Shown here one piece after another: positions 1 to 32,571 of a DNA stretch of 32,571 bases. The notes under the pieces are model-generated. The model was not told where the DNA came from. It did not search any database and saw only the letters and a program-made list of their open reading frames with translations. Location: NCBI GenBank assembly GCA_045631385.1, contig JAZQUN010000067.1, forward strand, positions 1 to 32,571, written 5' to 3'. Origin of the DNA: Clostridia bacterium. GTDB taxonomy: Bacteria > Bacillota > Clostridia > Christensenellales > CAG-314. Positions within the stretch are counted from its first letter, which is position 1. Every line of letters begins with the position of its first letter. The position numbers and the translations under genes were made by a program.

Positions 1-2
1 GC

Positions 3-863
3 TTGCTTTCTGCCAAATGCAAATGCAAGGTAACCGTTGCCCATCCACAGCGAGGCGACAAACGCAAACTGGCAGAAATGAGCTACCGCAACGCCGTAGA
101 GTATTTGACCAAGAGCCAAACGGAAATTGATCGCAAATACAACGCTACGGTGGGTGCCGTACATCAATTAAAAGAGTTGCTTGGACTAAAACAACTGCCC
201 AAGCGTGTTGAGTGCTACGACATAAGCAACATCAGTGGCGTAGACAAGGTAGCATCCATGGTAGTGTTTGTAAACGGACAAAAGGCATCTACGCAGTACC
301 GACGTTTCCAAATCAAGACGGTAGAAGGTGCAAACGACTTTGCCAGCATGAAAGAAACGTTGTTGCGTCGCTTTGCCCACATCAAGCAGGGCGACCAACG
401 ATTTGGCATCAAGCCCGATTTGATAGTGGTAGACGGCGGTCTTGGTCAATTGGACTACGCTCGTCAAGCCATGGAAGAAAGTGGCGTGCAAGTTCCACTT
501 GTATCACTTGCCAAGCGTGAGGAATTGGTGTATACTTTGCACAACAATCAACCGGTAGTGCTGCCACGCAACAGCTACGCACTAAATTTGCTTATCAATT
601 TGCGTGACGAAGCGCACAGGTTTGCTATCACGTATTTCAGAAAGTTGCACGGCAAAAACTCGCTCAAGACAATTTTGGGCGAAGTGGATGGAATCGGTCC
701 AAAGCGCCAAATGGCGTTGTATCGTCACTTCAAAAACGTGGACGCCATCAAATCTGCCACAGTCGAGCAACTAAAGTCCGTCAAAGGCATGACGGCAACG
801 TCGGCACAAAAGGTGTACGACTACTTCAACACAACTTCAACTCAAGGAGAAAACAATGAGTAA
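3..863 (+). CDS. uvrC: Excinuclease ABC subunit C (UvrC), C-terminal ~286 aa; the 5' part lies upstream of the window
   Basis: ORF is open at the window edge. It has UvrC endonuclease-domain motifs (ECYDISNISG, RDEAHRFAITYFRKLH) and a C-terminal helix-hairpin-helix (VDGIGPKRQMALYRHF). Confidence 0.9.
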   Translation: MLSAKCKCKVTVAHPQRGDKRKLAEMSYRNAVEYLTKSQTEIDRKYNATVGAVHQLKELLGLKQLPKRVECYDISNISGVDKVASMVVFVNGQKASTQYRRFQIKTVEGANDFASMKETLLRRFAHIKQGDQRFGIKPDLIVVDGGLGQLDYARQAMEESGVQVPLVSLAKREELVYTLHNNQPVVLPRNSYALNLLINLRDEAHRFAITYFRKLHGKNSLKTILGEVDGIGPKRQMALYRHFKNVDAIKSATVEQLKSVKGMTATSAQKVYDYFNTTSTQGENNE

Positions 864-1752
864 CGCAATAATTACTACAACCAACCTTACCAAAGAGTAC
901 AAGGGTAAAAAGGTTGTAAACAACGTAACTTTGCAAATAAATCAAGGCGAAATTTGCGGCTTGATAGGGCAAAACGGCGCAGGCAAAACAACGCTTATGC
1001 GTTTGCTTGTGGGTTTGATCAGCCCTACGGCTGGCACTTTTGCCGTTTGTCCAAATTGTGAGCGTACTGATACAACGGTATCCGCCCTAATCGAATCTCC
1101 ATCGTTGTACGGTGGGTTGAGTGCAATGGACAACCTAAAGGCGCAAGCACGCATGTTGGGTATCAAAGACGACACGGCCTACTTTGAAAAAACGTTGGAA
1201 ATAGTAGGACTTAAAAACACCAGCCAAAAGGTATCCACGTTTTCGCTTGGTATGAAACAACGCCTTTCAATAGCTTTGGCATTGCTAGGCAAACCTAGTC
1301 TGGTGCTTTTGGACGAGCCAACCAACGGTCTTGACCCACAGGGCATAGTGGATCTTCGCGAGCTTTTTGTCAAGCTCAACCGCGACTTTGGTATTACTTT
1401 TGTAATTTCTAGCCACATCTTGAGCGAGCTAGGTAAGTTTGCTACAAGCTACTGCTTTTTGCACAACGGCAAACTTATCAAGCAAGCAAATGCAAGCGAA
1501 GTAGAAGCTAGCTGCAAAAAGTTTGTTCGCGTACAGTTGCAAGACGTTCCAACGGCATTTTCGTTGCTTAAGCAAGCTGGTTACACAATAGAGGGCAGAA
1601 TTGGTCAAATTGACGTGTTGGACGACAACGTGCAAATTGTTGACGTTATCAACGTGTTGTCCCAAGGCGGAGTTTCCGTATCCAACGTTCAAACGATAAG
1701 CCAGTCGCTAGAAGATTACTTCATTGAATTGCTAAAGGGGGAACAAAAATGA
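856..1752 (+). CDS. ABC transporter ATP-binding protein (ABC-2/bacitracin-type exporter ATPase)
   Basis: Walker A GQNGAGKTT, signature-like FSLGMKQR, Walker B LVLLDEPTNGLD, H-loop ISSHIL. ATG 856 overlaps the uvrC stop by 8 nt. Confidence 0.9.
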   Translation: MSNAIITTTNLTKEYKGKKVVNNVTLQINQGEICGLIGQNGAGKTTLMRLLVGLISPTAGTFAVCPNCERTDTTVSALIESPSLYGGLSAMDNLKAQARMLGIKDDTAYFEKTLEIVGLKNTSQKVSTFSLGMKQRLSIALALLGKPSLVLLDEPTNGLDPQGIVDLRELFVKLNRDFGITFVISSHILSELGKFATSYCFLHNGKLIKQANASEVEASCKKFVRVQLQDVPTAFSLLKQAGYTIEGRIGQIDVLDDNVQIVDVINVLSQGGVSVSNVQTISQSLEDYFIELLKGEQK

Positions 1753-2543
1753 TAAACGTATTAAACACTTTGTTGTTCCGCATAAAAAAATCCAAATTGT
1801 TGTTTGTTTTGCTAGCATTTGTAGTAGTTCTGTCCGCGGTAGAAAGTGCTTTGTACCTAGGTTTGCTTAACTACAGCGGCGAAGAAGCCGAAATGGTTGG
1901 TCAACTTGTTGGTGGCGATATCTTTTCATTGTCTATGTCGTCATTGGTAAGGGTAGAAAGCTACGCACCTATGTTTACGGCAATTTTTGTTGCTTTGTTT
2001 TTGGGTACAGATTTTTCCGAAGGTACAATTCGCAACGCAGTACTTTCCAACAAAAAGCGTTGGCAAATATATCTTGCATACGTAATTGTTGCCTTGGGCG
2101 TAGGTGTATTGTTTGTGTTGGCTCAAGCAGTTGCAAGCATAGTAGGAATTGCTGCTACTGACGGCTTTGCAGATTACTCTGCAACCGAAGTTTTGACAGG
2201 TACGTTTGCCTCCGTTGGACTAGGAATCCTTTCTAGCTGGGTGATGGCAATGGGCGCGCTTTGTGTGTTGGTAGCAACCAAAAAGAAGGCGCTTTCGCTA
2301 ATCTTGCCTTTGGCAAGTGTAATGGCTCTATCTACCGTGCTAGAAATTGTCGTGCTTTGGGCATCGCTTCAAGGCTCGTACATTGGCTATATGGAGTGGA
2401 TTCCGTTTGTACAGCTTATGTTTTACAGTCCGGTGTCGGTAGACGGTGCTTTGATAGGCAAAATTTTGCTTATCAACGGCTTGCTTGCAGTCGGCGAAGG
2501 AGTGCTAGGAAACTTTGTTTTTGCCAAAGCACAACTTAAATGA
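1749..2543 (+). CDS. ABC-2-type transporter permease (polytopic membrane protein)
   Basis: 264 aa with about six hydrophobic helices. ATGA start/stop overlap with the upstream ATPase gene (1749-1752). The permease role is inferred from context. Confidence 0.75.
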   Translation: MINVLNTLLFRIKKSKLLFVLLAFVVVLSAVESALYLGLLNYSGEEAEMVGQLVGGDIFSLSMSSLVRVESYAPMFTAIFVALFLGTDFSEGTIRNAVLSNKKRWQIYLAYVIVALGVGVLFVLAQAVASIVGIAATDGFADYSATEVLTGTFASVGLGILSSWVMAMGALCVLVATKKKALSLILPLASVMALSTVLEIVVLWASLQGSYIGYMEWIPFVQLMFYSPVSVDGALIGKILLINGLLAVGEGVLGNFVFAKAQLK

Positions 2544-2553
2544 TTAAAAACGC

Positions 2554-2582
2554 TTGACGAAAACTTGATTTGGGTATATAAT
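2554..2582 (+). promoter_or_regulatory. Sigma-A-type promoter for rpmE (TTGACG-17 nt-TATAAT)
   Basis: -35 TTGACG at 2554-2559, 17-nt spacer, -10 TATAAT at 2577-2582, about 55 nt upstream of the rpmE ATG. Confidence 0.55.
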
Positions 2583-2637
2583 TGTCAGGCTGAATTGTCG
2601 CATGTCGACAAAAATAATGTTTTGAGAGGTAAGGCAA

Positions 2638-2841
2638 ATGAAACAAGGTATACATCCGAATTATCACAAAGCGACTGTTGTATGTGCTTGTGGCGCTACT
2701 TTCGAAACCGGTACAACCAAGAACACAGATTTGATCAAGGTTGAAATTTGCAACAAGTGTCACCCTTACTTTACTGGTAAGGCTAAGATTGTTGACGCCG
2801 GTGGACGTGTAGACAAATTCAAGAAAAGATACGGTATGTAA
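2638..2841 (+). CDS. rpmE: 50S ribosomal protein L31, Zn-ribbon (type A) form
   Basis: [19 protein letters not shown]...[12 protein letters not shown]...[11 protein letters not shown] is near-canonical L31 with the CxC...CxxC cysteines. GAGAGGTAAGG RBS lies upstream. Confidence 0.95.
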
Positions 2842-2847
2842 TAATCA

Positions 2848-2876
2848 AGCCAACTGTTGCAGTTGGCTTTTTTATT
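2848..2876 (+). terminator. Rho-independent terminator after rpmE
   Basis: AAGCCAACTG / CAGTTGGCTT stem followed by TTTTTTATTTT. Confidence 0.8.
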
Positions 2877-2893
2877 TTCTGCTAGCATTTCTA

Positions 2894-2922
2894 TTGACAT
2901 CTACGCCAAATAAGTATATTAT
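2894..2922 (+). promoter_or_regulatory. Sigma-A-type promoter for the trpS operon (TTGACA-17 nt-TATTAT)
   Basis: -35 TTGACA at 2894-2899, 17-nt spacer, -10 TATTAT at 2917-2922. The leader to ATG 2956 is only about 30 nt, so there is no room for a T-box. Confidence 0.5.
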
Positions 2923-2955
2923 TAATCTAACAAACTTTTTTAGGTGACAAAAACT

Positions 2956-3963
2956 ATGGACACTCAACAAAAAAAGACGGTTTTTTCCGGTGTGCAACCT
3001 ACGGGCAAAATTACTATTGGTAACTACCTTGGTGCTATCAAAAACTGGAAACAACTTCAAGACGACTACAACTGCATCTATTGCGTAGTGGATTTGCACT
3101 CCATTACGGTAAACCAAGTGCCAGCCGATTTGCGCAAAAACACAATGGATTTGTTGGCGCTATATTTGGCATGCGGTATTGACCCAGCCAAAAGCACGGT
3201 GTTTATCCAATCTCACGTGCCTGCTCACAGCGAGCTAGCATGGGTACTAGATTGCAACTCCTACGTTGGCGAGTTGAGTCGTATGACACAATTTAAGGAA
3301 AAAAGCAGAAAGCACGCTGACAACCTAAACATTGGACTTATGAACTATCCAGTGCTTATGGCAAGTGACATTTTGCTTTACCAAACAGATTTGGTGCCTG
3401 TGGGTAAGGACCAAACTCAACACTTGGAGTTGGCAAGAGACCTTGCTATCAGATTTAACAACAAGTACTCTCCAACCTTTGTAGTGCCACAAGGCTACGT
3501 TCCAAAGGTGGGCAGCAAAATTATGAGTTTGCAAGATCCAGAAAGCAAGATGAGCAAATCCGACGAAAACGAAAATGCATACATTGCATTGACAGATAGC
3601 AAAGATGACGTTGCTCGCAAGCTTCGTCGTGCCGTTACCGATAGCGACACCGTTGTTAGATACGGCGAAGACAAGCCAGCTATCAGCAACTTGCTTACAA
3701 TTTACTCGTTGTGCAGTGGTGTATCTATTGCCGATGCCGAAAAACAATTTGAAGGCAAAGGTTACGGCGATTTCAAGTCTGCCGTTGCCGATGCAGTAAT
3801 TTCTGTTATTGATCCAATTCAACAAGAGCAAAAACGTTTGCTAGGCGACAAGGCATATCTAGAAAGCGTACTTAAAGAAGGCGCGGACAAGGCCAACTAC
3901 CTTGCAAACAAAACACTTTCTAAGGTATACAAAAAAGTGGGCTTTATCCCAAGGATTAGATAA
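2956..3963 (+). CDS. trpS: Tryptophan--tRNA ligase
   Basis: Class I aaRS motifs: HIGH-region variant TGKITIGNYLGA and KMSKS (ESKMSKSD). Overall TrpRS-like sequence (VPVGKDQTQHLELARD). AGGTGA RBS lies 8 nt before ATG 2956, so the ORF-track GTG 2944 is less likely. Confidence 0.95.
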   Translation: MDTQQKKTVFSGVQPTGKITIGNYLGAIKNWKQLQDDYNCIYCVVDLHSITVNQVPADLRKNTMDLLALYLACGIDPAKSTVFIQSHVPAHSELAWVLDCNSYVGELSRMTQFKEKSRKHADNLNIGLMNYPVLMASDILLYQTDLVPVGKDQTQHLELARDLAIRFNNKYSPTFVVPQGYVPKVGSKIMSLQDPESKMSKSDENENAYIALTDSKDDVARKLRRAVTDSDTVVRYGEDKPAISNLLTIYSLCSGVSIADAEKQFEGKGYGDFKSAVADAVISVIDPIQQEQKRLLGDKAYLESVLKEGADKANYLANKTLSKVYKKVGFIPRIR

Positions 3964-4817
3964 TGTTTGGTTACTTGCAAGTGGACAAATCTGCACTAGA
4001 AGACGGTCAACGTGGTTTGTACCAAACTTTTATGTGTGGTTTGTGTTTTTCTACAAAAAAGTATTTTTCTAACAAGGCAAGGATAGCGATCAACTACGAT
4101 ATCAACTTTTTCAACGTGCTGTTCCACAGCTTTACCAATGTTGATATCCAACTTGAAAAGCATACTTGCTTTTTTCATCCCATCAAAAAGCAAACGGTTG
4201 CCACACCAACCGAATTGATGGATAAGCTTTCTGCCGCCAACGTTTTGTTGGTGTATCTCAACTTGTACGACGACGTGGTGGACGAAGGCGGGCTTAAAAA
4301 GAAAATGGCACTAAAAGCCTTCCAAAAGGATTACGACAAAGCAAAAAAGCTTATGCCACAGTTAGAGCAAGAATTGTCGCAAAACTACGCCGAGCTTCGC
4401 AAGTTGGAGCAATCTGGCTGTACCATTTTGGACAAGGTGTGCCATCCATTTGCACAAATGTCGCAGGATTTTGCCAAACACGTTTTGCAAACGGACAACA
4501 AATATTTGCTAAATTTGTGCTACAACGTAGGTAAATGGGTATATTTAGTGGATGCATTGGACGATATTAAGCAAGATTTAAGAAAAGGATCGTATAATCC
4601 TATTGTAAAGTGCTTTGATATCAAAAGCGAGTTGGACGTAGCAAGTTGCTATCAAGATATTTCGTTTATTGCTTACTGCACACTAAACACCATTGCCCAA
4701 TGTTACAACGACCTAAACTTGACAAAGTACAACTGTTTGCTTGACAACATGCTGTACGAGTCGTTGCGACAAAAGACTGAAAGCATATTGCAAAAATATG
4801 CCAAAGGAGAAAACTGA
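3963..4817 (+). CDS. DUF5685-like uncharacterised protein (Cys/His-containing, 284 aa)
   Basis: The N-terminus MFGYLQVDK...YQTFMCGLCFS...INYDINFF matches my recollection of the DUF5685 N-terminal signature (MFGY...Y..YCGLC...YD..F). TAATG overlap with the trpS stop. The family call is from memory only. Confidence 0.6.
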   Translation: MFGYLQVDKSALEDGQRGLYQTFMCGLCFSTKKYFSNKARIAINYDINFFNVLFHSFTNVDIQLEKHTCFFHPIKKQTVATPTELMDKLSAANVLLVYLNLYDDVVDEGGLKKKMALKAFQKDYDKAKKLMPQLEQELSQNYAELRKLEQSGCTILDKVCHPFAQMSQDFAKHVLQTDNKYLLNLCYNVGKWVYLVDALDDIKQDLRKGSYNPIVKCFDIKSELDVASCYQDISFIAYCTLNTIAQCYNDLNLTKYNCLLDNMLYESLRQKTESILQKYAKGEN

Positions 4818-5425
4818 TGAATTACAACGCATATCAATTTTTGGGTCTAACGTCTTCTGCAACTAAGGAAGAAGTAGAACAAAAATACAATCAACTCAAG
4901 GCTCAATATCAAAAGGATCGCTTTTTGCCTGGCGAAGAAGGTAACCTTGCAGCAGAAAACTTGGAGCGCTTGGAAATTGCCTATCGCGACATTATGGCGG
5001 ATTTTGAAGACAAACAAGCCGAGCAAGACTTTGGTAGCATCTACGGTCAAATTGCCGACCACATCAAAAAGGATGATTTGTCCAAGGCTCAACAACTGCT
5101 TGACGAGTGTAGCACGCGTGATGGCGAGTGGCACTATCTTCAATCCATTGTGTTTTACAAAAACAACTGGTTTTTGGAAAGCAAAAAGCAACTAGAGTTT
5201 GCTTTGAAACTCGAGCCAAACAACACCAAGTATCACGATAGCTTGGATAAGCTAAACAAAATCATTGCTTCACGCACAACCAAACCAAAGGATTTGCGCA
5301 CAACGGATGCTCCACAAACGGAAACTATGCCTATGGGCAACGGCACTTGCACGGGCAACGCTTGTTGTGACTGTATGATGTGCAACGCTTGTTGCAATTG
5401 CATGTCTTGTATGGGTGGATGCTAA
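4817..5425 (+). CDS. J-domain-like protein lacking the HPD motif, with a TPR-like repeat and a C-terminal cysteine string
   Basis: NAYQFLGLTSSATKEEVEQKYNQLKAQYQKDRF aligns with J-domain helices I-II, but HPD is replaced by QKD. There is a TPR-like stretch (EWHYLQSIVFYKNNWFLESKKQLEFALKLEPNN). The last 27 aa, GTCTGNACCDCMMCNACCNCMSCMGGC, contain 10 Cys. TGATG overlap with the upstream gene. Confidence 0.85.
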   Translation: MNYNAYQFLGLTSSATKEEVEQKYNQLKAQYQKDRFLPGEEGNLAAENLERLEIAYRDIMADFEDKQAEQDFGSIYGQIADHIKKDDLSKAQQLLDECSTRDGEWHYLQSIVFYKNNWFLESKKQLEFALKLEPNNTKYHDSLDKLNKIIASRTTKPKDLRTTDAPQTETMPMGNGTCTGNACCDCMMCNACCNCMSCMGGC

Positions 5426-5429
5426 GCCT

Positions 5430-5978
5430 ATGAACAAAACCAAACTTGTTGCTCTTTGCGGAGTATGTGGTGCAGTAGCAGTGCTAGGCCTGGTGGCGTT
5501 GTCCTACGTCAAGTGGGTGGCGCTGGCTTTGGCGGTGGTGGTATCGGTAGTTGCTTGCACTCCGCAGATACTAAACGGAAGGTACGGGTGGTATTCTTTT
5601 GCCATATACGTAGTGGCAGTAACGGTAGCCGCCTTTGTGGGTAACGTGTTGTACGTTGCTCCCGTTGCCATATTTGCTATGCCCTTTTGCATGTGGAAGT
5701 TGTTTTGCCAACACAAGCAAAGTTGCAAATTAAAGTTGTACAAGGTATTGAAGTGGCTGGGCGGATTTGTGCTAGCAAATTGTGCTCTTGTGGTATCAGG
5801 GTTGCTAGTCTATCTTTTGATGCCAACTCTTTGGGAAAGCCTAGTACAACAAACATACGTTGCGCTTGCTTTAGTAGTTGCTGTCAACCTAGCGGTAATT
5901 GCCTACGACAAGTTACTCAACGGAGCAATTTACGTAGTAAAAAATGCATTGAACAAATCAAAGTTTGGTCAACAGTAA
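5430..5978 (+). CDS. Small polytopic membrane protein, unknown function
   Basis: About 5 hydrophobic helices rich in Ala/Val, with a Cys/His loop CMWKLFCQHKQSC. ATG 5430 lies 5 nt after the upstream stop and has a GGTGGA RBS. The ORF-track alternative is GTG 5415. Confidence 0.7.
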   Translation: MNKTKLVALCGVCGAVAVLGLVALSYVKWVALALAVVVSVVACTPQILNGRYGWYSFAIYVVAVTVAAFVGNVLYVAPVAIFAMPFCMWKLFCQHKQSCKLKLYKVLKWLGGFVLANCALVVSGLLVYLLMPTLWESLVQQTYVALALVVAVNLAVIAYDKLLNGAIYVVKNALNKSKFGQQ

Positions 5979-5980
5979 AC

Positions 5981-6021
5981 AAAAAAACCCCCTGCCTTAC
6001 GGTAGGGGGTTTATGTTTTTT
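5981..6021. terminator. Bidirectional rho-independent terminator between convergent genes
   Basis: A7 tract, CCCCCTGCC / GGTAGGGGG stem, then T-rich run. Sits between the + membrane gene and - mscL. Confidence 0.85.
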
Positions 6022-6025
6022 AAGG

Positions 6026-6589
6026 TTATTTGTTTACTTGTTGTTCTAGCAATGCTTTGATATCTTCTAGCAAACCTTCGGTAGAGTGGCGTTTTGCTTC
6101 TTCGTCAGCAATGCGTTTAGCTTCAGCTGCTTTTTCGTCGCGTTCCTTTGCCATTTGTGCAATATCTTCTTTGGATTTGCCTTCCTTTTTAAGTTTGCGG
6201 TACTCTTGTTTGCTGTAACCGTGGTAGTTTACAGCGGTCAAGCCGTGAGCTTTGTTGATTAGCTTAACAATGACAAACAACACTAGTGCGATCAATATAA
6301 AGTTGATGATAGCATTGATAAATGCGCCCCAGTCAATATAGATGGAGTTTGCAAGGTCGATAGTGCCGTCAGCTAGCTTTGCAGGTTCGCCCAAGAAGGT
6401 GTAAACTTCGTTTAGGGAGTTTTTGCCCAAGATAAGCTTTAGTACGTAGTTGATTAGTGGCTTAAGGATGTTGTTGGACAATCCGTTTACGATAGCAGTA
6501 AAGGCACCGCCTACGATAACGCCGACAGCCATATCTAGTACGTTGCCACGGGTGATAAAGGCTTTGAATTCTTTGAAAAATTTCTTCAT
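6026..6589 (-). CDS. mscL: Large-conductance mechanosensitive channel MscL (long form with charged C-terminal tail)
   Basis: FKEFKAFITRGNVLDMAVGVIVGGAFTAIVNGLSNNILKPLI is the canonical MscL N-terminus/TM1. A second TM follows, then a Lys/Glu-rich C-terminal helix. Confidence 0.9.
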   Translation of the reverse strand: MKKFFKEFKAFITRGNVLDMAVGVIVGGAFTAIVNGLSNNILKPLINYVLKLILGKNSLNEVYTFLGEPAKLADGTIDLANSIYIDWGAFINAIINFILIALVLFVIVKLINKAHGLTAVNYHGYSKQEYRKLKKEGKSKEDIAQMAKERDEKAAEAKRIADEEAKRHSTEGLLEDIKALLEQQVNK

Positions 6590-6697
6590 AAAAGTGCTCC
6601 TTATAAGTGGTATGAGTACAGTATAGCACCTTTTGTTTTTATTTTCAATAAAAATGCAAAATTTTTAGCAATAATATGCAGAAATATTTTGCAATAC

Positions 6698-6726
6698 TTG
6701 AAAGTTTTATCAATATGTGATACAAT
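6698..6726 (+). promoter_or_regulatory. Sigma-A-type promoter for mrnC-rlmB-sigH (TTGAAA-17 nt-TGaTACAAT)
   Basis: -35 TTGAAA at 6698-6703 and extended -10 TGATACAAT ending at 6726. Confidence 0.5.
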
Positions 6727-6751
6727 TATATAAATATAGGTGTTTGTATTT

Positions 6752-7156
6752 ATGAACTTTTTTGCAACTATGACAAAACAACAAGCTAGAAACGTCAATT
6801 CGCTGGTACTTGCGTACGTTGGTGACGCGGTGCACAGCCTTTTTGTGCGCGAAAAATTGGTGGCTACACAGCTGAAAGCAGGGGATTTGCACAAGATAGC
6901 ATCAAAGCAAGTAAATGCTCATGCGCAAAGCCAGATTGCAGAAGGGTTGCTAGAGCATCTAACCGAAGAAGAAAAAGACGTTTTTATGCGTGGCAGAAAC
7001 AGTAAAAACACTCACGTAGCAAAAAACCAAACTCAACGCGACTATAAACTTGCTACAGGTCTAGAAGCAGTACTTGGCTACTTGTACCTAATTGGCGACA
7101 TGGATCGCATCAAATACCTACTTCAACTAGTGGAGAACAACGAAAATGAGAATTGA
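6752..7156 (+). CDS. mrnC: Mini-ribonuclease 3 (Mini-III)
   Basis: LVLAYVGDAVHSLFVREKL, RGRNSK and ATGLEAVLGYLYL match the B. subtilis MrnC/YazC pattern. AGGTG RBS lies 9 nt before ATG 6752; the track start GTG 6740 is less likely. Confidence 0.85.
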   Translation: MNFFATMTKQQARNVNSLVLAYVGDAVHSLFVREKLVATQLKAGDLHKIASKQVNAHAQSQIAEGLLEHLTEEEKDVFMRGRNSKNTHVAKNQTQRDYKLATGLEAVLGYLYLIGDMDRIKYLLQLVENNENEN

Positions 7157-7844
7157 AGGTAAAAACGCTGTATACGAACTACTCAAATCCGGTACAACGG
7201 TAAACAAAGTGCTTATCCAAAAGGAAGAAACGGGCAAAATTGTTGCATTGGCAAAGCAAATGGGCGTAAAGGTTCAGTTTGTAGACAAAAAGGTGCTAGA
7301 CAAGGAGTCTGTTACCGGTAAACACCAAGGCTACATTGCTGAAGCAGTAGACTTTGAGTACTGTGATTTAGAAGATTTGCTAAACAAAGACGGCGACAAA
7401 CTTATCGTAGTGCTAGACGAAATCAACGATCCACACAACCTAGGCAGCATCATCCGTGTGTGCGAGTGCGCGGGTGTGGACGGCATTGTAATTGGCAAAA
7501 ATCGTCAAGTGCAAGTAAACGAAACGGTAGTACGTTGCTCGGCAGGAGCAATTTCGCACGTAAAAATTGCTAGAGTTACCAACATCAATACTGCAATAGA
7601 AACAATGAAAAACAACGGCGTGTGGGTTTACTGTGCCGATATGGATGGTCAACGCATGTATGACGCTAACCTAACCGGCAATATTGCATTGGTAGTAGGT
7701 GGCGAAGGCAACGGTGTTTCTCGTTTGACAAAGAGTCTTTGCGACGGAGTGATTTCTATCGACTTGCGTGGCAAAGTAAACTCGCTAAATGCATCGGTTG
7801 CATGCGGAATTGTCGTTTACGAAGCATTGCGCCAAAGGGGATAA
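7146..7844 (+). CDS. rlmB: TrmH/SpoU-family 23S rRNA 2'-O-ribose methyltransferase (RlmB/YacO-like)
   Basis: SpoU motifs NDPHNLGSIIRVCECAG, LVVGGEGNGVS and SLNASVACGIVVYE. Position after mrnC matches the Bacillus yazC-yacO-sigH arrangement. Confidence 0.85.
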   Translation: MRIEGKNAVYELLKSGTTVNKVLIQKEETGKIVALAKQMGVKVQFVDKKVLDKESVTGKHQGYIAEAVDFEYCDLEDLLNKDGDKLIVVLDEINDPHNLGSIIRVCECAGVDGIVIGKNRQVQVNETVVRCSAGAISHVKIARVTNINTAIETMKNNGVWVYCADMDGQRMYDANLTGNIALVVGGEGNGVSRLTKSLCDGVISIDLRGKVNSLNASVACGIVVYEALRQRG

Positions 7845-7848
7845 CAAT

Positions 7849-8394
7849 TTGGAAACAATACTAAAGGCAAAGCAGGGCGACGTCAACGCCATGAACGAAA
7901 TTTGTACCGAATACAAAGGTTTGGTAAAAAGCATTGCTAACAAGTTCTATCTTGATGGTGGTGACAACGAAGACCTTTTGCAAGAAGGTATGATTGGTTT
8001 GTTTAAGGCTGTTGGCAACTACGACCCAGACAAAGGAGCATTTCCGTCCTTTGTAAAAACCTGCGTTTTGCGTCAAATAATTGGAGTAGTGAAGAAGGCA
8101 AACGACAACAAAAACCGAAGTTTGTCCAACTACGTCGAGCTGTCGCAAATATACGACCTAGCACAAATTGGTGGTACTCCACTTGACGTGCTAATCGAAA
8201 AGGAAGGCAGGGAGAAAATCCACAACATAATTCAAGAAAAACTTTCACCGCTGGAAAAGGAAGCATTTTTGCTCTTTATACTTGGATACAATTACGACGA
8301 AATTGGTACGGAATTGAACAAAAGTTACAAGTCGGTGGATGGCGCAATTCAGCGCGCAAGAAAAAAATTGCAACTCGTAGGGGGTAAAATATGA
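7849..8394 (+). CDS. sigH: RNA polymerase sigma factor SigH-like (sigma-70 family)
   Basis: EDLLQEGMIGLFKAVGNYDPDKGAFPSFVKTCVLRQI...NRSLSNYVEL resembles SigH regions 2-3. C-terminal HTH (GYNYDEIGTELNKSYKSVDGAIQRARKKL). The likely start is TTG 7849, preceded by AAGGGGA at 7834-7840. The track start 7789 overlaps rlmB by 56 nt. Confidence 0.8.
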   Translation: METILKAKQGDVNAMNEICTEYKGLVKSIANKFYLDGGDNEDLLQEGMIGLFKAVGNYDPDKGAFPSFVKTCVLRQIIGVVKKANDNKNRSLSNYVELSQIYDLAQIGGTPLDVLIEKEGREKIHNIIQEKLSPLEKEAFLLFILGYNYDEIGTELNKSYKSVDGAIQRARKKLQLVGGKI

Positions 8395-9863
8395 GCTACG
8401 TTGCGTTGTATCGCAAATACCGTCCCGATAACTTTGACGGAGTAATTGGGCAGGATCACATTGTAAATACGCTTAAAAACCAAATTGCAACGGGCAAGGT
8501 TTCGCACGCGTATTTGTTTTGTGGTACTCGTGGTACGGGTAAAACAAGTACTGCAAAGATTTTTGCTCGTGCAGTCAACTGTGTAGATAGTATCAACGGT
8601 AATCCATGTGGAAAGTGCCACGCTTGTCAAAAACTTGCCGAAGCCAACTTGGATATCATCGAAATGGACGCTGCGTCCAACAACGGTGTAGATTACGCAC
8701 GTGACATCCGTGAAAAAGTTCAGTACCCACCACAAATTGGCAAGTACAAAGTTTACATCATCGACGAAGTTCATATGCTTAGTCAAGGCGCGTTCAACGC
8801 TTTGCTAAAAACACTAGAAGAGCCACCTGCACACGCTTTGTTTATCTTGTGCACAACCGAAGTGCACAAAATACCAGCAACAATTTTGTCACGCTGCATG
8901 CGTTTCGACTTTAGACTTGTCCCAACCGAAATGCTAGCAAACCACGTTGCATCCATCTACGACAAGGAAGGCAAGTCCTACACCAAGGAAGCCGTTTTTG
9001 CCATTGCAACCGCGGGTGAAGGCAGTGTTCGTGACAGCTTGTCTATTGCAGATCGTTGCTACTCGCTTGGTCAAGGTCAGCTTACTTACGACGACGTAAT
9101 GAACATACTTGGCGTATCAAGCAGACAAGGCGTAAGCCAACTTGCAAGTGCGGTGCTATCCAACCAAGCAGGAGTGATCCTTCAAACTGTAGATATGCTT
9201 GTAAATCAAGGCAAGGATATTGGTAGACTTTGCAAGGATTTGCAAATCCATTTCAGAAACGTATTGGTAGCAAAGACATGTGCCAACGCGCAAAATCTTC
9301 TTTGCTTGCCAGCAGATGCATATGAACAAATTTGTCAAATGGCAAAAGACGTAACCGTACCAAAGTTGTTGTACGCTATCGACAGCCTAGCACGTATGGA
9401 AGCAGACTTGCGCTTTGCATTGTCACCATTGATGCTTTTTGAAGCAACACTTTTGCGTGTAGCATCTTCTAGTGGCGAAGTGGACGTAGAAGGTCTAGAG
9501 CGTCGTATTGCTAGACTAGAGCAACAACCTAAAAACTTGACAGCCGAAACAGTTGTGACGGTAGACCGTACCAGCTTTCAGTCCGTTTGGAGTGGTGTCA
9601 AGGTAGAGCTAGAGCGCCGCAACGAAAAGGTGTTGGTGGAAATCTGGAAGCAAATTGAAGCTAAACTAGACGGCAACACGTTTGTTGCCACATGTCAAAA
9701 GGGCTACTACGAGCTTATCCAAGGTGAGTACTTCAATATGCTACAAGACGTGATCAAAAAGATGGCGGGTCTAAACTTTAGACTAGCCCTAAAAGAAATA
9801 AAAACAGACAACGTTGACCAACAACTAAACAGCTTGGGAAGTAACGTTCAATTTAGTAAATAA
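8391..9863 (+). CDS. dnaX: DNA polymerase III subunit gamma/tau
   Basis: Walker A GTRGTGKTS, Zn module CGKCHACQ, Walker B YIIDEVHML, sensor motifs ILSRCMRFDF and GSVRDSLS. Confidence 0.93.
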   Translation: MSYVALYRKYRPDNFDGVIGQDHIVNTLKNQIATGKVSHAYLFCGTRGTGKTSTAKIFARAVNCVDSINGNPCGKCHACQKLAEANLDIIEMDAASNNGVDYARDIREKVQYPPQIGKYKVYIIDEVHMLSQGAFNALLKTLEEPPAHALFILCTTEVHKIPATILSRCMRFDFRLVPTEMLANHVASIYDKEGKSYTKEAVFAIATAGEGSVRDSLSIADRCYSLGQGQLTYDDVMNILGVSSRQGVSQLASAVLSNQAGVILQTVDMLVNQGKDIGRLCKDLQIHFRNVLVAKTCANAQNLLCLPADAYEQICQMAKDVTVPKLLYAIDSLARMEADLRFALSPLMLFEATLLRVASSSGEVDVEGLERRIARLEQQPKNLTAETVVTVDRTSFQSVWSGVKVELERRNEKVLVEIWKQIEAKLDGNTFVATCQKGYYELIQGEYFNMLQDVIKKMAGLNFRLALKEIKTDNVDQQLNSLGSNVQFSK

Positions 9864-9881
9864 TCAAGGAGAAACATAACA

Positions 9882-10226
9882 ATGGGAAACAAATACGGAT
9901 ACAATGGTAAAATGGGCGGTGGCGCAGGCGGAATGCAAAACCTAATGAAGCAAGCTCAACAAATGCAACAAAAGTTGATTGAAGCTCAACAACAACTAGC
10001 AGAGCTAGAAGTTGTTGGTAGCGCAAGCGGTGGCATGGTAAACGTTACTTGCAACGGCAAAAAAGAAATTTTGGCTGTATCCATCAAGCCGGAAGCAGTT
10101 GATCCTGATGACGTAGAAATGCTAGAAGATTTGGTTTTGGCTGCTATCAACGATGCTTACAGCAAGGCAAAGGTAGAAGAAGACAAATTGATGGCTCCAT
10201 TTGCCGCAATGAAAGGTTTGATGTAA
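9882..10226 (+). CDS. ybaB: Nucleoid-associated protein YbaB/EbfC
   Basis: MQNLMKQAQQMQQKL...GGMVNVTCNGKKEILAVSIKPEAVDPDDVEMLEDLVLAAINDA is typical of the family. Sits in the conserved dnaX-ybaB-recR order. Confidence 0.92.
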   Translation: MGNKYGYNGKMGGGAGGMQNLMKQAQQMQQKLIEAQQQLAELEVVGSASGGMVNVTCNGKKEILAVSIKPEAVDPDDVEMLEDLVLAAINDAYSKAKVEEDKLMAPFAAMKGLM

Positions 10227-10227
10227 T

Positions 10228-10815
10228 ATGAAAGTAACCGAACCTATTGCAAAACTTGTAAACGAGTTTAGCAAATTACCTGGCGTTGGTAAAAAAACTG
10301 CTCAACGCTACGCTTTGTGCGTGCTTAATATGAGCGAACAACAAGTGGCTAACTTTGCAAATGCTTTGGTCGAAACAAAGCAAAGCGTAAAAATGTGTTC
10401 GGTGTGTGGCAATTTGACGGAAAGTGACCCATGTCACATCTGTTCAACTCGCAACAACCGTGTAATTTGCGTTGTAAAGGAAGTAAAGGACGTAATGGCA
10501 ATAGAACGCATGGGCGAGTACAAAGGCGTTTACCACGTGCTTGGCGGCGTAATAGACCCATTGCACGGTGTCAACGTATCCGACGTACGCATTGCTCCGT
10601 TGTTTGAGCGTCTTGCAGGCGACGTGGACGAAGTAATTTTGGCATTGGATACAACGGCCGAGGGAGAAGCAACGTCCACATACATTGCTCGTACGGTAAA
10701 GACGTTTGGCATCAAGGTTACACGTCTTGCACAAGGCATATCCATTGGTAGTGAGTTGCAGTACACTGACGAAGTAACACTTTCTAAGGCGTTTACTAAC
10801 CGCAGAGAGTTGTAA
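10228..10815 (+). CDS. recR: Recombination protein RecR
   Basis: HhH LPGVGKKTAQRYA, C4 zinc finger CSVCGNLTESDPCHIC, Toprim region (VICVVKEVKDVMAIE), C-terminal LAQGISIGSELQYTD. Confidence 0.95.
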   Translation: MKVTEPIAKLVNEFSKLPGVGKKTAQRYALCVLNMSEQQVANFANALVETKQSVKMCSVCGNLTESDPCHICSTRNNRVICVVKEVKDVMAIERMGEYKGVYHVLGGVIDPLHGVNVSDVRIAPLFERLAGDVDEVILALDTTAEGEATSTYIARTVKTFGIKVTRLAQGISIGSELQYTDEVTLSKAFTNRREL

Positions 10816-10826
10816 AACAAGCAAAT

Positions 10827-10862
10827 AAAAAAGGGATTGACAAGCAGTCAATCCCTTTTTGT
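10827..10862. terminator. Bidirectional rho-independent terminator after recR and the convergent 88-aa gene
   Basis: A-tract, GGGATTGAC / GTCAATCCC stem, TTTTT. Confidence 0.85.
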
Positions 10863-10871
10863 GTTGTACGG

Positions 10872-11138
10872 TTACTTTTTCTTTTTTTCTATTACAAACT
10901 CCAACTCCATGTAGTCAAAGTCAACGCTTTCTACAAAGTCGCGTGGCTTAAACTTTACGTGGTTAAACGCAAAGAAGTGGCGAAGATTTGTTTTTGTAAC
11001 TAATGGCGATGGTAAATCCAAGTTTTGACAAACTTGATACAGCGTTTCGTCAAAGTTTTTTTCGTCAATTACTGGTTGCTCGTGCAAGATGCTGCGAGTA
11101 ATCTTTTCGCCTAGTACTGTTTTTACCCAAATTTTCAT
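10872..11138 (-). CDS. Hypothetical small cytoplasmic protein (88 aa)
   Basis: AGGAGA RBS 7 nt before the ATG. It sits between a terminator and a divergent promoter region and has a Lys-rich C-terminus. I recognise no family. Confidence 0.6.
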   Translation of the reverse strand: MKIWVKTVLGEKITRSILHEQPVIDEKNFDETLYQVCQNLDLPSPLVTKTNLRHFFAFNHVKFKPRDFVESVDFDYMELEFVIEKKKK

Positions 11139-11219
11139 AGCAGTTTCTCCTATAGTTACTACATTGTAGCAAACAAATGCAAATTTGTGTAGTTTTTTCG
11201 TGTAATTTTTTGGTTGTTA

Positions 11220-11248
11220 TTGCCAATTTTTTTGGCCTGTGGTATAAT
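11220..11248 (+). promoter_or_regulatory. Sigma-A-type promoter for mtnN (TTGCCA-17 nt-TGgTATAAT)
   Basis: -35 at 11220-11225 and extended -10 TGGTATAAT ending at 11248. AAAGGAGA RBS lies before ATG 11270. Confidence 0.55.
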
Positions 11249-11269
11249 TGTGCAAAGGAGACTTGACTT

Positions 11270-11944
11270 ATGAAAATAGGAATTGTTGTAGCAATGCAAA
11301 AGGAACTTGATCCATTTTTGCAAAACAAACAGGTAGTAGTAGAAAAGGTACACAACTTTGACGTGTACAAGTTTGATATGGCAGGCAAGCAAATCTTTGC
11401 AGTACTGCCTATGTCGGTAGGCGAAATTTGTGCAGCAAGTGCAACCCAAATGCTAATTACCAAGTACGACGTTGATGCCATCATCAACTTTGGCGTAGTG
11501 GGAGCACTTACGGAAGAAATATCCTTGTGCTCAATGATGTTGGTAGATAGCGTAGTGCATCACCAGTTTGATACAACTGCCATTGGTGAAGAGCTTGCTA
11601 GATACAACTGCTTTGACTCTCGCGAAATTTATACAGACCGCAACTTGTTGGCGTTGGCTCAACAGGTAGATTCCAGCTTGCCTTTGGTGCGTTGTGCATC
11701 GGGTGACAAGTTTGTAGATAAGATGGAAGAAAAGCAATTTTTGCACAACACTTTTGGCGCACATATTTGCGAAATGGAAGCAGCGGGCATCACAATTTGT
11801 TGTAAGCTAAACGACGTGCCTTGCTTGCTAGTCAAGGTTGTGTCCGACAGTTTGACGGGTGGCGCTGGCGAGTTTATGGAAAACGTACACTTGGCAAGCC
11901 AACGCTTTGCAAGCTTTGTAGACCAACTTTTGCAACAAATGTAG
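11270..11944 (+). CDS. mtnN: 5'-methylthioadenosine/S-adenosylhomocysteine nucleosidase
   Basis: PNP/UDP-1 fold pattern: MKIGIVVAMQKE, FGVVGAL, CASGDKFV, CEMEAAGI. Confidence 0.85.
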   Translation: MKIGIVVAMQKELDPFLQNKQVVVEKVHNFDVYKFDMAGKQIFAVLPMSVGEICAASATQMLITKYDVDAIINFGVVGALTEEISLCSMMLVDSVVHHQFDTTAIGEELARYNCFDSREIYTDRNLLALAQQVDSSLPLVRCASGDKFVDKMEEKQFLHNTFGAHICEMEAAGITICCKLNDVPCLLVKVVSDSLTGGAGEFMENVHLASQRFASFVDQLLQQM

Positions 11945-11954
11945 AGAGGACTAT

Positions 11955-12962
11955 ATGAAACCACTTGATAAAGAAATTTTGAAGGAGTTTTTTAAACAAA
12001 CTTTTTCATTGTTGGATAGAGATGAAGCTACACAGCTTCTGAAAGATAAAGGCTACATTACCGACGAAGGCTTTGTGGTTCACAAATTTTCGGACGAAGT
12101 GTTTGAATTGGGCGAAAGAGAAATTTGTCCGTTTGATAAAGGTGTTTTGGCGTTGCTTTTTGATATGAAAAAGCACGGTTCACTGGTATGGTTAAATTTA
12201 ATTGTACCAGCAAAAGATGACGAAGGAGAATATCGTTCGTATTCGGTGGACTTAAGCAACAACGAATTGTACAATTTGCTGTACGTAGCATTTGATTCGG
12301 TATACGATGCTGTACCCGTTACTTTTTTGTTGTACAATACCGATATGTTTTGCGACTTGATGTATCAATACAAAGATGTAGAGAGTATGCGAAAAGCATT
12401 AGTTCCAGCTGAAAAAAATGCCTATTCGTGGGCACCTAATGCTGGCTGTATACAACTTTCTCTTCAAAAATATTTGTATTTCAAACCGTTTGTTAAGTAC
12501 AACTCTGCAATTCAGCAAGAATATTACGAAGATTTCTTCCCCGTATTTCAAAAAATGTTTTTGGATGGTGCTACCGAGCCTGCAAGGGTGGTAAGCCTAA
12601 ATCCATTTGTCGTTTCATGTTATTCTGGAAATCTTGATTGCGTTCGCTTGTTGCGTTTTCCTATCAAGATAGCGGAAAAGTACAATCTTCAAGTGGGAGA
12701 TAAGCTTATTACTGTAAATCACTATCAAGCGGGAATTTATGACTATCCAGAAGATTTAATTATTGGCGAAAATGCAACTAAAAATTGGATAGATTTCGTA
12801 CCAAAGGTAGCACTGTTTTTTGCGGAAAACGAAAAATTTTGCAAATTTAAAGTAAAGCTTATTTCGCCTAATAAGTGGGAGCGTTTGGACAAATTGACGC
12901 AAGAATATATCGAGCAAAAGCCGGGCGTTGTCAGCAATGGACTAGACTTTTTGTTGATCTAG
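11955..12962 (+). CDS. Hypothetical protein (335 aa), no recognisable catalytic motif; AT-rich gene
   Basis: Long ORF with a GAGAGGA RBS starting 11 nt after the mtnN stop. No Walker, HExxH, HNH or PLD-type motifs seen. Its composition is clearly more AT-rich than its neighbours. Confidence 0.75.
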   Translation: MKPLDKEILKEFFKQTFSLLDRDEATQLLKDKGYITDEGFVVHKFSDEVFELGEREICPFDKGVLALLFDMKKHGSLVWLNLIVPAKDDEGEYRSYSVDLSNNELYNLLYVAFDSVYDAVPVTFLLYNTDMFCDLMYQYKDVESMRKALVPAEKNAYSWAPNAGCIQLSLQKYLYFKPFVKYNSAIQQEYYEDFFPVFQKMFLDGATEPARVVSLNPFVVSCYSGNLDCVRLLRFPIKIAEKYNLQVGDKLITVNHYQAGIYDYPEDLIIGENATKNWIDFVPKVALFFAENEKFCKFKVKLISPNKWERLDKLTQEYIEQKPGVVSNGLDFLLI

Positions 12963-12972
12963 GGGGTACGCC

Positions 12973-13410
12973 GTGTTTGGAAGAGTTAAAAAATTAAGAC
13001 AGCAAGTCTTAAACTTTTTGAAAGAAAAAGATAAAATTGACGAAAGAGAGCTGTTTATTGGATGTTCGTCTTTGCGATGTGTACCATTGTTTCCAAATCA
13101 AAAGGAGCGAGTAGAAGATAAACTCCCCGATGACTATTTGATGAGTCTTAAGGGCGAGTATTTGCATTTTTATGCAACTTCACTTCCCGATGTTTCTGTA
13201 CGTTGTTACATGGGGCGTATCAATATCAATCGTTTGGAGTTTGTACCCAAAAATACAAATGAAAAGGTAACTTATCGTTTCAAGTTGACATTGTTAGATG
13301 GGGGAATCGCTTCGTTATATGTTGTCACTTATGACAAAAAGTCAATGCTAAAGTTGTTGGACATTATTGAAAAAACTAAAAGTAAATCAAAACAACAGGA
13401 TAAATTATGA
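12973..13410 (+). CDS. Hypothetical protein (145 aa); beta-rich core plus C-terminal helix, possibly PH-like
   Basis: GTG start 6 nt after an AGGGGG RBS. Its stop overlaps the next gene's ATG (ATGA at 13407-13410). The PH-like idea rests only on the strand/helix pattern (YLHFYATS...VTYRFKLTLLDGGIASLYVV...MLKLLDIIEK). Confidence 0.65.
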   Translation: MFGRVKKLRQQVLNFLKEKDKIDERELFIGCSSLRCVPLFPNQKERVEDKLPDDYLMSLKGEYLHFYATSLPDVSVRCYMGRININRLEFVPKNTNEKVTYRFKLTLLDGGIASLYVVTYDKKSMLKLLDIIEKTKSKSKQQDKL

Positions 13411-14603
13411 GCGAAAAGACAAAAGTTGCCGTTGTATCGGCAAGCGAGTACGAGCAAGGTCAAATTGACGTTGCAGTAGACAACTTAATAAATCAACTTG
13501 GTGGCATGGAAGCCTTTGTTCCACAAGGCGCAAAAGTGCTTATCAAGGCAAACTTGGTGAGAGATATGTCACCAGATCAAGCTGGCACAACACACCCTAC
13601 CGTTATCATTGCGTTAGTTAAACTGCTAGAAAAACTTGGCGCAAAGGTTGTAGTGGGCGACAGTAGTGGCGGTGCGTACACCAAGGGCTACATGAACGTT
13701 GTCTACAACAAATGCAAGATGACGGACGTTGCCAAGGCTACAAGCGCAACTCTCAACGAAGACTTTGATTTTCAACGTGCCGAAATTGGTGGTGTAAAGA
13801 TCAAAAACGTAGATATATGCAACAGCTTTTTCAACGCCGACGTAGTAATCAACGTAGGTAAGCTTAAGACGCACTCCTTTACAGGCTACAGCGGAGCGGT
13901 AAAAAACAACTACGGTTTGCTCCCAGGACTAGTCAAGGTAGAAATTCACAGCCGTTTCCCTGATTTGTGGGATTTTTGCGATGCTTTGGTGGATATCGAG
14001 CAGTTTTCTAGCCAAAAGGTGGTGCTAAACGTAATTGATGCAGTAATCGGTATGGAAGGGGCAGGCCCAACCAACGGCAAGCCAAAGCATATCGGCAAAC
14101 TTATTGCATCTGCTAACCCATATCTTTGTGACGTGGTGGCAGTAAGTTTGTTTGACGATCCGTTTGCTCAACCGCTTTTGCAAAAGGCAGTAGAGCGTGG
14201 CATGTTGGATAAGGAATTGACCAACCTAGACTTTGATCTGGACAGTCTAAAACCCGACTATATGGCGGATTTTGACAGGGTAGAAGTTGTATCTACCAAC
14301 ACCTTTTTGAACATGCCAAAGTGGATGAAGCGTCTTGCAAAGAGATACCTTACTCCAAAGGTAAAAATCAACAAAAAGCGTTGCAAGGCGTGTCGCAAAT
14401 GTGCCGACCATTGTCCCGCAAAGGCTATTACTATTGAAAAACTTGCCAAAGTCAACCAAAAGGATTGTATTAGATGTTTTTGTTGTCAAGAGTTGTGTCC
14501 GTTTGACGCAGTCAAGCTCAAAAAATCTTGGATATATCGCCTAATTCGTGCGCTTTCTCACACCAAACGCAAAAAAGACGGAAGTGTTGAAACAGTTGAC
14601 TAA
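13407..14603 (+). CDS. DUF362 domain protein with C-terminal 2x[4Fe-4S] ferredoxin domain
   Basis: DUF362-like N-terminal body (VLIKANLV, LKTHSFTGYSGAVKNNYG, VIDAVIGMEGAGP). The C-terminus has CKACRKCADHCP and CIRCFCCQELCP cluster motifs. Confidence 0.85.
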   Translation: MSEKTKVAVVSASEYEQGQIDVAVDNLINQLGGMEAFVPQGAKVLIKANLVRDMSPDQAGTTHPTVIIALVKLLEKLGAKVVVGDSSGGAYTKGYMNVVYNKCKMTDVAKATSATLNEDFDFQRAEIGGVKIKNVDICNSFFNADVVINVGKLKTHSFTGYSGAVKNNYGLLPGLVKVEIHSRFPDLWDFCDALVDIEQFSSQKVVLNVIDAVIGMEGAGPTNGKPKHIGKLIASANPYLCDVVAVSLFDDPFAQPLLQKAVERGMLDKELTNLDFDLDSLKPDYMADFDRVEVVSTNTFLNMPKWMKRLAKRYLTPKVKINKKRCKACRKCADHCPAKAITIEKLAKVNQKDCIRCFCCQELCPFDAVKLKKSWIYRLIRALSHTKRKKDGSVETVD

Positions 14604-14624
14604 TATATAAAGATGTAGTATAAT
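14596..14624 (+). promoter_or_regulatory. Sigma-A-type promoter upstream of greA (TTGACT-17 nt-TATAAT)
   Basis: -35 TTGACT at 14596-14601 overlaps the stop codon of the DUF362 gene. -10 TATAAT at 14619-14624. Confidence 0.55.
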
Positions 14625-14640
14625 TTATAAAAAATAAGCA

Positions 14641-14666
14641 AAAGAGCCTGTGAAAACGGGCTTTTT
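14641..14666 (+). terminator. Intrinsic terminator-like hairpin lying inside the greA leader
   Basis: AGCCTG / CGGGCT 6-bp stem (one G-U pair), 6-nt loop, then TTTTT. It lies downstream of the 14596-14624 promoter and upstream of the greA RBS (AAAGGAGA). Confidence 0.5.
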
Positions 14667-14695
14667 GCGTTGCATTAAGCAAAAAGGAGATAATT

Positions 14696-15142
14696 ATGGC
14701 AGAAGTACTATTGACCGAAGTTGGTTACAAAGGAATGCAAGAGAGACTTAAGTTTTTGAAGGAAGTAGAACGTGCAAACGTTGCTGAAGAAATCAAAGTT
14801 GCTCGTGGATTTGGCGACCTTTCGGAAAATGCCGAATATGACGCAGCAAAGAAAAGACAAGCAGAAGTAGAAAGCGAAATTTTGGAGCTTGAAGCTCAAC
14901 TTTCCGTTGCAAAAATTATTCGTGCTAGTGAAGTAGAATTTTGTGAAATTGTAAACGGTAAAGAAACCGCATCAAAAAGCTACAAAATCGTAGGTACTGC
15001 CGAAGCAGATTTGTCCAAGGGCTGTATCAGCGACGAATCTCCTGTAGGTAAGGCACTTTCTAGCAGCAAGGCAGGCGAAACTGTAGAAGTAAAATTGCCA
15101 AGCGGCAGAGTAAAAACCCTAAAAATTTTGAGTGTTAAGTAA
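14696..15142 (+). CDS. greA: Transcription elongation factor GreA
   Basis: LKFLKEVERANVAEEIKVARGFGDLSENAEYDAAK coiled-coil and a C-terminal FKBP-like domain (ISDESPVGKALSSSKAGETVEVKLPSG). Confidence 0.93.
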   Translation: MAEVLLTEVGYKGMQERLKFLKEVERANVAEEIKVARGFGDLSENAEYDAAKKRQAEVESEILELEAQLSVAKIIRASEVEFCEIVNGKETASKSYKIVGTAEADLSKGCISDESPVGKALSSSKAGETVEVKLPSGRVKTLKILSVK

Positions 15143-15158
15143 TCAAGGGGAAATACCA

Positions 15159-16667
15159 ATGAGTAATCAACCACAAAACAAGCCAGTAGCAGTAGAGCAA
15201 GACTTAAACGACATCTTGCGTGTTCGTCGTGAAAAGCTTGCAAAGCTTACAGAAGAAGGCAACAACCCATATCAAGTTACCAAGTTTGAAAAGACACACC
15301 TTTCTCAAGATATCATCGACAACTTTGAGCAACTAGAAGGTCAACGCGTATCTATCGCTGGCCGTATGGTAAGCCGTCGTGTAATGGGTAAGGCAAGTTT
15401 CTGTCACGTATTGGATGGCGCAGGCAAAATCCAACTTTACGTTAAGCGTGATGACGTTGGCGTAGACGAATACATGGCATTCAAATCTTGGGACATTGGC
15501 GATATCATCGGCGCAACAGGTATTGTATTCCGCACACAAATGGGCGAAATTTCTTTGCACCTAGAAAGCCTTTGTTTGCTATCCAAGTCACTTTTGCCAC
15601 TTCCAGAAAAGTACCACGGCTTGACAAATACAGATATCAGATACCGTCAACGCTACGTTGACTTGATCGTCAACCCAGAAGTAAAGGATACTTTTGTAAA
15701 GCGTAGCCGTATCTTGAAGGAAATCCGTGCATTTTTGGATAACCGTGGCTACATCGAAGTAGACACACCAGTACTTCACACTTTGGAAATTGGCGCAAAC
15801 GCTCGTCCTTTCAAGACACACCACAACAGCTTGGATTTGGATATGTACTTGCGTATCGAAACCGAGTTGTACCTAAAGCGTTTGATCGTTGGTGGCTTTG
15901 AAAAGGTTTACGAAGTAGGCCGTATCTTCCGTAACGAAGGTATGGATGCTAGCCACAACCCAGAGTTTACGTCTATTGAAATGTACCAAGCATACAGCAA
16001 CTACAAAGACATGATGGATCTAATTGAAGAAATGTACCGTCACGTAACACGTGTTGTTGTAGGCAAGGACGTAATCACCTACCAAGGTGTCGAAATTGAC
16101 ATGTGCTCTCCATGGGAAAGACTTACTATGGTAGAAGCTGTTAAGAAGTACGCTGGCGTAGATTACAACGAATGGGCTACCGATGCTGACGCTGTTGCTT
16201 GCGCAAAGGCTCACAACGTAGAGCTAGACAAAGAAGCGGCTGCAACAAAGGGCAACGTGCTAATTGCATTCTTTGAAGCATTTGTAGAAGACAAGCTTAT
16301 TCAACCAACCATCATCTACGACTACCCAGTAGAAAACTCTCCTTTGGCAAAGCGCAAGGCGGATAACCCTGCATTTACCGAAAGATTTGAGTACTTTATC
16401 TACGCAAGAGAAATGGGTAACGCATTTAGCGAATTGAACGACCCTATCGACCAAAAGGCACGTTTTGTGGCTCAAGTAGAAGCAAAGCGTAAGGCTGGCA
16501 ACATGACAGCGGAAGTGGACGAAGACTTTGTTACAGCACTAGAATACGGTTTGCCACCAACGGGTGGTTTGGGTCTTGGCCTAGACCGTTTGGTAATGCT
16601 ACTAACAGACAGCTCTACAATTCGCGACGTATTGTTGTTCCCAACAATGAAGCCAATCAGCAAGTAA
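15159..16667 (+). CDS. lysS: Lysine--tRNA ligase (class II)
   Basis: OB-fold N-domain and class II motifs (RIFRNEGMDASHNPEFTSIE, GLPPTGGLGLGLDRLVMLL). AAGGGGA RBS lies before ATG 15159; the track start 15132 overlaps greA. greA-lysS order is conserved. Confidence 0.95.
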   Translation: MSNQPQNKPVAVEQDLNDILRVRREKLAKLTEEGNNPYQVTKFEKTHLSQDIIDNFEQLEGQRVSIAGRMVSRRVMGKASFCHVLDGAGKIQLYVKRDDVGVDEYMAFKSWDIGDIIGATGIVFRTQMGEISLHLESLCLLSKSLLPLPEKYHGLTNTDIRYRQRYVDLIVNPEVKDTFVKRSRILKEIRAFLDNRGYIEVDTPVLHTLEIGANARPFKTHHNSLDLDMYLRIETELYLKRLIVGGFEKVYEVGRIFRNEGMDASHNPEFTSIEMYQAYSNYKDMMDLIEEMYRHVTRVVVGKDVITYQGVEIDMCSPWERLTMVEAVKKYAGVDYNEWATDADAVACAKAHNVELDKEAAATKGNVLIAFFEAFVEDKLIQPTIIYDYPVENSPLAKRKADNPAFTERFEYFIYAREMGNAFSELNDPIDQKARFVAQVEAKRKAGNMTAEVDEDFVTALEYGLPPTGGLGLGLDRLVMLLTDSSTIRDVLLFPTMKPISK

Positions 16668-16677
16668 GGAAAAAGCT

Positions 16678-16995
16678 ATGAGAAAATTTAATCAATATAA
16701 TGCACCGGAAAGATACCGTCCAATGTCAGGTTGGGGATTCTACTGGTGGAGCGTGTTGTACTCTATCCCAATCATTGGATTTATATTTTTGCTAATCAAT
16801 GCTTGTGATGGTTCTAATTTGTGCCGTCGTTCACACGCACGCAGCTACTTTTGTCGAGTATTTATGATACTGATTGCTCTAGTAGGAATTGGCTTGATTT
16901 TGTACTACGCAGGCACGTTGCCAGCAGTATTGGACAAGATTAAACCATATGTTGAGCAATATTTGCCATTTTTGATGGAATACTTGCCATTCTAA
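16678..16995 (+). CDS. Small membrane protein (105 aa, two predicted TM helices)
   Basis: AAGGAAAAAG RBS and two hydrophobic segments (WWSVLYSIPIIGFIFLLI, VFMILIALVGIGLILYY). No family recognised. Confidence 0.6.
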   Translation: MRKFNQYNAPERYRPMSGWGFYWWSVLYSIPIIGFIFLLINACDGSNLCRRSHARSYFCRVFMILIALVGIGLILYYAGTLPAVLDKIKPYVEQYLPFLMEYLPF

Positions 16996-17012
16996 TAATG
17001 TTTGCAAATAAT

Positions 17013-17045
17013 AAAAACGGACTGAAAATTCAGTCCGTTTTTTTG
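17013..17045 (+). terminator. Rho-independent terminator after the greA-lysS unit
   Basis: AACGGACTG / CAGTCCGTT stem followed by TTTTTTT. Confidence 0.85.
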
Positions 17046-17074
17046 TTGTTAAAAGGGCAAATAAGTGTTATAAT
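17046..17074 (+). promoter_or_regulatory. Sigma-A-type promoter (TTGTTA-17 nt-TGtTATAAT) for the YczE-like gene
   Basis: -35 at 17046-17051 and extended -10 ending at 17074. AGGA RBS lies 7 nt before ATG 17102. Confidence 0.45.
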
Positions 17075-17101
17075 GGTGGTATCACTTTTTAGGATTTACA
17101 A

Positions 17102-17779
17102 ATGAAGAAAAACTTTTCTTGCGAATTATCCTACGTCTTGGGAATTATAATTTTGGCAATAGGCTCAGCATTGATGACAATGTCCAATTTCGGATTGTCC
17201 ATGATTGTTGCTCCTGCATACATTTTGCACCTAAAGGTATCACAATACTTGCCATTTTTTACCTTTGGTATGGCAGAGTACACCTTCCAAGCATTGTTGC
17301 TTATCACATTGGTTGTGGCAATGGGCAAATTTAAGTGGTACTACCTGTTTAGCTTTGTTACAGCAGTGTTGTACGGCTTTGCACTAGACGGTGCTATTGC
17401 ACTTTGCAATTTGTTTGAATGGGGTTTGTTGGCACAACACATAGCCTTTGTTGTAGGTGTCTTTTTGTGCACCTTTGCCATTGCGCTTTTGATCAACACA
17501 TACATTGCGCCTGAAGTATATGAGCTATTGGTCAAGGAACTTTCGCAAAAGTGGAACAAGCCATTTGGCAAAGTAAAAATTGCCTACGACATATTCAGTC
17601 TTGTGCTTGCAGTAGTGATGAGCATTTGTTTGTTTGGCTGGTGGCCACTAGAAGGCATCGGCATAGGCACGGTGGTAACGGCATTGGTAAACGGCTGGTT
17701 GATAGCAACGTTTTCAAAGTTGCTCAACAAAAAGTTTAACTTTGTGGACAGCTTTCCGTTGAGAAAATACTTTAGCTAA
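17102..17779 (+). CDS. YczE/YitT-like (DUF6198-type) integral membrane protein
   Basis: 225 aa with about 6 TM helices. The N-terminal pattern (LGIIILAIGSALMTMSNFGLSMIVAPAY) resembles the YczE family. The family call is from memory. Confidence 0.65.
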   Translation: MKKNFSCELSYVLGIIILAIGSALMTMSNFGLSMIVAPAYILHLKVSQYLPFFTFGMAEYTFQALLLITLVVAMGKFKWYYLFSFVTAVLYGFALDGAIALCNLFEWGLLAQHIAFVVGVFLCTFAIALLINTYIAPEVYELLVKELSQKWNKPFGKVKIAYDIFSLVLAVVMSICLFGWWPLEGIGIGTVVTALVNGWLIATFSKLLNKKFNFVDSFPLRKYFS

Positions 17780-17782
17780 TTT

Positions 17783-17816
17783 AAAAGCAAGTAGCGTGTA
17801 GCTACTTGCTTTTTTG
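17783..17816 (+). terminator. Rho-independent terminator
   Basis: GCAAGTAGC / GCTACTTGC stem followed by TTTTTT. Confidence 0.85.
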
Positions 17817-17849
17817 TTGCTAATTTTTCAGTTTATTTTATTTTACATA

Positions 17850-17878
17850 TTGTAAAATGAAATAAAAAATGGTATAAT
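17850..17878 (+). promoter_or_regulatory. Sigma-A-type promoter (TTGTAA-17 nt-TGgTATAAT) for the yfbR-like operon, overlapped by a 17-bp palindrome
   Basis: -35 at 17850-17855 and extended -10 ending at 17878. The perfect palindrome TTTTACA-TAT-TGTAAAA at 17841-17857 covers the -35. Confidence 0.5.
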
Positions 17879-17917
17879 AAAATATAACACAATAGGCGCT
17901 TGCCAAAGGAGAAGGCT

Positions 17918-18490
17918 ATGTATAAGTTTTTTGCATATCTCAACCGAATGAAATACATAAAACGCTGGGGACTGATGTATTGTAGTGTAGACGAAAACAT
18001 CATGGAACACAGCCAGCACGTAGCAGTAGTAGCGCACGCTCTTGCAACAATATCCAACACCTACTTTGGCGGAAATCTCAATGCCGATCACATTGCAGTA
18101 AAGGCACTTTTTCACGAAACAAGCGAAGTGCTAACAGGTGATTTGCCAACGCCTATCAAGTATTTTAACCCAGAAATCAAAAACGCCTACAAGGGCTTGG
18201 AAAAAATATCCAACGACAAACTTTTGGGCTACTTGCCACCACAAATTGCTCCAATTTACGACGAAATCGTCAACGACGAAGACAGCATCGAGCACAAGGT
18301 TGTAAAGTGGGCGGATAAAATCTGCGCATATATTAAGTGCATCGAAGAAGTAAAGATGGGCAACCGTGAGTTTGTCAAGGCAGAAAAATCATTAAAAGCC
18401 GAGCTGGAACAACTTGGTAGTCAAGAAGTAGATTACTTTTTGGCTAACTTTATCCCAGCATACACCTTGACTCTAGACGAAATGGAGTAA
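17918..18490 (+). CDS. yfbR: HD-domain 5'-deoxynucleotidase (YfbR-like)
   Basis: Strong resemblance to E. coli YfbR: LNRMKYIKRWGLM, ENIMEHSQHVAVVAHALA, FHETSEVLTGDLPTPIKYFN, KWADKICAYIKCIEE. AAAGGAGAAGG RBS lies before ATG 17918. Confidence 0.85.
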   Translation: MYKFFAYLNRMKYIKRWGLMYCSVDENIMEHSQHVAVVAHALATISNTYFGGNLNADHIAVKALFHETSEVLTGDLPTPIKYFNPEIKNAYKGLEKISNDKLLGYLPPQIAPIYDEIVNDEDSIEHKVVKWADKICAYIKCIEEVKMGNREFVKAEKSLKAELEQLGSQEVDYFLANFIPAYTLTLDEME

Positions 18491-18492
18491 GC

Positions 18493-19155
18493 ATGCTAGT
18501 TTTTGAAAACGTTACAAAGCACTATCATTACGAGCAGTATCCAACGGTCGAAAACTTTTCGTTGCAACTAACAGATAGACTAAACACCGTGCTGGTTGAT
18601 GCTCAAAGCGGCAAAACCACTTTGGCAAAGCTAGTCTTGGGGTTAGAAAAGGCAACTAGCGGTAGGGTTACTTGGAACAACAAAGACTGCTTTACAATAG
18701 ACGGCAAGGATATGGATGCAACCTATTTGTGCAGCAATTTGTTGCTGTTTGGTGGCAAAACTGTACTTTACAACGTTGCCTATCCACTAATCTTGCGTGG
18801 GCAAAGCAAACAACAAGCCCATCAAGTTGCACAGCAACTGTTGCAACAGTGTGGTATCGACCCATCAACAAAGGTCAAAAAACTGTCACCTGCTCAACAA
18901 GTAGACGTGGTGCTAGCACGCTTGTTTGCACGCAACAGCGCACTAGTGGTAGTAGACGACTTTTTGCCACTGCTAAACGAGGAGCAAACTCAAAGGTTGA
19001 TGCAATTTTTCGACCAGTCAAACTGCTTTGTCGTTCACTTTACAAGTGAGCTAGAGCAAGCATTTGGCAGTGTATATTTGTGGCACGACGGAAAGGTTGT
19101 CACAGACAACATCAAACAGTATTTAGACGAAGCCATTTGGCTTGGCAAATATTAG
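18493..19155 (+). CDS. ABC-ATPase-like protein with degenerate catalytic motifs (no partner permease)
   Basis: ABC NBD architecture with a weakened Walker A (VDAQSGKTT). No Q-loop Gln was spotted. The signature is LSPAQ instead of LSGGQ, and Walker B is VVVDDF, so the catalytic Glu is replaced. Confidence 0.7.
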   Translation: MLVFENVTKHYHYEQYPTVENFSLQLTDRLNTVLVDAQSGKTTLAKLVLGLEKATSGRVTWNNKDCFTIDGKDMDATYLCSNLLLFGGKTVLYNVAYPLILRGQSKQQAHQVAQQLLQQCGIDPSTKVKKLSPAQQVDVVLARLFARNSALVVVDDFLPLLNEEQTQRLMQFFDQSNCFVVHFTSELEQAFGSVYLWHDGKVVTDNIKQYLDEAIWLGKY

Positions 19156-19163
19156 GAGAAAAA

Positions 19164-20687
19164 ATGAGCGATTACAACAAAAACGACGACTTTTTTACAA
19201 GTGAGTACGAAAAACTCAACCAACAAAGCCAACCAGATCCATCTCGCGTGGACGTAGAAGGTTGGTACAACTTCAACTCTCAAAAGGTTGAAAAACCACC
19301 TAAACGCAACTGGTCTATTGCCGTAATAAGCATTTTGATGGTTTTGGCATTTATCGGCGGTTTTATCTTTTCGACGATGCTAAAGGATGCTCCACCAGAG
19401 TACGTTCCAACCAACGAATTGCTAAACGAAGTAATCAAGACCATTGACGAAAAGCTTTTGTACGCCGATGATCTTACAACGCAAGACGAAATCAACATGA
19501 TAGAGCAAGCCGGTACGGCAATGCTTCAATCGGTGGATAAATACGGCAGACTTCTTTCACCACAAAGCGCATACAACTTGTTCTACCCGGTTGCGGGCGA
19601 AATAACCAACGGTAACCAACTGTACTTTGGTATCAGCTATCAATATGCAACGTTTGGCTTGTACATTTCATCTGTAATGGCAGATAGTAACAGCTACGGC
19701 AAATTGTTCGAAGGCGACTTGATAGTGCATTTCGCAAACCGTGTGGATTCCAACGGACAAAAGCTGGACGACTTTAGCGTAATAGATTACGCACAAGCCG
19801 ACGTGGTTGAAAAAATGGCGGAAACGTACTCCTGCACAGTAAGCGTATTGCGTGACGGTGACTTGCTTAAGGTTGATTTGCAACGCGCAAAGGTGGGCAA
19901 TGGCAACAACGAATTTGTGATGGTAGAGTACTACTTTGGCGCAAACAACACCAACCTTTCTACAACTGCACAAAATGGTGCGGCGGTATCGTCTGTAGAA
20001 GGCAGACAATTAGATAGATTACCAAGTAACGTTGGTTACATCAAGTTGAACGAGTTTGAACGCTATTCGTCGGGCAGCACAACGATCTCTGCCGAAAGCG
20101 AATTTAAGCAAGCCCTAGAAAAGTTTAGAGTAAGCGGCAAAACAAAGCTTATCGTTGACTTGAAGGGCAATCCGGGTGGCTACGTAGTTTCCGCTTGCAA
20201 CATTGCAGGAATGCTTACCTACAACAAGCAAAGTGCAGGACAACTACTTGGTTGCACTCTAGTTGACAAAGATGGTGCAACAGAGTACTACTACGCGCAA
20301 AGTGGCTATATGTTGTACGACAGATACTTTGGCTCTCAAGATGGTGACACCAAAGACATTGTTGTTTGGACAGACGGTAGCAGTGCAAGTTCTAGCGAGT
20401 TGTTGGTGGGCGCGTTGCTATCCTACGGCACAGTAGTGCATATGGGTACAACATCCTACGGCAAGGGTATTGCTCAAACAAGCGAAGAGTTGCCATACAC
20501 AGGCGAAATTGTTTACAACACAGGACACAAGGGTACGTTCAACTGGTACATTTACTACACAACAGCGTATTTTTATTCGCCAAGCGGAGAAAATATCCAC
20601 GGCGTTGGATACACTCCAGATTCTCCTTACAACAATTTGAAAACCTACGATCAGTTAGTTGATGCAGTAATTGGCTACTGGGGTTAG
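19164..20687 (+). CDS. S41-family C-terminal processing peptidase, N-terminally membrane-anchored
   Basis: TM segment WSIAVISILMVLAFIGGFIF. S41 motifs LKGNPGGYV, SASSSELLVGAL (nucleophile Ser) and TSYGKGI (general-base Lys). GGAGAAAAA RBS lies before ATG 19164; the track start 19080 overlaps the upstream gene. Confidence 0.85.
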   Translation: MSDYNKNDDFFTSEYEKLNQQSQPDPSRVDVEGWYNFNSQKVEKPPKRNWSIAVISILMVLAFIGGFIFSTMLKDAPPEYVPTNELLNEVIKTIDEKLLYADDLTTQDEINMIEQAGTAMLQSVDKYGRLLSPQSAYNLFYPVAGEITNGNQLYFGISYQYATFGLYISSVMADSNSYGKLFEGDLIVHFANRVDSNGQKLDDFSVIDYAQADVVEKMAETYSCTVSVLRDGDLLKVDLQRAKVGNGNNEFVMVEYYFGANNTNLSTTAQNGAAVSSVEGRQLDRLPSNVGYIKLNEFERYSSGSTTISAESEFKQALEKFRVSGKTKLIVDLKGNPGGYVVSACNIAGMLTYNKQSAGQLLGCTLVDKDGATEYYYAQSGYMLYDRYFGSQDGDTKDIVVWTDGSSASSSELLVGALLSYGTVVHMGTTSYGKGIAQTSEELPYTGEIVYNTGHKGTFNWYIYYTTAYFYSPSGENIHGVGYTPDSPYNNLKTYDQLVDAVIGYWG

Positions 20688-20713
20688 TAACATCACAAAA
20701 GGGGGTAACTAGT

Positions 20714-21244
20714 ATGAAAAAACTAATGGTATTATTAATGGCAATGTTGCTAGTGGTGTCTACCTGCTTGATGGCAGGTTGTGGTGCTACAAATGCTTGC
20801 AAGGCCGTAACAAGAGCCCTAACTCAATATGACGGTCAATATAGCAACTCAACTTTGCAACAAGACGAGTATCAAAACGTAGACGTTGCATTGTATACAA
20901 GTGGCAAGACTCTTATTTTCCACGCACGTTTGGATTCCAACGTTTTGATCATGATTCACATATCTAAAAATGGCGAAGAAGTTTTCTTTGCCTGTGACGA
21001 TTCGGCATCCAAAACGTATGTTACGATTGCTTGTGACGATGATTTTGAAGTGGAATATGTTAGCGTGTACAACAAGCCAGATGAGACTACCCACGAGTTG
21101 ATTTCTAAAAACGATGCAAAGTACGACCAAGTTTTGCAAAGCGCTCAAAACCACATGGCTAATGCTGCTGGCTACTTTGATAAGGTTGTTTGTCAATTGA
21201 CAAATGGTCAGTTTTGCAGTATCCGTCAATTTTTGGACGACTAA
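20714..21244 (+). CDS. Putative lipoprotein (176 aa)
   Basis: Signal peptide MKKLMVLLMAMLLVVSTCLMAGC with lipobox LMAGC. GGGGG RBS. No family recognised. Confidence 0.75.
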   Translation: MKKLMVLLMAMLLVVSTCLMAGCGATNACKAVTRALTQYDGQYSNSTLQQDEYQNVDVALYTSGKTLIFHARLDSNVLIMIHISKNGEEVFFACDDSASKTYVTIACDDDFEVEYVSVYNKPDETTHELISKNDAKYDQVLQSAQNHMANAAGYFDKVVCQLTNGQFCSIRQFLDD

Positions 21245-21261
21245 TCTTTACAACACAATAC

Positions 21262-21290
21262 AAAAGGCAAGCAAACGCTTGCCTTTTTTT
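21262..21290. terminator. Bidirectional rho-independent terminator
   Basis: AAAA-GGCAAGC / GCTTGCC-TTTTTTT between convergent genes. Confidence 0.85.
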
Positions 21291-21291
21291 G

Positions 21292-21618
21292 TTACAGTTT
21301 GATAAGTTCATCCACCAATGCGTTTAGACGTTGGCGTTGCTCGGAGTTGAGTAGTGGCGTAACCTTTTTTGCAAAGGCAACCAACTGTTCGTTGGTAAGT
21401 TGTCCCTTTGCCTTTTGTTCAATTACGTTGCTGACGATATCTTTTACTAGCTGACCTTCCCCTGCCTTTTGATACTTTTGGGCAAGGGCTTGCATTTGTG
21501 CAATTTTTTCATCAACCGATTTATCGCCAGTATGCGTGCTGGCGTTTTGCGTTTGCTTGTTGGTGCTAGTGGTGTTGTTTCGTTGGTTGTAAAAGTAGTT
21601 GCGTGGATCGTTGTTCAT
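21292..21618 (-). CDS. Hypothetical protein (108 aa): Asn/Gln/Thr-rich N-terminus, helical C-terminus
   Basis: AGGAG RBS (reverse complement of ctcct at 21626-21630) before the ATG, and a terminator directly downstream. No family recognised. Confidence 0.6.
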   Translation of the reverse strand: MNNDPRNYFYNQRNNTTSTNKQTQNASTHTGDKSVDEKIAQMQALAQKYQKAGEGQLVKDIVSNVIEQKAKGQLTNEQLVAFAKKVTPLLNSEQRQRLNALVDELIKL

Positions 21619-21700
21619 AGCGTACTCCTAAAAAATAATATACACTAATATTTATATGACGGCATATAATGTATTGATTACAAAAAATGGGGGATGGCGG

Positions 21701-22159
21701 ATGAATTTAACAACGGTTGCCTTGGCATTGCTTGCTTTTAAATTATTAAGTGGCAAGCCTTCTTCCAGCAAGGCAGAGCAACCCAAGGTGGATTTTGGCA
21801 GTTTTTTGAATGAAGACACACAAAATTTGCTGTCGTGTGTAAACAAGCTGCAAGACAAATCCCTTTCGCAAGAAGACAAAACAAGTGCAATATTTGCCTT
21901 GATTACCAACCCTGCAGTGATGAGCATTTTGTCTAATCTTTCACCCAACGGAAGTCAAAATAACGATGCCACAAGCAACAGCCCGCCAACCCAAACCGAC
22001 ATACAGCAAAACTGCCGCCAAAACGACGAAGGCTACACCTTTGAAACCCCATCGGCCGAAGCCGAGCAAGCCTTTGAGCCTATCAAAAACATTGCCGGCG
22101 TAGAAGTGAGCCACAAATTGTATCACTTGTACGATAATTGGTACGCCAAGAAGCACTAA
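21701..22159 (+). CDS. Hypothetical secreted or membrane-anchored protein (152 aa)
   Basis: Likely start is ATG 21701 after a GGGGGA RBS. N-terminal hydrophobic segment NLTTVALALLAFKLLSG, then a low-complexity Ser/Asn/Gln middle. The stop codon lies inside repeat copy 1. Confidence 0.6.
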   Translation: MNLTTVALALLAFKLLSGKPSSSKAEQPKVDFGSFLNEDTQNLLSCVNKLQDKSLSQEDKTSAIFALITNPAVMSILSNLSPNGSQNNDATSNSPPTQTDIQQNCRQNDEGYTFETPSAEAEQAFEPIKNIAGVEVSHKLYHLYDNWYAKKH

Positions 22160-22198
22160 AAAAGGTTGTTTCACGAAAGTGTGAAACAACCTTTTGTT
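22153..22198. repeat. 46-nt direct repeat, copy 1 (contains a bidirectional terminator hairpin)
   Basis: GCACTAAAAAAGGTTGTTTCACGAAAGTGTGAAACAACCTTTTGTT is identical to 23238-23283. It has an 11-bp perfect stem GGTTGTTTCAC / GTGAAACAACC flanked by A6 and T4. Confidence 0.95.
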
Positions 22199-22232
22199 GT
22201 AATTTCAATGTGGTTTTCAATAACTGTTTTGT

Positions 22233-22562
22233 TTACGAGTTGTAGTCGTAGGGAATTTTGTTTTTGCGCTCGCCTTTTAGGTTGATTATGTAGCCATCTT
22301 CTACCTTGCACCACCAGTTGGGGTCATTGCCGGGCAAATCTTCCAAAATTTCCGCATCCGTCACGTCCGAGCTACGCACAACTTCCAAGTCGCCAACGTG
22401 AATCAAAATTTCGGCATAGTCCTTGCCGTCTTTATGACTAAATACTACTTCGTATTTATCATTACGAAGCCACGAAAAAATAATTGTGCCTATTGCACCT
22501 TTTTCTACGCCTTCACTTTGGTATTTATCTGTTAAAACCTTTACGTCGTCTAAATATTTCAT
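22233..22562 (-). CDS. DUF4926-like small protein with extra C-terminal domain (109 aa)
   Basis: LDDVKVLTDKYQSEGVEKGAIGTIIFSWLRNDKYEVVFSHKDGKDYAEILIHVGDLEVV fits the pattern I recall for DUF4926 (D.V.L...GL.KG..G.IV....YEVEF.D..G......L). The start is 2 nt downstream of the upstream gene's stop. Confidence 0.65.
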   Translation of the reverse strand: MKYLDDVKVLTDKYQSEGVEKGAIGTIIFSWLRNDKYEVVFSHKDGKDYAEILIHVGDLEVVRSSDVTDAEILEDLPGNDPNWWCKVEDGYIINLKGERKNKIPYDYNS

Positions 22563-22564
22563 AA

Positions 22565-23050
22565 TTATCCTTCTATTTTTACAAGATCTTTAAAGTCTAC
22601 AGAAACTAAGCCGTCAAAATTGGCTGTTGTCGTGCCAAAGTCCACCAAAATGCTACCATTTGTTGCCCTGCCTAGTGCAACAACACCGCGGCTGCCCTTG
22701 TGTAAACCAAATTTGCTGTAGCGGTCGTTTTCTACAATCAACTCAACAATGTCACACTCGGCAAAAGGCATGCTGTCAAAGGTTGTTTTTGATTCAAAGA
22801 TTTTGACGTTTTCCGCTACGTACTGCACAAGTTGGCTGCTTAGTTCCGTAGGCAAAACCATATCCGTTGCCTCTACGTCGGCAACGTCAATGGTTGCAAT
22901 CAAGTAATCCCCGTAATTGTTTTCGTTAAAAAACAAAACCAACGCTTTGTCTCCCTTTGTTTGCAAAAGTAACCCCAACAAACCAACGCTTAGCCCCAAA
23001 GCTTTGCAATTGCTATTAAGTTGTTTAAGTTTAACTACGGTAAAAGTCAT
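22565..23050 (-). CDS. Tandem DUF4926-like protein (162 aa from ATG 23050)
   Basis: Two similar modules: VVKLKQLNSNCKALGLSVGLLGLLLQTKGDKALVLFF...IDVADVE and CDIVELIVENDRYSKFGLHKGSRGVVALGRATNGSILVDF...VSVDFKDLVKI. GGAGG RBS lies 9 nt before ATG 23050; the track start 23101 is less likely. Confidence 0.65.
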   Translation of the reverse strand: MTFTVVKLKQLNSNCKALGLSVGLLGLLLQTKGDKALVLFFNENNYGDYLIATIDVADVEATDMVLPTELSSQLVQYVAENVKIFESKTTFDSMPFAECDIVELIVENDRYSKFGLHKGSRGVVALGRATNGSILVDFGTTTANFDGLVSVDFKDLVKIEG

Positions 23051-23116
23051 TACATCCAACCTCCAAATGGTGTGGTGTTTCTTCTGCAAAATAGCAACCA
23101 TCTAACTACTAAACAT

Positions 23117-23145
23117 ATTGTATCACAAATCTCCGTATAAAGCAA
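23117..23145 (-). promoter_or_regulatory. Candidate promoter P1 of the cassette (minus strand TTGCTT-17 nt-TGaTACAAT)
   Basis: On the minus strand, GTGATACAATAT (23115-23126 on +) gives an extended -10, with a TTGCTT -35 at 23140-23145. A second copy of the same 12-mer lies at 23181-23192. Confidence 0.4.
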
Positions 23146-23173
23146 AAGCCTGAAAGAGTTTTTCTTTCGGCTT
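23141..23173 (-). terminator. Minus-strand intrinsic terminator-like hairpin between the two promoter-like 12-mers
   Basis: Minus strand reads AGCCGAAAG-loop-CTTTC(A)GGCT followed by TTTTGCTTT: a 9-bp stem with one bulge. Confidence 0.45.
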
Positions 23174-23237
23174 GTTAAGTATATTGTATCACGGCTTATT
23201 TCTAAATCAAGTTTTTGTGACAACAATTTGCTTAAAG

Positions 23238-23283
23238 GCACTAAAAAAGGTTGTTTCACGAAAGTGTGAAACAACCTTTTGTT
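23238..23283. repeat. 46-nt direct repeat, copy 2 (terminator hairpin immediately downstream of the M29 aminopeptidase gene)
   Basis: Identical to 22153-22198. The 3' flank differs only by an extra TTGTT before the sequences realign at GTA. Confidence 0.95.
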
Positions 23284-23305
23284 TTGTTGTAGCTTGTTTA
23301 GTTAA

Positions 23306-24538
23306 TTAGATAACCCATTCGCCATCTTCGAATACAAGTGTTTGTTTGCCGTCAAAGCCAACACCAACAATCTTTAGATCCTTTGTGCCAATCATAAAGT
23401 CAACGTGTTGGATGCTGTCGTTTGCACCTGTTTCAAGAAGTTGCTCTGCTGTCAAATCGTTGCCGTTTTTGATAGTTGTTGGGTATGCCTTACCAAAAGC
23501 CAAGTGGCAGCTAGCGTTTTCGTCAAATAGAGTGTTGAAGAACAAAATTCCGCTGTTAGAAATTGGGCTGTTTTTACCGATAAGTGCAACTTCACCAATG
23601 TGAGCAGCGCCTTCGTCGGACTCGATCAAGCCTTTTAGTGTGTCGTAACCCTTTTCTGCTGTAAAGTCAACAACCTTACCATCTTTGAAAGTTAGGCTAA
23701 ATCCGTCAATAACGTTGCCGTTGTATACAAGTGGTAGTGCATTTTTAACAACGCCGTGTACTTTGTTGCGGTGTGGAGCAGTAAATACTTCTTCTGTTGG
23801 CATGTTTGCTGTAAACATAAGTCCATCTTGACCTTGTTCTTCAGCAGCAAGCCACAAGTGATTGTCTGCAAGGCCAACCATCAAGTCTGTGCCGTTGCTA
23901 GATGTAAAGTGAAGGTATTCAAAGTTGTTGTCGTTCAAAAAGTCTGCATGACGGTGAAGTGTTGCAATGTGATCGCGCCAAGCTTGTGTTGGATCTTCTT
24001 GGTCAAGACGCATAATTTTGCCCATAGCATCCCACATTTTGTCTACTGCAACAGCAGGCTCTTCATTTGGGAAAACTGTCTTTGCCCAAGCTTCTGTTGG
24101 CATAGATACGATTGTCCAACGCAAGTAGTTGCTCATGGTAGCCTTTCTAAAGTCAGCCATAGCAACGCTTGCAGCAACATTTGTCTTTGCAAGTTTTTCT
24201 GCGTCAACACCAGCGTAGATGTTAGGGTCGCCTGCAGAAATAGAAATTAGTGCAACTTTACGTTCGATGCAGTATTTGTTAAACTCCAAAGCAAAGCTTG
24301 GTGTTTCGCACAAAGTTTCGGTAGAAGCGTAGTCGTAGTTGATACGGCTTTGTACTTCGTCTCTCCATTGGATATGCACACGCTTTGCACCTGCTTCGTA
24401 AGCTTTTTTGCTAATCAAGTGAGCAAAGTCAGCACACTTTACGTCGCAACGAATAACAACTTCTTGATCTTGTTGAACGTTTGCGCCAATTTTTACAGCA
24501 AGTTCGGCAAATTGTTGCATTTGTTTATTTGTAAGCAT
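23306..24538 (-). CDS. M29-family aminopeptidase (PepS/AmpS-like)
   Basis: 410 aa. N-terminus MLTNKQMQQFAELAVKIGANVQQDQEVVI and later HIGEVALIG, FFNTLFDENASCHLAFG and DFMIGT are typical of thermophilic-aminopeptidase/M29 proteins. Confidence 0.87.
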   Translation of the reverse strand: MLTNKQMQQFAELAVKIGANVQQDQEVVIRCDVKCADFAHLISKKAYEAGAKRVHIQWRDEVQSRINYDYASTETLCETPSFALEFNKYCIERKVALISISAGDPNIYAGVDAEKLAKTNVAASVAMADFRKATMSNYLRWTIVSMPTEAWAKTVFPNEEPAVAVDKMWDAMGKIMRLDQEDPTQAWRDHIATLHRHADFLNDNNFEYLHFTSSNGTDLMVGLADNHLWLAAEEQGQDGLMFTANMPTEEVFTAPHRNKVHGVVKNALPLVYNGNVIDGFSLTFKDGKVVDFTAEKGYDTLKGLIESDEGAAHIGEVALIGKNSPISNSGILFFNTLFDENASCHLAFGKAYPTTIKNGNDLTAEQLLETGANDSIQHVDFMIGTKDLKIVGVGFDGKQTLVFEDGEWVI

Positions 24539-24571
24539 ATTGTAAGTTTCTCCTTGTAGTAGTATTGTACT

Positions 24572-24600
24572 ATTATACTATTGCAAAGCAATAAAGTCAA
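24572..24600 (-). promoter_or_regulatory. Sigma-A-type promoter for the aminopeptidase gene (minus strand TTGACT-17 nt-TATAAT)
   Basis: Reverse complement of 24595-24600 is TTGACT and of 24572-24577 is TATAAT. AAGGAGAAAC RBS lies before the ATG at 24538. Confidence 0.55.
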
Positions 24601-24618
24601 ACTTTTTTTGTTTAAGGC

Positions 24619-24647
24619 TTGAAGAAATTTGCCTATTGTGGTACAAT
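24619..24647 (+). promoter_or_regulatory. Sigma-A-type promoter for ppiB (TTGAAG-17 nt-TGgTACAAT)
   Basis: -35 at 24619-24624 and extended -10 ending at 24647. GGAGAG RBS lies before ATG 24675. Confidence 0.5.
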
Positions 24648-24674
24648 AAATAAAAAAACATTTGGAGAGTTGTT

Positions 24675-25196
24675 ATGAAAAACCCAATCGTTACAATTAC
24701 TATGAACACAGGCAAGTCCATCAAGGTCGAGCTTTACCCAGACGTTGCACCAAATACCGTTGCTAACTTTGTATCTTTGGTAAACAAAGGCTTTTACAAC
24801 GGCAAGATTTTCCACCGTGTAATCCGCAACTTTATGATTCAAGGCGGTTGTCCACAAGGTACAGGCATGGGTGGTCCAGGATACAGTATCAAAGGCGAGT
24901 TTTCTTCCAACGGATTTGCAAACAGCCTAAACCACACTCGTGGTGTAATCAGCATGGCACGCTCTATGCATCCAAACAGTGCCGGCAGTCAATTCTTCAT
25001 CATGCACGCAGATAGCCCACACCTAGACGGTCAATACGCTGCATTTGGCGAAGTTGTAGAAGGTATCGAAGTAGTTGATGCTATCGCCGACGAATACACC
25101 GATTGGAACGATCGTCCATTTGAGCCACAAGTAATGCAAACAGTAACAGTAGATACTTTTGGGCAAACCTACCCAGAGCCACAAAAGGTAAAGTAA
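24675..25196 (+). CDS. ppiB: Cyclophilin-type peptidyl-prolyl cis-trans isomerase
   Basis: FHRVIRNFMIQGGCPQGTGMGGPGY and SMARSMHPNSAGSQFFIMH...LDGQYAAFGEVVEG are canonical cyclophilin motifs. Confidence 0.93.
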   Translation: MKNPIVTITMNTGKSIKVELYPDVAPNTVANFVSLVNKGFYNGKIFHRVIRNFMIQGGCPQGTGMGGPGYSIKGEFSSNGFANSLNHTRGVISMARSMHPNSAGSQFFIMHADSPHLDGQYAAFGEVVEGIEVVDAIADEYTDWNDRPFEPQVMQTVTVDTFGQTYPEPQKVK

Positions 25197-25207
25197 TTTC
25201 ACAAAGT

Positions 25208-25236
25208 AAAGGACACTCGCACGGGTGTCCTTTTTT
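25208..25236 (+). terminator. Rho-independent terminator after ppiB
   Basis: AAAGGACAC...GTGTCC stem followed by TTTTTT. Confidence 0.85.
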
Positions 25237-25303
25237 GTTGCAGTACATATTTTTTGTTACATTGCCCACACTAATGCCAATTACAACAGGGGGATAGGTA
25301 TAC

Positions 25304-26575
25304 ATGAGTAACGACAAAAAAGATACTACAAGCAGTACTGCTAGTAAAAAAAGTTCTGCTAATAAAACCACTCAAAACAATGGCGTAAATGCTACAAACA
25401 ACGCAACGGTGGTGGCTCAATCCACCAAAAACAAGGCAAAAACTATTGCAATAGTGGGTGTTGTTCTGCTAGTGGCGTTGTTGGGATTTTGGTCTATTAG
25501 GTACTTTGTTCAACAAAGTGCCCAACCGCAAGCAACTTTGCAGGGCGAAACGGCAATGCGTATGGGGCAAAGTCAAGTGCTAACCTTTGACAGCCAACAA
25601 ATCAAGCGTGGTCAAACGGTTTGCTGGTACGTCAACGGCGAAAGGGTGTACTGCCAAAAGTACGATGGTAGGGCATTGAAATATAGATACTCTCCTGCTC
25701 AACAGGGTGTAGACCACATCCGCGTAGACGTTGCGGGCAAAACGTACAAAAGCATGGACGTATCCGTAGGCAAAATCTTGGCAACGGTGACAGTCAACAA
25801 CGTTGTTGCAACCTACGGCGAAGATATTCCAGAGTTTAGCTACACGGTAGAAGGCGCAGATCAACAAGAATTGCCAAACTGTCGCATATATGTGGAAGAC
25901 AAGCCGACGCAGGTGGGCATTTATCCCATCAAATTTGCTTGTGACGAGTGCCAAAACTGTGACTTTGCTGTAACTGAAGGCACATTGGAAATTGTTCCAC
26001 GCACGCTCACACTTACGGGCGAATTTGCAAAAGTGTACGACGGCACAAACACCATCGGACTAGAAGAAATTAGTCTTGACGGCGTTTTGAAGGGCGACGA
26101 CGTGTACATTTGGACGGATACCATTGCCTACTTTGACAACAAAAACGTGGGTGACGACAAGCAAATCCTTTTGCCAAACCTTTCTCTTTGTGGTGATGAT
26201 GCAGCTAACTACTGTGTAGAAACGAGTAACCTTTGTGGACAAATTTTGCCCAAAACCATCACCGTAGAAGGTACTAAAATTGCCAATAAGCACTACGACG
26301 GTACAACCAAGGCGACCTTTGAGTGTGTTGGCAACCTAGTAGGCGTAGTGGATGGCGACGTTGTTGCTATCGGCAACTGCCAAGCAGCCTTTGAAAACTG
26401 CAAGGTTGGTCGAAACAAAAAGGTGTGCGTATCCAACGTGTGCTTGGTGGGACGCGACAAGGGTAATTACACCCTAAAGACAAACTTTGACTGTACTGGC
26501 AATATCGAAAAGGGCTACATGGATTTGATACTAAACAAGCCTGATGTCATCCACGGCCAAACAAAAAACAAATAA
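25304..26575 (+). CDS. Membrane-anchored surface protein with repeated MBG/YDG-type domains, Cys-rich
   Basis: Low-complexity cytoplasmic N-terminus and one TM (IAIVGVVLLVALLGFWSI). Repeats carry KVYDGTNTI, KHYDGTTKATF, GDDAANY and GRDKGNYTL, as in MBG (YDG) adhesin domains. Confidence 0.72.
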   Translation: MSNDKKDTTSSTASKKSSANKTTQNNGVNATNNATVVAQSTKNKAKTIAIVGVVLLVALLGFWSIRYFVQQSAQPQATLQGETAMRMGQSQVLTFDSQQIKRGQTVCWYVNGERVYCQKYDGRALKYRYSPAQQGVDHIRVDVAGKTYKSMDVSVGKILATVTVNNVVATYGEDIPEFSYTVEGADQQELPNCRIYVEDKPTQVGIYPIKFACDECQNCDFAVTEGTLEIVPRTLTLTGEFAKVYDGTNTIGLEEISLDGVLKGDDVYIWTDTIAYFDNKNVGDDKQILLPNLSLCGDDAANYCVETSNLCGQILPKTITVEGTKIANKHYDGTTKATFECVGNLVGVVDGDVVAIGNCQAAFENCKVGRNKKVCVSNVCLVGRDKGNYTLKTNFDCTGNIEKGYMDLILNKPDVIHGQTKNK

Positions 26576-26583
26576 AGACAAGT

Positions 26584-26620
26584 AAAAAGCGAGCGACTTT
26601 TTGTCGCTCGCTTATTGTTT
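26584..26620. terminator. Bidirectional terminator between convergent genes
   Basis: AAAAA-GCGAGCGAC / GTCGCTCGC-TTATTGTTT. The T-tract is stronger for the minus-strand (ttcA) direction. Confidence 0.75.
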
Positions 26621-26624
26621 GCTA

Positions 26625-27377
26625 TTAATTTACGCTGTTGTATTCTTCTTCAAATTTTTCCATTGCTTTGTCCCACAAATTGTATCTTTCGGGATGCATA
26701 ATGGCGTTGGCAAATCTCTCTGCGATGTCGGGATTTGTTTGGCGCAAATAGGCAAGCAAATCCTTCATTTTTTCGCGTTGAGTGTGCTTATCGGCTGGGC
26801 ACGGATTTTTAGAAATTGGCATATCTTTGGTATAGGCTGCAATGTCGCGCTCTGCCACAAACACTAGGGGGCGTATAAGCGTAACTTTGGTACGGCTCAT
26901 GTAGGACTTTGGCGCAAAGGTCGAAAGTCTGCCTTCGTAAAAAAGAGATAGCAAAAATGTTTCTACAACGTCGTCACGGTGGTGACCAAGTGCCAACTTG
27001 TTGCATCCGTACTTAAGCAAAGTGGTGTTGAGTGCACCACGACGCATCTTGCTGCACAAACTACATGGGCTACTTTCTTTGCGTTCTTCAAAGATGATTT
27101 GCGCAATGTCGGTTTTTTCTACAACGTACTCTACGCCAAGCTCGGCACAGTAATCTTTTATTTTGTCAAATTGGTGTTCGTCAAAGCCAAGGTCGATGGT
27201 GATGGCAAGTAGCTCAAACTTTTTGTCGCTAAACCTTTGAAAAGCCTTAAACAGCGTAAGCAAGGCAAGGCTATCTTTGCCACCTGATACGCCTACAGCA
27301 ATTTTGTCGCCGTCGGCTATCATATCAAATTGATTTATTGCACGTCTAAATGGTGCAAGCATGCGTTGGGTTTTCAT
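26625..27377 (-). CDS. ttcA: PP-loop ATPase, tRNA 2-thiocytidine biosynthesis TtcA family
   Basis: PP-loop VGVSGGKDSLALL, CSLCSKMRRG cysteine pair, LALGHHRDD, IRPL. Confidence 0.85.
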   Translation of the reverse strand: MKTQRMLAPFRRAINQFDMIADGDKIAVGVSGGKDSLALLTLFKAFQRFSDKKFELLAITIDLGFDEHQFDKIKDYCAELGVEYVVEKTDIAQIIFEERKESSPCSLCSKMRRGALNTTLLKYGCNKLALGHHRDDVVETFLLSLFYEGRLSTFAPKSYMSRTKVTLIRPLVFVAERDIAAYTKDMPISKNPCPADKHTQREKMKDLLAYLRQTNPDIAERFANAIMHPERYNLWDKAMEKFEEEYNSVN

Positions 27378-27483
27378 TGTTACTCCTAAATTGTTATAGT
27401 GTTATTGTAATGTAATTGTCAAAAATTTTCAACTGTTTTGGCAAATTTGCGTAAAAAAAGTGAAATATGCCGACACTTTGCTA

Positions 27484-27512
27484 TTGCCAAATGGCTGCTC
27501 ATAGTGTATAAT
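27484..27512 (+). promoter_or_regulatory. Sigma-A-type promoter placed for a leaderless patatin mRNA (TTGCCA-17 nt-TATAAT)
   Basis: -35 at 27484-27489 and -10 at 27507-27512. The ATG at 27519 begins only 6 nt after the -10 hexamer, and no Shine-Dalgarno lies between. Confidence 0.5.
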
Positions 27513-27518
27513 TTTACT

Positions 27519-28313
27519 ATGAGTAAAATTAACAAAAAGCAAAAATGTAAATACAAAGTAGGTCTTGCCCTATCTGGTGGTGGGGCTCGTGGCTTTGCTC
27601 ATCTTGGAGCAATGATGGCTTTTGCCGATAACGATATCAGTTTTGACTGTGTTGCAGGCACGTCTGTTGGTAGTCTGTTTGGTGCGGCGTACGCATTGGG
27701 ATTAGACTTAGAGCAGGTAAAAGAGTTTTGCCACACGGTAAAGGATAAGGACTTGGTTACCAAGTGGCTAAAGGTAGGATCTCCATCACACAACATCGAG
27801 CGTGTTGCAGACAAGTTGTTTGACGGTGCCGAGTTTCCTGCAACGCAAATCCCATTTGCGTGTGTTGCCGTTGACCTTGTAAGTGGCAGCGAAGTGATCC
27901 TTTCCAGTGGCTCGCTTGCCAAGGCTTGTTCGGCTAGTTGTGCAGTACCACTTGTGTTTACTCCGGTAGAAATGGACGGAATGGTGCTGGTGGATGGTGG
28001 CGTTGCAAACAACATTCCAGCCGACGTGTGCAGACAGTTGGGTGCAGAAGTGGTAATTGCAGTGGATCTCAACCACACACGTAGCCAAGGAACGAGTTCT
28101 AGCAAAACAATTGATCGTATGGGAGCAGTTTGGCGTGTAATGAGCTCGGCAACTTCATACAAAGGTCAGCACAACAGCGATTTGGTAATCACTCCCGAGC
28201 TACGCATTTTCAAAAGTACTACTATAGCAGATATTGACCGCATGATAAACGAAGGCTATCGCGCAACGGTAGAAAAACTAGACGAAATAAAGTATTTGTT
28301 AAACATAAAGTAG
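27519..28313 (+). CDS. Patatin-like phospholipase
   Basis: Oxyanion GLALSGGGARGFAHLG, nucleophile elbow GTSVGS, catalytic Asp VDGGVANNIP. The track start TTG 27438 adds 27 non-conserved residues and is less likely. Confidence 0.88.
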   Translation: MSKINKKQKCKYKVGLALSGGGARGFAHLGAMMAFADNDISFDCVAGTSVGSLFGAAYALGLDLEQVKEFCHTVKDKDLVTKWLKVGSPSHNIERVADKLFDGAEFPATQIPFACVAVDLVSGSEVILSSGSLAKACSASCAVPLVFTPVEMDGMVLVDGGVANNIPADVCRQLGAEVVIAVDLNHTRSQGTSSSKTIDRMGAVWRVMSSATSYKGQHNSDLVITPELRIFKSTTIADIDRMINEGYRATVEKLDEIKYLLNIK

Positions 28314-28320
28314 GTGCAGA

Positions 28321-29514
28321 ATGAATAAATCTAAAAAAATAAAAATAATAGTTTCAGTAGTGCTTGTAGTAGCACTTATACTTGCTTACAATTTTGGCTT
28401 GTTGGATTCCTTTTTGGAGTCCATCAACAGCCCAATTCCACCAAGATTTCCAAGTGGTAACATTGAAGGTGGTGACATTGTAGAAGGCGAGCTTTCTATT
28501 CATTTTTTGGAGCTTGGCAACAAGTACACGGGGGACAGTGTCTACATCAAGGCGGGCGAAACGGATATTTTAATTGATGCTGGCTCGTCGTACGACTCGG
28601 CAAAGGCCATTGACAACTACATTGACGACTACGTAACCGACGGCAAGTTGGAGTACGTAATTGCAACTCACGGTCACGAAGACCACGTTGCAGGCTTTTG
28701 CCCTACTGCAAGCAACGACAACAAGGGCATTTTTGATAGATACGAAACGGGCATCATTATTGACTTTCCGCTAGTGGAAAAAGACAAGCAAGAAGCCTAC
28801 GATACAGCCGAGGGCAACAAACTTGTAAGCAAATACGCTAGGGCAAGAAACAACGAAGTGGCAGAAGGCGCAGTACACTACACCGCGGCGCAATGCTTCA
28901 ACGAAACGGACGGCGCAAAGCGTACCTATCAACTTGCTGACGGCATCGAGATGGAGATACTTTACAATTACTATTATTTCAATACTTCTAGTGACGAAAA
29001 CGAGCACTCGGTTTGCGTAATGATAAATCAAGGCGATAATCACTACATCTTTACAGGCGACTTGGAAGAAAAAGGCGAAAAAAAGATGGTCGATTACTAC
29101 GAAGAAAACAAAGACCCATTGCCTCAATGCAAGCTTTATAAGGCAGGTCACCACGGTAGTAAAACTTCTTCCTGTCAAGAGTTTATGGCGGCAATCAAGC
29201 CAGAGTACGTTGTTGTTTGTTGCTGTTGTGGAACATCCGAGTACACCGATGCAAACGAAACACAATTCCCAACACAAATATTTATCGACAACGTTGCGCC
29301 ATATACCGACAAGGTGTACGTAACGTCAATAGTAGACAACTACGTAGATAAATCCGACTGGAGCAAGCAAGGCACGGTAAAATCTATGAACGGCAACGTT
29401 GTGTTTGCTTGTACTGATGGACAAATCACCATTACTTGTAGTAACAACGACACCATTTTGAAAGATACCGACTGGTTTAGAGACCATCGCATCATGCCAA
29501 ACGCTTGGAAATAG
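28321..29514 (+). CDS. Membrane-anchored MBL-fold metallo-hydrolase (ComEC C-terminal-domain-like)
   Basis: N-terminal TM IIVSVVLVVALILAY, HxHxDH motif ATHGHEDHVAG, later FTGDLE and KAGHHGS as in ComEC-type beta-lactamase-fold domains. Confidence 0.85.
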   Translation: MNKSKKIKIIVSVVLVVALILAYNFGLLDSFLESINSPIPPRFPSGNIEGGDIVEGELSIHFLELGNKYTGDSVYIKAGETDILIDAGSSYDSAKAIDNYIDDYVTDGKLEYVIATHGHEDHVAGFCPTASNDNKGIFDRYETGIIIDFPLVEKDKQEAYDTAEGNKLVSKYARARNNEVAEGAVHYTAAQCFNETDGAKRTYQLADGIEMEILYNYYYFNTSSDENEHSVCVMINQGDNHYIFTGDLEEKGEKKMVDYYEENKDPLPQCKLYKAGHHGSKTSSCQEFMAAIKPEYVVVCCCCGTSEYTDANETQFPTQIFIDNVAPYTDKVYVTSIVDNYVDKSDWSKQGTVKSMNGNVVFACTDGQITITCSNNDTILKDTDWFRDHRIMPNAWK

Positions 29515-29524
29515 GGGGAAGAAA

Positions 29525-30553
29525 ATGATTACTTTTACCTTTTCGGGCGCATCGCACGGTGCAGGCTACGTCGGTCAAATTGACGGTTTGCCAACAGGCT
29601 TTGTTGTTGACGTAGCGCAAATAAATCAACAGCTTAAGCTACGCAAATGCGGATTTGGACGCAGTGTGCGTCAAAACATCGAAGACGACGTAGTGGTACT
29701 AGAAGGCTTGGTTGATGGCAAAACGGCAGGAACTATCCGTTTTACTGTGGGTAATGCCAGTCACGGACAAAAGCCACCTATTACTGCCCTTCGTGGTAGC
29801 CACGTTGACGTAGTTGCAGCACACAAACTAGGCAAAGAAAACGTTCGCCTTGCCAACGAAACGGCAAGTGCTCGCAACAGCTTGTGCTACGTTGTGCTTG
29901 GGGCAATTTGCAAGCAAATTTTGGCTTGCTACGGCATTGATACTTACAGCTTTACCAAGTCGGTTGGAGGCGTTGAGTGTAACACGTTTGCAACAGGCAG
30001 AGTGGACGACGATATCAACTGCCCTTGTGCTGATACTACACAAAAAATCAAAAATATCATTACTGAATACAAAAGTCAAGGCAACAGTTTGGGTGGAAAG
30101 TCCGTTGTAGTAGCAACGGGTGTGCCTTGTGGCTGGGGAAATTGGTTTCCTTACAGCAAACGCATTGACGGAGCAATTGCCGGCGCATTGATGGCAATAC
30201 CATCTGTCAAGGGCGTAAACTTTGGCTTTGACGTGGATTTTGCTACGCTAGACGGCGTATCCGCTAGCGAGCAACTGCAAGTGGTAGACGGTGCTGTCAC
30301 CTATGCAACCAACCTATCTGGCGGTGTTGTAGGCGGAGTAACTACAGGTCAACCAATTGTGTGCACGCTTACAGTCAAGCCTGTTCCTACGGTAAAGGGT
30401 GCAAAGGGTATCGACTGCAACACGTTGCAAACGGTAGATGCTCACTACGAGCGTGCCGATACCTGCGTGGTAGCCAACGTTGGCGTAATTGCCGAAAACA
30501 TTCTAGCCTACGTTTTGTTGGACTTTGCTCTAACAGAAGGAATACAACTATGA
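29525..30553 (+). CDS. aroC: Chorismate synthase, divergent
   Basis: Collinear with AroC: GASHG (canonical GESHG), LRGSHVDV (RPGHADY), ASARNS (SSARET), GNSLGGKSVVVATGVPCGWG, MAIPSVKGVNFG, GGVVGGVTTGQPI, RADTCVV (RHDPCV). Followed by aroB and aroA. Confidence 0.8.
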   Translation: MITFTFSGASHGAGYVGQIDGLPTGFVVDVAQINQQLKLRKCGFGRSVRQNIEDDVVVLEGLVDGKTAGTIRFTVGNASHGQKPPITALRGSHVDVVAAHKLGKENVRLANETASARNSLCYVVLGAICKQILACYGIDTYSFTKSVGGVECNTFATGRVDDDINCPCADTTQKIKNIITEYKSQGNSLGGKSVVVATGVPCGWGNWFPYSKRIDGAIAGALMAIPSVKGVNFGFDVDFATLDGVSASEQLQVVDGAVTYATNLSGGVVGGVTTGQPIVCTLTVKPVPTVKGAKGIDCNTLQTVDAHYERADTCVVANVGVIAENILAYVLLDFALTEGIQL

Positions 30554-31461
30554 TAACTTTCCAACAATTTGACCTATCCAACTATACTAATGATTTGGTA
30601 GTTACCGACGAAAATTTGTCGCGCTTGTACAACATTTGCGGCTGCAACGTTTTTGTATTGCCTTGTGGTGAGCAAGCCAAAGACTTTGTTTGGGCACAAA
30701 AGCTTTGTAGTTGGTTTTTGCAAAACAACTTGTCAAAGCAAGGTAGCGTTGTTGCAGTAGGAGGCGGCTCTGTTGGTGACGTTGCCGGTTTTGCTGCAAG
30801 CATTTACAAACGTGGTGTAAAGGTGTTGCAAGTACCTACAACGCTGTTATCCATGGTGGACAGTGCGATAGGCGGCAAGACGGCTATCAACCTTGACGGT
30901 GTCAAAAACGCCGTTGGAACAATTGTTCCGGTAGATACTTTGATAGATACACGCTTTTTGCAAACGCTGTCGGATGAGCAAATAGAAGACGGCTTTGGTG
31001 AAATAGAAAAGTACCGTTTGCTTGACGAACAAATCAGCAAATACAAAGGCGATACAGATGACCTAATTGCCTTGTGTGCAAACTACAAGCAAATGGTTGT
31101 GCAAAGTGATTTGTACGACTGTGGGGCTCGTAAAAGGCTCAATTTGGGGCATACCGTTGCGCACGGTTTAGAACTAACCTACGGTATTACTCACGGACAG
31201 GCTGTCAAGTACGGCTTGTACTACGAAATGGCGCTAGCAGTCAAGCTTGGCGTGGTAGAAAAGGCGTTTTTCGACCAATGGACAAGCGGTATTGCGCTAG
31301 ATTTGGCACGCTATCCGCTTACTCAACAAGTGTTGCTTGCCATGACAAAAGATAAGAAAAACTACGATGGGCGTATTGTTTTTGTACTGCCCACACAAAA
31401 ATTTGACGTCAAGGAAGTGGCCTTGACAATGGAGCAATTACAAAACCATGTTGCACTGTAG
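30550..31461 (+). CDS. aroB: 3-dehydroquinate synthase (short, 303 aa)
   Basis: GGGSVGDVAGFAASIYKRGVKVLQVPTTLLSMVDSAIGGKTAINL, RKRLNLGHTVAHGLE, THGQAVKYGL. ATGA overlap with the aroC stop at 30550-30553. The track start 30361 lies inside aroC. Confidence 0.88.
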   Translation: MITFQQFDLSNYTNDLVVTDENLSRLYNICGCNVFVLPCGEQAKDFVWAQKLCSWFLQNNLSKQGSVVAVGGGSVGDVAGFAASIYKRGVKVLQVPTTLLSMVDSAIGGKTAINLDGVKNAVGTIVPVDTLIDTRFLQTLSDEQIEDGFGEIEKYRLLDEQISKYKGDTDDLIALCANYKQMVVQSDLYDCGARKRLNLGHTVAHGLELTYGITHGQAVKYGLYYEMALAVKLGVVEKAFFDQWTSGIALDLARYPLTQQVLLAMTKDKKNYDGRIVFVLPTQKFDVKEVALTMEQLQNHVAL

Positions 31462-32571
31462 TGGAAAATTTCAACTGAATAACACACTTTGCTACGGCGA
31501 CAAAAGTATTACTCACAGGGCGCTGATTTTGTCAAGCATTGCAAATGCACCTTCCGTTATTACAAACGCAAGCATTTGTGCTGACACATTGGCTACGGCA
31601 GAGTGCCTAGTAAGGCTGGGCGCAACTATCACGCGTGAAGGAACAACCTTTTACGTCAGCCCAATTACAACGCCAAATACCTTCGTGACCTTGGACTGCA
31701 AAAACAGCGGCACGTCGGCACGCCTTTTGGCTGGACTTGTTTGCGGACTAGGTGTAAAGGCAACCTTTGTGGGTGACGAGTCACTATCCAAGCGACCAAT
31801 GACACGCTTGACCAACCTGCTAGAACAAATGGGCGCAAAGTTTAGCTATCCTAGTGGATGTTTGTTCCAAACGGAAGGTGGCACACTTGTTGGCAAGCAA
31901 TTTGACATCAAGGTGGCATCGGCACAAATCAAAAGTGCGTTGCTGATTGCTGGGTTGTTTGCACAAGGCACAACGGTTGTTTGCCAGCCAACTTGTCGTG
32001 ATCACACGGAAATTATGCTTGCACAAATGAATGCAAATATACAAGTTGATGATGCTATCACCGTCAGCCCAAGCAAGCTTTGTGCAATGGATATACAAGT
32101 ACCAAATGATTTTTCTACGGCGGCGTTTTTGATAGCAGTAGGGCTAAAAAACGGCTGTACCTTGACTAACGTGGGCGTAAATGCCACACGATTAGGCTTT
32201 GTAAAGGTGCTGGCTAGTGCTGGCGCACAAATAGATTTTGCAAACGTTCGCACAATTTGTGGCGAGCAGGTTGCAGATATTGTAGTCAAGCCAAGCAAGT
32301 TGTCGCCAATGGTTGTATCAAAACAAGTGGTGGCAAGCTGTATAGACGAAATTCCAATTTTGGTAGCGTTGTCGCTTACGGCAAAGGGCGAAAGTGTCTT
32401 TTATGGACTTGACGAATTGCGTGTCAAGGAATGTGACAGACTCAACGCTGTAAGACTTTTGGCTGAGTCGTTTGGCCAAAGTGCAACTGTGTGGGAAGAC
32501 GACGGTGCAAATTTGAAAGTAACAAGCAACGGAAGCCCAGTACAAAGGGCAACGGTAACCACATTTAGCGA
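31448..32571 (+). CDS. aroA: 3-phosphoshikimate 1-carboxyvinyltransferase (EPSP synthase), 3' end beyond the window; absent from the supplied ORF track
   Basis: My own translation from ATG 31448 is open to the window end. It contains GDKSITHRALILSSIA, KNSGTSARLLAGL, LSKRPM, SAQIKSALLIAG, RDHTEIML, VPNDFSTAAFL, IDEIPILVALSLTAKGES and ELRVKECDRL. It overlaps the aroB end by 14 nt. Confidence 0.88.
   Translation, partial: MLHCSGKFQLNNTLCYGDKSITHRALILSSIANAPSVITNASICADTLATAECLVRLGATITREGTTFYVSPITTPNTFVTLDCKNSGTSARLLAGLVCGLGVKATFVGDESLSKRPMTRLTNLLEQMGAKFSYPSGCLFQTEGGTLVGKQFDIKVASAQIKSALLIAGLFAQGTTVVCQPTCRDHTEIMLAQMNANIQVDDAITVSPSKLCAMDIQVPNDFSTAAFLIAVGLKNGCTLTNVGVNATRLGFVKVLASAGAQIDFANVRTICGEQVADIVVKPSKLSPMVVSKQVVASCIDEIPILVALSLTAKGESVFYGLDELRVKECDRLNAVRLLAESFGQSATVWEDDGANLKVTSNGSPVQRATVTTFS

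Follow-up and report, generated by a model that had tools for sequence, protein, structure and literature searches.

A conserved gene module of gut Clostridia that pairs a DUF5685 protein with a cysteine-tailed J protein

Here we describe a conserved, uncharacterised gene module that occurs across gut Clostridia. Its obligate core is a gene for a DUF5685 protein followed by a gene for a J protein with a cysteine-rich C-terminus, and a gene for a small polytopic membrane protein is usually third. We studied it in a 32,571-nucleotide stretch of DNA from a Clostridia bacterium (hereafter, the window), and we found no account of this DUF5685/J/membrane-protein module in the literature. The first-pass annotation of the window had proposed that the three genes work together, and comparison of loci bears this out. 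The J gene lies directly 3' of DUF5685 in 89/89 loci that have room for it, across DUF5685 proteins whose identity falls to 25%. This total takes in 75/75 related genomes, both Oscillospiraceae records (2/2), and all ten diverse representatives (10/10; 25-38% identity). Because this adjacency persists despite such divergence and despite changing flanking genes, chance can be ruled out. In most lineages the two reading frames overlap by 1-35 nt. The membrane gene is third in 69 of 84 loci and is absent from about 18%. Linkage of the module to trpS, whose conservation across Clostridia had been put forward for checking, belongs to one lineage: trpS is directly 5' of DUF5685 in 73 of the 86 loci with room, all 73 of them from the lineage in which the J protein lacks the HPD motif. 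Elsewhere, the upstream gene encodes a CDP-alcohol phosphatidyltransferase (presumably pgsA-like), a prephenate dehydrogenase, or an RseC-family protein.

In the window, the trpS, DUF5685, J-like/TPR, and membrane-protein genes lie on the plus strand and are predicted to form a single, tightly packed transcription unit, in line with the initial reading. trpS (2944-3963) encodes tryptophan--tRNA ligase (PF00579, E 3.3e-77; TIGR00233, 357 bits against a cut-off of 176.75). Its TAA (3961-3963) shares a base with the ATG (3963-3965) of the DUF5685 gene (3963-4817), and the TGA of that gene (4815-4817) shares a base with the ATG (4817-4819) of the J-like/TPR gene (4817-5425; stop codon TAA, 5423-5425). 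Two starts had been offered for the third gene, GTG 5415 and ATG 5430. Its orthologues begin with MNKTKL, so ATG 5430 is the true start and the gene spans 5430-5978. Upstream of trpS, the rpmE terminator (2847-2869) precedes a sigma-70-type promoter-like site (2894-2922; TTGACA, 17-nt spacer, TATTAT), recognised purely as a consensus match (11/12). It is the sole strong promoter-like site on this strand and is likely the start of the four-gene unit. The sole plus-strand terminator-like site downstream of trpS is a hairpin (5985-6012; 12 pairs, 7 GC) which, with the T run behind it (5985-6021 in all), resembles an intrinsic terminator and would end the unit, convergent with mscL on the minus strand (6026-6589; PF01741, E 1.3e-31). 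We detected no internal plus-strand promoter or terminator consensus between 2894-2922 and 5985-6012, and an Rfam search returned no T-box or other match.

The first gene of the module encodes a protein of 284 aa. Its suspected membership in DUF5685 is confirmed by PF18937 (E 2.5e-63; 214.5 bits against a cut-off of 26.7), with residues 1-273 aligned to positions 1-271 of the 272-position profile. The family comprises 3112 representative clusters, and we assessed residue conservation in sets of 107 and 132 diverse members (about 30% identity). C25 and C28 of the YCGxC motif (C25-x2-C28; 4035-4046), located on helix 14-34 of the structural model, are invariant in both sets. C69 (C69-x2-H72; 4167-4178), in the turn of the modelled beta-hairpin 64-80, is also invariant. 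These three cysteines are what stands of the Cys/His motifs initially quoted from this protein: position 72 is His in only 54% of the 132 members (Asn in 24%, Ser in 14%), and the cysteines of GCTILDKVCHP are variable. The three-cysteine site, the beta-hairpin, and an invariant MFGY start form an extra N-terminal part. Among the 132 members, conservation is near complete at two Asp-rich motifs, each at the end of a helix in the AlphaFold2 model. The first is D103-D104-x-x-D107 (4269-4283; D103 132/132, D107 131/132), at the C-terminal end of helix 84-106. The second is D197-A-x-D200-D201-x3-D205-x3-G-x-Y211-N212-P213 (4551-4601; D197 and D201 132/132, D205 and N212 131/132), at the end of helix 180-208.

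The AlphaFold2 model of DUF5685 (pLDDT 93.7, pTM 0.91) has a class-I isoprenoid synthase fold. In a Foldseek search of the PDB, 50/50 top matches were class-I isoprenoid synthases or prenyltransferases, including the polyprenyl synthases 4jxy/4jyx and 3wjo (TM up to 0.58), MoeN5, BcBOT2, and HpnC. The probability of these matches was about 1.0, but their E-values were just 0.012-0.18 and none reached 1e-3. A control search with the model of the third gene product gave scattered matches (E > 1.9, TM <= 0.37) that lacked the isoprenoid-synthase signal, so the DUF5685 matches are not generic to helical proteins. The motifs DDxxD (103-107) and DxxDDxxxD (197-205) are at helix ends three helices apart in the model. 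In polyprenyl synthases, helix D bears the first Asp-rich motif and helix H the second, and the placement in DUF5685 agrees with this. The second motif, DDxxxDxxxGxYNP, also resembles RDxxxD...GRxYLP of CrtB, and hhalign aligned both motifs with their counterparts in polyprenyl synthases and CrtB, although the alignments were themselves non-significant (P 0.08-0.5 against IspA alone, seven polyprenyl synthases, and two CrtB). No sequence or profile homology to prenyltransferase or terpenoid synthase families (PF00348, PF00494, and others) was found, and a Pfam scan of 107 DUF5685 members at E up to 5 returned DUF5685 only. DUF5685 is thus like the trans-isoprenyl diphosphate synthases and squalene/phytoene synthases in fold and in its pair of Asp-rich motifs, but its sequence and profile similarity to that superfamily is non-significant. 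It is also more compact, as its motifs are separated by 98 residues and those of IspA by about 160 (our own count), and has the N-terminal part described above in addition. We conclude that DUF5685 is probably an enzyme of this fold that would hold a Mg2+-bound diphosphate substrate on two invariant Asp-rich motifs predicted to face a central cavity, and that it probably carries a separate three-cysteine metal site with a variable fourth ligand.

The second gene encodes a J-like/TPR-like protein of 202 aa, for which we found 694 homologues. Residues 1-68 (4817-5020) form a degenerate J domain with Q-K-D in place of HPD. At 18.4 bits against the PF00226 cut-off of 27.8, and with HPD missing, the window protein falls outside the J-domain family as defined by Pfam. 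Against solved J domains, the profile of its own family scores E 1.5e-4 and sets 'kyqkDRf' opposite 'KYHPDrn'. The label 'HPD-less' applies to the window and to its 80 related loci, where HPD was found in 0/80 and x-x-[DERQ] occurs instead; J orthologues of other lineages keep a true HPD J domain (PF00226, 51.8-65.9 bits). As these orthologues score above the cut-off and the window protein below it, the latter is a degenerate member of a true J-protein family. A near-invariant block (AEWHYLQS...NWFLESKKQLE...EPNN..Y) marks a TPR-like helical region at about residues 86-150 (5072-5266). TPR_2 scores 25.6 and 30.7 bits in Oscillospiraceae orthologues against a cut-off of 27, so that one passes; the window protein itself matches Fis1_TPR_C at E 0.13 only, and its profile matches TPR proteins in the PDB weakly. 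The J/TPR part of about 170 residues is highly conserved.

The protein ends in a cysteine tail (N175-C202, NGTCTGNACCDCMMCNACCNCMSCMGGC; 5339-5422) with 10 Cys, all within its final 25 residues (C178-C202), the number originally counted. The tail is kept among orthologues, since all complete J proteins have 7-11 Cys in their last 35 aa, and the tails end in -CC, -C, or -CxC[R], resembling Rab C-termini. The spacing of the cysteines varies between lineages and orders. The commonest form elsewhere is CxxCxxLxC[AS]DCCCEC[MA]GGDLIxCC, in which acidic residues and fixed spacing are retained over large distances, and some lineages have strongly hydrophobic tails (CLPLCCLYSLCPGGYCFFC; CLTFCLTWCCMDMLCSCCCR). 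Given the varying spacing and the hydrophobic tails, a lipidated or membrane-associated string fits better than a fixed cluster site.

The combination of a J domain with a membrane-anchoring cysteine run recalls the cysteine string proteins (DNAJC5), and the J-like profile matches the J domain of DNAJC5 at E about 1e-3. CSP is palmitoylated in eukaryotes, where J proteins are classic targets of lipidation. However, CSP keeps HPD and carries its string in the middle of the protein, whereas the window protein has Q-K-D at that site and its cysteines form the very end of the chain. The orthology is limited to the J domain, and the window protein is not a cysteine string protein. CSP is S-acylated by polytopic DHHC enzymes; the candidate modifying enzyme of the module would instead be soluble, with a predicted terpenoid-synthase fold.

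The third gene encodes a small polytopic membrane protein of 182 aa, with about 5-6 hydrophobic helices, from an orphan family. Helices and a Cys/His loop (C-x5-C-x-H-x3-C; CMWKLFCQHKQSC) are present in the window as first described, but the loop is missing from the next genus (P0251) and from wider relatives. An iterative search ties the protein to the product of the gene that follows J in Christensenellaceae and Subdoligranulum. All polar residues vary in this family, in which no Cys, His, Asp, or Glu is conserved. There was no Pfam (E up to 1) or NCBIfam match, and Foldseek found no PDB fold match for a moderate AlphaFold2 model (pLDDT 79, 11 sequences). The unconserved loop shows that the protein, which has no DHHC motif, is not DHHC-like. 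A role as a DHHC-type S-acyltransferase is rejected on this ground, on the empty Pfam and fold searches, and on the absence of the gene from about one locus in five to six. An ECF-transporter S component was also considered and found no support: neither the window protein nor five distant orthologues had a Pfam match, and no S component was among the Foldseek matches of the model.

That the tail is modified in any way is something we infer. Metallation, cross-linking, and lipidation had each been suggested for it, and of these three fates lipidation gains indirect support from the modelled fold of DUF5685, its Asp-rich motifs, and its three-cysteine site. We tentatively propose, as the best reading but no more than a possibility, that DUF5685 alkylates the cysteine tail of its partner with a prenyl diphosphate and thereby anchors it to the membrane. 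Farnesyl diphosphate (FPP) or another prenyl diphosphate would serve as substrate, and at least one cysteine thiolate in the tail would be the acceptor. The three-cysteine metal site of DUF5685 might activate this acceptor, much as zinc activates the CaaX cysteine in protein farnesyltransferase. The chemistry of the latter enzyme relies on a zinc-bound thiolate, Mg2+, and a diphosphate. The class-A J proteins Ydj1, DNAJA1/2, and plant J2/J3 are co-chaperones prenylated on a C-terminal Cys, in likeness to this proposal. HSP40 is the key farnesylation target (PMC5769771). In contrast to the module, eukaryotic farnesyltransferase has no relation to the class-I fold, being an alpha-alpha-barrel heterodimer, and acts on a single CaaX cysteine, not on a 10-Cys tail, and class-A J proteins have a DnaJ-type CxxCxGxG zinc-finger domain that is absent here.

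We know of no case of native bacterial protein S-prenylation, which counts against the proposal. Peptide prenylation is carried out by the trans-IDS-like enzymes ComQ, PalQ, and ChrPC (PMC13290415), and ComQ-type enzymes use GPP or FPP to prenylate a residue near the C-terminus of the substrate peptide (PMC13290415, PMC5331326). ComQ, PalQ, and ChrPC have the isoprenoid-synthase fold and two Asp-rich motifs, as in modelled DUF5685. The comQ gene adjoins that of its substrate ComX, in parallel to the adjacency of DUF5685 and J. However, the sequences of ComQ-type enzymes fall within or close to PF00348/IPR033965, and that of DUF5685 does not; these enzymes lack its three-cysteine site; and their substrates are short secreted peptides rather than a 200-aa J/TPR protein. 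The putative acceptor also differs: the characterised trans-IDS-like peptide prenyltransferases target Trp in all cases, not Cys (PMC13290415), a further point against S-prenylation.

An alternative that we consider somewhat less likely is that the tail is a ligand for metal ions or for an Fe-S cluster. In DUF5685, the three cysteines would coordinate a [4Fe-4S] cluster and leave one iron open. DUF5685 would be an enzyme for small diphosphate molecules, isoprenoid or otherwise, and the J/TPR protein would be devoted to its maturation or to delivery to it, as the J-type co-chaperone HscB serves the Fe-S scaffold IscU; alternatively, the tail would give the fourth ligand. Several features that weigh against prenylation point this way. 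Three invariant cysteines with a fourth position that changes from member to member would also fit [4Fe-4S] in strict anaerobes, and the organisms named in the records are all Clostridia-class anaerobes or MAGs. The widespread tail form, with Asp, Glu, and Asp amid cysteines at fixed spacing, would also suit a metal-binding structure. The gene overlap suggests stoichiometric partners, as it implies 1:1 production, which is commoner for a complex than for an enzyme and its substrate. Furthermore, the gene directly upstream in Pusillibacter is of the RseC family (PF04246), a family whose name points to Fe-S reduction in SoxR. HscB/Jac1-IscU, in which the J-type co-chaperone is dedicated to a single Fe-S client, is a precedent for genetic coupling between a specialised J protein and its Cys-bearing partner, but we found no sequence relation of the module to the HscB C-terminal domain or to IscU, and the J protein of the module brings a Cys tail and a TPR-like region of its own. 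One whole lineage also retains the module without HPD and cannot use DnaK as HscB uses HscA. Tail spacing that differs between orders, with some tails mostly Leu, Phe, Trp, and Met, would be odd for a soluble cluster-binding peptide, and Pfam, NCBIfam, and PDB searches gave no likeness to known Fe-S scaffolds or carriers.

Less probable again is a stable complex without covalent modification, in which DUF5685 would be a membrane isoprenoid-diphosphate enzyme or sensor. The J/TPR protein, as its fixed partner, would use the hydrophobic Cys-rich tail to tether it to both the membrane and the gene-3 protein, and would bring DnaK in lineages with HPD. The obligate adjacency, the overlapping frames, the putative TPR-type interaction domain, the true J domain outside the lineage of the window, the frequent third membrane gene, and the hydrophobic tails of several lineages are all consistent with this. 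It leaves unexplained why cysteines in such number are kept in every lineage, as other hydrophobic residues could anchor equally well, and why DUF5685 has a three-cysteine site; nor were product or pathway genes found beside DUF5685 at any examined locus.

We think it highly improbable that the system is RiPP-like, with the J/TPR part as a large leader or recognition domain, the tail as a core peptide released after thioether or prenyl modification, and gene 3 for export or immunity. ComQ/ComX-type systems do prenylate secreted peptides, and in genome L046 a divergent DUF5685 paralogue adjoins a radical SAM/SPASM enzyme; Cys-rich peptides are typical substrates of such enzymes. However, this neighbour is restricted to L046, and the module has no conserved protease, transporter, or other maturase. 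The module lies among housekeeping genes and is retained in MAGs, one of them assembled as a 1.1-Mb contig, and so conserved a J/TPR part is unlike leader peptides. Finally, neighbourhood through operon packing in compact genomes, with no functional link, is effectively refuted for the DUF5685/J pair by its unbroken adjacency amid diverging proteins and changing flanks, but part of the adjacency is incidental, as the differing 5' genes indicate, and for trpS this explanation holds.

Under the S-prenylation reading, the modified J/TPR protein would be at the membrane beside the gene-3 protein. In lineages that keep HPD, the membrane-bound J protein would recruit DnaK, and in the trpS-linked, HPD-less lineage of the window it would be a DnaK-independent TPR adaptor. 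Its position behind trpS would give the module housekeeping-level expression. The module may represent a bacterial form of lipid-tagging of a chaperone.

In the window, trpS (2944-3963, +; PF00579, E 3.3e-77; TIGR00233, 357 bits) opens a run of four closely packed genes that spans 2944-5978 on the + strand. Gene 1 (3963-4817, +) encodes a 284-aa protein that matches DUF5685 (PF18937) over its full length (E 2.5e-63), the family that the first-pass annotation had suspected. Gene 2 (4817-5425, +) encodes a 202-aa protein made of a degenerate J domain, a TPR-like block and a cysteine tail, and gene 3 (5430-5978, +) encodes a small membrane protein of 182 aa. The gene junctions read earlier from the DNA were confirmed (TAATG at 3961-3965, TGATG at 4815-4819 and a 4-nt gap after the TAA at 5423-5425). 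Two starts had been offered for gene 3; the ATG at 5430 is retained and the GTG at 5415 dropped, because the orthologues begin MNKTKL. A strong sigma-70-like promoter site lies at 2894-2922 (+), downstream of the rpmE terminator (2847-2869), and the next terminator-like hairpin in the signal scan is at 5985-6012 (+). No consensus promoter or terminator was detected on the + strand between these two sites, in agreement with the earlier proposal of a single transcription unit. The hairpin lies between the convergent gene 3 (+) and mscL (6026-6589, −) and may serve both, although the scan gave it on the + strand only. The window had no Rfam match, which rules out a T-box or other riboswitch upstream of trpS.

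The neighbourhood consists of ordinary chromosomal housekeeping genes, including uvrC, an ABC transporter, rpmE, mscL, mini-RNase III, a SpoU methylase, a sigma factor, dnaX, recR, greA, lysS and chorismate synthase, among others. The products of genes 1-3 matched no defence-system model (PADLOC), and public records name them 'DUF5685 family protein', 'J domain-containing protein' or 'molecular chaperone DnaJ', and 'hypothetical protein'. Elsewhere in the window, two consecutive ORFs of 335 and 145 aa (11955-13410, +; unmatched in Pfam at E up to 1e-5) immediately precede, with an overlap, a gene for a DUF362 plus 4Fe-4S ferredoxin-domain protein (13407-14603), and together they are another uncharacterised unit of the window. 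A 423-aa protein (25304-26575, +) carries two YDG domains (PF18657, E 4.4e-33), and ORFs of 167-178 aa at 20714-21244 (+), 21656-22159 (+) and 22565-23101 (−) had no Pfam match at E up to 1e-5.

Gene order was profiled in three sets of related loci. The first comprised 80 species-level genomes, all gut Clostridia MAGs (labelled Christensenellaceae, Candidatus Fimimonas, Heteroclostridium and similar), with DUF5685 identities of 35-75%. A J-type gene lay directly downstream of DUF5685 in 75/75 loci with room for one, trpS lay directly upstream in 66/72, and a member of the gene-3 family came next in 56/72 with the first HMM. The second set was two annotated Oscillospiraceae records from a plasmid tblastn search. 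The order is RseC-family, DUF5685, J-domain protein and YicC in Pusillibacter faecalis, and DUF5685, J protein and a 190-aa membrane protein in Subdoligranulum variabile. For the third set we looked up 12 diverse DUF5685 representatives (identity 25-38%) on their own contigs; with the two plasmid or chromid records they form our distant sample. All 10 with downstream sequence have a J-type gene of ~200 aa next, usually overlapping by 17-35 nt, and in most this is followed by a 170-255-aa protein with 5-6 transmembrane helices. An iterative search linked gene 3 by homology to the third genes of both Christensenellaceae and Subdoligranulum.

Pooled, the J gene follows DUF5685 in 89/89 loci, a total that contains a few near-duplicates (L033/L034 and L090/L091, our numbers for related DUF5685 loci in other genomes). 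The gene-3 family is present in 69/84 and absent, for example, from L023, L030, L050-52 and Pusillibacter. From these counts and the iterative search we therefore conclude that DUF5685 and the J protein are the obligate core and the membrane protein a frequent accessory; of the triad suspected earlier, only the pair is constant. Chance adjacency of the two genes is excluded. The module spans at least two orders of Clostridia, gut MAGs included, and viral contigs scanned for relatives yielded none.

The suspected linkage to trpS holds within one lineage (73/86 pooled) and gives way elsewhere to other upstream genes, namely a CDP-alcohol phosphatidyltransferase (which we take to be pgsA-like), a prephenate dehydrogenase or an RseC-family gene. 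The phosphatidyltransferase gene (PF01066) precedes DUF5685 at L103:2446-2997, with a gap of 3 nt, and at L096:782-1330, making it a phospholipid-synthesis neighbour in two distant lineages. On the Pusillibacter faecalis record pMM59_01, an RseC/MucC-family gene (L082:5586-5996; PF04246, E 1.1e-25) ends 4 nt upstream of DUF5685, and ispD and ispF (L082:637-1849) lie ~4-5 kb upstream in the same direction; these neighbours are possible hints of a redox or isoprenoid connection at a single locus.

Downstream of the J gene, at ~0.2-1 kb, five loci (L030, L037, L050, L057 and L063) share a conserved ORF of ~105-150 aa that by eye resembles an ArsR/SmtB-type regulator. An ORF of this type at L101:5569-5901 matches PF01022 (HTH_5), and most loci that carry one are without gene 3. 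At L037 and L063 it adjoins a small two-helix ORF with a Cys-rich end (LCC...), and the group may be an unrelated, adjoining metal-resistance operon. One locus of the 80, L046 (CAAGHL010000033.1, 3826-5903), has a divergent DUF5685 paralogue (PF18937, E 1.6e-22) in the trpS position. Its end overlaps the start of a radical SAM/SPASM gene (PF04055, PF13186), and the pair stands immediately upstream of a normal DUF5685, J and membrane-protein module. A search for small Cys-rich ORFs near this pair returned only spurious GC-rich ORFs. The arrangement suggests that DUF5685-family proteins can occur in peptide-modification settings too.

The DUF5685 family comprises 3112 representative clusters (50% identity; E up to 1e-3). 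Conservation was computed on 107-132 sequences with a mean identity of ~30%. Invariant or nearly so (numbering of the window protein) are the N-terminal MFGY, C25 and C28 (YCGxC), D46, C69, D103 and D107 (DDxxD), E149, D157, Y194, D197, D201 and D205 (YxxDAxDDxxxD), N212 and N262, whereas position 72 varies (His 54%, Asn 24%, Ser 14%). The residues that look catalytic by this conservation are now defined. The AlphaFold2 model (pLDDT 93.7, pTM 0.91) is an all-alpha bundle with one beta-hairpin (64-80). It places C25 and C28 on helix 14-34 and C69 and H72 where the hairpin turns. DDxxD sits where helix 84-106 ends on its C-terminal side, and the second Asp motif, three helices further on, where helix 180-208 ends.

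Foldseek searches of the PDB with this model returned class-I isoprenoid synthases as 50 of the 50 best matches. They include polyprenyl, FPP, GGPP and octaprenyl synthases, the prenyltransferase MoeN5, the sesquiterpene synthase BcBOT2 and the squalene synthase HpnC, with TM up to 0.58 and probability ~1.0, but E of only 0.012-0.18. The signal is specific, because the gene-3 model, used as a control, gave only heterogeneous matches (E >1.9, TM <=0.37). A Pfam scan of 107 diverse members at E up to 5 found no second family and no terpenoid-synthase match; the longer members have insertions and not domain fusions. Alignments by hhalign with IspA, seven polyprenyl synthases and two CrtB (plasmid-derived) were not significant (P 0.08-0.5, and about 0.08 for the polyprenyl synthases and CrtB) and were used for motif register only. 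In that register the two motifs of DUF5685 line up with the first and second Asp-rich motifs of the polyprenyl synthases and CrtB, with a DUF5685 Asp motif on RDxxxD...GRxYLP of CrtB. PDB sequence matches, with the single sequence or the 107-sequence profile, were only designed helical repeats or PPR proteins and were set aside as composition matches. DUF5685 can now be assigned, as a prediction at fold level, to the class-I isoprenoid synthases. It is probably a divergent, diphosphate-binding enzyme of this fold to which a predicted three-cysteine metal site has been added.

The J domain of gene 2 scores 18.4 bits against PF00226, under the cut-off, and its family profile matches J domains of known structure (E 1.5e-4), although Q-K-D replaces HPD. 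The TPR-like block in the middle is conserved. We compared the J-like genes of L001-L080 with those of L082, L083, L089, L094, L096, L102 and L103. The description of the protein as HPD-less applies to the window's lineage and not beyond it: HPD or NPD occurs in 6/11 loci without trpS linkage versus 0/70 trpS-linked ones, and in other lineages the J protein reaches 51.8-65.9 bits against PF00226. Because of this distribution, the HPD-less state is most simply an old loss in the window's lineage, whose ancestor would have been a true J protein. This suggests that the whole lineage lost DnaK coupling once, long ago, and still keeps the J-like fold strongly conserved. Such a lineage-wide loss allows a natural comparison of DnaK-dependent and DnaK-independent functions of the module.

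The gene 2 product ends in NGTCTGNACCDCMMCNACCNCMSCMGGC, with ten cysteines. The tail is conserved, as its role in the first-pass annotation required: every complete orthologue has 7-11 cysteines in its last 35 residues. It is near-invariant in the window's lineage (NGTCTGxxCxDCLLCNACCNCxxCMGGC), the most frequent form in distant lineages is CxxCxxLxC[AS]DCCCEC[MA]GGDLIxCC, and strongly differing forms in other lineages include DMCGSNLCLPLCCLYSLCPGGYCFFC, CLTFCLTWCCMDMLCSCCCR and GCSCCDMCTAMMCMDMCCGCGRGGC. All are rich in Cys, follow a low-complexity linker at the very C-terminus, and end in C, CC or C-x-C-R. The motif had no match in the literature searched.

The gene 3 product matched neither Pfam nor NCBIfam, its model (pLDDT 79) has no neighbour in the PDB, and conservation in the family is of structural type only (Pro, Tyr, Trp and Lys). 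The Cys/His loop singled out earlier, CMWKLFCQHKQSC, is not conserved and is already gone in the next genus. We rejected a DHHC-like enzyme, an ICMT-like methyltransferase and an ECF S-component, in each case for want of a Pfam match, conserved polar residues and a fold match. At most, a docking or partner role can be suggested.

Three features enter our interpretation. The DUF5685 protein would pair a prenyl-diphosphate-type active site with a predicted thiol-friendly metal site whose fourth position is open. Its gene is always followed by an overlapping gene, and a C-terminal Cys string is the only universal special feature of that gene's product. Often there is a third gene, for a membrane protein without catalytic-looking residues. 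We tentatively propose that these Clostridia have native protein S-prenylation, in which DUF5685 may lipidate the tail of the J/TPR co-chaperone encoded immediately downstream. DUF5685 would be a soluble metalloenzyme of class-I terpenoid-synthase fold that acts on a dedicated J-domain/TPR co-chaperone and S-prenylates its cysteine string, and the lipidated protein would be tethered at the membrane, working beside the gene-3 protein. This is the best-supported single story linking DUF5685, the cysteine tail and gene 3, and still a doubtful one.

Each element of the proposal has a precedent. Protein farnesyltransferase uses zinc-thiolate plus Mg-diphosphate chemistry, and CSP is a lipidated J protein of eukaryotes. 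Among eukaryotic lipidation targets, J proteins are prominent (PMC5769771), and trans-IDS-like enzymes prenylate a linked peptide in ComQ/ComX, PalQ and ChrPC (PMC13290415, PMC5331326). However, all characterised trans-IDS-like peptide prenyltransferases act on Trp (PMC13290415). Against S-prenylation, too, the acidic residues and the spacing retained in the widespread form of the tail suit metal binding, three cysteines with a variable ligand in anaerobes also suggest a [4Fe-4S] cluster, and the overlapping genes suggest a 1:1 complex. A tail that holds a metal or Fe-S, with the J protein as a dedicated maturation partner, is an unlikely reading that we rank after S-prenylation. A non-covalent complex that tethers the proteins to the membrane is less likely again. 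Release of the tail as a RiPP-like peptide is highly improbable.

Nothing relevant emerged from literature searches on DUF5685, the tail motif and cysteine-string J proteins of bacteria; one paper names DUF5685, as a list entry only. A DUF5685 protein is reported from C. difficile R20291 (PMC9403866). To our knowledge, the family had no assigned fold or function before, and we know of no system that combines DUF5685, a cysteine-tailed J/TPR protein and a membrane protein. The family is always accompanied by the J/TPR protein and usually by the membrane protein. Two functional analogues come nearest to the proposed S-prenylation by DUF5685. ComQ/ComX has a different acceptor, a different type of substrate and an enzyme of another sequence family, and the lipidated J proteins of eukaryotes depend on enzymes unrelated to DUF5685. 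If the proposal is true, bacteria would have their own equivalent of farnesylated Hsp40 or palmitoylated CSP, assembled from components unrelated to theirs.

Both the S-prenylation and the metal reading are now directly testable by experiment. Were the tail prenylated, it would be the first native bacterial protein S-prenylation and a new kind of bacterial protein lipidation, parallel to the lipid-anchored Hsp40s of eukaryotes. DUF5685 would then also be the first enzyme of trans-IDS-like fold to act on Cys, the target of all known ones being Trp (PMC13290415). If the tail instead binds a metal or Fe-S, the module would define a new dedicated J-protein/client pair.

What the first reader, a model, noticed from the sequence alone, without database searches (positions are those of the whole stretch)
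22153..23283. Perfect 46-nt direct repeats, each a bidirectional terminator hairpin, bracket a roughly 1 kb two-gene cassette
**Seen in the sequence.**
- GCACTAAAAAAGGTTGTTTCACGAAAGTGTGAAACAACCTTTTGTT occurs identically at 22153-22198 and 23238-23283.
- Each copy holds an 11-bp perfect stem flanked by A6 and T4.
- Copy 1 includes the last codons and stop of the + gene 21701-22159. It also terminates the minus-strand cassette genes.
- Copy 2 sits right after the minus-strand aminopeptidase gene.
- The repeat explains why two spurious ORFs in the track both begin MFHTFVKQPFLV.

**Inference.**
- The ancestral locus was probably the + gene and the aminopeptidase gene converging on one shared terminator.
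- The 22199-23237 segment, carrying its own promoter-like region and two genes, was then inserted at the hairpin with duplication of 46 nt.
- No transposase, integrase or classical short target-site duplication is present. The mechanism could be hairpin- or terminator-targeted insertion, or homologous capture between repeated terminator elements, and it is not obvious which.
Basis: partly seen in the sequence, partly recalled or inferred. Interest (0 to 1): 0.7.

Follow-up and report, generated by a model that had tools for sequence, protein, structure and literature searches.

The report
Duplicated terminator palindrome brackets a swapped immunity-gene cassette
A roughly 1 kb cassette of two immunity-type (DUF4926) genes sits between two identical copies of a palindromic terminator in an uncultured Clostridia genome, and it has spread recently between related lineages by a mechanism that is still unknown.

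Summary
The 46-nt repeat is perfect at 22153-22198 and 23238-23283. Each copy folds into a 15-bp hairpin shaped like a two-way terminator. Copy 1 contains the stop codon of the + gene, and copy 2 lies 22 nt after the M29 aminopeptidase gene.

The same layout appears in independent metagenome assemblies of at least three related lineages, so it is not an assembly artefact. It is also not private to this genome.

The cassette is foreign to its flanks. Synonymous divergence is 0.36-1.5 in flanking genes but 0.03-0.065 in the DUF4926 gene. High identity starts at the palindrome.

The cassette is a mosaic. Relatives carry a 188-aa gene that is probably a MuF/BECR-Tox3-type toxin, or a clean in-frame deletion of it. 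This window carries a second DUF4926-domain protein of 161 aa instead.

The 5' edge of the repeat matches each lineage's own + gene end. That fits duplication of host sequence, or ongoing exchange between the two copies.

I found no empty site, no recombinase, and no further hairpin copy in the 32.5 kb contig. A 560-nt closed-loop contig (one cassette plus one hairpin) hints at a circular or tandem form, but it could be an assembler artefact.

The cargo is ordinary. The bounded, recombinase-less spread is moderately interesting.

The parts
21701..22159 (+). Conserved lineage-specific gene of 152 aa and unknown function. Its last codon and stop (CAC TAA) lie inside repeat copy 1.
   Evidence: ORF. 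C-termini vary by sub-clade...AKKH*...AKPSKR/K*, and ...VK* in distant relatives.
22153..22198 (.). Direct repeat copy 1, with hairpin at 22160-22195. It is a putative two-way terminator for the + gene and for the minus-strand cassette.
22233..22562 (-). 109-aa DUF4926 protein, of the immunity or antitoxin type. This is the recently exchanged core of the cassette.
   Evidence: Pfam DUF4926, E = 1.9e-7, above the curated cutoff. 320 homologues, most of those listed 108-111 aa long. It is 98-99% identical in DNA to L081 and L091, with dS 0.03-0.065.
22565..23050 (-). 161-aa protein with a C-terminal DUF4926-like domain. It occupies the position where relatives carry a 188-aa toxin-like gene. GGAGG lies about 9 nt upstream of the ATG at 23050.
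   Evidence: No Pfam hit for the protein itself. Its family has 153 representatives at E <= 0.001, and 22 of 46 members hit DUF4926. hhalign of residues 100-161 against the DUF4926 domain gives probability 97.6%. It is unrelated to the L081 188-aa protein.
23102..23116 (-). Remnant mini-ORF ATG TTT AGT AGT TAG. It keeps the start codon of the displaced upstream gene.
   Evidence: Alignment A5. ATGTT is invariant in the window, L081, L091 and L098.
23146..23173 (-). Conserved hairpin in the leader (AAGCCGAAAG...CTTTCAGGCTT on the transcribed strand). At another locus (L098) it follows an upstream gene and looks like that gene's terminator.
23183..23210 (-). Promoter-like site for the cassette: TTGATT, a 16-nt spacer as scored by the scan, then an extended -10 (TGATACAAT).
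   Evidence: Conserved in L081 and L091.
23238..23283 (.). Direct repeat copy 2, with hairpin at 23245-23280. It is a putative terminator of the M29 gene and separates that gene from the cassette promoter.
23306..24538 (-). M29 aminopeptidase gene, the conserved flank.
   Evidence: Pfam Peptidase_M29, E = 2.8e-161. It is 85-89% identical in DNA to L081 and L091, with dS 0.49-0.87.

Best explanation
**What it is**
- The 22199-23237 segment is a small self-contained transcription unit: promoter, leader and two genes. It derives from a phage-type toxin-immunity module in which a MuF/BECR-Tox3-like toxin gene is followed by a DUF4926 immunity gene.
- In this genome the toxin gene has been replaced by a second DUF4926-domain gene. 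The cassette is therefore toxin-less and carries only immunity-type genes.
- It lies in a variable slot between two convergent core genes and is bounded by two copies of a palindromic two-way terminator.

**How it most likely arose and behaves**
- Shown: the cassette is exchanged horizontally among related Clostridia lineages. The tract of high identity begins at the palindrome.
- Shown: the 5' edge of the repeat is a copy of the host's own + gene end.
- Inferred: the duplication arose when a cassette carrying one terminator copy recombined into the terminator region. A Campbell-type single crossover, or another duplicative insertion, would leave the shared segment on both sides.
- Inferred: later recombination between the two copies keeps them identical. 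It also allows loss, tandem amplification or re-entry of the cassette.
- Inferred: both copies persist because each convergent transcription unit needs its own terminator.
For: **Layout and reality**
- The perfect repeat and hairpin are confirmed.
- The same layout occurs in independent assemblies of three lineages, with repeats of 46, 44 and 43 nt.

**Recent horizontal exchange**
- Flanking genes are 68-90% identical, with dS 0.36-1.5.
- Copy 1, the spacer and the DUF4926 gene are 97-100% identical, with dS 0.03-0.065.
- Leader, mini-ORF and DUF4926 gene are 99.7% identical over 396 nt at a second locus, next to a pepO-like gene. Identity ends about 5 nt after the stop codon.
- A more diverged copy of the gene pair sits at a third locus, L098.

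**Mosaic cargo**
- The upstream gene is a 188-aa protein in L081.
- It is deleted in frame to MLKD* in L091 and L094.
- It is the unrelated 161-aa gene in this window.

**Nature of the cargo**
- The 109-aa protein hits DUF4926.
- The 188-aa protein gives weak hits to DUF6883 (E = 0.015) and to the end of Phage_Mu_F (E = 0.2).
- It is homologous, with a pairwise E of 6e-11, to a 218-aa phage protein encoded just after the portal gene. Three genes follow that protein: two of 112 aa, one of which is the 49%-identical match to the 109-aa protein, and one of 114 aa sharing its WCKVENGYI motif.
- bioRxiv 10.64898/2026.08.28.747851 reports DUF6883 (BECR-Tox3) with a conserved downstream DUF4926 gene and with MuF fusions.

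**Host origin of the repeat edge**
- GCACTAA matches ...K(K/R)H* in sub-clade A.
- GTAGC matches ...PSK(R/K)* in sub-clade B.

**Variable slot**
- L004 carries a GNAT gene in the same slot.
Against: - I found no empty site, so the insertion itself is inferred.
- The hairpin core is identical in all 17 copies across 10 contigs. Apart from L083, which ends at the hairpin, it was never seen without the cassette. It may therefore not have been a pre-existing host terminator.
- Conversion by ordinary homologous recombination cannot easily homogenise bases at the very edge of a 46-nt repeat.
- The toxin assignment rests on sub-threshold Pfam hits.
- Terminator and promoter functions are predicted only.
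- Only 32.5 kb of this genome is available, so copy number elsewhere and any trans-acting recombinase are unknown.
Confidence: 0.5

Rival explanations
1. The palindrome is a true recombination site: 15-bp perfect arms around an asymmetric 6-bp spacer, like lox or FRT. A recombinase encoded elsewhere in the genome would excise the cassette as a circle of 0.56-1.1 kb carrying one site, then reinsert it. On this reading the cassette is a tiny non-autonomous element resembling an integron cassette.
For: - The arms are invariant in 17 copies while the loop varies (GAAAGT, GAAAGC, TAAAGT) and is inverted once, to ACTTTC.
- The tract of high identity starts at the palindrome.
- L096 is a 560-nt closed-loop contig seen in two samples. 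It equals one cassette plus one hairpin, joining the left flank of copy 2 to the right flank of copy 1.
- The cassette occurs at more than one locus.
Against: - No recombinase appears among 20 large ORFs of the 32.5 kb contig or in the related loci.
- Site-specific crossover does not explain why the repeat includes lineage-specific host codons.
- At the second and third loci the cassette lacks this hairpin.
- The invariance of the hairpin is not significantly beyond the neighbouring leader, which is 92% identical; the chance of 28 of 28 matches is about 0.1.
- The loop contig can arise in MEGAHIT, because the 43-nt repeat exceeds what I recall as the assembler's smallest default k values (21, 29 and 39; from memory), and because several strains share the cassette.
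Confidence: 0.2
2. The cassette inserted by a transposition-like event with staggered cuts on either side of the extruded cruciform. Gap repair then duplicated the whole 44-46-nt target, in the way CRISPR repeat duplication works. This would have happened independently in each sub-clade.
For: - The edge of the repeat equals the host's own gene end in two sub-clades.
- The repeat spans the entire palindrome plus a few bases on each side.
Against: - It requires the same 28-bp palindrome to have pre-existed in lineages whose adjacent gene is only 68-73% identical. No cassette-free hairpin was found.
- In L091 the left flank of copy 2 carries the L081-type sequence (GTAGC), not L091's own gene end. 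Copy 2 therefore travelled with the cassette.
- No transposase and no terminal inverted repeats are present.
Confidence: 0.12
3. There is nothing mobile. The locus was inherited vertically with two ordinary terminators, and the similarity of cassette and repeat reflects purifying selection. Alternatively, the repeat is an assembly artefact.
For: - The layout sits at the same locus in all close lineages.
- Other terminators in the window share the AAAAGG...CCTTTT shape.
Against: - dS of the DUF4926 gene is 0.03-0.065 against 0.36-1.5 in neighbouring genes.
- The non-coding spacer is also 97-100% identical.
- The upstream gene is swapped or deleted between lineages.
- The same segment sits at a second locus.
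- The two-copy layout recurs in at least four independent assemblies.
Confidence: 0.04

Closest known systems
MuF-family polymorphic toxin with immunity gene: DUF6883/BECR-Tox3 toxin followed by DUF4926, usually in phages (bioRxiv 10.64898/2026.08.28.747851; Zhang et al. 2012, PMC3482391)
   Same: - A DUF4926 gene lies immediately downstream of a toxin-like gene in the relatives.
- A phage counterpart of the pair lies next to the portal gene (L101).
- The upstream gene is replaceable, and immunity genes occur without a toxin.
   Different: - This window has no toxin, only two DUF4926-domain genes.
- The 188-aa protein retains only the last stretch of MuF, and its hits are below threshold.
- The cassette lies in a chromosomal core region with no prophage around it.
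- Duplicated terminator palindromes are not, to my knowledge, a described feature of these systems.
Moron-type autonomous cassette (promoter, gene, terminator) or minimal mobile element between conserved flanking genes (from memory: Juhala/Hendrix 2000; Saunders and Snyder 2002)
   Same: - It is a self-contained transcription unit with no mobility gene.
- It sits in a slot between conserved genes that holds different cargo in different lineages, for example L004.
   Different: Minimal mobile elements move by homologous recombination within the flanking genes. Here high identity stops at the palindromes, not inside the flanks, and the boundaries are a duplicated 43-46-nt segment.
Integron gene cassettes and attC clusters lacking an integrase, and the recombinase-associated arrays of orphan immunity genes (rAID) of Bacteroidales (PMC12247911)
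   Same: - Small cassettes bounded by hairpin-forming repeats in direct orientation.
- The cargo is toxin-immunity or orphan immunity genes.
- A circular form with one site is possible.
   Different: - No integrase or tyrosine recombinase was found.
- The palindrome is perfect, with no extrahelical bases and no RYYYAAC/GTTRRRY boxes.
- The cassette has its own promoter.
- There are only two sites.
- The host is a Clostridia lineage.
Integrative elements that use the Xer recombinases at dif (IMEX) and pdif modules
   Same: - The site has an 11-6-11 layout of 28 bp and is duplicated around an island that lacks an integrase.
- It lies between convergent genes.
   Different: - GC skew stays positive on both sides, so this is not the replication terminus.
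- The sequence does not resemble the Firmicutes dif consensus as I recall it.
- pdif modules are flanked by inverted sites, not direct ones.

Membership tests
Intrinsic two-way terminator | Stable stem-loop followed by a T-run, with an A-run upstream for the opposite direction, located at the 3' ends of genes | tested here: met
   - The stem is 15-16 bp, -20.7 kcal/mol, z = -5.4.
- A6 lies upstream. Downstream is TTTTGTT, a weak tail on the + strand and a strong T6 tail on the minus strand.
- The terminator scan flags both copies.
- Both copies lie at gene 3' ends.
Intrinsic two-way terminator | Transcripts actually end there | not testable with these tools
   This needs Term-seq or RNA-seq.
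DUF6883/BECR-Tox3 toxin with DUF4926 immunity module | DUF4926 protein encoded immediately downstream | tested here: met
   Pfam DUF4926, E = 1.9e-7, 30.8 bits against a cutoff of 29.1.
DUF6883/BECR-Tox3 toxin with DUF4926 immunity module | Upstream gene encodes a DUF6883/BECR-type toxin | tested here: not met
   - In the window the upstream gene is a 161-aa DUF4926-like protein.
- In relative L081 the 188-aa protein hits DUF6883 only at E = 0.015, below the cutoff, so that case is inconclusive.
DUF6883/BECR-Tox3 toxin with DUF4926 immunity module | Link to phage MuF or the head-morphogenesis region | tested here: inconclusive
   - The Phage_Mu_F C-terminal motif scores E = 0.2.
- A homologue of the 188-aa protein (pairwise E = 6e-11) lies after the portal gene in viral contig L101.
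- No prophage is present in the window.
Integron cassette / attC | attC with R/L boxes and extrahelical bases, plus an integrase nearby | tested here: not met
   - The palindrome is perfect and I saw no RYYYAAC...GTTRRRY by inspection.
- No recombinase appears among 20 large ORFs.
- I ran no attC covariance model.
IMEX at dif | Site at the replication terminus (GC-skew switch) resembling the dif consensus | tested here: not met
   GC skew is positive across the whole contig apart from a local dip over the minus-strand genes.
Insertion sequence or transposon | Transposase, terminal inverted repeats and a short target duplication | tested here: not met
   - The cassette has no transposase.
- No terminal inverted repeats are present other than the hairpins themselves.
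- The repeat is 46 nt.
IS200/IS605-type hairpin element (PATE) | Different subterminal hairpins at both ends, no duplication, and a circle junction carrying both hairpins | tested here: not met
   The loop contig L096 carries a single hairpin. No TnpA or TnpB was found.
Dispersed REP-like repeat family | Many copies scattered through the genome | tested here: inconclusive
   - Only 2 copies occur in 32.5 kb and 2 in each related locus.
- No relevant hit appeared in the JGI metagenome or viral scans.
- The rest of the genome was not available.
Minimal mobile element | Exchange by homologous recombination within conserved flanking genes | tested here: not met
   Identity drops to 68-90% immediately outside the palindromes.

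The most novel reading that the evidence does not exclude
The 15-6-15 palindrome is the recombination site of a previously undescribed class of very small mobile cassettes in Clostridia.
- The cassettes are 0.56-1.1 kb and encode no recombinase.
- They would excise as circles carrying one hairpin, insert at terminators, and ferry toxin-immunity or orphan immunity genes between species.
- They would depend on a recombinase supplied in trans, making them a functional analogue of integron cassettes in Firmicutes.
Probability: 0.15. Interest if true: 0.8.

Novelty: new variant of a known kind. Interest (0 to 1): 0.5.

Why it matters
**Why the finding is of interest**
- Orphan immunity genes are thought to shield gut bacteria from neighbours' toxins, but how they spread in Firmicutes is poorly understood.
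- Here a promoter-to-terminator immunity cassette is nearly identical across lineages whose neighbouring genes are saturated at synonymous sites.
- It has sharply defined palindromic boundaries and no mobility gene.

**What would follow**
- If the palindromes are the exchange points, whether by homologous or site-specific recombination, this is a compact route for sharing immunity genes.
- It would also be a handle for finding more such cassettes.

**If it is only a duplicated terminator** around an old insertion, the finding is a tidy but ordinary example of a variable genomic islet.

Tried and rejected
**Searches that found nothing useful**
- Exact-protein look-ups for the window's M29, DUF4926 and + gene products found nothing on record.
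- In the genome collection the nearest M29 homologue is only 71% identical. Of 80 loci, only L004 is syntenic, and it has no hairpin.
- The two JGI metagenome scans for the hairpin gave 0 hits and one chance hit in a high-GC organism.
- Viral-contig scans found nothing for the hairpin, the leader motif or the 188-aa protein.
- The viral scan for the 109-aa protein gave one distant phage locus, L101.
- Rfam gave nothing meaningful.
- PADLOC and NCBIfam gave nothing.
- PDB sequence searches gave nothing.

**Analyses that failed**
- The AlphaFold model of the 161-aa protein was poor (pLDDT 50), so I did not run a fold search.

**Readings considered and rejected**
- *A dif/Xer site:* GC skew does not switch.
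- *An integron attC site:* the palindrome is perfect, lacks the conserved boxes and has no integrase nearby.
- *A CRISPR array:* there are only two copies, about 1 kb apart.
- *An assembly artefact:* the layout recurs in independent assemblies.

Full report
**1. The observation**

The 46-mer GCACTAAAAAAGGTTGTTTCACGAAAGTGTGAAACAACCTTTTGTT occurs at 22153-22198 and 23238-23283.
- There are no mismatches and no third copy, even allowing 3 mismatches. None appeared in 100 shuffles.
- Each copy folds into a 15-bp stem (AAAAGGTTGTTTCAC / GTGAAACAACCTTTT) with a 6-nt loop. Free energy is -20.7 kcal/mol and z = -5.4.
- The terminator scan reports both copies.
- Copy 1 overlaps the last codon and the stop of the + ORF that ends at 22159.
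- Copy 2 ends 22 nt from the stop of the M29 aminopeptidase gene.
- The two spurious ORFs starting MFHTFVKQPFLV are present.

**2. Setting**

- The window is a complete 32,571-nt contig of an NCBI metagenome-assembled genome (P0001).
- It carries housekeeping genes, including:
  - UvrC, an aminoacyl-tRNA synthetase of the Trp/Tyr class, MscL, DnaX and a class II synthetase;
  - an S41 peptidase, M29, cyclophilin, chorismate synthase and dehydroquinate synthase.
- No recombinase appears among 20 large ORFs scanned.
- GC skew stays positive across the contig, so this is not the replication terminus.
- The nearest M29 genes in the species-level genome collection are 64-71% identical. They come from uncultured Clostridia, including Oscillospiraceae and Candidatus Fimimonas MAGs.

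**3. The cassette**

| Feature | Coordinates (minus strand) | Evidence |
|---|---|---|
| Promoter-like site, TTGATT plus extended -10 TGATACAAT | 23183-23210 | |
| Leader hairpin | 23146-23173 | |
| Remnant mini-ORF ATG TTT AGT AGT TAG | 23102-23116 | |
| 161-aa gene with its own GGAGG | 22565-23050 | |
| 109-aa DUF4926 gene | 22233-22562 |, E = 1.9e-7 |

- The 161-aa protein has no Pfam hit of its own.
- It belongs to a family of about 160-aa proteins with 153 cluster representatives at E <= 0.001. Of 46 members scanned, 22 hit DUF4926.
- Its C-terminal 60 residues align to the DUF4926 domain of the 109-aa family with 97.6% probability.
- The window's cassette therefore encodes two DUF4926-domain proteins and no recognisable toxin.

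**4. Relatives**

I reached the relatives through homologues of the + gene and of the 109-aa protein.

*L081 and L082*
- The + gene is 62% identical at the protein level.
- They have the same layout: + gene, hairpin, DUF4926, upstream gene, promoter and leader, hairpin, M29.
- The direct repeat is 44 nt and 98% identical between copies.
- The upstream gene is an unrelated 188-aa protein.

*L091 and L094*
- The layout is the same, with a 43-nt repeat.
- The 188-aa gene is reduced to ATG TTA AAG GAT TAA (MLKD*), a clean in-frame deletion.

*L088 and L089*
- They show the hairpin followed by the 3' end of the DUF4926 gene downstream of the + gene.

*L083*
- This is the closest relative, 86% identical in the + gene.
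- The contig ends at the hairpin, and the loop is inverted (ACTTTC).

*L095*
- Leader, MLKD* and DUF4926 are 99.7% identical to L091 over 396 nt.
- Identity stops about 5 nt after the stop codon.
- Downstream are a different terminator and a pepO-like gene, so this is a second locus.

*L098*
- The pair of 188-aa and 109-aa genes is 79% and 83% identical in DNA.
- It lies inside a tandem array of small DUF4926-like paralogues, so this is a third locus without the hairpin.

*L004*
- This is the most distant syntenic relative.
- It has M29 and the + gene convergent, with different cargo between them: an HTH fragment and a GNAT gene.
- It has no repeat.

**5. Horizontal exchange**

| Segment | Window vs L081/L091 (DNA identity) | L081 vs L091 |
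|---|---|---|
| + gene | 68-72% | 73% |
| 108-aa neighbour | 76-78% | 81% |
| M29 | 85-89% | 90% |
| Cyclophilin | 79-80% | 91.5% |
| Copy 1, spacer and DUF4926 gene | 97-99% | 98-100% |
| Leader | 92% | 96.7% |
| Copy 2 | 97.6% (best BLAST match was to copy 1 of the relative) | 100% |

- Synonymous divergence is 0.36-1.5 in the four flanking genes and 0.03-0.065 in the DUF4926 gene.
- The non-coding 34-nt spacer is also 97-100% identical.
- This cannot be purifying selection. The DUF4926 block has moved between lineages recently.
- The high-identity tract begins at the A-run just before the hairpin stem and ends at the DUF4926 start codon.
- The upstream gene position is replaced almost exactly at ORF boundaries.

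**6. Nature of the module**

- The 188-aa protein gives sub-threshold hits to DUF6883 (E = 0.015) and to the CxxC...HPNCxC end of Phage_Mu_F (E = 0.2).
- It is homologous (26% identity over 163 residues, pairwise E = 6e-11) to a 218-aa protein in viral contig L101.
- That phage protein is encoded directly after the portal gene. It is followed by three genes:
  - two of 112 aa, one of which is the 49%-identical match to the 109-aa protein;
  - one of 114 aa, which shares the WCKVENGYI motif.
- A 2026 preprint reports that DUF6883 equals BECR-Tox3, a ribonuclease toxin. It also reports that a conserved DUF4926 gene commonly follows it and that it is often fused to MuF.
- The cassette is therefore best read as a MuF-type toxin-immunity module. 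It has been stripped of its toxin in L091 and re-equipped with another DUF4926-type gene in this window.

**7. The repeat itself**

Seventeen hairpin copies are tabulated.
- The 11-nt arms are invariant.
- The loops are GAAAGT in most copies, GAAAGC in L088, TAAAGT in L089, and ACTTTC (inverted) in L083.

The 5' edge of the repeat differs between sub-clades but is the same within a genome.
- *Sub-clade A* is the window and L083, and by their protein ends P0003 and P0004. The edge is GCACTAAAAAA, which encodes the end of ...K(K/R)H*.
- *Sub-clade B* is L081 and L089. The edge is GTAGCAAAAAA(C/T)AA, which follows ...PSK(R/K)*.
- The repeat edge is thus a copy of host coding sequence. This favours duplication of host target sequence or exchange between the copies.
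- In L091 the left flank of copy 2 carries the L081-type GTAGC, whereas its own gene end is CCAAGCAAAAAATAA. Copy 2 therefore travels with the cassette.
- The + gene stop codon lies inside the repeat in every lineage, and the C-terminus varies, which suggests repeated remodelling of this junction.
- Neither ordinary gene conversion nor a single insertion event accounts for all of this.

**8. A possible circular or tandem form**

- L096 is 560 nt, a MEGAHIT contig seen in two samples.
- It is an exact circular permutation of the 559-nt L091 unit. It joins the left flank of copy 2, through one hairpin, to the right flank of copy 1.
- This is the junction expected for recombination between the two copies, giving a circle or a tandem duplication.
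- It is also what a de Bruijn assembler can emit. The 43-nt repeat exceeds what I recall as its smallest default k values, and the cassette has higher coverage than any one set of flanks.
- I treat it as a lead, not evidence.

**9. Comparison with known systems**

- The hairpin meets the sequence criteria for a two-way intrinsic terminator. Other terminators in the window share its AAAAGG...CCTTTT shape.
- The following were considered and fail defining features (see the membership table):
  - integron attC sites;
  - dif-integrating elements;
  - insertion sequences;
  - IS200/IS605-type hairpin elements;
  - minimal mobile elements.
- The nearest descriptions are a moron-like toxin-immunity islet and, functionally, orphan-immunity cassettes such as the Bacteroidales rAID arrays.

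**10. Verdict**

- The event is not recent or private to this genome.
- The hairpin may belong to the cassette.
- The mechanism remains open.
- The cargo is of a known kind. The palindrome-bounded spread without a recombinase is the unusual part.

Noticed in passing
L083:588-615: In the closest relative (+ gene 86% identical) the hairpin has identical arms but the 6-nt loop is the reverse complement (ACTTTC instead of GAAAGT). The contig ends 6 nt later. This could be an inverted site or a templated loop flip.
   Followed up: partly
L096:1-560: This 560-nt contig, seen in two samples, is an exact circular permutation of the 559-nt hairpin-plus-cassette unit of L091. It is either a circle or tandem junction, or a loop produced by the assembler.
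   Followed up: partly
L091:4975-5000 (and L094, L095): The 188-aa toxin-like gene is reduced to ATG TTA AAG GAT TAA (MLKD*). The deletion is in frame, lies between two similar 12-nt stretches, and leaves the DUF4926 gene alone.
   Followed up: yes
window 23115-23126 and 23181-23192: ATATTGTATCAC occurs twice, 66 nt apart. It is the reverse complement of an extended -10 element (TGATACAAT). One copy belongs to the predicted promoter. The other abuts the old start codon, and a terminator-like hairpin (23146-23173) lies between them.
   Followed up: partly
L004:4649-6051: In the most distant syntenic relative the slot between M29 and the + gene holds a GNAT acetyltransferase gene and an HTH fragment, with no flanking repeats. 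The record is labelled Corallococcus, but its genes look clostridial, so the label is probably a binning error.
   Followed up: partly
L098:1-2450: The toxin-like and DUF4926 gene pair lies within a tandem array of 69-84-aa DUF4926-like paralogues. A 61-nt intergenic repeat (89% identical) occurs 2110 nt apart, which looks like an array of immunity genes.
   Followed up: partly
L101:1083-4691: This viral contig encodes, in order: a portal protein; a 218-aa homologue of the 188-aa protein; and three genes of 114, 112 and 112 aa. One 112-aa gene is the 49%-identical match to the 109-aa protein, and the 114-aa one shares its WCKVENGYI motif. This places the module in a phage head-morphogenesis region.
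   Followed up: partly
window 22140-22159 and homologues P0001-P0013: The C-terminus of the + gene varies between lineages: ...WYVK* or ...WYIK* in distant relatives, and ...AKKH*, ...GKRH* or ...AKPSKR/K* in lineages with the hairpin. In the lineages with DNA in hand the stop codon falls inside the repeat.
   Followed up: yes
window 21262-21287 and 25208-25233: Other predicted two-way terminators share the AAAAGG...CCTTTT outer shape of the repeated hairpin, but their stems are shorter and richer in G+C.
   Followed up: no
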